A program made the position numbers and the translations under genes. This document shows, in pieces, positions 1 through 32,000 of a stretch of DNA of 32,000 nt. A model generated the notes under the pieces. That model worked only from the letters and a program-made list of their open reading frames with translations. It was not told the DNA's origin and made no database searches. The DNA comes from an uncultured Alphaproteobacteria bacterium (GTDB lineage: Bacteria; Pseudomonadota; Alphaproteobacteria; Rs-D84; CACZYB01): assembly GCA_934246625.1 (NCBI GenBank), contig CAKQHZ010000001.1, positions 270,001 to 302,000 of the forward strand, in the 5' to 3' direction. The stretch's first letter is position 1; each line of letters begins with the position of its first letter.

Positions 1-408
1 TATATAATTATAAGCCTCTGAGTTAGTGTAAATTTCTTTTTCAATATCGTAATTATTTTCAATTTCAAAACTTGCTATTATAAAAATTGAAATTATAACA
101 GTTTCAAAAGTTCCTAATAAAGATACGCCTATTATTTTTTCATATTTTTGCTCAAAATCTTCTCTAATACTTACATGAGAATAACGAGATTCTACACTAA
201 AATATTCAATTAAATTAAATATATTTTCATATTCTTTACTAATATCTTTAATAATCGTAATTATCTTATTTATGTAATCATCATCAAATGAAGATGTTAC
301 AAATAAAATTCTATCTATATCTTTACTTAAATAAGAATAAATTTGAGATTGTTTTAAATGACATCTTTCTTTTAAATATTTTGAATAAAGTGATTCGTCA
401 ATTAACAT
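1..408 (-). CDS. Partial CDS (N-terminal 136 codons; continues past the window start), hypothetical protein
   Basis: My hand translation of the reverse strand from the ATG (cat at 406-408) gives MLIDESLYSKYLKERCHLKQSQIYSYLSKDIDRILF... and stays open to position 1. A run of 136 stop-free codons is unlikely by chance in DNA this AT-rich. AAGGG lies 6 nt upstream of the ATG. There is no recognisable motif. The ORF is not in the supplied track, presumably because it runs off the edge. Confidence 0.55.
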   Translation of the reverse strand, partial: MLIDESLYSKYLKERCHLKQSQIYSYLSKDIDRILFVTSSFDDDYINKIITIIKDISKEYENIFNLIEYFSVESRYSHVSIREDFEQKYEKIIGVSLLGTFETVIISIFIIASFEIENNYDIEKEIYTNSEAYNYI

Positions 409-525
409 AATATACCCTTCTATTTTAAAATAGATACAGCTACTATTCTACTTCTTATATCCAGCTCTATTTTAAATATAATTCCACAATAATCAAATCT
501 TTTTCCCCTGCAAATTTCTGCAAAA

Positions 526-547
526 ATTCGGCAATGATTCGGCAATG
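526..547. repeat. Perfect tandem duplication of an 11-mer (attcggcaatg x2), preceded by ctgcaaa x2 at 508-514 and 518-524
   Basis: Read directly from the sequence in the non-coding region downstream of the tRNA-Thr 3' end. Function unknown. Confidence 0.6.
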
Positions 548-615
548 GAAATTTTGCACGCAAAACTCATCGTTCTTACTAACTTCATAACTCATTGATT
601 TTTGGATGGTTTTAG

Positions 616-691
<76 letters not shown>

Positions 692-745
692 AATCAAGAT
701 AGCTATAATAATAACAATATTTTTTCAAAAATCAAGAAAAATTTA

Positions 746-2068
746 TTATTTTTTATCAATCAGCATTTCATATAGGTCAAATGATGGATAGCCATCTGGA
801 ATTATTGGGTTTCCAGATTTATATGTTGTAATTTCTTCGCCCGTTGGTGAAACATCTTTATCCCCATCTAAAAGCATATTTTGATACTTTTTTATCGCCT
901 TCATTGTCAACTTACCATACAAACCTGAAATCTTTGCATTATAAATGTCAAGTTTTGCAAGTTTTTCCTGTATTTCCTTTATTTGATTTGTGCTCATGGG
1001 CTTTATTTTATCCCAATTTGCAGGACGATCAAATAATGGTGTAGAGTTTGATACTATTGCATCTGAAAGAAGCCCGATTGATAAAGCATAATTAGTTGAA
1101 AAATTCCAACGCATAATATATTTAAAATTGTTATACACAAGAAAAACTGGACCATTCACACCATCAGGAGCAATCAAAGATGCACTTATATCTGAAGAAG
1201 GAAGTGGTGAACCATCATATTTTTTTACTCCAAGAGATTTGAAAAAATTAACATCTTTCCACTCATTAGAATTTACATATTGCCAAACATTTTTATCCTT
1301 TTTATCAACAAGAACAGGTCTTCCCCATTTATATTTTCCATTCCAACCCATTTTTGATAAATAGTTGGCAGCTGAATTTACTGCGTCTTCAAGATTATTG
1401 ATTAAATCGATTTTTCCATCACCATTTCCATCAACGGCATAAGCCATAAAGGTTGATGGCATAAATTGGAAATTGCCAAAGGCTCCTGCCCATGAACCTT
1501 TCAATGATTTTATACTTATATGACCAGCATTTACGATTTGCAAAGCCTTTATAAGTTCTGAGGTAAAGAAATCTGAACGTCGAGGGTCAAATGCCAAAGT
1601 TGTAAGGGCTGGAATTATTGAATGATTACCCATATATTTCCCATAATTGGTTTCCATTCCCCAAAATGCAATCAAAATTTGTGGTTGGACATTATATTTT
1701 TCAGCAACAGAATAAAATAACTTTGCATTTTGTTTGAGCTTTATTTTTCCATTTGCTACACGTTCAGGCTTTAATGCAGAATCGTAATAGTTCCAAAACG
1801 TTTTCATAAATTCAGGTTGTTTTCTGTCGTAATTGATAATTTTTGGTTCGTATTTAATATCACGAAAAGCCTCATCAACAATGGATTGCTTTATTTTATA
1901 TTTTTTTACGGCTGTTTTTTTGAAATCTTCCACCCATTCTTTAAATTCCTTATCATCAAAGGTTTCGACATCTTCTGTGGCAGTTGCCAAAGCATTTATT
2001 GCTGGGGCTTCCTGTGCCAAAGAAATGTGTGAAAATAAACATAATATAAATAAAATTAAATACTTCAT
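746..2068 (-). CDS. Lytic murein transglycosylase (MltB / TIGR02283-like) with a C-terminal peptidoglycan-binding (PG_binding_1-like) domain
   Basis: Signal peptide MKYLILFILCLFSHISLAQE. Transglycosylase-type motifs FWGMETNYG, GAFGNFQFMPSTF, DGNGDGKIDL and AANYL. C-terminal IQEKLAKLDIYNAKISGLYGKLTMKAIKKYQ resembles a PG-binding repeat. It starts 9 nt after the recJ stop. Confidence 0.8.
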   Translation of the reverse strand: MKYLILFILCLFSHISLAQEAPAINALATATEDVETFDDKEFKEWVEDFKKTAVKKYKIKQSIVDEAFRDIKYEPKIINYDRKQPEFMKTFWNYYDSALKPERVANGKIKLKQNAKLFYSVAEKYNVQPQILIAFWGMETNYGKYMGNHSIIPALTTLAFDPRRSDFFTSELIKALQIVNAGHISIKSLKGSWAGAFGNFQFMPSTFMAYAVDGNGDGKIDLINNLEDAVNSAANYLSKMGWNGKYKWGRPVLVDKKDKNVWQYVNSNEWKDVNFFKSLGVKKYDGSPLPSSDISASLIAPDGVNGPVFLVYNNFKYIMRWNFSTNYALSIGLLSDAIVSNSTPLFDRPANWDKIKPMSTNQIKEIQEKLAKLDIYNAKISGLYGKLTMKAIKKYQNMLLDGDKDVSPTGEEITTYKSGNPIIPDGYPSFDLYEMLIDKK

Positions 2069-2077
2069 TGTAATACC

Positions 2078-3877
2078 TTATATCTTCGCAATATCGTCAA
2101 TTATAAATTGAATATAATGTTTGCCGTTCCAATCATTTGCACGAATCTTTCCTGCAAGTTTGAAACGTGAACCAACTTCGGATAATAACACCTCACCAAC
2201 CTCTGTATCAACTGCTTTATAACAAATAGCTGAAATTGACTTGCCATTATCAGATGCAAAATAGCACCTTATATTACCACCACCTATTGCATCGCTTCCT
2301 GTGAGTTTTGCATTTAAAATTGCGAATCGAGGTTCTTCGTTTGCAGTTCCAAATGGTTCCAAAATTTTTAATTTATTTATTAACTCATTATTTATACCAG
2401 TTATGTCAATCACAGAATCTATGTTTAACACAGGTATAATTTTTTGTGATTTAGTTGATGATTCAATATAATCATGTAAGAATTTTTTGAATTCTTCTAT
2501 CTTTGATTCTTCAAGTGTGAATCCCGCAGCCATAGAATGTCCGCCACCTTCCTTAAGGATACCTATTTCCTTTGCCTTTATAATAGCACTGCCCAAATCA
2601 ATTTCTGGAATACTACGTCCACTTCCATTTGCAATACCATTTTCGTCAATGGTTGCCACACAGGTTGGAAGGTTGTATCGCTCCTTTAATCTTCCTGCGA
2701 TAATTCCAATAACTCCAGTATGCCAATTATTACCACTTACAAAAATAAAGTTATCATCAGGTTTAAGTTCACTTGATACCTTTTGAAAAGCCTGCTCTAA
2801 AACAGAGGCTTCTATATCCTTTCTTTCCAAATTAAAATTATTTAATTTTTGAGCAAGGCTGTCCGCTGTCAATGGATTACGTGTAGTTAAAAGTTGTGCA
2901 GCAATACTTGAATTTCCAACACGACCACCGGCATTTATTCTTGGACCTAAAACATAACCCAAATGATATATTGATGGAGAAGTGCTTACACCTGATACAT
3001 CACAAAGAGATTTTAAACCAATATTTTGGCGTCGAGCCATAACCTTTACACCCACAGAAACAAATGCTCGATTAACACCAACAAGTGGAACAACATCACA
3101 TACAGTGCCAAGTGCAACCAAATCCAAATATGAAAATAAATCAGGTTCTTCGATACCCTTTTTCTTATAAAAACCACGTTCACGCAAAGTTTTATTAAGG
3201 GCAACTGTTAAAAGAAATACTACGCCACAAGCCGCCAAATATGTTAAACCAGAATCATCATCAACACGTTTTGGGTCCACAACTGCAACGGCATTAGGAA
3301 TGCCAACTTCGGCTTCGTGATGGTCAGCAATCACAATATCTAAATCCATTTGATTTGCCAAATCAACTGCATCAAACCCAGTTATTCCACAATCAACTGC
3401 AACAACCAAAGTGCAACCAGCGGACATAAGTTTTTTTAATCCATCGGAGCTTAAACCATAACCATCATTTTGACGATCAGGGATAAAAATTTGAATATTT
3501 TTTACACCAACATCATATAAAAATTTATAAAGTATTGAAGATGAAGTCGCACCATCAACATCATAATCTCCAAAAATACCAATGGCCTCATTTGATTCAA
3601 TGGCACGAACAATTCGATTAACTGCCTTGTCCATATCTTTTAAAATAAATGGCGACGGCAACAAACTTTTTATTTGTGGAGAAATATAAGTATCCGTTTT
3701 TTCAAAAGGAACCTTTCTTGAATTTATAATTTTTGCAATTATATCTGGTAAATTATATTTTTGGCAAACCGCCTGAACAAATCGTTCATCGGGGGTAAAC
3801 AATCTCCACCTAAACCCATTAAATGAAGTATTTTCATCGGTTAAAAATTCGCTTTTATCACCACCTGAGGGAATCAT
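2078..3877 (-). CDS. recJ: Single-stranded-DNA-specific exonuclease RecJ
   Basis: DHH-family motifs GDYDVDGATSS, AVDCG and IVIADHHEA, plus the DHHA1 motif GGGHSMAAG. The 599-aa length is typical of RecJ. Confidence 0.92.
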   Translation of the reverse strand: MIPSGGDKSEFLTDENTSFNGFRWRLFTPDERFVQAVCQKYNLPDIIAKIINSRKVPFEKTDTYISPQIKSLLPSPFILKDMDKAVNRIVRAIESNEAIGIFGDYDVDGATSSSILYKFLYDVGVKNIQIFIPDRQNDGYGLSSDGLKKLMSAGCTLVVAVDCGITGFDAVDLANQMDLDIVIADHHEAEVGIPNAVAVVDPKRVDDDSGLTYLAACGVVFLLTVALNKTLRERGFYKKKGIEEPDLFSYLDLVALGTVCDVVPLVGVNRAFVSVGVKVMARRQNIGLKSLCDVSGVSTSPSIYHLGYVLGPRINAGGRVGNSSIAAQLLTTRNPLTADSLAQKLNNFNLERKDIEASVLEQAFQKVSSELKPDDNFIFVSGNNWHTGVIGIIAGRLKERYNLPTCVATIDENGIANGSGRSIPEIDLGSAIIKAKEIGILKEGGGHSMAAGFTLEESKIEEFKKFLHDYIESSTKSQKIIPVLNIDSVIDITGINNELINKLKILEPFGTANEEPRFAILNAKLTGSDAIGGGNIRCYFASDNGKSISAICYKAVDTEVGEVLLSEVGSRFKLAGKIRANDWNGKHYIQFIIDDIAKI

Positions 3878-3900
3878 TTAAAACTATCCTTATAATCAAT

Positions 3901-3933
3901 AAAAATAAAAGGCAGATAAAATACACTGCCCTT
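3901..3933 (-). terminator. Putative intrinsic terminator after the OmpA-like lipoprotein gene
   Basis: The minus strand reads AAGGGCAG-tgtattttat-CTGCCTT followed by TTATTTTTATT. The stem is short and bulged. Confidence 0.4.
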
Positions 3934-3941
3934 ATATAACA

Positions 3942-4829
3942 CTAATAATTTATATATACTTCTGTTCGTCTGTTTATTGCTTCGTTGATTGGCATATTTT
4001 CTTCAACAACCTTTTCTGTATCTGCAACGGCATCAATAAATATTTTATCAGAAGGAACACCTTGAGAAATCAACACATCACGAACCTTTTGTGCACGAAG
4101 AATTGATAATTCAAAGTTTTTAAGTTTGTTTTGTATTTCCTTCATATTCTTTGAACGGCTTGAAGAATTTCCAACAACACGAATTGTGCCATTATTCTTC
4201 TTTACAAATTCAGCAACTGATTTCAAAGCCTTTATATCCTTTGCAGAAATATCAGCTTGTGCATTTGAATGATAAATAATTGTGCTTAAAAATGTAATGC
4301 TTTGATTTGAAGTTTTTGTGTCTTCTTTTACATCAACAATATTAAATTTTAAATTCTTTGATGATTGTGTTTTTTTAGCTTCAACCTTTTTTGGCATTGT
4401 GATAGGACGAGAAACGTGTTTTATACCACGGCTTTCTTCTGCTTGACGAACAGCCATTTCAAATTCTAAATCAGTATCTGCTACTGGCATTGTTGTATCT
4501 TCGACATAAACATCTTCTACAAATGAAACAACTTCATCATTATTTGCAACTGGTGCTGTAATAATTTCAACATCGTTTTTTGTATCTTCAGAAATGATAA
4601 CTGTATCATCAGCTACCTCCTTGTGTTCTTCGATTTTTTTATCCAAAGAATGCACAGGAGCATTTTCAACTTCAACCTTTACAGTTTCACTTTTGTAGAC
4701 AACATTTGTATCGATAAGGTCATTAGAATTAACAGGAATATTGTTATTTATATCTGATGATGTGCAACCGACAATCGCCAAAAGCATAACTATTGGTAAA
4801 GATAAACATTTTTTGATTTCAAATTTCAT
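3942..4829 (-). CDS. Lipoprotein with a degenerate OmpA-like (peptidoglycan-associated) C-terminal domain
   Basis: Lipobox LLAIVGC at the end of the signal peptide. An acidic low-complexity linker follows. The C-terminus IRVVGNSSSRS...LSILRAQKVRDVLISQGVP...RRTEVYI follows the OmpA_C pattern (xGxTDxxG / LSxxRA / RRVEI). GAGGG SD. Confidence 0.65.
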   Translation of the reverse strand: MKFEIKKCLSLPIVMLLAIVGCTSSDINNNIPVNSNDLIDTNVVYKSETVKVEVENAPVHSLDKKIEEHKEVADDTVIISEDTKNDVEIITAPVANNDEVVSFVEDVYVEDTTMPVADTDLEFEMAVRQAEESRGIKHVSRPITMPKKVEAKKTQSSKNLKFNIVDVKEDTKTSNQSITFLSTIIYHSNAQADISAKDIKALKSVAEFVKKNNGTIRVVGNSSSRSKNMKEIQNKLKNFELSILRAQKVRDVLISQGVPSDKIFIDAVADTEKVVEENMPINEAINRRTEVYINY

Positions 4830-4918
4830 ATTAAAACCCTCGTATAAATTATATTTATAAAATATAATACCCCAATTATTACTTTGTTTTCAACAGTTTT
4901 CTTTAAAATTTGTATTTT

Positions 4919-5605
4919 TTATTTTTTTACAAATGAAAGATAGATTGGTTTTCGTAATTCTTTAAGGGCTTTTTGTTCATATTTTGTGGTTTCCCAATCA
5001 TTTGGAGGATTAACAAAATCTGATGATTTGGTTGCCAACCATTCAAATAAATTACTATCCTTCATACAAAATAAAACCCATGGGATATAAATTGGGTGGT
5101 CGCTTGCAACAAAAAGATTTCCTCCTTTTGTTAAAAATTTATGAAACAAAGTTAAATTTGTTTTATTTATCATACGACGATTTTCATTTCTGTTTTTTGG
5201 CCATGGATCAGGATATAAAACAAAAATTCGAGAAAAAGTTTCGTCCTTGATAAATGGGAATAACAAATTTACATCGTCTGGAAAAATTCGAATATTTTTT
5301 ATATTATTTTCAAGAATCTTTTTTAAAATTGACGCATTTCCATTTACAAAAACTTCGGTTCCAATAAAACCAACATCTGGATTTTTAAGTGCCATTTGAA
5401 CGATATGGTCGCCATCGCCATAACCAATTTCAAAAATAAGTTTTGATGGTGTAAAGTCAAATAATTTATTAAAATCTATAGTTCCAGATTTTGGTAATTT
5501 TATTTCAAATTTTGGCATTTCAGAGGAGATTAAATCTTCCTTTGCCTTACTCATTCCCTTACCTTTACGGCGTCCAAAAAAAGTTTTTTGTTTTATATCA
5601 ATCAT
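4919..5605 (-). CDS. trmB: tRNA (guanine46-N7)-methyltransferase
   Basis: SAM-binding region EIGYGDGDHIV...FIGTEVF and the conserved YPDPWPK motif. It overlaps the upstream HD gene by 8 nt. Confidence 0.9.
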   Translation of the reverse strand: MIDIKQKTFFGRRKGKGMSKAKEDLISSEMPKFEIKLPKSGTIDFNKLFDFTPSKLIFEIGYGDGDHIVQMALKNPDVGFIGTEVFVNGNASILKKILENNIKNIRIFPDDVNLLFPFIKDETFSRIFVLYPDPWPKNRNENRRMINKTNLTLFHKFLTKGGNLFVASDHPIYIPWVLFCMKDSNLFEWLATKSSDFVNPPNDWETTKYEQKALKELRKPIYLSFVKK

Positions 5606-6380
5606 TGTAATTTACCATTTCTTTTACAAGTTTTACATCTTCGGCTGTGGCACCATATTTTACAAATTCATTTAACAGAATTTTAACATAATTCATTTTT
5701 TTGATTGTTTCCTTTGTTGCATCAAAATATATGTCATTTACCCAAGAAATGACTATTGCAATATGGTCAGAAATAGTTTTTAAATTTTTGTTATCAATAA
5801 ATTCTTTTTTTATAATGGATTGTCTTACAATATCCGTCAATGAACCATTTGGATGATGAAATACAGGAATTCCGTGAAGTATAAAGTTTTCCATATTTTC
5901 AAGTTTATCTGCATCACGCAAAATTTTTGCAACTATATCTGCAATTTTTTTATCCTTGTCGGAAAGTGAAGTATAGTATTCTGAATTATAATCTATACTT
6001 ATTAAATCGTGTGAAGAAATTGCAAAAAGCAATATTGGATTATTAAACAATGGATTTGCTTTTAATATATCAACAGCCTTTGCTCCATGATGAAAGATAT
6101 AATTTGGAATAAAGTTTCCATTTTCATCACATTGATAGAATCGTGCCAAATCGTGAAGAATTGCAGATAATTCAATAAGCTCCTTAACCTCGGTGGTTAA
6201 ATATGGCTGTATGCTATCTTCTCTTATCATTATATCAATAATTGTATGTGCAACTGCAAAAGTATGTTTCAACTTATGAAGAAAATATTTTTCACAATCT
6301 TCTTTTGTTTTGAACTTTGCATATTGAGAAGAATACGCATTGCAAATAAGTTTTGTTGCCTCATAAATTTTGTCTAACAT
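5598..6380 (-). CDS. HD-domain metal-dependent phosphohydrolase
   Basis: H...HD...D signature: HTFAVAH, ILHDLARF, HHGAKAV, SSHD, RDADKLEN. Its perfect AGGAGG SD is embedded in the last codons of the upstream membrane-protein gene. Confidence 0.75.
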   Translation of the reverse strand: MLDKIYEATKLICNAYSSQYAKFKTKEDCEKYFLHKLKHTFAVAHTIIDIMIREDSIQPYLTTEVKELIELSAILHDLARFYQCDENGNFIPNYIFHHGAKAVDILKANPLFNNPILLFAISSHDLISIDYNSEYYTSLSDKDKKIADIVAKILRDADKLENMENFILHGIPVFHHPNGSLTDIVRQSIIKKEFIDNKNLKTISDHIAIVISWVNDIYFDATKETIKKMNYVKILLNEFVKYGATAEDVKLVKEMVNYND

Positions 6381-6381
6381 A

Positions 6382-7863
6382 TTATCCTCCTATATTTATA
6401 ATTGGTAATAACAAAATTGTTATAATAATAAGTAATGTTGTTATTTGATTTGTAAGTGGAATTACATTATTCCTTATTATATTATTAACGTCCATATCCA
6501 AAGATTGATTACTATAAATTACATCTATTGCATTTATTCCGATAAGGGAAACCAAAGATGTCATAATTATCAATCCTAAAACAAAAGATGCAAGAACTTC
6601 ATAATTTATATATGGAAATACGAAATAAAGGCATACACAGAATAAAAAGATGTATAAAGAGCTTCTGAAAAATAAATATACACTTTTGCGATTTAATTCC
6701 ATATATTTTGTTAAATTAAAAATCTTTAATAAATTAAATATGACAAGAACTATACTTAAAAACAAACCAATAATAACATTTGTTGAAAATATGTTTATAT
6801 CAAGTTGTCTTCGTGCAACAAATTCCAATGTTTCAAAAAAGATATAAAATAACACTATGTTGTTAAGTGATTTTGCAACATATCTATAGCTGTCTGAATT
6901 ATTATAAATTGATGATGTTGTGTATTTTAAGAATCTGTTGCCTATCATTGAAAGACATACAACTGCAAGTCCATAAAAATTTCCGAAATTAAGGGAAATA
7001 AAAATAATAGCAACCATCAAAAGTCCCGCCCAAAATGTAGAAGATACTATATTTGAAATAGGATATAAATATCTTAAATTTACTGGAATCTTCCTTTTAT
7101 CACCAAGTTTATTTATATTCAAATATGTCGCAAATTTTGTAATAAGATATGTTCCCAAAATTCCTATCATCAAGATAATAAAGATATTATAACTTAATGA
7201 AAAAGCAAATATAATCCAAAATGAAACCAAGATAAAACAAAATAAATCAAAGAATTCGTTCACATATTGTCTTACTTGTCTTTCAAATTTGTTTGTAAAA
7301 TATTCTAATATCAACCCAACATTTGAAAGCAAAAGATAAACTATACTTATAAAAAATGGGAAATTGATAAGTGTTGTTCGCTTTAATCCCGCACCAAAAT
7401 AACGTGTAATATCAACAATAGGTATAAGAGAAGCAAGAATCGCTGTTGTTTCTGTGATAACGATAAATAAAAATGTATTATCAATACCTTTTAAAATAAT
7501 ATTTGAAAAAAGTATTGAAAATTTTGACTTATATTTTGTAACTATATTGATAATTTTTATAATAATATTACAAAGTATCAAACCTCCAAGAATAAGCAAT
7601 GATGATAAAATACTATCAAGATTTTCAAAATAGTGATTATAGAGGAAATATAAACCTAAAACAGAGATTCCAGAAAAAAACACACTTGAAATCTCACTTA
7701 GTTTATATGCAAGGTTTTCATCTATATTTTTAAAAAATGTTTTATCCTTAAACCTTTTAAATAAAAGACTTAACAACAAAACAACGAATTCAAAAGAAAA
7801 AATCACACCTGCTATATTCATAATAGTCAATACTTGCATTGATGAAATTTCACTTAAAAGCAT
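6382..7863 (-). CDS. Polytopic integral membrane protein (about 12-14 predicted TM segments), function unknown
   Basis: A 493-codon ORF in extremely AT-rich DNA. AAGGAG SD 6 nt before the ATG. Hydrophobic segments alternate with short K/R/N-rich loops. I recognised no transporter or enzyme motif. The stop is 1 nt from the HD gene start. Confidence 0.7.
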   Translation of the reverse strand: MLLSEISSMQVLTIMNIAGVIFSFEFVVLLLSLLFKRFKDKTFFKNIDENLAYKLSEISSVFFSGISVLGLYFLYNHYFENLDSILSSLLILGGLILCNIIIKIINIVTKYKSKFSILFSNIILKGIDNTFLFIVITETTAILASLIPIVDITRYFGAGLKRTTLINFPFFISIVYLLLSNVGLILEYFTNKFERQVRQYVNEFFDLFCFILVSFWIIFAFSLSYNIFIILMIGILGTYLITKFATYLNINKLGDKRKIPVNLRYLYPISNIVSSTFWAGLLMVAIIFISLNFGNFYGLAVVCLSMIGNRFLKYTTSSIYNNSDSYRYVAKSLNNIVLFYIFFETLEFVARRQLDINIFSTNVIIGLFLSIVLVIFNLLKIFNLTKYMELNRKSVYLFFRSSLYIFLFCVCLYFVFPYINYEVLASFVLGLIIMTSLVSLIGINAIDVIYSNQSLDMDVNNIIRNNVIPLTNQITTLLIIITILLLPIINIGG

Positions 7864-7940
7864 TTAATACTCCTTTTAAACTTTAATTTTATGTTATAAT
7901 AATCGTAATTTAATTATTTTGCAACTAACCAATTATTTTT

Positions 7941-7969
7941 TTGACTTTAAAAGAAGTATTTGCTAACAT
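7941..7969 (+). promoter_or_regulatory. Candidate sigma70-type promoter for the NMO-family gene
   Basis: TTGACT (7941-7946), a 17-nt spacer, then TAACAT (7964-7969), about 40 nt upstream of the ATG at 8008. AT-rich DNA yields many false matches. Confidence 0.3.
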
Positions 7970-8007
7970 AGTTAAATCAAAAATATATAAGAGGCTAAAA
8001 GAGTAAA

Positions 8008-9405
8008 ATGATTTTAAACAGTATTAGCATTGCAGGGAAAGAAATTCTCCCTATTATAGAAGGTGGTAAAGGCGTAAATGTTTCAACTGGACTTACTTCT
8101 GGAAGATGGGCGAATTGCGGTGGTGCTGGCACATTTTCTGGTGTAAATCCTGATTTTTATGATAAAGATGGTAATTTTGAAAAACCTGTATTTTATGGAA
8201 AAACTCGTCAGGAAAGACAAAAGGAACTTATTGAATATGGTATAAGAGGTTGTCTTGACCAAGCAGGTATTGCACACGAAGAATCTCGTGGAAATGGACT
8301 TGTATTTATGAATGTGCTTTGGGAACAAGGTGGTTCTCAAGAATTACTTACAAATGTTCTTGAAAAAGCAAAGGGCACAATAAAGGCTATTTCTTGCGGT
8401 GCTGGTATGCCTTTTAAACTTGCTGATATATGTGCTGCAAACAAAACTTTCTTTAACCCAATTATATCTTCTGCAAGAGTTTTGCAACTTCTTTGGAAAC
8501 GTTCTTATTATCGTTTCAAGGAATGGATTGGTGCTGTTATTTATGAAGATCCATGGCTTGCTGGTGGACATAATGGTTTATCAAATGCAGATAATCCTTT
8601 GGCTCCTGAAAAACCTTTGGCAAGACTTCTTGAAATAAGAAAGTTTATGAATGAAGTTGGACTTAAAACTGTCCCTATAATAATAGCAGGTGGTATTTGG
8701 TGGCTTTCTGAATGGATTGACTATATTAACAACAAAGAAATTGGTCCTGTTGGTTTTCAATTTGGAACAAGACCTATGGTAACAATGGAAAGTCCATTAA
8801 AGGATAAAGTTAAACAAAAACTTTTAAATATTGATAATGGTGGCGTTAAACTTCAACAATTTAGCCCTACTGGACTTTATTCTTCTGCTGTGGAAAATAA
8901 TTTCCTTAAGGATTTAGAAGCTCAACTTGAACGACAAATTCCATTTGCTGAAGAACAAAATGATTCTGAAAACTTTAATGTCGCAGTCGAATTAACTGTG
9001 AATAAAAAAACTGTATTTATAAATAAAAATGATGAAGTCAAATTTAAACAATTTATAAATAACGGTTTTAACCACATTTTAAAAACACCATCAAAAACTT
9101 TGCTTTTTGTTTCAAAGGAACGTTTTGATGAAATTCTTGGTGATATGAAAAATTGTGTTGGTTGTCTTTCAAATTGTATGTTTTCTGGATGGACACAACG
9201 CGAAAATGCAATTATTCAACCTGATCCAAGAAGTTTTTGTATTCAAAAATCTTTGCAACAAATTTCTCATACTGATGATGTAGAAGGAAATCTTTTGTTT
9301 GCTGGTCAAATTGTTCACAGATTTAAAACCGACCCATTCTATAAAAATGGGACATTTATCCCAACTGTGAAAGAATTGGTTGAACAAATAAAAACAGGTT
9401 ATTAA
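8008..9405 (+). CDS. FMN-dependent oxidoreductase of the nitronate monooxygenase / 2-nitropropane dioxygenase (NMO, PF03060-like) family, long form
   Basis: N-terminal IIEGGKGVNVS, central CGAGMPF, the TIM-barrel FMN-binding-type segment VPIIIAGGIWW, and C-terminal CVGCLSNC...FCIQKSL as in long NMO/PfaD-like enoyl reductases. Substrate unknown. Confidence 0.6.
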   Translation: MILNSISIAGKEILPIIEGGKGVNVSTGLTSGRWANCGGAGTFSGVNPDFYDKDGNFEKPVFYGKTRQERQKELIEYGIRGCLDQAGIAHEESRGNGLVFMNVLWEQGGSQELLTNVLEKAKGTIKAISCGAGMPFKLADICAANKTFFNPIISSARVLQLLWKRSYYRFKEWIGAVIYEDPWLAGGHNGLSNADNPLAPEKPLARLLEIRKFMNEVGLKTVPIIIAGGIWWLSEWIDYINNKEIGPVGFQFGTRPMVTMESPLKDKVKQKLLNIDNGGVKLQQFSPTGLYSSAVENNFLKDLEAQLERQIPFAEEQNDSENFNVAVELTVNKKTVFINKNDEVKFKQFINNGFNHILKTPSKTLLFVSKERFDEILGDMKNCVGCLSNCMFSGWTQRENAIIQPDPRSFCIQKSLQQISHTDDVEGNLLFAGQIVHRFKTDPFYKNGTFIPTVKELVEQIKTGY

Positions 9406-9409
9406 AACG

Positions 9410-9436
9410 AATCCTCCGAATGGAGGATTTTTTATT
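9410..9436 (+). terminator. Intrinsic terminator of the NMO-family gene
   Basis: AATCCTCC-gaat-GGAGGATT followed by TTTTTATTTT, starting 5 nt after the stop codon. Confidence 0.7.
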
Positions 9437-9603
9437 TTCTATTTAGCAAAAAAAATACCATTTTATTAGCAAGGATATTATTACAGCACCTTGTTCGTTT
9501 AATAGCGATTACAATCAAAAAGAACGTAATACGATAATACAAGAAATAAAAAAAGTATAAAAATATTTAGAAAATAAATCTATAACGTTAGGTTTAGATT
9601 ATT

Positions 9604-9633
9604 AAAAAAATCCCCCTAGAAAGTTCTAGGGGG
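9604..9633 (-). terminator. Intrinsic terminator of the ppiD-like gene
   Basis: The minus strand reads CCCCCTAG-aacttt-CTAGGGGG followed by ATTTTTTT, about 20 nt after the stop. Confidence 0.75.
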
Positions 9634-9652
9634 CATAATTTAATTATTATAC

Positions 9653-11158
9653 TTAATTATAAAACCTTGATATGGCTTTATCATTTCTTTTTACACCATA
9701 TTTTTTATATAAGTTAAATAAATAATCATCAAAAATATTTTCTGAAATAGTCCTTTGTTCTGTAGATGCAAAGTTATCAAAATCATCTTTGTTTGTAATT
9801 TCTGGAAGAATTATTTTCTTTATTGTTGCAACATAGTATATGTCTCCAGATTTTGAAACAAATGGTTTATTGATGTCTTCTGCAAATACTTTGGTTAAAA
9901 AGTTTGCATCATAAGAATTGTTAAATCTTCCTGTTTTTGCATCTAATGAAGGTTTTGCAACTTTATCAACAGAAGATACTGCCATTGCAAAATTTGCTCC
10001 ATTATTAAGGTTTGAAAGAATTTTATTTACCTTATCTGATGCTTGTGAAACTTGCATATTATGTTTCCACATTTTTACAAGTTCAGATTTCACATTTTCA
10101 AATGATTTTGGTTTTGGTTCAAATACCTTTTCAACATAAACCAACATTATATTATCACCATTATCCATAACATCACTTATACCATTTTCATCAAGTGCAA
10201 AGAAAGCTATATCACGATATTTTTGTGTGAAAGTTTTATCTTTGAATGTTGAACCATCACGTTTTTTGCCTTCTACACTTAAATCAGGAAGTGATGTTTT
10301 TGAAACAGAAAAACTTTTTACAATATCATTTATATTTGAACCACCATTGATTTCATCAATTATATTTTCACCCATTTCAACCATTGTTTTATAGATTTTA
10401 TCGGTATCGTCCTTTTTAATATCCTTATATTTTACAGCATCATCAGATGTAATTGTTATATAAGAAATTTTTCTGTATTCTGGTTGTTGGAATTTTGTAA
10501 TGTTAAGTTTGTAAATTTCTTCAAGCTCTTCTGTTTTTGGTGAAGAAGCGATTTGTTCATTATCAACTTTGAAACTTACAACATCAATAATACGTTGTTC
10601 ATTTTTTTGTTTGTAAAGAATTTCTGCTATATTTGTAATATTAAAATTACTTACAACTGCATTTATCAAAAGTTCACGTGCAATATTGTTTGAAATTTCA
10701 GCAATAAAGTCAGCTTCGCTTACATTGTTTGCATCTAAAATATATGCAAATTTTTCAGGAGAGAAATTTCCCTTTTCATCTTGGAATTCCTTTGTATTTT
10801 GAATTATTTCATAAATTTTTGAATCGCTTACATAAATGCCTTGTTTTTTTGCCTCTGTATCAAGCAAAATTCTATACACCATATTATTGATAACTTGGTC
10901 AAGGAGGCCCATTTGGATTGCTTGTTTATAATTAAAGTTTATGTTTGGTCCCATTGCAGATTGCATTTGTGCAATTTGTCGTTTAAGTTCGGTTTCAAGC
11001 TCTATTGTTGAAACACTTCGTCCTGCAACCTTTAATGCGACATCGGCACCAGACATATTGTTCCCACTTATGCCCCAAAAAACAAAACTTGCACCAATTA
11101 CAAATAATAAAATTCTGCTTATCCAGGTTTCAGAACAATTTCTTAATTTATTTAACAT
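9653..11158 (-). CDS. ppiD: PpiD-like periplasmic chaperone (N-terminal membrane anchor plus SurA-N-type domain; no clear parvulin signature)
   Basis: N-terminal anchor ISRILLFVIGASFVFWGISG followed by ...VALKVAGRSVSTIELETELKRQ..., as in PpiD/SurA-N proteins. Size is 501 aa. It is divergent from tpiA. I could not find a GGDLG-type PPIase motif. Confidence 0.65.
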   Translation of the reverse strand: MLNKLRNCSETWISRILLFVIGASFVFWGISGNNMSGADVALKVAGRSVSTIELETELKRQIAQMQSAMGPNINFNYKQAIQMGLLDQVINNMVYRILLDTEAKKQGIYVSDSKIYEIIQNTKEFQDEKGNFSPEKFAYILDANNVSEADFIAEISNNIARELLINAVVSNFNITNIAEILYKQKNEQRIIDVVSFKVDNEQIASSPKTEELEEIYKLNITKFQQPEYRKISYITITSDDAVKYKDIKKDDTDKIYKTMVEMGENIIDEINGGSNINDIVKSFSVSKTSLPDLSVEGKKRDGSTFKDKTFTQKYRDIAFFALDENGISDVMDNGDNIMLVYVEKVFEPKPKSFENVKSELVKMWKHNMQVSQASDKVNKILSNLNNGANFAMAVSSVDKVAKPSLDAKTGRFNNSYDANFLTKVFAEDINKPFVSKSGDIYYVATIKKIILPEITNKDDFDNFASTEQRTISENIFDDYLFNLYKKYGVKRNDKAISRFYN

Positions 11159-11272
11159 TTGAACTTCCTTTCGTAAAAATTTTCACTTTTATATAGAAAT
11201 AACAAAATAAATATGTTAAAACAAGAAAAATATTTAATAAATTTTAACAAACAAACTTAGAAGGAGAAAAAT

Positions 11273-12034
11273 ATGGCTTTTTCAAATAAAAAAATTATTG
11301 CTGGTAATTGGAAAATGAACGGTCTTAAACAAGATAGTTGGCAATTAACAAACGATTTACTTAATAAATTTGAAACACCTGATGGTAATTTGGGTTTTGA
11401 AATGATTGTTTGCCCTCCTGCAACTCTTTTGTCTGAAATTACCGCTATGGTAGAAGGTTCACCAATTAAAACAGGTGCACAAAATTGTTATGACAAATTA
11501 AGTGGTGCTTATACTGGTGAAATTTCACCTATGATGGTAAAAGATGTTGGTGCTAAATTCGTAATTCTTGGTCATTCAGAAAGAAGAAGTTATTTTTGTG
11601 AAACAAATGAAATTGTTGCTCGTAAAGCTCAAGCTGTATTGGAACAATCTTTAACTCCTATTATTTGTCTTGGCGAATCATTAGAACAAAAAGAAGCTGG
11701 TATTGCAGGTGATGTAATTGAAGAACAATTCTTAAATTCTGTGCCTGAAAATGCAACTGTTGATAATATTATTATTGCATACGAACCAGTATGGGCAATC
11801 GGAACTGGTAAAGTTGCAACTCTTCAAGATATTATTGATATTCATTCAAAAATTCGTGAAGTTTCAGAAAAGAAACTTGGTTCAAAAGATATTACAATTC
11901 TTTATGGTGGAAGTGTAAAACCATCAAATGCAGAAGAAGTATTTTCAACTGATGAAGTAAATGGTGTGCTTGTTGGTGGTGCATCACTTAAGGCTGATGA
12001 TTTTTGGAATATCGCAATGGCTAGTATAAAATAA
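11273..12034 (+). CDS. tpiA: Triosephosphate isomerase
   Basis: Motifs AGNWKMNG, ILGHSERR, AYEPVWAIGTG and YGGSV. GAAGGAG SD. Confidence 0.95.
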   Translation: MAFSNKKIIAGNWKMNGLKQDSWQLTNDLLNKFETPDGNLGFEMIVCPPATLLSEITAMVEGSPIKTGAQNCYDKLSGAYTGEISPMMVKDVGAKFVILGHSERRSYFCETNEIVARKAQAVLEQSLTPIICLGESLEQKEAGIAGDVIEEQFLNSVPENATVDNIIIAYEPVWAIGTGKVATLQDIIDIHSKIREVSEKKLGSKDITILYGGSVKPSNAEEVFSTDEVNGVLVGGASLKADDFWNIAMASIK

Positions 12035-12049
12035 AAACACTATACCGAA

Positions 12050-12084
12050 AATAAAAGAAAAGCTCCATAATGGAGCTTTTTTTA
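12050..12084. terminator. Bidirectional intrinsic terminator shared by the convergent tpiA and ankyrin genes
   Basis: AAAGCTCCA-taa-TGGAGCTTT is flanked by a T-run on the + strand (TTTTTTA) and by TTCTTTTATTTT on the - strand. The ankyrin stop codon lies in the tail. Confidence 0.7.
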
Positions 12085-12570
12085 TCTTTGATTTGTATTT
12101 AGATTTATAACTTGTTTTACCTGATGTTCATAATTTTCCAAAATTGATACAATCTTAGCAGAACTTTCCTTTAACTCATCATCTGCAAATTTATTTGTTA
12201 TTTTGGCATAGGAAAGAGGAGTCATATCATAAGTATCCTTTGATAAAATATCAATTTTATTTTTTACAAGAAAATCAACCATTTCTATTTTTTGATTGAT
12301 AATTGCAATATACAATGCTGTGCGTTTATCAATATCAACTGAATTAACATTTAAACCAAGTTGCAATAAAAGTTTTGCAATTTCAGTATTACCAAAGTAA
12401 GCAGCATAATGAAGGTATGACCAATGCAAAGCATCTTGTTCCAAAACCACTGATTCTGATGCAAGCAATTTTTTCAAAGTTGCTACATCATTATATCTAA
12501 TACAATCCAAAATCATTGAAAATTTTGATTGTGAAATGTCGTTATCAACTTTTTCCATAGTATGCTCCAT
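12082..12570 (-). CDS. Ankyrin-repeat protein (about 3 ANK repeats)
   Basis: ANK consensus is visible in SYLHYAAYFGNTEIAKLLLQLGLNVNSVD, KRTALYIAIINQKIEMVDFLVKNKIDILSKD and DMTPLSYA. The true start may be the second ATG (12558), which has GGAG 6 nt upstream. No signal peptide. Confidence 0.85.
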   Translation of the reverse strand: MEHTMEKVDNDISQSKFSMILDCIRYNDVATLKKLLASESVVLEQDALHWSYLHYAAYFGNTEIAKLLLQLGLNVNSVDIDKRTALYIAIINQKIEMVDFLVKNKIDILSKDTYDMTPLSYAKITNKFADDELKESSAKIVSILENYEHQVKQVINLNTNQR

Positions 12571-12704
12571 ATTTTTATTACTACCCTAATTATAAACTAA
12601 AAAAAAAAGTTGTCAATATTTTTATAAAAAATAGAGAATACGTTAAATTTTGTTTGGAAAAGAGTAAAAAATAATGTATAATAAAACTCAAATAGGAGAG
12701 AACT

Positions 12705-13394
12705 ATGAAAAAATATATTACAAAATTTATGATTGTATGTGCTTGTCTTTTGCAAACTGTAAATGCAAATGCTAGTGTTTTTTCTTTGTGGGAAAACGAA
12801 GATGAAGAATACAAAATGAAGGTTGGGTCAAAAGAAACAACAAAAAAAACGGAAACAACTCCTCTCAAAACACCTACAGAAACTCTTAAATCTTCTTTAC
12901 AAGAAACTGTTGTAATGCCTTCTCAAGTTAATAACACTATTGCTTTACCAAATTATTATACAAGCAATAATAACGACAATTATAATATGATTGACTATGA
13001 TACTATTCAAGCAGAACGCAGTATCCAAGATTCCGAAGTTTTAAATTCTATTGATAAATGGCAACTTGGTATCAAAAATGTGTTTTGGGAAAACTATCGT
13101 GGCAATAATATAAGAATTGAAATGTTAAGAAATAATCGTGATTTAAAGGAAATGCGTCTTAAATTCGTTCAATCTCAAGATATGATTGCGGACCCTGATG
13201 GTTCAATTTCCGATATGTTGAATAAAGTTGCTGAACAAGTTATGAAAAGAACTTGCGGTAAAAAATCAAAACAATCAATTATCCTTTATGAACGCCCATC
13301 TATCGAGCTTGTAAAGGAAACAACTTATGATAATTATAAGATAATTGCAAAGGGAACTTCCTTAAAAGAATATGGTTTTAGATGTATTTATTAA
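12705..13394 (+). CDS. Secreted hypothetical protein
   Basis: AGGAG SD. Signal peptide MKKYITKFMIVCACLLQTVNANA. A T/E/K-rich linker is followed by a globular C-terminal region. No recognisable motif. Confidence 0.6.
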   Translation: MKKYITKFMIVCACLLQTVNANASVFSLWENEDEEYKMKVGSKETTKKTETTPLKTPTETLKSSLQETVVMPSQVNNTIALPNYYTSNNNDNYNMIDYDTIQAERSIQDSEVLNSIDKWQLGIKNVFWENYRGNNIRIEMLRNNRDLKEMRLKFVQSQDMIADPDGSISDMLNKVAEQVMKRTCGKKSKQSIILYERPSIELVKETTYDNYKIIAKGTSLKEYGFRCIY

Positions 13395-13444
13395 AAAAAA
13401 TAAAAAAATGCTTGCTTTTTTTTTAAATATAGTGTTTAATACCT

Positions 13445-13461
13445 CTATCTTTTAAAGATAG
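13445..13461. repeat. 17-nt perfect palindrome (ctatcttt-t-aaagatag) 10 nt upstream of tRNA-Asp; function unknown
   Basis: Read directly from the sequence. It could be an operator, a processing hairpin or a weak terminator for the upstream gene. Confidence 0.5.
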
Positions 13462-13470
13462 CCCTTAAGT

Positions 13471-13548
13471 GGGGGTGTAGCTCAGCTGGTTTAGAGCGCT
13501 TGCCTGTCACGCAAGAGGTCGAGGGTTCGAGCCCCTTCACTCCCGCCA
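13471..13548 (+). tRNA. tRNA-Asp (anticodon GUC), 78 nt with encoded CCA
   Basis: GGGGGTGTAGCTCAGCTGGTTTAGAGCGCTTGCCTGTCACGCAAGAGGTCGAGGGTTCGAGCCCCTTCACTCCCGCCA. Anticodon stem CTTGC/GCAAG with loop CTGTCAC, T-loop TTCGAGC, and a 7-bp acceptor stem. Confidence 0.93.
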
Positions 13549-13568
13549 CTTAAAATTTAGGCTTTTCA

Positions 13569-14531
13569 ATGAAAAAATCAAAATTTAATTTAGTATCTGT
13601 GTTAAAGGCTTTTGGAATAACTCCTCAATTCCTTATAATCTCTTTATTTATCATTTTTATATTTGGTATTGGTTTGGGTTTGTTTTTTAAAAATAGCTAT
13701 TCCCCAAAAAAGAAAGTTGTCGTTGTTGAAACAGAAATAAAGGAGCCAACAGAGGCAACCGTTCCTAAATCTGAAAATGACAACCAAACACTTGATATAT
13801 TTGCAGAACTAAGCAATACTCCATTCGTGAAAAATGCAGTTATTATTGATAAGGAAATAAAAACTCCTGTGGTGGCGATTATCATTGATGATATGGGGAT
13901 TGATATGCTTAAATCTCGTCAAATTTTAGAGTTTAATTTACCATTCAATGTTTCATTTTTAACTTATGCTCCAAATATTCAATCACAAATTGACTTTGCC
14001 CGTAAATCAGGAAAGGAAATTATGCTTCACGTCCCTATGCAGGCTTTACATGACAACTATGATTATGGTGGGGATTATCTTTCAACTGATAAATCTCGAT
14101 TTGAAAATCTTGAAATTTTAAATACTCAACTTGATAAAGCAAAGGGATACATTGGCATAAATAATCATATGGGAAGCAAATTTACTGCGGATATGGCTCA
14201 AATGACTGCTGTAATGGAGGAATTAACTAAACGAGGATTAGCCTTTATCGACTCAAAAACAAATTCCGAATCAAAAGGAGATGAAATTGCAAGTTTCCTA
14301 AAACTCCCTTATGTTGCTCGTGATGTATTTTTAGACGACAGCAATAAGGAAGAAGATATTATAAAAAGCCTTATCAAACTTGAAACTATTGCAAAAAAAC
14401 GTGGCTATGCTGTGGCAATAGGACACCCAAGAAAAAATACTATCAAAGTTTTAAAGCAATGGTTTGATACTATTTCTCAACGTGGAATTGAAATAGTTCC
14501 TATTTCCTATATTATAAAAAATTATCGTTAA
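13569..14531 (+). CDS. Divergent polysaccharide deacetylase family protein (YibQ / PF04748-like), membrane-anchored
   Basis: An N-terminal TM segment (FLIISLFIIFIFGIGLGLFF) is followed by VVAIIIDDMG, HVPMQ, NNHMGSKFT and AIGHP motifs characteristic of the YibQ family. Confidence 0.8.
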   Translation: MKKSKFNLVSVLKAFGITPQFLIISLFIIFIFGIGLGLFFKNSYSPKKKVVVVETEIKEPTEATVPKSENDNQTLDIFAELSNTPFVKNAVIIDKEIKTPVVAIIIDDMGIDMLKSRQILEFNLPFNVSFLTYAPNIQSQIDFARKSGKEIMLHVPMQALHDNYDYGGDYLSTDKSRFENLEILNTQLDKAKGYIGINNHMGSKFTADMAQMTAVMEELTKRGLAFIDSKTNSESKGDEIASFLKLPYVARDVFLDDSNKEEDIIKSLIKLETIAKKRGYAVAIGHPRKNTIKVLKQWFDTISQRGIEIVPISYIIKNYR

Positions 14532-14603
14532 GTTTTGTGATTTTGTTCTTATAGCTAACACCTTGAATTTATGTTATTATTTCCTTAACACAAGGAGAAA
14601 TAA

Positions 14604-15209
14604 ATGGCAAATATTTTACTTATCTATGGACACCCCAAAACACCAAAAAGTTTTAATTTTGATTTAAAAGAAAAATTGGTAGAGGCATTGAAACAACACG
14701 GACACAATGTCCTTGTTCGTGATTTATATGAAATAAGTTTCAATCCGTTATTATCATCAAAAGATTTGGAACTTATTCACAACGGACAAATTTCCGAAGA
14801 TATAAGAAAAGAGCAAGAATTTATTAAAAATGCAGACACTATTATATTTATCTATCCTATATGGTGGGCGGGACAACCTGCAATTATAAAGGGATATATT
14901 GACCGAGTATTCAGCTATGGTTTTGCCTATATGTATAAGGGTGGCAAAGTCATAGGACTTCTTCCAGATAAAAAAGCAATTATCATAAATTCAAATGGAA
15001 ACCCAAGTGCACTTTATAAAAAAAATGATTTTTACAATGCTATAAAGTTGCTTGTGGATAAGGGAATTTTTGCCTTTTGTGGATTTTCAAAAATAAAGCA
15101 TTTATTTTATGGTGATATGTCAACAAAAAGTGATGATGATAAAAGCAAGGATATAAACAACGCTATTGATGAAACAATTATTGAAATAGAAGCAAAAAAT
15201 ATGGATTAA
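14604..15209 (+). CDS. Flavodoxin-like-fold NAD(P)H dehydrogenase (quinone) (Flavodoxin_2; NQO/MdaB/KefF-type)
   Basis: ILLIYGHPKTPKSFN at the N-terminus and FIYPIWWAGQPAIIKGYIDRVF are typical of PF02525 proteins. AAGGAG SD. Confidence 0.8.
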   Translation: MANILLIYGHPKTPKSFNFDLKEKLVEALKQHGHNVLVRDLYEISFNPLLSSKDLELIHNGQISEDIRKEQEFIKNADTIIFIYPIWWAGQPAIIKGYIDRVFSYGFAYMYKGGKVIGLLPDKKAIIINSNGNPSALYKKNDFYNAIKLLVDKGIFAFCGFSKIKHLFYGDMSTKSDDDKSKDINNAIDETIIEIEAKNMD

Positions 15210-15248
15210 AAAATACCCCCTGTTATTGCTAAGGGGGTATAATTTTTA
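15208..15248. terminator. Bidirectional intrinsic terminator between the convergent quinone reductase gene and Cys-rich gene 1
   Basis: ATACCCCCT-gttattgcta-AGGGGGTAT has a T-run after it on the - strand (TTTTTT) and TAATTTTT after it on the + strand. Confidence 0.7.
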
Positions 15249-15890
15249 ATAACAATTAAAACTTATCGTTATTGAAGCTCCTTCTAAACATTTTTTATAC
15301 TTTTCCCTTCTTTCGGACATTATACTGGAACAACTTTGTTCATTACAATATGTGTTTATCGTGCAAGAAGTTGAAATAATATCCCTTATACTAAATTCAG
15401 ACAGACTAGCACTTTGCCCATGGTATTCAGTTGATTTTATATATCTCTTTTGTGAGTTTTCTGTAGAATCCCAGGTTATTTTATATGTTTTGTTGCTAGC
15501 ATCTAGTGTTGCAACCAATGTATATGATGAATCATCTTTTTCTTTATACACATATACTATTGTGCAACAGAGATTACCGGATTGAGAGAAACCGGAATCG
15601 CAAGCCCAGGAGCAAGAGTCGGAGGTTGCGTTAGAAGTGAAGTGGGAGTTTGCTGGTTTGCTTTGGCATGGGGAACAGAAAGAGGCTGAACTGCTTGAGT
15701 AAGTGCCTGTTGGACAGGCTTCACAGCTTGAGGCGGCTCCCTTTGAAAATGTGCCTGCACTACAACTTTTGCATTGACCACTTTCTGCATAAGTGCCGGC
15801 TGGGCATGGTGTGCATTGATAAAAATTTTGGGCGAAGGCTGGGCTTGACATTACTCCCATTATGCCCGCTATTAGTATTTCTTTTTTCAT
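15246..15890 (-). CDS. Secreted cysteine-rich protein with three tandem CxxCxxGT[YF] repeats (ephrin-receptor-like / GCC2_GCC3-type pattern)
   Basis: AAAGGAG SD. Signal peptide ...MSSPAFA/QN. Repeats CTPCPAGTYAESGQ, CKSCSAGTFSKGAASS and CEACPTGTYSSSSASF are followed by CSPC. I count 17 Cys in total. Terminator immediately downstream. Confidence 0.75.
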   Translation of the reverse strand: MKKEILIAGIMGVMSSPAFAQNFYQCTPCPAGTYAESGQCKSCSAGTFSKGAASSCEACPTGTYSSSSASFCSPCQSKPANSHFTSNATSDSCSWACDSGFSQSGNLCCTIVYVYKEKDDSSYTLVATLDASNKTYKITWDSTENSQKRYIKSTEYHGQSASLSEFSIRDIISTSCTINTYCNEQSCSSIMSERREKYKKCLEGASITISFNCY

Positions 15891-15967
15891 ATTTTTCTCC
15901 TTTGGTTCGTTCTTATTCGGGGGACTTTTTGCCTTTGAAACCTCCCCTTTTCGGTTTCAATTCGGGA

Positions 15968-16008
15968 GGGTGGAAGCGAAGACCATGAACAAAAAAAAAC
16001 TTCCACCC
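15968..16008. repeat. 9-bp inverted repeat (GGGTGGAAG ... CTTCCACCC) with a 23-nt loop containing an A9/T9 tract, between the two Cys-rich genes
   Basis: Read directly. It begins 7 nt after the stop of the upstream (16015-16437) gene on the minus strand. The T-run is in the loop rather than the tail, so it is not a canonical terminator. A second 8-bp hairpin, TTGAAACC-n10-GGTTTCAA, lies at about 15935-15960. Confidence 0.5.
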
Positions 16009-16014
16009 ATAACT

Positions 16015-16437
16015 TTAAAAACTTTTTGTGTCTGGGTTGTATCGCCTTAACAAATACCCATTTTGGTTTGTGCAAGTTGATGAGTTTTTGAGTTGTAAAA
16101 TTCGTCCAGAAGGGCAGTTGCCGTTGGATACATAAATTCTTATGTATCCGTTTGGGCAAACTAAAGGTTCGCAACTTTTGTAATCAGAGGTTGCGAAGGA
16201 GCCGGAAGTGCAATTTTCGCAAAGTCGAGAAGAGGGGCTGTAGAATTTAGAGCGGTTTTCACAGTCGCAGATACCGTTTTTGTAAGCGACTTTTTGATGG
16301 CAGTTGCCAGGTGTTGGCACGCAGTATTTAGCGAGCACATCGGAAAGAGGAGATGCTGTTGCGATTGAGGTTGTGGCGATATTTATGGCGAAAGTGCCAC
16401 ATAGGACAGCCACTGCGAGTTGAAATTTTTTATACAT
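16015..16437 (-). CDS. Secreted cysteine-rich protein, probable distant paralogue of the 15246-15890 product
   Basis: AGGGGG SD. Signal peptide ...TSIATA/SP. There are 10 Cys in the mature part, including one CENCTSGSFATSDYKSC unit matching the CxxCxxG[ST][YF] repeat. Confidence 0.7.
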   Translation of the reverse strand: MYKKFQLAVAVLCGTFAINIATTSIATASPLSDVLAKYCVPTPGNCHQKVAYKNGICDCENRSKFYSPSSRLCENCTSGSFATSDYKSCEPLVCPNGYIRIYVSNGNCPSGRILQLKNSSTCTNQNGYLLRRYNPDTKSF

Positions 16438-16680
16438 TTTACTACCCCCTTTTTTTATTTAAAGGATTGAAGGTCCCGCATTGGCATAGAGTTGATGTTG
16501 CACTTGCTTTTGCGAAGGTCCTACCCCCTTTATAAAAATAATTCCACGTATCAAAGATAGTGGTCGGGCAGTTCAGAAATCACAAAAAAGAATGATCCTA
16601 TAGCTTTTAGAGTATAAAGAATATACTCCTGTTGTATGACTATATGCTCCCCAACCAACAAAGGCTGGGGCTTTGGGTAT

Positions 16681-16705
16681 AAAAAAAAGATACTGCAAGA
16701 GTATC
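16681..16705 (-). terminator. Weak hairpin plus U8, a possible terminator of a short non-coding transcript
   Basis: The minus strand reads GATACT-cttgc-AGTATC followed by TTTTTTTT. The stem is only 6 bp and AT-rich. Confidence 0.35.
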
Positions 16706-16828
16706 TGATGGTTATTTTTTAATACCCTCTTTTTTGAAAGGCTTCTGACGGCCCACATCATCTTTGATGCTAAATACAGATATTTCCTGTATCTAAAATT
16801 TGCTATAACATAGATTCGGAAAAAACAA

Positions 16829-16860
16829 TAAAAAAAATCCCCTTTTAAACAAGGGGATTT
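16829..16860 (-). terminator. Intrinsic terminator of the 16881-18035 lipoprotein gene
   Basis: The minus strand reads AAATCCCCTT-gttt-AAAAGGGGATTT followed by TTTTTTTATTGTTTTTT. Confidence 0.75.
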
Positions 16861-16880
16861 AAAATTTTAAAGATTATGAC

Positions 16881-18035
16881 TTATTTTTCGAATACACGAA
16901 CTTCATCTGTCATTACATCATCTGTTTGCATTGTTAATGCTACACGTGATGCAGGAAGTCCCATTTCTGTTAATGTTGTCATTACATCTTTTACATTTTT
17001 CTTTATTGAACCATTTGCTTTGCCTTGTGGAGCTACACCAACAACTTCAAATGTTGCAGATGGGTTTCTTTCCAATACACGGCTTAATGCTTGGTATAAA
17101 GGTTCTGCGAAATCAACTGATGCCTTATCGAATTTTACAACGATTACTGGACGAGTTGATGAAGGAGCAACAATTTCTACTGGTGTAGATGTTGCACGCA
17201 TTGGTTTTAATGAAAAAGAATCTCTTTCTTTTAGCATTACTTTACGAGAAGGACGATTTGCCTTTCGTGGAGCCATACCATAATCTTGAGCTGTTTCATT
17301 TACAAATGCTTCGTATGATTCATCACTTGAAAACATTGAGCCACCATCAGCAAAGAAATCTGTTGAACCTGCTGCACCATAAAGTTTTCCATTTTTAATG
17401 TTAAGAGCAACATCATTTAAGTTGAATTTTTCATTATCAACGTATGCTTGTTGTCTGTCAGCTTCTTGATTTAATTGACGAGCAAAAATTGCAATGTTTG
17501 AACCAATTTGTTTTGCTTCTTCTTCAAGAGCCTTTAATTGTTTGTGGTCATCTTCTGTTGCACCACGGATTTTGTATGATGCTTGGATAGAACCAACCAT
17601 ATAATCAACCATTGATTGATCAGATTCAACATCTGCTACAAGACGTTTAATGTCAAATGCAATATTGTTAATTTTTTCTAATTTAGCACGTGCATCTTTC
17701 CATTCGTCCATAAGTTCAGGATTTCCAGGTGTTGTGCCAAGTTGCAATTTTGAATTGATTTGAGCAACTGCAGTTCTGTAATCTGATACTGCTGTGTTTG
17801 TATCATTTCTCATTTGTTGAAGAGTTGTTTTTCTTCCATCAACTAAACTTTTTAATTGTTCTTGTTCTGATTTGAAATTAGCAATTTTATTTTTCATAAA
17901 TGTGCCATCAAATGCAGTATGTTTTGGTTGATTTGCTTCTACCTTTTTTTCACCACCAAAAAGAGTATCTGAAGTAGAAGAACATGCCCCTAAGATTACT
18001 ACTGATAGTAATGCAAGTATGTTTTTTATTTTCAT
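16881..18035 (-). CDS. Lipoprotein with a long coiled-coil-like region and a small C-terminal alpha/beta (OmpA-like-ish) module; function unknown
   Basis: Lipobox VILGAC. The Q/E/K/L-rich central part looks like heptad repeats. A Ser/Pro linker follows. C-terminus VVKFDKASVDFAEPLYQALSRVLERNPSATFEVVGVAP...LTEMGLPASRVAL. AGGGG SD. Confidence 0.7.
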   Translation of the reverse strand: MKIKNILALLSVVILGACSSTSDTLFGGEKKVEANQPKHTAFDGTFMKNKIANFKSEQEQLKSLVDGRKTTLQQMRNDTNTAVSDYRTAVAQINSKLQLGTTPGNPELMDEWKDARAKLEKINNIAFDIKRLVADVESDQSMVDYMVGSIQASYKIRGATEDDHKQLKALEEEAKQIGSNIAIFARQLNQEADRQQAYVDNEKFNLNDVALNIKNGKLYGAAGSTDFFADGGSMFSSDESYEAFVNETAQDYGMAPRKANRPSRKVMLKERDSFSLKPMRATSTPVEIVAPSSTRPVIVVKFDKASVDFAEPLYQALSRVLERNPSATFEVVGVAPQGKANGSIKKNVKDVMTTLTEMGLPASRVALTMQTDDVMTDEVRVFEK

Positions 18036-18131
18036 TTATTAACCCCTAAGTTATTATGTTAGCAAACTGTTTTTAATACAGATTGATTAAATAATATAAT
18101 CTTTATTATTAAAAATCAACACTTTCTTATA

Positions 18132-18737
18132 TTATTTTTTTATATACTTTTTTACAAGTTTTATCGCTTCTTCTGGTGTATCAACAAGTTTATACATCTT
18201 TTTATTATCCTTTGACATAAAGCCTTCTTTGATAATAGAATCAAGCAATGTTTCAAATGGTTTGAAGAAATTTTTATAATTAATTAAAATAATAGGTCTT
18301 GTTTCTGAAAGTTTGCTTCCTGGAACAACTTCTTTATGTTTTTCATAAATTTCTTTGCCTACTAATAAATCAAATAATTCATCGAATGTGCCAAAGCCTC
18401 CTGGTAAAACAATAAAAGCATTTGAATTGTCGATAAATTCTTTTTTTCTTCTTTGAAGAGATTTTACAATTTTTGTTTTTGTTTTTTTGATTGGTTGTTC
18501 AAATGCTGCAATTACTTCGGTTGTAATACCATAGATGTCCCCACCATTATCAAGAACACCATTTGCTACACCACCCATAAGTCCACGACCACCTGCTCCA
18601 TAAATAAGACGCATATTATTTTTTGCAAGGAGTGTTCCAACGTGATAAGCAAGCTCCATATATTCCTTTTTATTTCCATTGCGAGAACCGCAAAATACAC
18701 TTACTGATGTTTTTTTATTTTTGTTAAATAGTCCCAT
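18132..18737 (-). CDS. LOG-family protein (TIGR00730; cytokinin riboside 5'-monophosphate phosphoribohydrolase-like)
   Basis: GAGGRGLMG and the family signature PGGFGTFDELFD (PGGxGTxxE). AAGGAG SD. Confidence 0.85.
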   Translation of the reverse strand: MGLFNKNKKTSVSVFCGSRNGNKKEYMELAYHVGTLLAKNNMRLIYGAGGRGLMGGVANGVLDNGGDIYGITTEVIAAFEQPIKKTKTKIVKSLQRRKKEFIDNSNAFIVLPGGFGTFDELFDLLVGKEIYEKHKEVVPGSKLSETRPIILINYKNFFKPFETLLDSIIKEGFMSKDNKKMYKLVDTPEEAIKLVKKYIKK

Positions 18738-18806
18738 TTTTTCTCCTTTTTGACTTTATACTTGAAATAATATATCGTAAAAATGTATTTCTTTCAACTA
18801 AATATA

Positions 18807-18835
18807 TTGCAATTTGAAATTTATTTGTTTATAAT
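18807..18835 (+). promoter_or_regulatory. Near-consensus sigma70 promoter driving tRNA-Cys (and probably infC)
   Basis: TTGCAA (18807-18812), a 17-nt spacer, then TATAAT (18830-18835). The tRNA starts 10 nt after the -10 box. Confidence 0.55.
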
Positions 18836-18844
18836 ATCCCCTAT

Positions 18845-18918
18845 GGTCGGTTGGCAGATTGGCTATGCAGAGGACTGCAAATCCTTGTAGACTGGTTCGA
18901 TTCCGGTACCGACCTCCA
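18845..18918 (+). tRNA. tRNA-Cys (anticodon GCA), 74 nt with encoded CCA
   Basis: GGTCGGTTGGCAGATTGGCTATGCAGAGGACTGCAAATCCTTGTAGACTGGTTCGATTCCGGTACCGACCTCCA. Acceptor stem GGTCGGT/ACCGACC, anticodon loop CTGCAAA, T-loop TTCGATT. Confidence 0.93.
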
Positions 18919-18944
18919 TAATAAAACAATAAAGGAGTATATGT

Positions 18945-19469
18945 TTGGCAAATAAAGATAATGGTATTTCATTAAATGTTAATGAAAAAATTCGTGCTCG
19001 TGAAGTAAGACTTATTGGTGCTGATGGCAACAATGTTGGTGTCGTTTCAATAAATGAAGCATTAAATATGGCTCGTGATGCTGGTCTTGATCTTTTGGAA
19101 ATTGCCCCTCAATCAAATCCTCCTGTTTGCAAAATTATGGATTATGGCAAATGGAAATACGAAGAACAAAAAAAATTAAAAGAAGCCAAATCTAATCAAA
19201 AAGTTGTTGAAACAAAGGAACTTAAAATCCGTCCAAATATTGATGTGCATGATTTTGATGTTAAAATGAAATCTGCAAAACGTTTTATCGAAGATGGCAA
19301 TAAAGTTAAGTTTTCTGTTAGATTTAAAGGTCGTGAAATCACAAATCAAGAATCTGGTCTTTCTCTTCTTAATCGTATAAAGGAAGAATTAGGTGATACT
19401 ATCAAGGTTGATAAAGAACCTTTGATGGAAGGAAGACAAATGATTATGTTTGTGTCTCCTGCAAAATAA
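18945..19469 (+). CDS. infC: Translation initiation factor IF-3, with a non-ATG (TTG) start
   Basis: IRAREVRLIGADGNNVGVVSINEALNMARDAGLDLLEIAPQSNPPVCKIMDYGKWKYE and the C-terminal domain KELKIRPNIDVHDF...FKGRE are typical of IF3. AAGGAG lies 7 nt upstream of the TTG. The nearby ATG (18941) is out of frame and closes after 4 codons. Confidence 0.92.
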   Translation: MANKDNGISLNVNEKIRAREVRLIGADGNNVGVVSINEALNMARDAGLDLLEIAPQSNPPVCKIMDYGKWKYEEQKKLKEAKSNQKVVETKELKIRPNIDVHDFDVKMKSAKRFIEDGNKVKFSVRFKGREITNQESGLSLLNRIKEELGDTIKVDKEPLMEGRQMIMFVSPAK

Positions 19470-19513
19470 TTAAATACTTGACCACAATTTTTTAATGTGT
19501 AATCTTTTTAATT

Positions 19514-20515
19514 ATGATAACACAAGAATTATTTAATAAAAATTTAGAATCTATTTTAAAAGCAAAACCAAAAAAGATTGCTGTGGCAGTATCTGGTGGT
19601 TCGGATAGTCTTGCTCTTACCTTACTTTCTTCTTTTTGGGCAAAGGAAAATAATGTTGAAGTTGTGGCAATTACTGTGGACCATAATTTAAGGAAAAATT
19701 CTGCAAAAGAGGCTTTGCTTGTAAATAAATGGCTTCAAAAATATAAAATAAATCATACCATTTTGACCTATAATGGTGAAATTCCAACTTCAAATATAGA
19801 GGCAGTGGCAAGACAATATCGCTATCAAATGCTTTTTGATTATTGTAAAAAAAATAAAATCAAATATTTGTTTGTTGCACATAATGCGGACGAACAAAGA
19901 GAAACTTTCTTTTTAAACCTTTCTCGAGGAAGTGGCGTTTATGGACTTTGCGGAATGCAAAAAATTCAACAAAGAAACGAAATAACTATTGTTCGTCCGA
20001 TGCTTTGCTTTACAAAAGATGAAATAAAAGCATATCTTAAATCATTAAAACAAAAATGGGTTGAGGACCCATCAAACAAAGATAACAAATATAAACGTGT
20101 CAGAATAAGAAAATTAAAAAAACTTATTGATACTTTGGAACTTTCAAATGAACGAATTTCTAATACCTTAGAAAATATGAAACGAGCTCGTGATGCTATT
20201 GATTTTTTTGTAAATGATTTGATTGAAAAATCAATAATTGAAAGCAAAAACGAATCACTTCTTTTTAAAGCAGAACTTTTTCAAACTTATCCAGAAGAAG
20301 TTGTTATTCGTGCGATTGCAAAGATTTTTCAAAATCTGTCTAGAAAAGATTATCCTCCACGATTTGAAAATTTGGAAAATATCTATACAAAAATAAAAGA
20401 TAAATCTTTGACTGGTTCAACTTTGTATAATCTTAAAATTTCGACAAAGAAAAATGATACTATTCTTATTGAAAAAGAAAAAGGCAAAGGTAAAAAAACT
20501 ACTGGTAAAAAATGA
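19514..20515 (+). CDS. tilS: tRNA(Ile)-lysidine synthase (short form)
   Basis: PP-loop VAVSGGSDSLAL, followed by VDHNLR and HNADEQRETFFLNLSRGSG. It lies immediately upstream of ftsH, which is a conserved linkage. No obvious SD. Confidence 0.85.
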   Translation: MITQELFNKNLESILKAKPKKIAVAVSGGSDSLALTLLSSFWAKENNVEVVAITVDHNLRKNSAKEALLVNKWLQKYKINHTILTYNGEIPTSNIEAVARQYRYQMLFDYCKKNKIKYLFVAHNADEQRETFFLNLSRGSGVYGLCGMQKIQQRNEITIVRPMLCFTKDEIKAYLKSLKQKWVEDPSNKDNKYKRVRIRKLKKLIDTLELSNERISNTLENMKRARDAIDFFVNDLIEKSIIESKNESLLFKAELFQTYPEEVVIRAIAKIFQNLSRKDYPPRFENLENIYTKIKDKSLTGSTLYNLKISTKKNDTILIEKEKGKGKKTTGKK

Positions 20516-20566
20516 TTTTATAATATAAACTAGGTCTGTTAAAAATACATATAAAAGGATATTGAA

Positions 20567-22447
20567 ATGAGAAAATATTGGAAATATTTATATCTGATTG
20601 CTGTGATTTTTTTATTTTTCAATCTTATAAGTGATAACAAATCAAATGTTTCAAATAAAAAATCAAATGAAATAAAGTTTTCTGATTTTATTGATAAAGC
20701 CAAAAATGGTGAAATAGAATCTGTTGTTATAAGGGGTGATATGGTTGAAGGAACCCTTAAAGCCAAAAATAAAGATAGCAAAGAAGAAAAATTTATGGCA
20801 AAAACCATATTTTATCCTCGTGTATTTGATATTTTAGAGGAAAATAAGGTTTCAACAGAAGTGAAACTTCCTGATACTCAAGGTTTTAGTGTTTGGAAAA
20901 TAATTGATGTATTTGGTTCTGTATTATGGATTGTGATTTTAGTTCTTCTTTTCAAAAGTATGAAAGGGGATAAATTTGGCATTGGAAAATCCAATATTAA
21001 AATGTTCACACCTGATATGCAAAAGGTAAGATTTTCTGATGTATTAGGGGCAGATGAAGCGAAACAAGAAGTCAGTGAAATTGTGGACTTTCTTGCCGAC
21101 CCAAAGAAATATTCTAGACTTGGGGCAAAAATTCCAAAGGGAGTTTTGCTTGTAGGTTCTCCTGGAACTGGAAAAACTTTACTTGCAAAGGCTATTGCTG
21201 GTGAAGCTGGCGTTCCATTTTTTTCAACAAGCGGTTCTGAATTTGTGGAAATGTTTGTTGGTGTAGGTGCAAGCCGTGTAAGAGCTTTGTTTGAACAAGC
21301 CCAAAAGAATGCTCCTTGTCTTGTTTTCATTGATGAAATTGATGCAGTTGGTCGTCATCGTGGTTCTGGATATGGCGGTGGCAATGATGAACGTGAACAA
21401 ACCCTTAATCAATTACTTGTTGAAATGGATGGATTTGAAACAAACAATGGAATTATTGTAATCGCAGCAACAAATCGTGTTGATGTATTAGATGATGCCC
21501 TACTCCGTCCAGGTAGATTTGATAGACAAGTTTATATTGATTTGCCTGACTTAAAAGGACGTGAAGCAATACTTAAAAAATACATAAGTGAAGTGAAAAT
21601 ACTTTCAGATGTAGATATTGTTTCTGTGGCTCGTGGCACACCTGGATTTAGTGGTGCAGAACTTGCAAACCTTGTGAACGAGGCAGCAATTATCGCCGCA
21701 AGAAAAAATGAAAAAATGATTTCCCAAGCGGATTTTGAATATGCAAGAGATAAACTTCTTATGGGATTAGAACATAAATCAAAAACTATGGCTCCTGAAG
21801 AAATAAAAAATACTGCTTATCATGAAGCTGGTCATGCTCTTTGCTCTGTCCTTCTTCCAGAAGTTGACCCTATACACAAGGCAACAATTATTCCACGTGG
21901 TCAAGCTCTTGGCTTGGTGCAACAACTTCCTGAAAGAGACAAGGTTAGTGTAAATATTACCGAAATTCGTTCTAATATTGCGGTTGCTCTTGCTGGCCGT
22001 ATAAGTGAAGAAACTTTCTTTGGTAAAGATAAAATTACAACTGGGGCTTCTTCTGATATACAATCTGCAACAAGATATGCAAGAAATGCGGTTGTATTTT
22101 GGGGATTATCACCAAAAGTTGGCACTGTTTATTATGGTGAAAGAGATAAATACCCTATTTCTGAAGCAACTGCACGTGAAATAGATGAAGAAGTTAAAAG
22201 AATGATTGATGAAGGATATAAGCTCGCAAAATCAACTATTTCAAAAAACAAAGCAACTTTAGAAAAACTTGCAAAGGCACTTTTAGAATATGAAACATTG
22301 ACAGGAGATGAAGTTCGTGCAATAGTAAAAGGGAAAAAAGTAAAATTAACAAAAAAGGTTGATATTGCTAAAAATAGGATAGAAAGAACATCTTCTGTTC
22401 CTTTGACAATAAAAAAAATAAATAAAAAAGAAGAAAAGAAACAATAA
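20567..22447 (+). CDS. ftsH: ATP-dependent zinc metalloprotease FtsH
   Basis: Two N-terminal TM segments. Walker A GSPGTGKT, Walker B LVFIDEID, an SRH region, and the zinc motif HEAGHAL. Confidence 0.95.
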
Positions 22448-24240
22448 TGTCATTATTTAAGAAAAAAGATAAACAAAATAGTAAAAAACTTAATACAACT
22501 ATACTTCATCGTATTTGGCGTGAACATACAAAAAAATATATATGGGCATTGATTGGAGCAATGATTATCACATCATTGACTGCTGCAACAGAAGCCTTTT
22601 CTGTATCACTTTTAAAACCAATATTTGATAAGGGATTTATTGACCACAACAGTCATGTATTGTTTGTATTATGTGCCCAAATTGTTGGTCTTTATTTTAT
22701 AAAGGGTTGGTTTTATTTCGCACAAACTATGATACTTACACACATAAGTGCAAGAACTGTGCAAGCAATTCAACAACGTGTTTATTCTCATTTAATTTCT
22801 CTTGATATGGGATTTTTCAGTAAAACAACAAGCGGTCAAATGCTATCTAGAATCTTAAATGATTGTAATTCTATTACAAATATCGCAATTAACTTTATTA
22901 CAAATATTTTCAAAGATTTGATTACATTTATTGCTATGTTTAGCTTGATGTTATATTATTCATGGAAAATGTGTTTGGTTATATTTATATTTTTCCCTGT
23001 GGGTGCAATTGCAATATCTGTGATTATGAAAAAAACTAAACGTATTGCAAAACAAGCTACTCAAGAAGCATCTGATTTCATCAGTCAATTAAACGAATCT
23101 CTTCAAAGTATTAAGATTATTCAATCTTATTGTATGGAAAAATTTGAAACAAAAAGAATGAAGGGACGTCTTACAAACCTTTTTAATCTTCAAATGAAAT
23201 CTGTAAAAACAACAACTATGACAACCCCGATTATTGAAAGTTTATCTGGTTTAATTATGGCTGGAATTATTATTTTTGGTGGTTGGCAAATCGCAAATGG
23301 ATACCTTACAACTGGTGGATTTATAACTTTCCTTGGGGCTTGGGTATCAGTTTATAAACCATTAAAATCTTTGCTTGGGTTCCGTGTGCAACTTCAAACT
23401 GCTCTTGTCAGTGCGGAACGTGTGTATGAAATTATTGATACAAAGCCATCTATCAAAGATTCTGATGATGCGATTGAACTTAAAAATGTTGTTGGGGATA
23501 TTGAAATTAAAAATGTTTCATTTGAATATGAAGCTGGAAAACCAATTATCAAAAACCTTAATATAACTATCCCACATGGAAAAACTATTGCTCTTGTTGG
23601 AGCAAGTGGTGGTGGTAAAACAACTATTGTTAATTTAATTCCACGATTTTTTGAACCAACAAGTGGTGAAATTTTAATTGATGGAGTTAATATTAAAAAA
23701 TATACTCAATCATCACTTAGAAAAAATACATCTCTTGTAAGCCAAGATATTATCCTTTTTGATGATACAATAAGAAATAATATCGCTTATGGTAAAGGTG
23801 AAAATGACTTTGATACCGTTTCTGATGAAGAAATTTTTGAAGCATCAAAAAGTGCGAATGCCTATGACTTTATTATGAATATGTCCGAAGGTTATAACAC
23901 AAAAATAGGAGAAAAAGGTGTAAGACTTTCAGGCGGTCAAAAACAAAGAATTTCGATTGCTCGTGCTATTATTAAAAATGCGCCTATACTTCTTCTTGAT
24001 GAAGCAACTTCCGCACTTGATACCGAATCAGAACACGAAGTTCAAACTGCTCTTGATAATTTGATGAAAAATAAAACTACTATTGTGATTGCTCACAGAC
24101 TTTCAACAATCAAAAATGCTGACAAAATTTATGTGATTGAAAATGGTAAAGTTGTGGAAAGCGGAACTCACGATGAACTTATCAAGGAAAATGGCGAATA
24201 TTCAAAACTTTACAATATGCAATTTTCAAATAAGAAATAG
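22447..24240 (+). CDS. msbA: ABC exporter, fused permease/ATPase, MsbA-like (lipid A / lipid flippase type)
   Basis: A six-helix ABC_membrane domain. Walker A GASGGGKTT, signature LSGGQKQR, Walker B ILLLDEATSALD, and the H-loop IAHRLST. The start overlaps the ftsH stop (TAATG). Substrate assignment is inference. Confidence 0.8.
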   Translation: MSLFKKKDKQNSKKLNTTILHRIWREHTKKYIWALIGAMIITSLTAATEAFSVSLLKPIFDKGFIDHNSHVLFVLCAQIVGLYFIKGWFYFAQTMILTHISARTVQAIQQRVYSHLISLDMGFFSKTTSGQMLSRILNDCNSITNIAINFITNIFKDLITFIAMFSLMLYYSWKMCLVIFIFFPVGAIAISVIMKKTKRIAKQATQEASDFISQLNESLQSIKIIQSYCMEKFETKRMKGRLTNLFNLQMKSVKTTTMTTPIIESLSGLIMAGIIIFGGWQIANGYLTTGGFITFLGAWVSVYKPLKSLLGFRVQLQTALVSAERVYEIIDTKPSIKDSDDAIELKNVVGDIEIKNVSFEYEAGKPIIKNLNITIPHGKTIALVGASGGGKTTIVNLIPRFFEPTSGEILIDGVNIKKYTQSSLRKNTSLVSQDIILFDDTIRNNIAYGKGENDFDTVSDEEIFEASKSANAYDFIMNMSEGYNTKIGEKGVRLSGGQKQRISIARAIIKNAPILLLDEATSALDTESEHEVQTALDNLMKNKTTIVIAHRLSTIKNADKIYVIENGKVVESGTHDELIKENGEYSKLYNMQFSNKK

Positions 24241-24261
24241 TAAAGTTTCGTATAAAAAGAT

Positions 24262-24292
24262 AAAGGGAGGTTTTGCCTCCCCTTTTTATTTT
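24262..24292. terminator. Bidirectional intrinsic terminator between the convergent msbA-like and malQ genes
   Basis: GGGAGG-ttttg-CCTCCC is followed by CTTTTTATTTT on the + strand and by TTTATCTTTTTA on the - strand. Confidence 0.65.
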
Positions 24293-26412
24293 CGTTCTTT
24301 TTTAACTTCCTTTATAAAGTCCTTAATAAAATCTAAATTTTTTAAATTATCTGTTGTAAATGGCAACTTAATTCGCCAATTTGGATATTCATCAACAGTG
24401 CTTGGAACATTTTGCATAAGGGTTTGCCCAACAATATCTTCTATACGAATCATAAATAAGGCACTTTTGCTTTTTGCACCGTATTTATTAAATGATAGTG
24501 CAAGGTTTTCAGGCACACAATCACCACTTAGGCAATATTGAAACAAATCCGCATTATCCACAAAACAATTTTCCCTTTTTAATGCCCTTATAACCGCAAT
24601 TCGTTCAGTATTCCTTGTTTCCAAACTGGTTTCATATTGTGATTTTTTAGGGTAAAGATGGCAAGAATTATTTGCCTTTATATCCTCGGCAATCCAAAAA
24701 CCACAGCTTGTTGCTTGGTCATGAGTTGATACCTGTGCCAATGAAAAGTATGGGTATTTTGTGGTGGAAAGAAAAGCTCCATCTTTGTCCTTTTGCCTAA
24801 ATAAAATTTTATTTGAAAGGATTTTATGTTGTGCCATAAATTCCCTAAAACCATCTGGAACATTACCTAAATCCTCACCAATAACAATACATTTATGCTT
24901 ATGGCTTTCAAGGGTTAATATTGCAACCAAATCTTTCATATTATAATAGATATAAGCGCCCTTACCGTTTTTATTTACCCAAAAAAGTCGCATAAGGCTG
25001 AAGGAATGGTCCAAGCGAATCGCACCTGCATATTGCATAGTTTGTGTAATAAGTGAAATAAATACTTGATAATTTTGTTGAAGTTCAAATGGCTTTAATG
25101 GAGTTAAACCCCATGTTTGTCCCTTTGGTCTTATTGTATCAGGAGGAGTTCCTATATCATAATCAAGTGCAAACATATTTTTGTTTTGCCAAACTTCTGC
25201 ACTATTGGAACTTGCACCTGTAGGAATATCAAGATAAAGTCCAACCTTCATTTTTAATTTTTCACAAAGAGCTTTTATTTTTTTAATTTCTATATCACAA
25301 AGCCAATGTGTATAAGCATAGAAATATATTTTATTTTGATATTTCTTTTTTAATTTTTCCAAATTATCAGGTGTTATATTTTTTAATTCTGTTTTCCATT
25401 TACCCCAAAACGAATCGTTTGTTTCAAGCAAACTTTCAAATAAACATAAATTTACAAGGTTCGTATCAGATGCAAATTTATAAAACTTTTTTGCACGTGA
25501 TGAATTTTTTAAAAGCTCGGTTTTATAAAAGTGATTAAACATCATTTTAAGGATTTTTGTTTTAATTTGAAATGTTTTAAAATAATCAACCTTGTCCGAA
25601 TTTTCTAAAATATTTACCTGTTTTTTATATGATAAAGACTTGATAAACTTGCTTACTTCTTCTGATTGTTTAAAATCATTTTGTTTTGGTAAATCAAGAT
25701 AAAGATAGTTCAAATATTCACGGGATAAAGCACGATAAGGAGATACATCTGATTTGCTTTTGTTATACATTGCACCCAGCGGATTTAAGCCAACAAAATC
25801 ACAGTCCTTGTCCGCAACATATTTTATCAAATTTTCAAGAGCGGTAAAGTTTCCAACACCCATATCATTTTTTGAACGAAGTGCATAAAGTTGAATCCCA
25901 AGCCCCAATAATTTTTTTTGCTTTGCTTCTATTTGTTTTGGGAAATAAGCATATTGTGGGGCATATATGATAAATGAATTTAATACCATCTTTCCAACAA
26001 AAACTTTCAAAGAATAATATCCAAAATCCTTTGGTAAAGGAAGTTCAAATTGAATATGGGTTAAATTTTTCTTATCAATACGTTTATTCTCCTTTGTTTG
26101 AAAATTTTTGATAACACCTGTTTTTATAACTTTGTCATTTTGTAAAATTTTATATACAATTTGTGAATCAAGCAATGTGGTATCAAGATATAAATCAATC
26201 AACTTTTTATCATTTTCAAAAAATGATATACTTGGCGAAATACCATTATACCAACAAAAATTCGGTATGGTTTTCATATCCATTTTTGAAAGATGAAAGG
26301 ATTTAATAAATAAATTCCTCATTTGATTATCGGTATTATGGGTAATTCCCATTTTATCAATGTAATAGTTTGAAAGTCCAAGTGCCTCTGATAATATTTT
26401 GATATTATTCAT
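24286..26412 (-). CDS. malQ: 4-alpha-glucanotransferase (amylomaltase, GH77), long MalQ-type with an N-terminal extension
   Basis: GH77 motifs YLDIPTGASSNSAEVW, AIRLDHSFSLMRLFW, VIGEDLGNVPDGF and VSTHDQ. At 708 aa it is comparable to long MalQ enzymes. Confidence 0.88.
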   Translation of the reverse strand: MNNIKILSEALGLSNYYIDKMGITHNTDNQMRNLFIKSFHLSKMDMKTIPNFCWYNGISPSISFFENDKKLIDLYLDTTLLDSQIVYKILQNDKVIKTGVIKNFQTKENKRIDKKNLTHIQFELPLPKDFGYYSLKVFVGKMVLNSFIIYAPQYAYFPKQIEAKQKKLLGLGIQLYALRSKNDMGVGNFTALENLIKYVADKDCDFVGLNPLGAMYNKSKSDVSPYRALSREYLNYLYLDLPKQNDFKQSEEVSKFIKSLSYKKQVNILENSDKVDYFKTFQIKTKILKMMFNHFYKTELLKNSSRAKKFYKFASDTNLVNLCLFESLLETNDSFWGKWKTELKNITPDNLEKLKKKYQNKIYFYAYTHWLCDIEIKKIKALCEKLKMKVGLYLDIPTGASSNSAEVWQNKNMFALDYDIGTPPDTIRPKGQTWGLTPLKPFELQQNYQVFISLITQTMQYAGAIRLDHSFSLMRLFWVNKNGKGAYIYYNMKDLVAILTLESHKHKCIVIGEDLGNVPDGFREFMAQHKILSNKILFRQKDKDGAFLSTTKYPYFSLAQVSTHDQATSCGFWIAEDIKANNSCHLYPKKSQYETSLETRNTERIAVIRALKRENCFVDNADLFQYCLSGDCVPENLALSFNKYGAKSKSALFMIRIEDIVGQTLMQNVPSTVDEYPNWRIKLPFTTDNLKNLDFIKDFIKEVKKERK

Positions 26413-26491
26413 AATCCCCTCTTTTGGTTTTACTTGTCTTTTAAATTATGATAAGATTATATCATAAGTATAACAACTAAACAAAGAAATT

Positions 26492-27976
26492 ATGAAAAAA
26501 ACTAATGCACTTTTAAATTATATTTATGCTCAACGATGGTGTAATTTCAAAGAGGATATTATCAATGGAAATGTAAAATCTGTTGTATTAGAAAGTGCAC
26601 CATTTGATGATGATAAAAAATTTTTTATCCTTGGAAAGGCGGAAATAAAAAATAAATCACCAAAGTTTTTTATTATGCCTCTTGCAAAGGGAATAATGGC
26701 AAATGAAATGCCTCTTCGATATAAAAAATTTAAGGTATTTGATGCCCTTAAATCAAGCAATTATTGGTCCTCAATTATGAATGCGACTTGTCTTAATAAT
26801 TCGCTTTCTGTGTCAAAAGAATATAATCTTGTATATCAATCTTGGACCGATTTGGATTTTATTACAAATCACTTGAATGATACATCAAAACCTCTTAATG
26901 CAGAACAAAGTAATACAACTTTGATAATTGGAAATAGGACTTTAGCTTTTAAGCAACAACGCCTTATTGAATTTTCAAATTCTGTTAATCCAGAAGTTGA
27001 AATGAATTACAACCTTATGAAAAGTAAATGTTCTGTTATTCCAAAAACATACGGGCATTTATTTTTGATTTCACCAAAGGGGGAAAATGCCTTTGTTGGA
27101 ATTGTGCAAGAATTTATTCCAAACCATGGGGATTTGTGGGCAATACTCCTTAAACGAATTTATGAAATTTTAATTAAAGCCATAAAAAATAATAAGGATA
27201 AAATTGCATCTCGAGATATTACTCCACTTAAACATTTGATGAATGACCTTGGGGTAAGGACATCTGAAATGCTTAAATGTCTTTCTTCATTTAAAGGAAG
27301 TGATGATTTAAAGGTTGAAGCAATTACAACAAAGTATATCAAAAACTATACTGCTGAATTAAAAAATCAAGCCGAAGAGGCAAAAAACAAAATCTATCAA
27401 AATATAGAATATTTACCAGAGGTGATAAGGCAAAGAATCTCCCCTCTTCTTGAAAATTGGGATAAATATATTAACAAGTTTATTCAAGAAAACATATCCG
27501 AAATTTCAAAGCGAAAGCGAAAAGGAAAATTGATGCGGGTGCATGGAGATTTCCATCTTGGGCAAGTGATACTTTCTGAAAATAATGAACTTAAGTTTAT
27601 TGATTTTTCCGGTGAACCAAATCTTTCATTTGCAAAACGAAAGGAAAAGCACCCGTATATGTATGATATTGCAGGTATGTATCGCTCTATCAATGGGTAT
27701 TTGGAAGCATCAGTTGTAATTAAATATGCTATTGATGAATTTGGTGAACTTAATAAGGATAAATTGATACTGGGTTATAAAATTTTACATCCGGTAATTG
27801 AAAAGTTGACTGAAAGTTTTCTTAAACCTCAAAATATTGATAAGCAATGGTTAAACCTTGAAATACTAAGACGAAATCTTTATGAAATAAGTTATGAAAT
27901 TTCATACAGACCTAAAATGCTTTCGGTGCCAGTCTTTAATTTACTTAATCTTTTGAATGTGGATTATAAAATTTAA
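26492..27976 (+). CDS. mak: Maltokinase-like kinase (Mak/Pep2 family, APH-fold)
   Basis: RVHGDFHLGQVIL and IDFSGEPNLSFAKRKEKHPYMYDIAGMYRSINGY closely follow the maltokinase catalytic-loop and DFEGEP motifs. It is divergent from malQ. Confidence 0.75.
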   Translation: MKKTNALLNYIYAQRWCNFKEDIINGNVKSVVLESAPFDDDKKFFILGKAEIKNKSPKFFIMPLAKGIMANEMPLRYKKFKVFDALKSSNYWSSIMNATCLNNSLSVSKEYNLVYQSWTDLDFITNHLNDTSKPLNAEQSNTTLIIGNRTLAFKQQRLIEFSNSVNPEVEMNYNLMKSKCSVIPKTYGHLFLISPKGENAFVGIVQEFIPNHGDLWAILLKRIYEILIKAIKNNKDKIASRDITPLKHLMNDLGVRTSEMLKCLSSFKGSDDLKVEAITTKYIKNYTAELKNQAEEAKNKIYQNIEYLPEVIRQRISPLLENWDKYINKFIQENISEISKRKRKGKLMRVHGDFHLGQVILSENNELKFIDFSGEPNLSFAKRKEKHPYMYDIAGMYRSINGYLEASVVIKYAIDEFGELNKDKLILGYKILHPVIEKLTESFLKPQNIDKQWLNLEILRRNLYEISYEISYRPKMLSVPVFNLLNLLNVDYKI

Positions 27977-27992
27977 TTTGTAAATTTTTTTA

Positions 27993-28021
27993 TTGAAATA
28001 AAAATAGAATTAGGATATAAA
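27993..28021 (+). promoter_or_regulatory. Candidate sigma70 promoter for tRNA-Ser
   Basis: TTGAAA (27993-27998), a 17-nt spacer, then TATAAA (28016-28021). The tRNA starts 15 nt downstream. Confidence 0.45.
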
Positions 28022-28035
28022 TATTTTATCCTTTT

Positions 28036-28124
28036 GGAGGGTTGGCAGAGCGGTAATGCAGCGGATTGCTAATCCGTGACCGTAGTTTTATGGTCCACAG
28101 GTTCGAGTCCTGTACCCTCCGCCA
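28036..28124 (+). tRNA. tRNA-Ser (anticodon GCU), 89 nt with a long variable arm and encoded CCA
   Basis: GGAGGGTTGGCAGAGCGGTAATGCAGCGGATTGCTAATCCGTGACCGTAGTTTTATGGTCCACAGGTTCGAGTCCTGTACCCTCCGCCA. Anticodon stem GCGGA/TCCGT with loop TTGCTAA. The long variable arm is typical of class II tRNAs. Confidence 0.93.
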
Positions 28125-28261
28125 ATTTGAAAAATCCTATATCAATATAAAAATTATCCTGAAAAATCAATATTATCCTATGGTTTATTGTCCTATTTAT
28201 TTATGTTGATTTTAAATTGTTTCACCCATACTATAATTACAAATAACACAAGGAGGAAAAT

Positions 28262-28597
28262 ATGGTTCAAAGAAAGCGTATGTCCTTACTAGATGATTTA
28301 GAAATGCAAAGATGCACTACAAATAGAATGCTTACAAAGTTTTTATTGATTCTATGTATCGTGTTAATTTTATACATAACCTTTAACATTATAAATCGTG
28401 CAAAGGAACGTCGTGAGGTAGATTTGCTTGTTTCTGAAATTCAAAATGAAATTTTTATAAAACAATGTAATCTTAATAAAATGTATTGCTGTAGCTATAA
28501 AGACTCTGTTGCTTGCGATAAATGGGTTGAAAATAATTGTTTGGAAAGTGATGGAGCATTAGAAATAAATTGCTCTAATATACGAATAAATAATTGA
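28262..28597 (+). CDS. Small single-pass membrane protein with a Cys-rich extracytoplasmic tail, hypothetical
   Basis: Strong AAGGAGG SD. A basic N-terminus is followed by the TM segment FLLILCIVLILYITFNII, then 7 Cys in the last 50 residues. No known motif. Confidence 0.5.
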   Translation: MVQRKRMSLLDDLEMQRCTTNRMLTKFLLILCIVLILYITFNIINRAKERREVDLLVSEIQNEIFIKQCNLNKMYCCSYKDSVACDKWVENNCLESDGALEINCSNIRINN

Positions 28598-28605
28598 CAA
28601 AAATA

Positions 28606-28633
28606 TTGACAAACCTATTTTATATACTATAAT
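28606..28633 (+). promoter_or_regulatory. Consensus sigma70 promoter upstream of the 28666 small gene
   Basis: TTGACA (28606-28611), a 16-nt spacer, then TATAAT (28628-28633). A second TTGACA 10 bp upstream (28595-28600) overlaps the preceding stop codon. Confidence 0.55.
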
Positions 28634-28665
28634 CCTTTATATTACAATTTAATATGAGGATTAAA

Positions 28666-28911
28666 ATGAAACAAATTACAGACAAAGATTTAGAAACTAT
28701 GATACATGAACAAAATGCCCTTAACGATATGTTTAAGGAAGAATTTGGTTCAGAACAAATTGCAATGCAAAATATTTATGATGAATTAAAATCTGATGCA
28801 AAACTTCCTAAATTTGAAAATCCATTTTCAAAAATTATGAATAAAATAAAAGAAGCTAAAACTCATAAGGAATTTTTAAAAAGCGATTTCCTTAACGATA
28901 AAATCAGATAA
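28666..28911 (+). CDS. Small hydrophilic hypothetical protein (81 aa; the track ORF starts at 28654)
   Basis: The ATG at 28666 has GAGGA 5 nt upstream, and the predicted transcription start is near 28640. The ATG at 28654 has no SD. The protein is predicted helical and K/E-rich. No known motif. Confidence 0.45.
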   Translation: MKQITDKDLETMIHEQNALNDMFKEEFGSEQIAMQNIYDELKSDAKLPKFENPFSKIMNKIKEAKTHKEFLKSDFLNDKIR

Positions 28912-28998
28912 ATAAAGTATTGCATATACTGTTATTTTATTATATAATGAAATTATCCTTTAATAAGGATAAATAATAACAAAATAACAAAAGACAAA

Positions 28999-29028
28999 AG
29001 GTATTACAATGTAATACCTCTTTTTTTA
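28999..29028. terminator. Bidirectional intrinsic terminator between the convergent small genes and murE
   Basis: AGGTATTAC-aat-GTAATACCT is followed by CTTTTTTTATT on the + strand and by TTTTGTCTTTTGTT on the - strand. The murE stop lies in the + strand T-tail. Confidence 0.65.
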
Positions 29029-31968
29029 TTCTTCTTCCTTTAATAAATCCAAAACAGTTTGTTGGTCGGTGTATGGAATATGATTATCCTTTATAACAAT
29101 ATAGTCCTCGTGTCCCTTACCAGCAATCAAAATAACATCTCCCTTTGATGCAAGCTCTATTGCTTTTTTGATTGCATCTTTTCGACCTGTTTTAATTTCA
29201 ATAGCCTTTGGACAATGTGCCATTACTTCGTTTCGAATTTTTTGTGCATCTTCAAAACGAGGAGAATCATCTGTTAAAATTGCAATATCTGCAAGTTGTT
29301 GTGCCGCTTCACCAAGTTCTTGTCGTCTTCGTGTTTCATACACATCACCACAAGTTGAAAATACACAAATAATTTTTTTATCGGTCATTGAACGAAGAGT
29401 TTTTAATGTATTGACAAGAGCATCACCCTTATATGCAAAATCAACATAGATAGAAGCTCCCTTTTTCGTATCACCCATATATTCAAGTCTTCCAACGGCA
29501 TTTCTTACTTCACCAAGTCGTGGTAAAACATTTTGCCATGATGGAGTTGTGGCAATAACCATACCCAATGCACAAAGGAGATTGTAAAGTTGGAATGAAC
29601 CCAAAATTTTTAAATCAAAATGATATTTATGTCCGAATAATTCGACTTCGACATCTTGACCTGTAAGAGAAATTTTTTGTGAAAGTATCTTTAATTCCTT
29701 ACCATTTTTTCCGTATGAGAAAACTTTGATGCCTCGCTTATCACAAATATCTTTTAAAAATTCGTATTCTGGAATATCTGCATTTAAAACGGCTGTGCCA
29801 TCAGATGATAAATTTTCACGGAAAAGTTTTGACTTTGAATAAAGATAGCTTTTTGCATCACCATAAAAATCAACGTGGTCGGTTCCAAGGTTTGTGAAAC
29901 CCGCACTGGCAATTTTTATATTTTCCATACGAAGTTGGTCAAGCCCATGTGAAGAAAGTTCAATAGCGGCATTATTAACACCTTTTTCCTTGAAATACTT
30001 CAAAAACTTATAAACTTCACCATTAACAGGAGTTGTATAGTCAGAACCACTATACTTTATAACTTGTTTTTTTGAATAAACATTTTCAGCAATAATGCCT
30101 ATTGTTCCAGAACTTATTGCAGGAAGTCCCAATAATGCCCAAAGTTGACGGGTAAAATCAACGACAGAAGATTTTCCACTGCTTCCTGTGATTGCAACTA
30201 TTGTATCAGGTTGAGTTTTATTGTAAAAATTATAAATAATATCGGCAAAAGTTTTACGTGTATTATCAACCTTTATAACGACTATATTTTTATCATTTAT
30301 CAATTTTTGGGTTGCATCGTTAAAATTATAATCTTTTTCAACAATAACTGCCTTTGCTCCATTTTTAATGGCACTTTCTGTGTAATCGGCACCATTTACA
30401 GTAAAACCATTTATACCAATAAAAATTGAACCTTCTATTATTGTGTTGCTGTCAGAAGAAACTCGATAAATTGGAGTTGATGGAATATCCTTTAAATTAA
30501 AACCTGATTTCAAAAGAAGTTCATCAAGTGGCACAGAATGAGGAGCCAATTTATTGCGGATAAATTCCTTGTCCTTTTCATACATAGTTCCACAAATAAT
30601 GATTGAATCCCAATGGCGAGATGTATCAATGACTTCGTCTATTGCCTTATATCTGTTTGGAATAACGGTTGCCTTTGGACAATACTTTACAATAGTATCA
30701 CGAATATGTTTTGGATCTTCGGTTCGTGGATTATCATCAACAATAATTACTGTATCAGCATATTCATTTAAAACCTTTCCCATTTCAATACGACGAATGT
30801 CCGGTCTGTCGCCACTGCAACCTGCAATACAAATAAGATTATGGTCGACATAAGGTCTGAACTCTGTTAAAAGTTTTTTAAGTCCATCACCATTGTGTCC
30901 AAAGTCAACATAAATTTTTGCACCATTTGGAGATGTGCCAACATATTCAATACGTCCCTTTTCATTTTTCAAATTTGAAAGGTGTGGCAAAACCTTTTCC
31001 CAATCATCAACACTTGTCATAAATAAACCTAAAGCACACATAAAATTATATACCTGAAATTCAGTTACAAGATTAAGTGTTAAATCGTATATTTTACCAA
31101 AGATAGAAAGTTTTACCTTTTGTGAATAATTTTCTATTTTATACTCTAAAAGTTGAATATCGGCACCTGCGTTTTTACCATAGGTAATTGTTTTGATTCC
31201 TCGAGATTTACAAACATCAATTATTTTAGATGCACGAGAATCATCAATATTTATTACAGCAGTTCCATCACTTTCCAATAATTCAGAAAAAAGACGAAGT
31301 TTAGCATTAAAATATTCGTCAATAGTTTTATGATAATCAAGATGGTCATTGGAAATATTTGTAAAACCAGCGGATTTAATTTTTATATAATCTACACGAT
31401 TTTGAATAATTCCATGTGATGAAGTTTCAAGTGCAACATTTGTAATGCCTTCGTTGTATAAATTTTGCAAATTTTTATGTAAATCTATGGCATCAGGTGT
31501 TGTCAAAGTTTTTTGACCTACGTTGTTTGAAGTTTGAACTCCTACTGTGCCAATAGAAGCTCCATTGATACCAACAAAATCCCACATTTGCCTTACGAAA
31601 TTGACAATAGAACTTTTTCCATTTGTGCCAGTAACTGCCAAAATAAAATCTGGTTTATTTGGATAAAAAATATTTGAAACTTTTGCCTCGGTTTCACGAA
31701 TATTTTCAACAAAAATAAATGGAATGTTTTGATATTTAGATGGGTCAATATTATCTTTATTATCATTGCCGATAATAATTGCAACTGCACCATTTGAAAT
31801 TGCATTATCAATAAAATCTGCACCATTAAAATTTATTCCCTTTATCGCAATAAAGATATTTCCAGTTTGAATTTTTGATGAATTATTTTGAAGACCTGTA
31901 ATTTCAATATCGTTATTAAAATTAACTGTATTTGATTTTATATTATTTAATATTTCAGATAGTTTCAT
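29026..31968 (-). CDS. murE: Tandem MurE-MurE fusion: two complete UDP-MurNAc-tripeptide synthetase (Mur ligase) modules in one 980-aa polypeptide
   Basis: Module 1 (aa 1 to about 478; nt about 30535-31968) has VTGTNGKSS, LTTPDA, ETSSHG, FTNISNDHLDYH and DDNPRTEDP. Module 2 (aa about 479-980; nt 29029 to about 30534) has ITGSSGKSS, YTTPVN, ELSSHG, FTNLGTDHVDFY, DDSPRFED and AGKGHEDY. The frame is continuous with no internal stop. Confidence 0.85.
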   Translation of the reverse strand: MKLSEILNNIKSNTVNFNNDIEITGLQNNSSKIQTGNIFIAIKGINFNGADFIDNAISNGAVAIIIGNDNKDNIDPSKYQNIPFIFVENIRETEAKVSNIFYPNKPDFILAVTGTNGKSSIVNFVRQMWDFVGINGASIGTVGVQTSNNVGQKTLTTPDAIDLHKNLQNLYNEGITNVALETSSHGIIQNRVDYIKIKSAGFTNISNDHLDYHKTIDEYFNAKLRLFSELLESDGTAVINIDDSRASKIIDVCKSRGIKTITYGKNAGADIQLLEYKIENYSQKVKLSIFGKIYDLTLNLVTEFQVYNFMCALGLFMTSVDDWEKVLPHLSNLKNEKGRIEYVGTSPNGAKIYVDFGHNGDGLKKLLTEFRPYVDHNLICIAGCSGDRPDIRRIEMGKVLNEYADTVIIVDDNPRTEDPKHIRDTIVKYCPKATVIPNRYKAIDEVIDTSRHWDSIIICGTMYEKDKEFIRNKLAPHSVPLDELLLKSGFNLKDIPSTPIYRVSSDSNTIIEGSIFIGINGFTVNGADYTESAIKNGAKAVIVEKDYNFNDATQKLINDKNIVVIKVDNTRKTFADIIYNFYNKTQPDTIVAITGSSGKSSVVDFTRQLWALLGLPAISSGTIGIIAENVYSKKQVIKYSGSDYTTPVNGEVYKFLKYFKEKGVNNAAIELSSHGLDQLRMENIKIASAGFTNLGTDHVDFYGDAKSYLYSKSKLFRENLSSDGTAVLNADIPEYEFLKDICDKRGIKVFSYGKNGKELKILSQKISLTGQDVEVELFGHKYHFDLKILGSFQLYNLLCALGMVIATTPSWQNVLPRLGEVRNAVGRLEYMGDTKKGASIYVDFAYKGDALVNTLKTLRSMTDKKIICVFSTCGDVYETRRRQELGEAAQQLADIAILTDDSPRFEDAQKIRNEVMAHCPKAIEIKTGRKDAIKKAIELASKGDVILIAGKGHEDYIVIKDNHIPYTDQQTVLDLLKEEE

Positions 31969-32000
31969 TTTTTATCCTTTTATTATAATTGTTATATTTT

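Follow-up and report, generated by a model that had tools for sequence, protein, structure and literature searches.

Polymorphic toxin systems combine a constant N-terminus with a variable C-terminal toxin and a downstream immunity gene. In the poxviral TNFR homologues CrmB-E, N-terminal CRDs are followed by an extra C-terminal domain. In bacteria, eukaryote-type extracellular Cys-rich modules are rare and usually taken as signs of host interaction. The Ephrin_rec_like domain (PF07699) is treated as eukaryote-born, and its bacterial occurrences, like rare Eph/ephrin-type domains such as those of Ilumatobacter YM304_37510 and the ephrins of Endozoicomonas, are read as horizontal transfer (PMC6993872). 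Among RNAs, sRNA-Xcc1 (RF02221) lies upstream of symE in Xanthomonas integron cassettes (Rfam).

Here we describe a locus where such a Cys-rich module is part of a compact, strain-variable and recombining cassette. Its host is an uncultured alphaproteobacterium of ~30% GC that has been met only in metagenomes of the human gut, some of them from Hadza hunter-gatherers. The two genes of the locus belong to one copy of an accessory cassette in three parts: a structured leader, a small partner and a repeat protein. The cassette sits exactly between pre-existing terminators, is present or absent among strains, and its copies exchange segments.

Layout of the locus

We analysed a stretch of 32,000 nucleotides, hereafter the window. 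Its features that make up the cassette and its borders at the occupied site (site A) are the following:

16835..16860, minus strand: upstream intrinsic terminator, 5' cassette boundary at site A (10 pairs and a T-run, from the terminator scan)
16438..16834, minus strand: conserved non-coding leader of 397 nt, homologous at sites A, B, C and D
16015..16437, minus strand: gene 1, the small partner (protein 2, 140 aa; ORF list)
16354-16437, minus strand: signal peptide of gene 1, aa 1-28 (by inspection)
15891..16014, minus strand: intergenic spacer with the SD of gene 2 (43% GC; alignment of copies)
15246..15890, minus strand: gene 2, the repeat protein (protein 1, 214 aa; ORF list)
15831-15890, minus strand: signal peptide of gene 2, aa 1-20 (by inspection)
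15208..15248, unstranded: bidirectional intrinsic terminator, 3' cassette boundary at site A (folding; T-run on either side)

The first-pass annotation had described two same-strand genes with Sec signal peptides and strong SDs, and the locus bears this out. Both ORFs are in place, their products begin with an n/h/c layout ending in AxA sites, and the SDs are AAGGAG (15888-15904) and AGGGGG (16435-16456). The signal peptides were judged by inspection: each has a charged n-region, a hydrophobic h-region and an AxA site, and a lipobox is absent from both. By the same means, cleavage is placed between MKKEILIAGIMGVMSSPAFA and QN in protein 1 (AFA/Q) and between MYKKFQLAVAVLCGTFAINIATTSIATA and SP in protein 2 (ATA/S). 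The stop-free shadow ORFs reported on both strands also exist, at 15650..15988 (plus) and 15557..15790 (minus). No dsb gene occurs within the 32-kb window, to which that search was confined.

The same annotation had the two genes bracketed by terminators, which holds in part. Both hairpins are real, but the one at 16835-16860 (folding energy -14.3 kcal/mol) is the terminator of the upstream 384-aa gene; it is seen in occupied and empty alleles alike, and between it and gene 1 lies the leader. The hairpin at 15208-15248 (-16.6 and -18.6 kcal/mol on the minus and plus strands, z ~ -3.3) is likewise found in empty alleles and is common to the cassette and a convergent flavodoxin-like gene.

The repeat protein: a constant half and an exchangeable half

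Gene 2 is divided as follows:

15564..15890, minus strand: constant half, ~90% conserved among nine family proteins
15666-15815, minus strand: three CxxCxxGT[YF] units, aa 26-75 (translation)
15564-15677, minus strand: TNFR-like junction module, C-x2-C-x-SKPANSHFTSNATSDSCSWACDSGF..GNLCC (sequence)
15246..15563, minus strand: variable C-terminal domain (aa 110-214, type 1, 5 Cys) and stop codon

Three consecutive units, CTPCPAGTYAESGQ, CKSCSAGTFSKGAASS and CEACPTGTYSSSSASF, followed by CSPC..., were reported for protein 1 and are present at aa 26-75; the reported total of 17 Cys agrees with our count. Units of the form C-x2-C-x2-G-[TS]-[YFW] recur at ~14-17-residue spacing, three of them in protein 1 and one in protein 2. 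Their proposed assignment to the ephrin-receptor-like/TNFR-like class is sustained by profile searches, which also show that the repeats exceed chance. Protein 1 scores 22.6 bits (E=9.5e-05) against Pfam Ephrin_rec_like (PF07699), missing the gathering cut-off of 23.1 by 0.5 bit. That cut-off is passed by its paralogues and orthologues P0004 (25.6 bits), P0052 (32.8), L106 (33.6), L016 (36.7), MAG035 (50.3), L107 (79) and P0080 (81.2). Against the PDB, the family (A1) profile matches the Chlamydomonas mastigoneme protein Mst1 (8tx1, ephrin type A/B receptor-like) at E=3.6e-13, in 8 matched stretches. In Pfam hmmscan, TNFR_c6 (PF00020) gave no match for protein 1 or 2 even at E<=10, and the sole related match, TNFR_ELAPOR1_6th, is weak (18.3 bits against a cut-off of 33.2). 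Precomputed annotation places DUF8003 (PF26010), whose function is unknown and for which our literature search found no mention, in protein 1 and its close relatives: P0001, P0002, P0004-P0009 and the gene in L001-L004.

Confidence in the AF2 model of protein 1 is low, with a mean pLDDT of 62 that rises to 76-82 over the repeats (residues 30-70). The best Foldseek matches to this weak model are the EphA2 CRD (E=7.8e-3), ELAPOR1, 4-1BB and OX40, none at E<=1e-3. An odd Cys count in 19/20 large (repeat) proteins suggests one unpaired or intermolecular Cys. No DNA-level tandem repeats exist, and a recent expansion of the repeats at the DNA level is rejected on this ground.

The DNA of the constant half is 89-95% identical to that of the site-C copies, and homology between cassettes ends at ~15560. 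Beyond this point the family has at least four mutually unrelated C-terminal types, which find no match in Pfam, NCBIfam, PADLOC or PHROGs. At all sites the stop codon is directly followed by the terminator hairpin, with no ORF between the two.

The partner protein

Protein 2 contains 11 Cys, all but one of them (10) in the mature chain, and one clear unit, CENCTSGSFATSDYKSC, as first noted. The mature chain begins with a conserved L-x-KYC[VI]P and carries a single CxxCxxGS[FY] unit (16171-16221). With an even number of Cys (10), the window-type partner is not an obvious disulfide partner for the odd Cys of the repeat protein. The AF2 core of protein 2 has a pLDDT of 82-92; CrmE is among its weak fold matches (E=0.81).

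The partner gene is conserved and always directly upstream of the repeat gene. Partner and leader are kept in distant alphaproteobacterial relatives: the L016 partner is 38% identical to protein 2 (E=6e-26), and for the upstream ORF of MAG035, where BLASTP is not significant (E=0.38), homology is backed by the profile search. This search gathers 34 clusters, all of 95-179 aa and devoid of Pfam domains. In P0092 the two are naturally fused, with matches to both protein 2 (E=3e-9) and protein 1 (E=4e-24); the joining of both proteins into one chain supports the view that they act together.

A constant N-terminus, a variable C-terminus and recombination between copies are also what one would expect of a polymorphic-toxin or bacteriocin-like effector, with the constant half as delivery device or stalk and the C-terminal domain as a toxin against competing bacteria. 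A distant repeat-bearing protein, P0016, even reaches 26.4 bits with Pretoxin-HINT, near its cut-off of 27.7. Yet no gene follows the variable domain, as the terminator comes within ~40 nt. The sole companion gene lies upstream and stays 85-95% identical across cassettes at different sites while the C-termini swap, and it therefore cannot encode a cognate immunity protein. Moreover, toxin, PT-HINT and PADLOC matches are absent for every C-terminal type, and these domains measure only ~75-130 aa. We consider the toxin reading quite unlikely.

Base composition and origin of the constant part

The first-pass annotation had pointed to locally GC-rich repeat-coding DNA, and its counts of 32 G+C in 15601-15660 and 8 in 7501-7560 are exact. 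The shift exceeds what the amino-acid content explains: GC3 is 0.40-0.42 where 0.17 is expected. Protein 2 has a GC3 of 0.42 and the N-half of protein 1 of 0.40, against 0.11-0.23 for all other genes, while the variable tail, at 0.20, is host-like. This split between a high constant part and a host-like tail recurs in 9/9 cassette copies examined, distant species included.

With this pattern, gene conversion agrees at least as well as import. Most likely, the raised GC3 results from continual (GC-biased) gene conversion between copies and not from fresh import. Having both compositions within one gene makes the cassette well suited to a clean test of GC-biased conversion in a bacterium rich in AT.

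Horizontal acquisition had been suggested as possible for the pair; a recent transfer from a eukaryote is not supported. Protein 1 might also be read as a receptor mimic or decoy of eukaryotic origin, whose Cys-rich ladder would itself bind a TNF-family or ephrin-like host ligand in the manner of poxviral TNFR homologues. The class match to Ephrin_rec_like/TNFR CRDs, the view of PF07699 as eukaryote-born (PMC6993872), the atypical GC3 of the constant part and the human-gut habitat all speak for it. Against it, protein 1 has no TNFR_c6 match, and its best eukaryote-like matches, the closest ones outside the family, extend over no more than 23-27% of the query. Diversification of the family took place within alphaproteobacterial MAGs, with a partner and leader of its own, the GC3 signature persists across species without decaying, and giant proteins of bacterial appearance contain the junction module in abundance. 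Finally, variation resides in the C-terminus and leaves the ladder constant. Such mimicry seems to us improbable.

Chromosomal sites, polymorphism and recombination

Within one species the cassette occupies at least four alternative chromosomal sites, with flanks 99% identical:

Site A: this window, between the 16835..16860 and 15208..15248 terminators
Site B: 9445..9604, unstranded; empty in the window, where an AT-rich filler of 160 bp separates the NMO terminator from the SurA-like one
Site C: RecG/MerR interval
Site D: TraG-like/L35 interval

In L008, L009, L010 and L015, a 1.6-kb cassette stands at site B in place of the filler, again between flanks that are 99% identical. Many strains have an empty site A, which lacks the cassette in 7/10 arrangements shown, and the junctions coincide with the terminators. 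Neither target-site duplications nor terminal inverted repeats are present at the junctions, and insertion scars are rejected accordingly.

The spacer (15891..16014) exists as two alleles, common to different chromosomal sites: at 38 alignment sites, L012 (site C) and L008 (site B) are set against winA, L011C and L013C. The cassette copies are mosaic, which points to recombination between sites. From this mosaicism and the contig counts, we infer that one genome can hold several copies; L096, an apparent recombinant of sites A and D, may instead be a chimera of the assembly. Unlike integron arrays, the cassettes stand singly at scattered positions.

A link to the nearby ankyrin-repeat gene, raised at first, is not upheld: the Ank gene (12082-12570) keeps its place and its context in empty and occupied site-A alleles alike. 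A phage or defence origin is rejected as well, with no viral-contig relatives of either the protein or the leader and nothing in PHROGs or PADLOC.

The two genes could also encode ordinary periplasmic proteins, for instance in redox chemistry, metal binding or envelope structure, that do not act outside the cell. Their export signals are limited to Sec signal peptides, no secretion system or anchor is evident near the cassette in a domain search of the 32-kb window, and their Cys content is high. Such a role sits poorly with presence or absence among strains 99% identical at the flanks, with several copies and with C-terminal swaps. Nor are the homologues ubiquitous ordinary proteins: the family is narrow, with ~10 close clusters among 5.8 billion proteins and genes that are accessory, and NCBIfam has no model for protein 1, protein 2 or their relatives. 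We give this periplasmic reading a small probability, the same as that of receptor mimicry.

The structured leader

Within the leader we distinguish:

16772-16794, minus strand: leader hairpin 1
16740-16754, minus strand: GCCGTCAGAAGCC box
16681-16707, minus strand: hairpin and U-run
16560..16672, minus strand: structured core of ~110 nt (nhmmer homology, covariation)
16443-16521, minus strand: duplication-type insertion of 79-82 nt with a second SD-like AAAGGGGGTAG

The core folds into four helices, P1 (GGUUGGG/CCCGACC), P2, a nested P2a and P3, and its conserved single-stranded motifs are AUACAAC and UCUGAAC. The leader hairpins show compensatory changes between copies. By nhmmer, the core is found in distant genomes: MAG035 (1.4e-13), L106 (8e-36) and L107/L108 (2e-20). 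Across six diverged core copies, pairing holds in 96.5% of cells and drops to 39-45% once the partners are slid. Changes on both sides occur at five pairs, a number reached by 9/500 shuffles, and in 10 cells, reached by 0/500. RNAalifold indicates that CUGCCC may pair with the SD-like GGGGGU; every base is invariant there, so that covariation is uninformative.

The leader ORF 16573..16761 is rejected as coding, since frame-breaking indels separate the copies. Membership in sRNA-Xcc1 (RF02221) is rejected too: with a gathering score of 53 bits, the window reaches 29.3 and L011 25.3, and the diverged copies L006 (MAG035) and L106 give no match to the model at E<=1. We regard the leader as a candidate for a new structured RNA, since it is conserved even between genomes with a protein identity of only 25-42%.

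That the whole is a selfish mobile cassette, with the leader as an ssDNA-folding recombination site (of the integron attC or IS200/IS605 end type) and the proteins as cargo, is very improbable: its clean placement between terminators at several sites without target-site duplication, the covarying leader hairpins with their weak resemblance to an RNA of integron cassettes, and the position of site D next to a TraG/VirD4-like gene are outweighed by the absence of integrase, transposase or HUH genes from the 32-kb window and from beside every copy, by a 3' end without matching element, by the lack of viral matches, and by flank-mediated homologous recombination, which accounts for the polymorphism without a dedicated enzyme.

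A proposed role for the cassette

We now return to the three-part accessory cassette. Probably, as far as its architecture and variation tell, it mediates a variable interaction outside the cell; the host-interaction function first suggested for the two proteins would be one form of it. Both proteins would be exported by Sec and then fold oxidatively into disulfide-stapled rods, with the constant stalk and the conserved partner as a scaffold. The variable C-terminal domain would be the specificity-determining head and would bind a variable target outside the cell, which might be host mucus, a molecule of the epithelium or the immune system, or another microbe. Diversity would arise through head swapping together with gain and loss of copies, and the leader RNA would render expression conditional. 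The complete explanation, in which a stalk and its partner present a variable binding head, is one that we hold tentatively: plausible, though we would not call it probable.

A bolder version would make it a system, so far undescribed, by which uncultured gut Alphaproteobacteria swap the heads of secreted or surface proteins. Here a constant Cys-ladder stalk of eukaryotic type and its dedicated partner would carry interchangeable binding heads, diversified by gene conversion between copies and by gain and loss at defined inter-terminator sites, and a new class of cis-acting leader RNA, better conserved than the proteins it precedes, would switch their expression. This we regard as unlikely. 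Should the variable heads bind targets on the host or on microbes, the cassette would provide a simple scaffold-plus-head system of natural origin, and its presence would mark adaptation to the gut at the level of strains.

Comparison with known systems

The leader core aligns over the full sRNA-Xcc1 model and has its outer stem, its pair of inner hairpins and its AUACAA loop, and both RNAs lie upstream of a cassette-borne gene; the scores being sub-threshold, membership is unsupported. In contrast to an integron gene cassette, no integrase or recombinase domain is adjacent, either in the window ORFs or beside the copies.

Like poxviral TNFR homologues, the repeat protein is secreted and joins a Cys-rich ladder at its N-terminus to an unrelated domain at its C-terminus. 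The likeness goes no further than analogy; the cassette proteins have no significant sequence or fold match to the viral ones, and any ligand binding would be conjecture.

Polymorphic toxin systems share with the cassette the constant/variable architecture and the exchange of modules by recombination. The cassette differs in having neither a downstream immunity gene nor a recognised toxin or pre-toxin domain, and in a partner that is placed upstream and does not co-vary.

With the eukaryotic PF07699/GCC2_GCC3 proteins (Mst1, ELAPOR1, the EphA2 CRD), which form extracellular disulfide ladders, protein 1 shares the CxxCxxG[TS][YF] spacing. However, it is a very small bacterial protein, which has 3 units where those have 10-50 and begins with a bacterial Sec signal peptide; it further possesses a swappable non-homologous domain, a partner gene and a structured leader, all within a multi-site accessory cassette.

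The cases of Ilumatobacter and Endozoicomonas are likewise bacterial proteins with domains otherwise typical of eukaryotic extracellular proteins. Whereas those are single proteins, the cassette represents a diversified family of gut Alphaproteobacteria, with its partner, its leader, several copies and recombination between them.

Gene pair and repeat class

In a window of about 30% GC, ORF calling places two minus-strand genes where the first-pass annotation had put them. The gene of a 140-aa partner protein, P2, lies upstream of that of a 214-aa repeat protein, P1.

Gene pair in the window
16437-16015, minus strand, P2 ORF, 140 aa
15890-15246, minus strand, P1 ORF, 214 aa
16835-16860, terminator of the upstream 384-aa gene

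By inspection, both proteins have the expected Sec-type N-termini, with AxA sites and without a lipobox. Recounting gave the figures first reported: 17 Cys in P1, 10 in the mature part of P2, and 32 G+C in 15601-15660 versus 8 in 7501-7560. Residues 26-75 of P1 read CTPCPAGTYAESGQ / CKSCSAGTFSKGAASS / CEACPTGTYSSSSASF and are followed by a fourth, longer module, CSPCQSKPANSHFTSNATSDSCSWACDSGFSQSGNLCC; CENCTSGSFATSDYKSC is found within P2. The stop-free shadow ORFs noticed at 15650-15988 (plus strand, 112 aa) and 15557-15790 (minus strand, 77 aa) are present and overlap the GC-rich repeat-coding DNA; we reject them as genes and regard them as by-products of local composition. Both hairpins thought to bracket the pair are real, the one at 15208-15248 being bidirectional. 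The other, at 16835-16860, serves as terminator for the 384-aa gene upstream, and between it and P2 lies a leader of 397 nt.

The repeats had been likened to ephrin-receptor and TNFR modules. This class holds, though P1 itself falls below the Pfam Ephrin_rec_like cut-off (22.6 bits, E=9.5e-05, against 23.1): its relatives clear it comfortably (25.6-81 bits), and in Chlamydomonas Mst1 the ephrin-receptor-like repeats are matched (E=3.6e-13) by a profile built from nine family proteins. Precomputed annotation assigns P1 and its close relatives to DUF8003. The AF2 model of P1 is weak overall (pLDDT 62; 76-82 across the repeats), with EphA2 CRD, ELAPOR1, 4-1BB and OX40 as best Foldseek matches, none significant. 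An exhaustive profile search returned 3,329 cluster representatives, nearly all giant multi-repeat proteins, with only a handful of small proteins of the P1 type. PF07699 is considered eukaryote-born, bacterial cases being rare (PMC6993872).

In 19 of 20 large family proteins (P1 and 19 relatives), with unrelated tail types, the Cys number is odd (11-45), which hints that an unpaired or intermolecular Cys may be conserved. Partners have 10 Cys in the window type and 7-8 in that of a distant relative, MAG035. In the giant proteins P0016, P0018, P0054 and P0084, the junction module C-x-NKPxNS-x-YTS..CSW-x-C..GY..G..C recurs in tandem as a repeat unit of its own; P0016 also carries a near-threshold Pretoxin-HINT domain.

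A dedicated partner

Searched alone, P2 retrieves its own cluster only. In a distant relative, L016, the partner is 38% identical (E=6e-26), and a P2 profile reaches 34 clusters, all of 95-179 aa and without a Pfam domain, named only "hypothetical protein [Alphaproteobacteria bacterium]" or "[bacterium]". An Ephrin_rec_like protein lies directly 3' of the partner gene in L106 and in L107/L108; P0168 (locus L105) told nothing about the neighbour, its contig stopping just 3' of the partner gene. A natural fusion, P0092, matches P2 at its N-terminus (E=3e-9) and P1 over the remainder (E=4e-24). Modelled by AF2 on 34 sequences, P2 is predicted with confidence in its core (pLDDT 82-92); its fold matches are all TNFR, ELAPOR1, mGluR-CRD or Meckelin, weak and none significant.

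A multi-site, recombining cassette

Leader, P2 gene and P1 gene form an accessory three-part cassette that occupies several sites and recombines. The two-gene unit recurs in human-gut metagenome contigs (Hadza and others) that share 99% identity with the window in their flanks.

Chromosomal sites of the cassette
Site A, between flavodoxin-like and 384-aa genes, window copy
Site B, between NMO and SurA-like genes, where the window carries only a 160-bp filler (9445-9604)
Site C, between RecG and MerR genes
Site D, between TraG-like and L35-L20 genes

Site A is empty in 7 of the 10 arrangements listed around the neighbouring LOG gene, with about 45 bp between the same two terminators. Comparison of these arrangements shows that the ankyrin gene, contrary to the earlier suggestion, is not linked to the cassette. 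No target-site duplications or inverted repeats occur at the cassette junctions examined, and no recombinase genes were found among the window ORFs.

DNA homology between copies spans leader, P2, spacer and P1 up to about nt 15560 (aa ~110), then ends abruptly; over this part the window cassette shares 89-95% identity with site C and 83% with site B. The P1 family has C-terminal halves of at least four types (P0001/P0004-like, CCPSGK, L016/L107 and MAG035) that are unrelated to each other, none with a domain-library match. The P2-P1 spacer has two alleles common to different sites, 38 positions placing L012 from site C together with L008 from site B, and leader blocks are likewise shuffled; by these patterns, the copies are mosaic. 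In L096 (7900-9600), a site-A left flank is joined to a site-D right flank via a chimeric cassette with P0003-type repeats and a P0008-type tail, which could reflect cassette-mediated chromosomal rearrangement by real recombination, or a metagenome assembly chimera.

Codon composition follows the same boundary. GC3 is 0.11-0.23 across the 23 other window genes. P2 reaches 0.42 and P1 aa 22-110 reaches 0.40, each against 0.17 expected from amino acids and window codon usage; P1 aa 111-214 has 0.20. The split recurs in all nine copies examined, distant species included (small gene 0.35-0.42; large gene N-part 0.28-0.45, C-part 0.14-0.25). The GC shift is therefore real and no artefact of amino-acid composition; the constant part keeps it up across the copies, and it is not the fading remnant of a recent import.

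Several neighbouring genes deserve mention. The 384-aa protein (16881-18035, minus strand) has a lipobox-like N-terminus, VVILGAC, lacks a Pfam or NCBIfam match and adjoins site A in all strains. Directly upstream of the site-D cassette, two related organisms carry genes for an SMC/AAA-like ATPase and a TraG/VirD4-type coupling protein (L106 1-3096; L107/L108 1-3039), possibly what remains of a conjugative element. The 980-aa ORF at 29026-31968 (minus) encodes Mur ligase domains in two complete sets, apparently through a murE-murF-type gene fusion. The gene at 6382-7863 (minus) has the lowest GC in the window (24%) and a weak precomputed H+-PPase annotation. ORFs 12705-13394 (229 aa), 26492-27976 (494 aa) and 28262-28597 (111 aa), all on the plus strand, lack Pfam matches.

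A structured leader

The 397-nt leader belongs to the cassette at all sites. Its core was found by nhmmer in MAG035 (1.4e-13), L106 (8e-36) and L107/L108 (2e-20).

Structured element of about 110 nt upstream of the partner gene
Window, 16560-16672, minus strand
L006 (MAG035), 6990-7102
L106, 3244-3410
L107, 3240-3354

Proteins of genomes sharing the core are only 25-42% identical; on these alignments, the element is better conserved than the proteins it precedes. In a four-helix structure, derived from the same six diverged copies on which it is scored, pairing holds in 96.5% of cells (39-45% with partners slid), and compensatory both-side changes occur in five pairs (9 of 500 shuffles reach this) and in ten cells (0 of 500); the helix test was also run with five sequences. 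Rfam sRNA-Xcc1 aligns over its full length below threshold (29.3 bits against a gathering score of 53) and not at all to two diverged copies, so membership is not supported.

Upstream of the core, a hairpin with a U-run (16681-16707, minus) keeps its pairing while the stem sequence differs among copies; it could serve as an attenuator or end a short upstream transcript. A 79-82-nt insertion (window 16443-16521, minus) is found in site-A and site-B leaders, absent at site C and expanded by a further 25 nt in L096. It is bounded by repeated AAAGGGGGTAG, which gives the site-A and site-B copies two SD-like boxes.

Proposed function

Both cassette proteins are Cys-rich, predicted to be exported by Sec, and of the ephrin-receptor/TNFR-like class; P1 has a swappable tail. 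Tentatively, and with somewhat less than even confidence, we propose that the disulfide-stapled stalk of P1 and its partner P2 would form a scaffold, the variable tail would be a binding head facing an external target, and the leader would control expression of the cassette. Rival accounts hold that P1 is a plain periplasmic protein, that the unit is a selfish DNA cassette, or that it supplies a host-ligand decoy obtained by eukaryotic transfer. A further rival, a polymorphic toxin, would likewise carry exchangeable tails; the chief points against it are that no immunity gene lies downstream and that the partner does not co-vary with the tail.

In the literature searched, we came across no account of how the cassette is organised, or of its dedicated partner, head swapping, site polymorphism or leader; already known are the domain class and the P1 family, which is catalogued as a DUF.

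Follow-up and report, generated by a model that had tools for sequence, protein, structure and literature searches.

A conserved tandem MurE-MurE fusion with a divergent second module in uncultured gut-associated Alphaproteobacteria

Results and Discussion

The analysed window, 32,000 nucleotides of a genome of an uncultured Alphaproteobacteria bacterium (CAKQHZ010000001.1:270001-302000), contains a single gene that encodes two complete, non-identical MurE-type Mur ligase modules in tandem. Both modules retain the catalytic residues of the Mur family and are under strong purifying selection, and each departs from canonical MurE in its own way. Few bacterial reactions are as conserved as the Mur ligase steps, which are also antibiotic targets; the functions of the paralogues MurT/GatD and MurD2/MurL each exposed unexpected wall chemistry. 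The fusion suggests an extra or altered step in the building of the cell-wall peptide. The reading preferred here, judged to be about evenly poised, is that module 1 adds meso-diaminopimelate (meso-DAP) and that module 2 is a neofunctionalised ligase with a new substrate.

Architecture of the fusion

The reading frame has no internal stop, and each of the Mur_ligase N, M and C domains of Pfam (PF01225, PF08245 and PF02875) is found twice in the 980-residue product (Table 1), as expected from the two tandem modules that an earlier note, made from the sequence alone, had described. The modules share 40% identity over 453 residues (E = 8e-113), and the DNA of the two halves is similar in merely two stretches of about 100 nucleotides, at 67–69% identity. 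This confinement indicates an old duplication rather than an assembly-type repeat, as the earlier note had held. Nine MAGs, each assembled independently and drawn from various hosts and projects, contain intact ORFs of 977–984 residues, which excludes the missed frameshift or misassembly that had been a concern. With these nine assemblies, halves that are barely alignable as DNA, junction residues conserved across the family and no point in its favour found, the probability that the fusion is an artefact of assembly or annotation (a duplication collapsed during assembly, two sequences joined as a chimera, or a stop codon overlooked between two genes) is practically negligible.

Table 1. Features of the fusion gene and its flanks (window coordinates; residues numbered in the 980-residue protein)
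Feature	Residues	Nucleotides	Strand	Remarks
Hairpin terminator, bidirectional		28996..29022	.	Just after the stop codon
murE-murE fusion gene		29026..31968	-	ORF, ATG start, 980 codons and stop
Module 2	478-980	29029..30537	-	MurE-type ligase; TIGR01085, PDB MurE matches
Module 2 GKGHE (in AGKGHEDY)	950-954	29107..29121	-	Followed by intact terminal hairpin and helix
Module 2 DSPR	901-904	29257..29268	-	28/28 module 2 sequences
Module 2 CGDVYE	873-878	29335..29352	-	In place of canonical GGDRD; Arg lost
Module 2 DFAYKGD	843-849	29422..29442	-	In place of canonical DYAHTPD (His to Tyr)
Module 2 insertion region ENVYSKKQVIKYSGSD	628-643	30040..30087	-	Directly before TTP
Module 2 P-loop TGSSGKSS	594-601	30166..30189	-	Ser where canonical Asn
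Junction	465-480	30529..30576	-	Helix KDKEFIRNKL in place of MurE C-terminal hairpin and helix
Module 1	1-477	30538..31968	-	MurE-type ligase; TIGR01085, NF001124, PDB MurE matches, 88-domain column comparison
Module 1 GTMYE	460-464	30577..30591	-	Stands in for canonical GKGHE
Module 1 DNPR	412-415	30724..30735	-	meso-DAP specificity motif; 95-100% conserved in family
Module 1 P-loop TGTNGKSS	113-120	31609..31632	-	Invariant in 22 orthologues
Ribosome-binding site AAGGA		31975..31979	-	Last 32 nt of window compared with alr-murEE intergenic regions of relatives

Family assignment and fold

Both modules pass the cut-off of the MurE family TIGR01085 (366.3 bits for module 1 and 353.9 bits for module 2; cut-off 257.3) and fail that of the murF family TIGR01143 (92.4 and 105 bits; cut-off 288.6). 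A local MurE HMM likewise gives 496–536 bits, and a local MurF HMM at most 108 bits. Both halves are thus MurE-type, as had been proposed, and neither is a MurF. The top score of each is with the meso-DAP-type MurE equivalog NF001124 (463.1 and 428.2 bits, both below its cut-off of 476), and neither passes the L-lysine-adding MurE model NF010628 (238.8 and 214.1 bits; cut-off 536). Against the bifunctional MurE-MurF model NF008896 (cut-off 1023), for which true members (P0030, P0034, P0035 and P0078) score 842–905 bits, the two halves reach 380 and 341 bits and align to the MurE part only. The mpl profile gives 34 bits, and neither module is nearer to Mpl, MurT or PAP11 than to MurE. Both modules match solved MurE structures in the PDB by sequence, and each superposes on such structures with a TM score of 0.80–0.87. 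The AF2 model of the full protein has a pLDDT of 88 and a pTM of 0.74.

Catalytic residues and shared motifs

The catalytic set of the Mur family is taken here to be the P-loop Lys, Glu, His, Asn, Arg, Asp and the carbamylated Lys (after Bouhss et al. 1997). All seven residues, the carbamylated Lys included, are kept in both modules in 22 of 22 orthologues (K118, E181, H209, K223, N308, R339 and D355 in module 1; K599, E670, H698, K712, N796, R827 and D843 in module 2). Both modules also keep the substrate motifs TTP (residues 156–158 and 645–647), SSHG (residues 183–186 and 672–675) and Q.R, together with the equivalents of D413, R416, G464 and E468. The FTN segment reads FTNISNDHLDY in module 1 and FTNLGTDHVDF in module 2. 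The P-loops and all of these motifs except Q.R, as well as DNPR, DSPR and GKGHE/CGTMYEKDKE, lie where the earlier note had placed them, and the divergence is asymmetric as it had stated, with DNPR but no GKGHE in module 1, and DSPR together with GKGHE in module 2.

Module 1 and the junction

In a comparison with 88 canonical MurE domains, every conserved position of the N-terminal and central domains is canonical in module 1, and DNPR is kept. The Asn and Arg of this motif bind the distal carboxylate of meso-DAP, and N414 and R416 are the proposed discriminators between DAP and Lys (PMC3829189, PMC3681970). With canonical UDP-MurNAc-dipeptide and ATP sites and DNPR, module 1 would be a meso-DAP-adding MurE.

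The C-terminal end of module 1 is different. The Lys, Gly and His of GKGHE, which are 100% conserved in canonical MurE, are lost; the local sequence is CGTMYEKDKE, in which C459, G460 and T461 do not vary within the family. The C-terminal hairpin is also missing. Since these three residues and the hairpin are present in all other MurE examined, module 1, rather than module 2, could be the impaired or altered one. The junction contains no linker and leads directly into module 2, whose N-terminus is homologous (SVPLDELL, compared with MKLSEIL). Across the family, residues D466, F469, I470 and K473 are unchanged, and the AF2 model has helices at residues 463–474 and 481–487. The C-terminal lid of module 1 (GKGHE, hairpin and helix) may have been rebuilt as a helix in rigid contact with module 2.

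Module 2

In module 2, the catalytic invariants are intact and the substrate-site motifs are altered, with changes at N117, Y213/H214, H359, R389 and N414 (mature E. coli numbering) and an insertion. Its DSPR motif occurs in none of about 250 other MurE domains. Y846 and K847 of DFAYKGD are invariant in the family, and the His that corresponds to Y846 is 100% conserved in canonical MurE; a second His to Tyr change is found in DYH. The insertion adds eight residues relative to other MurE, is conserved in the family and is present in no other MurE aligned; a pLDDT below 50 in the AF2 model indicates a flexible loop. Several of the residues changed in module 2 are invariant even among non-DAP MurE variants. 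R389 was considered as a DAP-specific contact, which was not upheld: the Arg is retained even in non-DNPR MurE variants, so that its loss in module 2 is notable yet provides no argument about DAP.

The chemistry of module 2 would be kept (P-loop Lys, the Mg ligands Glu and His, carbamyl-Lys, Arg and Asp), while its substrate contacts would be changed by DSPR, the loss of the Arg of GGDRD, the two His to Tyr replacements and the loop by TTP. Candidate substrates are another amino acid, or another carboxylate on the same nucleotide precursor. Module 2 may still accept meso-DAP, because the Asp, Arg and Glu of the DAP pocket are present and Ser could stand for Asn.

Distribution, origin and selection

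The same architecture (953–984 residues, 54–82% identity) is found in 14 species-level GTDB MAGs and in about 28 protein clusters. The carriers are uncultured AT-rich gut alphaproteobacteria, labelled 'Rickettsiales' or 'Alphaproteobacteria' MAGs at NCBI, from rumen, rodent and termite guts. The earlier note knew of no described MurE-MurE fusion, and none was found in the literature; of its proviso that the architecture might be both common and characterised in related genomes, the first half holds and the second does not.

In the phylogenetic tree, all module 1 sequences form one clade and all module 2 sequences another (100% bootstrap each), the two are sisters at 82.5%, and the branching order within one mirrors that within the other. 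This sister relationship makes a tandem duplication specific to the lineage likely, although the grouping of the modules could be aided by a shared AT-driven amino-acid bias. The murE gene would have been duplicated in tandem and fused in frame in an ancestor of this AT-rich gut-associated clade. The probable ancestral state in the group is a MurE-MurF chimera.

Purifying selection is equally strong on the two modules, with dN/dS of 0.04–0.12 in both (0.06/0.04 and 0.07/0.09 for the unsaturated pairs), and within-module diversity is equal (0.53 and 0.55). In sister lineages, MurE is fused to the remnant of a MurF, whose P-loop is destroyed and whose C-terminal domain is missing. Real decay is therefore detectable in this group, and it is absent from both MurE modules.

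Gene neighbourhood and MurF supply

No murF is found downstream of the fusion gene within the window; as the earlier note had described, the terminator is followed by two convergent ORFs, which have no Pfam match. Upstream, comparison with relatives places a conserved promoter, TTGAT(A/T)-N17-TATAAAAT, and a divergent alr gene just past the end of the window. In loci of about 20 kb, all 15 distinct relatives have alr divergently adjacent to the fusion, an arrangement seen in no locus outside the family. The neighbouring racemase matches alanine racemases best (126 bits with 3KW3 of Bartonella and 147–172 bits with TIGR00492), compared with 44 bits for lysine racemase. The idea that it acts on lysine, or on a broad range of substrates, and supplies module 2 with D-Lys in a Thermotoga-like manner was consequently rejected as the default.

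The dcw clusters of relatives run directly from ftsI to mraY and contain neither murE nor murF; the fusion lies outside the dcw cluster, beside alr, and not in the canonical place of MurE between ftsI and murF/mraY. A MurF-like ligase with a transmembrane (TM) anchor is encoded on the same 164-kb contig as one fusion gene, and its gene adjoins ddl in L096 (Ddl of 402 residues). This protein is derived from MurF, with intact central and C-terminal domains and without the UDP-binding N-domain and its KGS loop, and is conserved in the clade and far outside it. MurF activity is probably supplied by this ligase, which would most likely be the enzyme that adds D-Ala-D-Ala.

Possible functions of the two modules

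As to the substrate of module 2, a new Mur ligase activity, by which the UDP-MurNAc peptide would receive an extra or non-canonical residue, is put forward tentatively. This residue could, for example, be a D-amino acid that comes from the adjacent racemase and is attached to DAP or to the D-Glu alpha-carboxyl; a second example would be an unusual diamino acid in position 3. Different specificities of the two modules had been one of two readings in the earlier note. They are a candidate explanation, favoured by the restriction of DSPR to module 2 and by independent murE pairs elsewhere, which combine a DNPR with a non-DNPR copy.

Alternatively, both modules could add meso-DAP, as a covalent isozyme 'dimer' that may be kinetically subfunctionalised or mutually compensating and leaves the peptidoglycan chemistry unchanged. 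Both score best on the meso-DAP-type model and share the conserved pocket residues and substrate motifs, and their defects look complementary (GKGHE and the tail in module 1; N414, H359 and R389 in module 2). However, redundant active sites rarely persist to 54% identity with dN/dS of about 0.05–0.1 in both, module 2 alters residues that are invariant in non-DAP MurE variants and has gained a conserved loop at the substrate cleft, and DSPR is absent from ordinary MurE. This arrangement is considered unlikely. Even so, it would be the first documented homo-type Mur chimera.

That one module is no longer a ligase but a nucleotide-binding scaffold or regulatory domain, for example for docking of the membrane MurF-like enzyme, MraY or MurG, is rather improbable. 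Each module has lost residues otherwise invariant in MurE, relatives tolerate a non-catalytic second module (the MurF remnant), and a structural MurE-like subunit exists in PAP11 of plastid RNA polymerase, which is among the PDB matches. Nevertheless, every catalytic invariant is present in both modules of all 22 orthologues under equal constraint, whereas the remnant in the sister lineages did lose its catalytic residues. The degenerate scaffold or pseudo-dimer, the other reading of the earlier note, is not supported by these observations.

It is quite improbable that module 2 acts downstream on the product of module 1, adding either D-Ala-D-Ala, as a MurF analogue that descends from MurE, or one D-amino acid provided by the neighbouring racemase. 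Its position parallels that of MurF in the MurE-MurF chimeras common in Alphaproteobacteria and is occupied by the dead MurF remnant in sister lineages; relatives lack a canonical murF between ftsI and mraY, alr is invariably adjacent, and the TM-anchored protein is without its UDP-binding domain and KGS loop. Against this, that MurF-derived ligase, adjoining ddl, is conserved in the clade and beyond, module 2 still has an N-domain of the MurE type and, in its central domain, the residues by which D-Glu is positioned, and a normal murF follows P0249, a MurE-MurE fusion of independent origin. The simple replacement of a lost MurF by module 2 had early appeal, as murE and murF are absent from dcw, alr is adjacent and no ddl was seen in the first loci. 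It is weakened by the conserved membrane-anchored ligase, on a fusion-gene contig and beside Ddl in L096.

In the preferred reading, both modules would be working ATP-dependent Mur ligases. If module 2 has indeed a new activity, this clade would have rewired the late cytoplasmic part of the synthesis of peptidoglycan precursors, since MurF would at the same time have become membrane-anchored without its UDP-binding domain. In a lineage whose MurF has been remodelled, a second MurE active site is stably retained under selection and linked covalently to the first. The fusion can be cloned and is a concrete candidate for a new ligation reaction, or for a new residue of the stem peptide, in gut symbionts that are uncultured.

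Comparison with known systems

Each module resembles canonical MurE in the three-domain Mur ligase fold, the catalytic invariants and a score above the family threshold. The fusion differs in having two modules per chain and in its location outside dcw, beside alr; module 1 differs by the loss of the GKGHE residues and hairpin, and module 2 by DSPR, the Arg and His losses and the extra loop.

The Thermotoga maritima MurE (4BUB), an enzyme that adds L- and D-lysine, is the second-best PDB match of module 1. It resembles module 2 in that the second position of DNPR is changed and the Arg is kept (DDPR in the alignment). It is, however, a single module, module 2 has Ser instead of Asp and many further changes, and the racemase beside the fusion resembles Alr, not a lysine racemase.

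Mur ligase folds have also been recruited for lipid II amidation, tripeptide recycling or structural roles in MurT (MurT/GatD), Mpl and plant PAP11, none of which is a tandem MurE. The 'two murE' genes of Streptomycetaceae, examined as a precedent, are murE and murT.

P0249 (DNPR, then DNAE) and the unfused tandem murE pairs of gut Bacilli and Oscillospiraceae MAGs (a DNPR copy with a DDLH, DDPH or DDPG copy) likewise place a DNPR-type and a non-DNPR-type MurE side by side. They are independent duplications, most of them unfused, and their variant copies are changed mainly at the fourth DNPR position (to Glu, His or Gly), with all other MurE invariants kept. No characterisation of P0249-type or tandem murE pairs was found.

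The closest parallel in architecture is the MurE-MurF chimera (NF008896/PRK11929), a linker-less head-to-tail pair of Mur ligases common in Proteobacteria, with a structure from Bordetella pertussis (8F5D; Shirakawa et al. 2023, PMC10214165). Over the full length, no other structure matches the fusion as well (835 aligned columns), with a poor overall superposition (rmsd 17 Å). A survey of Mur chimeras, from which unidentified species were excluded, lists no MurE-MurE type (PMC10214165). In the present fusion, the second module is derived from MurE instead of MurF. MurE-MurF, MurE with a dead MurF remnant and MurE-MurE, in this order, provide a natural series for the evolution of multi-enzyme Mur complexes.

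Two MurE modules in one protein

The fusion protein contains two consecutive sets of the Mur-ligase N-terminal, central and C-terminal domains (Pfam). When the protein was cut between residues 477 and 478 and the halves were scored separately, both matched MurE best: modules 1 and 2 reached 366 and 354 bits against TIGR01085 (MurE; cut-off 257), and 92 and 105 bits against TIGR01143 (MurF), far under the cut-off of 288.6. The two MurE-type modules described in an earlier note, made from the sequence without database searches, are thus confirmed, and every motif and coordinate that it reported checks out. The halves are also clearly diverged, as it had stated, with 40% identity across 453 residues and DNA that is hardly alignable. 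Module 2 starts precisely where, by homology, a MurE N-terminus would lie (SVPLDELL aligned to MKLSEIL); the modules are therefore fused without a linker. The terminator and convergent orphan genes that had been noted downstream correspond to a hairpin followed by two small ORFs without family matches. A perfect sigma-70 consensus (TTGACA-16-TATAAT, 28606–28633) lies upstream of the second small ORF.

An AF2 model of the fusion protein, of high overall confidence (pLDDT 88.2, pTM 0.74), places each module on solved MurE structures with TM-scores of 0.80–0.87. The best full-length structural match is the MurE-MurF chimera 8F5D, but the superposition is poor (rmsd 17 Å). Feature coordinates are summarized in the table.

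Features of the window and of related loci (L-numbers, loci of relatives; P-numbers, proteins or protein clusters)
Feature	Location	Strand	Remarks
Lytic transglycosylase	746–2068	minus	SLT_2 and PG-binding domain
Ankyrin-repeat protein	12082–12570	minus
Cys-rich protein	15246–15890	minus	weak ephrin-receptor-like match
Polysaccharide deacetylase	13569–14531	plus	divergent
4-alpha-glucanotransferase MalQ	24286–26412	minus	adjoins 494-aa ORF
494-aa ORF	26492–27976	plus	motif HGDFHLGQVIL; weak APH kinase-fold match
Two small ORFs (111 and 85 aa)	28262–28911	plus	convergent on fusion gene
Bidirectional hairpin terminator	28996–29022		3' of fusion stop codon
murE-murE fusion ORF	29026–31968	minus	980 codons
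Divergent alr	L001–L019, L086–L090		expected ~120 bp past window position 32000
Membrane-anchored MurF-like ligase (P0386)	L091:1419–3008	minus
Membrane-anchored MurF-like ligase (P0386)	L096:8001–9593	plus
D-Ala-D-Ala ligase (402 aa)	L096:9618–10826	minus	convergent to MurF-like gene, 25 bp gap
MurE with dead MurF remnant (P0104)	L094:10001–12385		also P0243, P0247, P0248, P0029, P0031, P0032
MurE-MurE fusion P0249	L093:2369–5308		halves 52% identical; contig 50% GC
Unfused tandem murE pair	L021:4472–7186		gut Bacilli MAG; DNPR and DDLH
Unfused tandem murE pair	L023:9983–12685		gut Bacilli MAG; DNPR and DDLH
Unfused tandem murE pair	L022:9989–12748		MAG titled Muribaculaceae, pair resembles Bacilli pairs; DNPR and DDPH
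Unfused tandem murE pair	L070:9857–13017		Oscillospiraceae MAG; DNPR and DDPG

Conservation and origin of the fusion

A search of 5.8 billion proteins returned about 28 clusters with the same two-MurE architecture (953–984 aa, 54–100% identity), after which the matches are ordinary MurE-MurF chimeras at about 31% identity. The cluster representative P0001 is listed at 100% identity, yet three substitutions (V150I, P733S and R822K) separate it from the protein of the window. Scanning one genome per GTDB species located the fusion in 14 MAGs, which are labeled Alphaproteobacteria or Rickettsiales at NCBI and, judging from record titles and isolate codes, originate in the guts of ruminants, rodents and termites; their fusion proteins are annotated as plain MurE (e.g. 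MBQ8660569.1 and MDR1009099.1). The ORF is uninterrupted, at 977–984 aa, in nine of these assemblies, which answers the concern about misassembly or a missed frameshift. The fusion is real and conserved.

Both modules from ten family members were placed in a neighbor-joining (distance-based) tree together with 60 single MurEs, E. coli MurE and the MurE portions of chimeric proteins. Each module forms its own clade with 100% bootstrap support, and their sister relationship receives 82.5%, a grouping that AT-driven composition common to the modules could inflate. The branching order within one clade mirrors that within the other. This combination of sister clades and mirrored branching points to a single tandem duplication and fusion that preceded diversification of the clade.

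Departures from ordinary MurE

The modules were compared with 88 canonical MurE domains and further MurE paralogues. In module 1, the N-terminal and central domains are canonical throughout, DNPR is retained and the changes are confined to the C-terminal domain: DYAHTPD becomes DFGHNGD, GKGHE becomes GTMYE with its Gly and Glu retained, and, in place of the terminal hairpin and helix, a conserved helix with invariant D466, F469, I470 and K473 leads into module 2. Module 2 retains GKGHE and the C-terminal tail, so that the asymmetric divergence remarked on previously holds. Its changes are DNPR to DSPR, GGDRD to CGDxYE, DYAHTPD to DFAYKGD, DYH to DFY and Asn to Ser in the P-loop, together with a conserved eight-residue insertion immediately N-terminal of the TTP motif, the sole low-confidence stretch of the AF2 model. 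Every one of the 28 module 2 sequences has DSPR, a motif absent from the roughly 250 other MurE domains examined. In published structures, the Asn and Arg of DNPR contact the distal carboxylate of meso-DAP, and they are the proposed DAP/Lys discriminators (PMC3829189, PMC3681970). From a figure legend, we infer that the pre-TTP loop of S. aureus MurE overlies the product site.

Read most economically, this motif conservation would make module 1 the meso-DAP ligase and module 2 a neofunctionalised paralogue of MurE that ligates another amino acid or uses another carboxylate as acceptor, with the modules fixed in a head-to-tail arrangement. The pocket Asp, Arg and Glu are retained in module 2, which suggests that its ligand may still carry a distal amino group and a carboxylate. 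Simple redundancy of the two modules is hard to reconcile with active sites that are both intact across the clade, and it leaves unexplained the clade-specific, fully conserved changes of module 2 at sites kept even by non-DAP MurE variants.

Gene neighborhood

The window stops 32 nt upstream of the fusion start codon; the upstream context was therefore taken from related loci. An Alr-family racemase gene lies divergently and directly upstream of the fusion in all 15 distinct relatives, among which every other neighbor of the fusion gene varies. No alr was found near non-family loci, including the closest single-murE outgroup. The alr-fusion spacer is 120–130 bp in the mammalian-gut subclade, with a conserved promoter TTGAT(A/T)-N17-TATAAAAT, and only 35–57 bp in termite-gut members; the final bases of the window align with the downstream end of the mammalian-gut spacer. 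A lysine or broad-spectrum racemase was considered, but the protein is most similar to alphaproteobacterial alanine racemase. The invariant pairing with alr leaves room for direct D-amino acid use.

The dcw clusters of the clade have the order mraZ-rsmH-ftsL-ftsI-mraY-murD-ftsW-murG-murC-murB and lack murE, murF, ddl and ftsQAZ. A few kb away is a MurF-derived ligase of 529–530 aa, with about four predicted transmembrane helices in place of the N-terminal UDP-binding domain, YEND as its 'KGS' loop and a TIGR01143 score of 219 bits, under the cut-off. Its family comprises more than 120 clusters from Alphaproteobacteria/'Rickettsiales' MAGs, and one member shares a 164-kb contig with a fusion gene. 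A general query of the peptidoglycan literature, not aimed at this ligase, returned no description of it. At L096 (30% GC), the D-Ala-D-Ala ligase gene is outside the dcw cluster; ddl, unlike alr, sits with the MurF-like gene. A takeover of the role of MurF by module 2 was considered. This is unnecessary given the conserved MurF-like ligase beside ddl, and module 2 retains both the MurE-type N-terminal domain and the residues of the central domain by which D-Glu is positioned.

The window, at about 30% GC and with an ankyrin-repeat protein, fits a host-associated alphaproteobacterium, a lifestyle also suggested by the eukaryote-like domains of the ankyrin and Cys-rich proteins. The transglycosylase and deacetylase genes are further peptidoglycan-related genes, and they make it clear that this organism builds a wall and remodels it. 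The 494-aa ORF beside malQ matches no family above threshold and may encode an enzyme resembling maltokinase, with a role in glycogen or maltose metabolism.

Catalytic residues and selection

Asn, Arg and Asp are among the residues invariant across Mur ligases. These three, the P-loop Lys, the Mg ligands Glu and His and the carbamyl-Lys are present in both modules of all 22 aligned orthologues. The dN/dS ratios of modules 1 and 2 are 0.061 and 0.041 between loci L006 and L018, and 0.071 and 0.091 between L008 and L007; within-module diversity is 0.53 and 0.55. The suggestion that one module is a degenerate scaffold and no ligase is contradicted by these intact residues and by the strong constraint on both modules.

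In the nearest non-family relatives (746–794 aa), a remnant of MurF is fused to a normal MurE. The N-terminal domain and part of the central domain of the remnant survive; its P-loop, remaining catalytic motifs and entire C-terminal domain are gone. One of these relatives, P0104, occupies the canonical murE-murF slot of its dcw cluster, which also lacks murD and ddl. Second-module decay is thus visible in this group, whereas at the sequence level neither MurE module of the fusion shows any.

Comparison with other murE doublings and Mur chimeras

An exhaustive search of representatives identified an independent MurE-MurE fusion, P0249 (979 aa), known from a single contig. Its halves are sisters (100% bootstrap) and carry DNPR and DNAE respectively, and the gene occupies the normal murE slot, followed by normal murF, mraY, murD, ftsW and murG. 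A PBP of this organism carries a PASTA domain. Together with the unfused tandem pairs, P0249 indicates that murE has been doubled recurrently, each time giving a DAP-type copy and an altered one, which supports a two-specificity logic. Of the options in the earlier note, different specificities of the modules would be favored by such DNPR/variant pairs and by the departures of module 2.

No MurE-MurE fusion was found in a full-text literature search, in line with the earlier note, whose author knew of none; searches for a second or duplicated murE turned up only murT and plant homologues. A systematic survey of Mur chimeras, from which unidentified species were excluded, reports MurE-MurF, MurC-Ddl, MurC-MurB, MurG-MurC, MurD-FtsW and MraY-MurG. 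Mur ligase chimeras and MurE paralogy are the known background of the fusion family, in which the changes go further than in other murE pairs and involve both copies.
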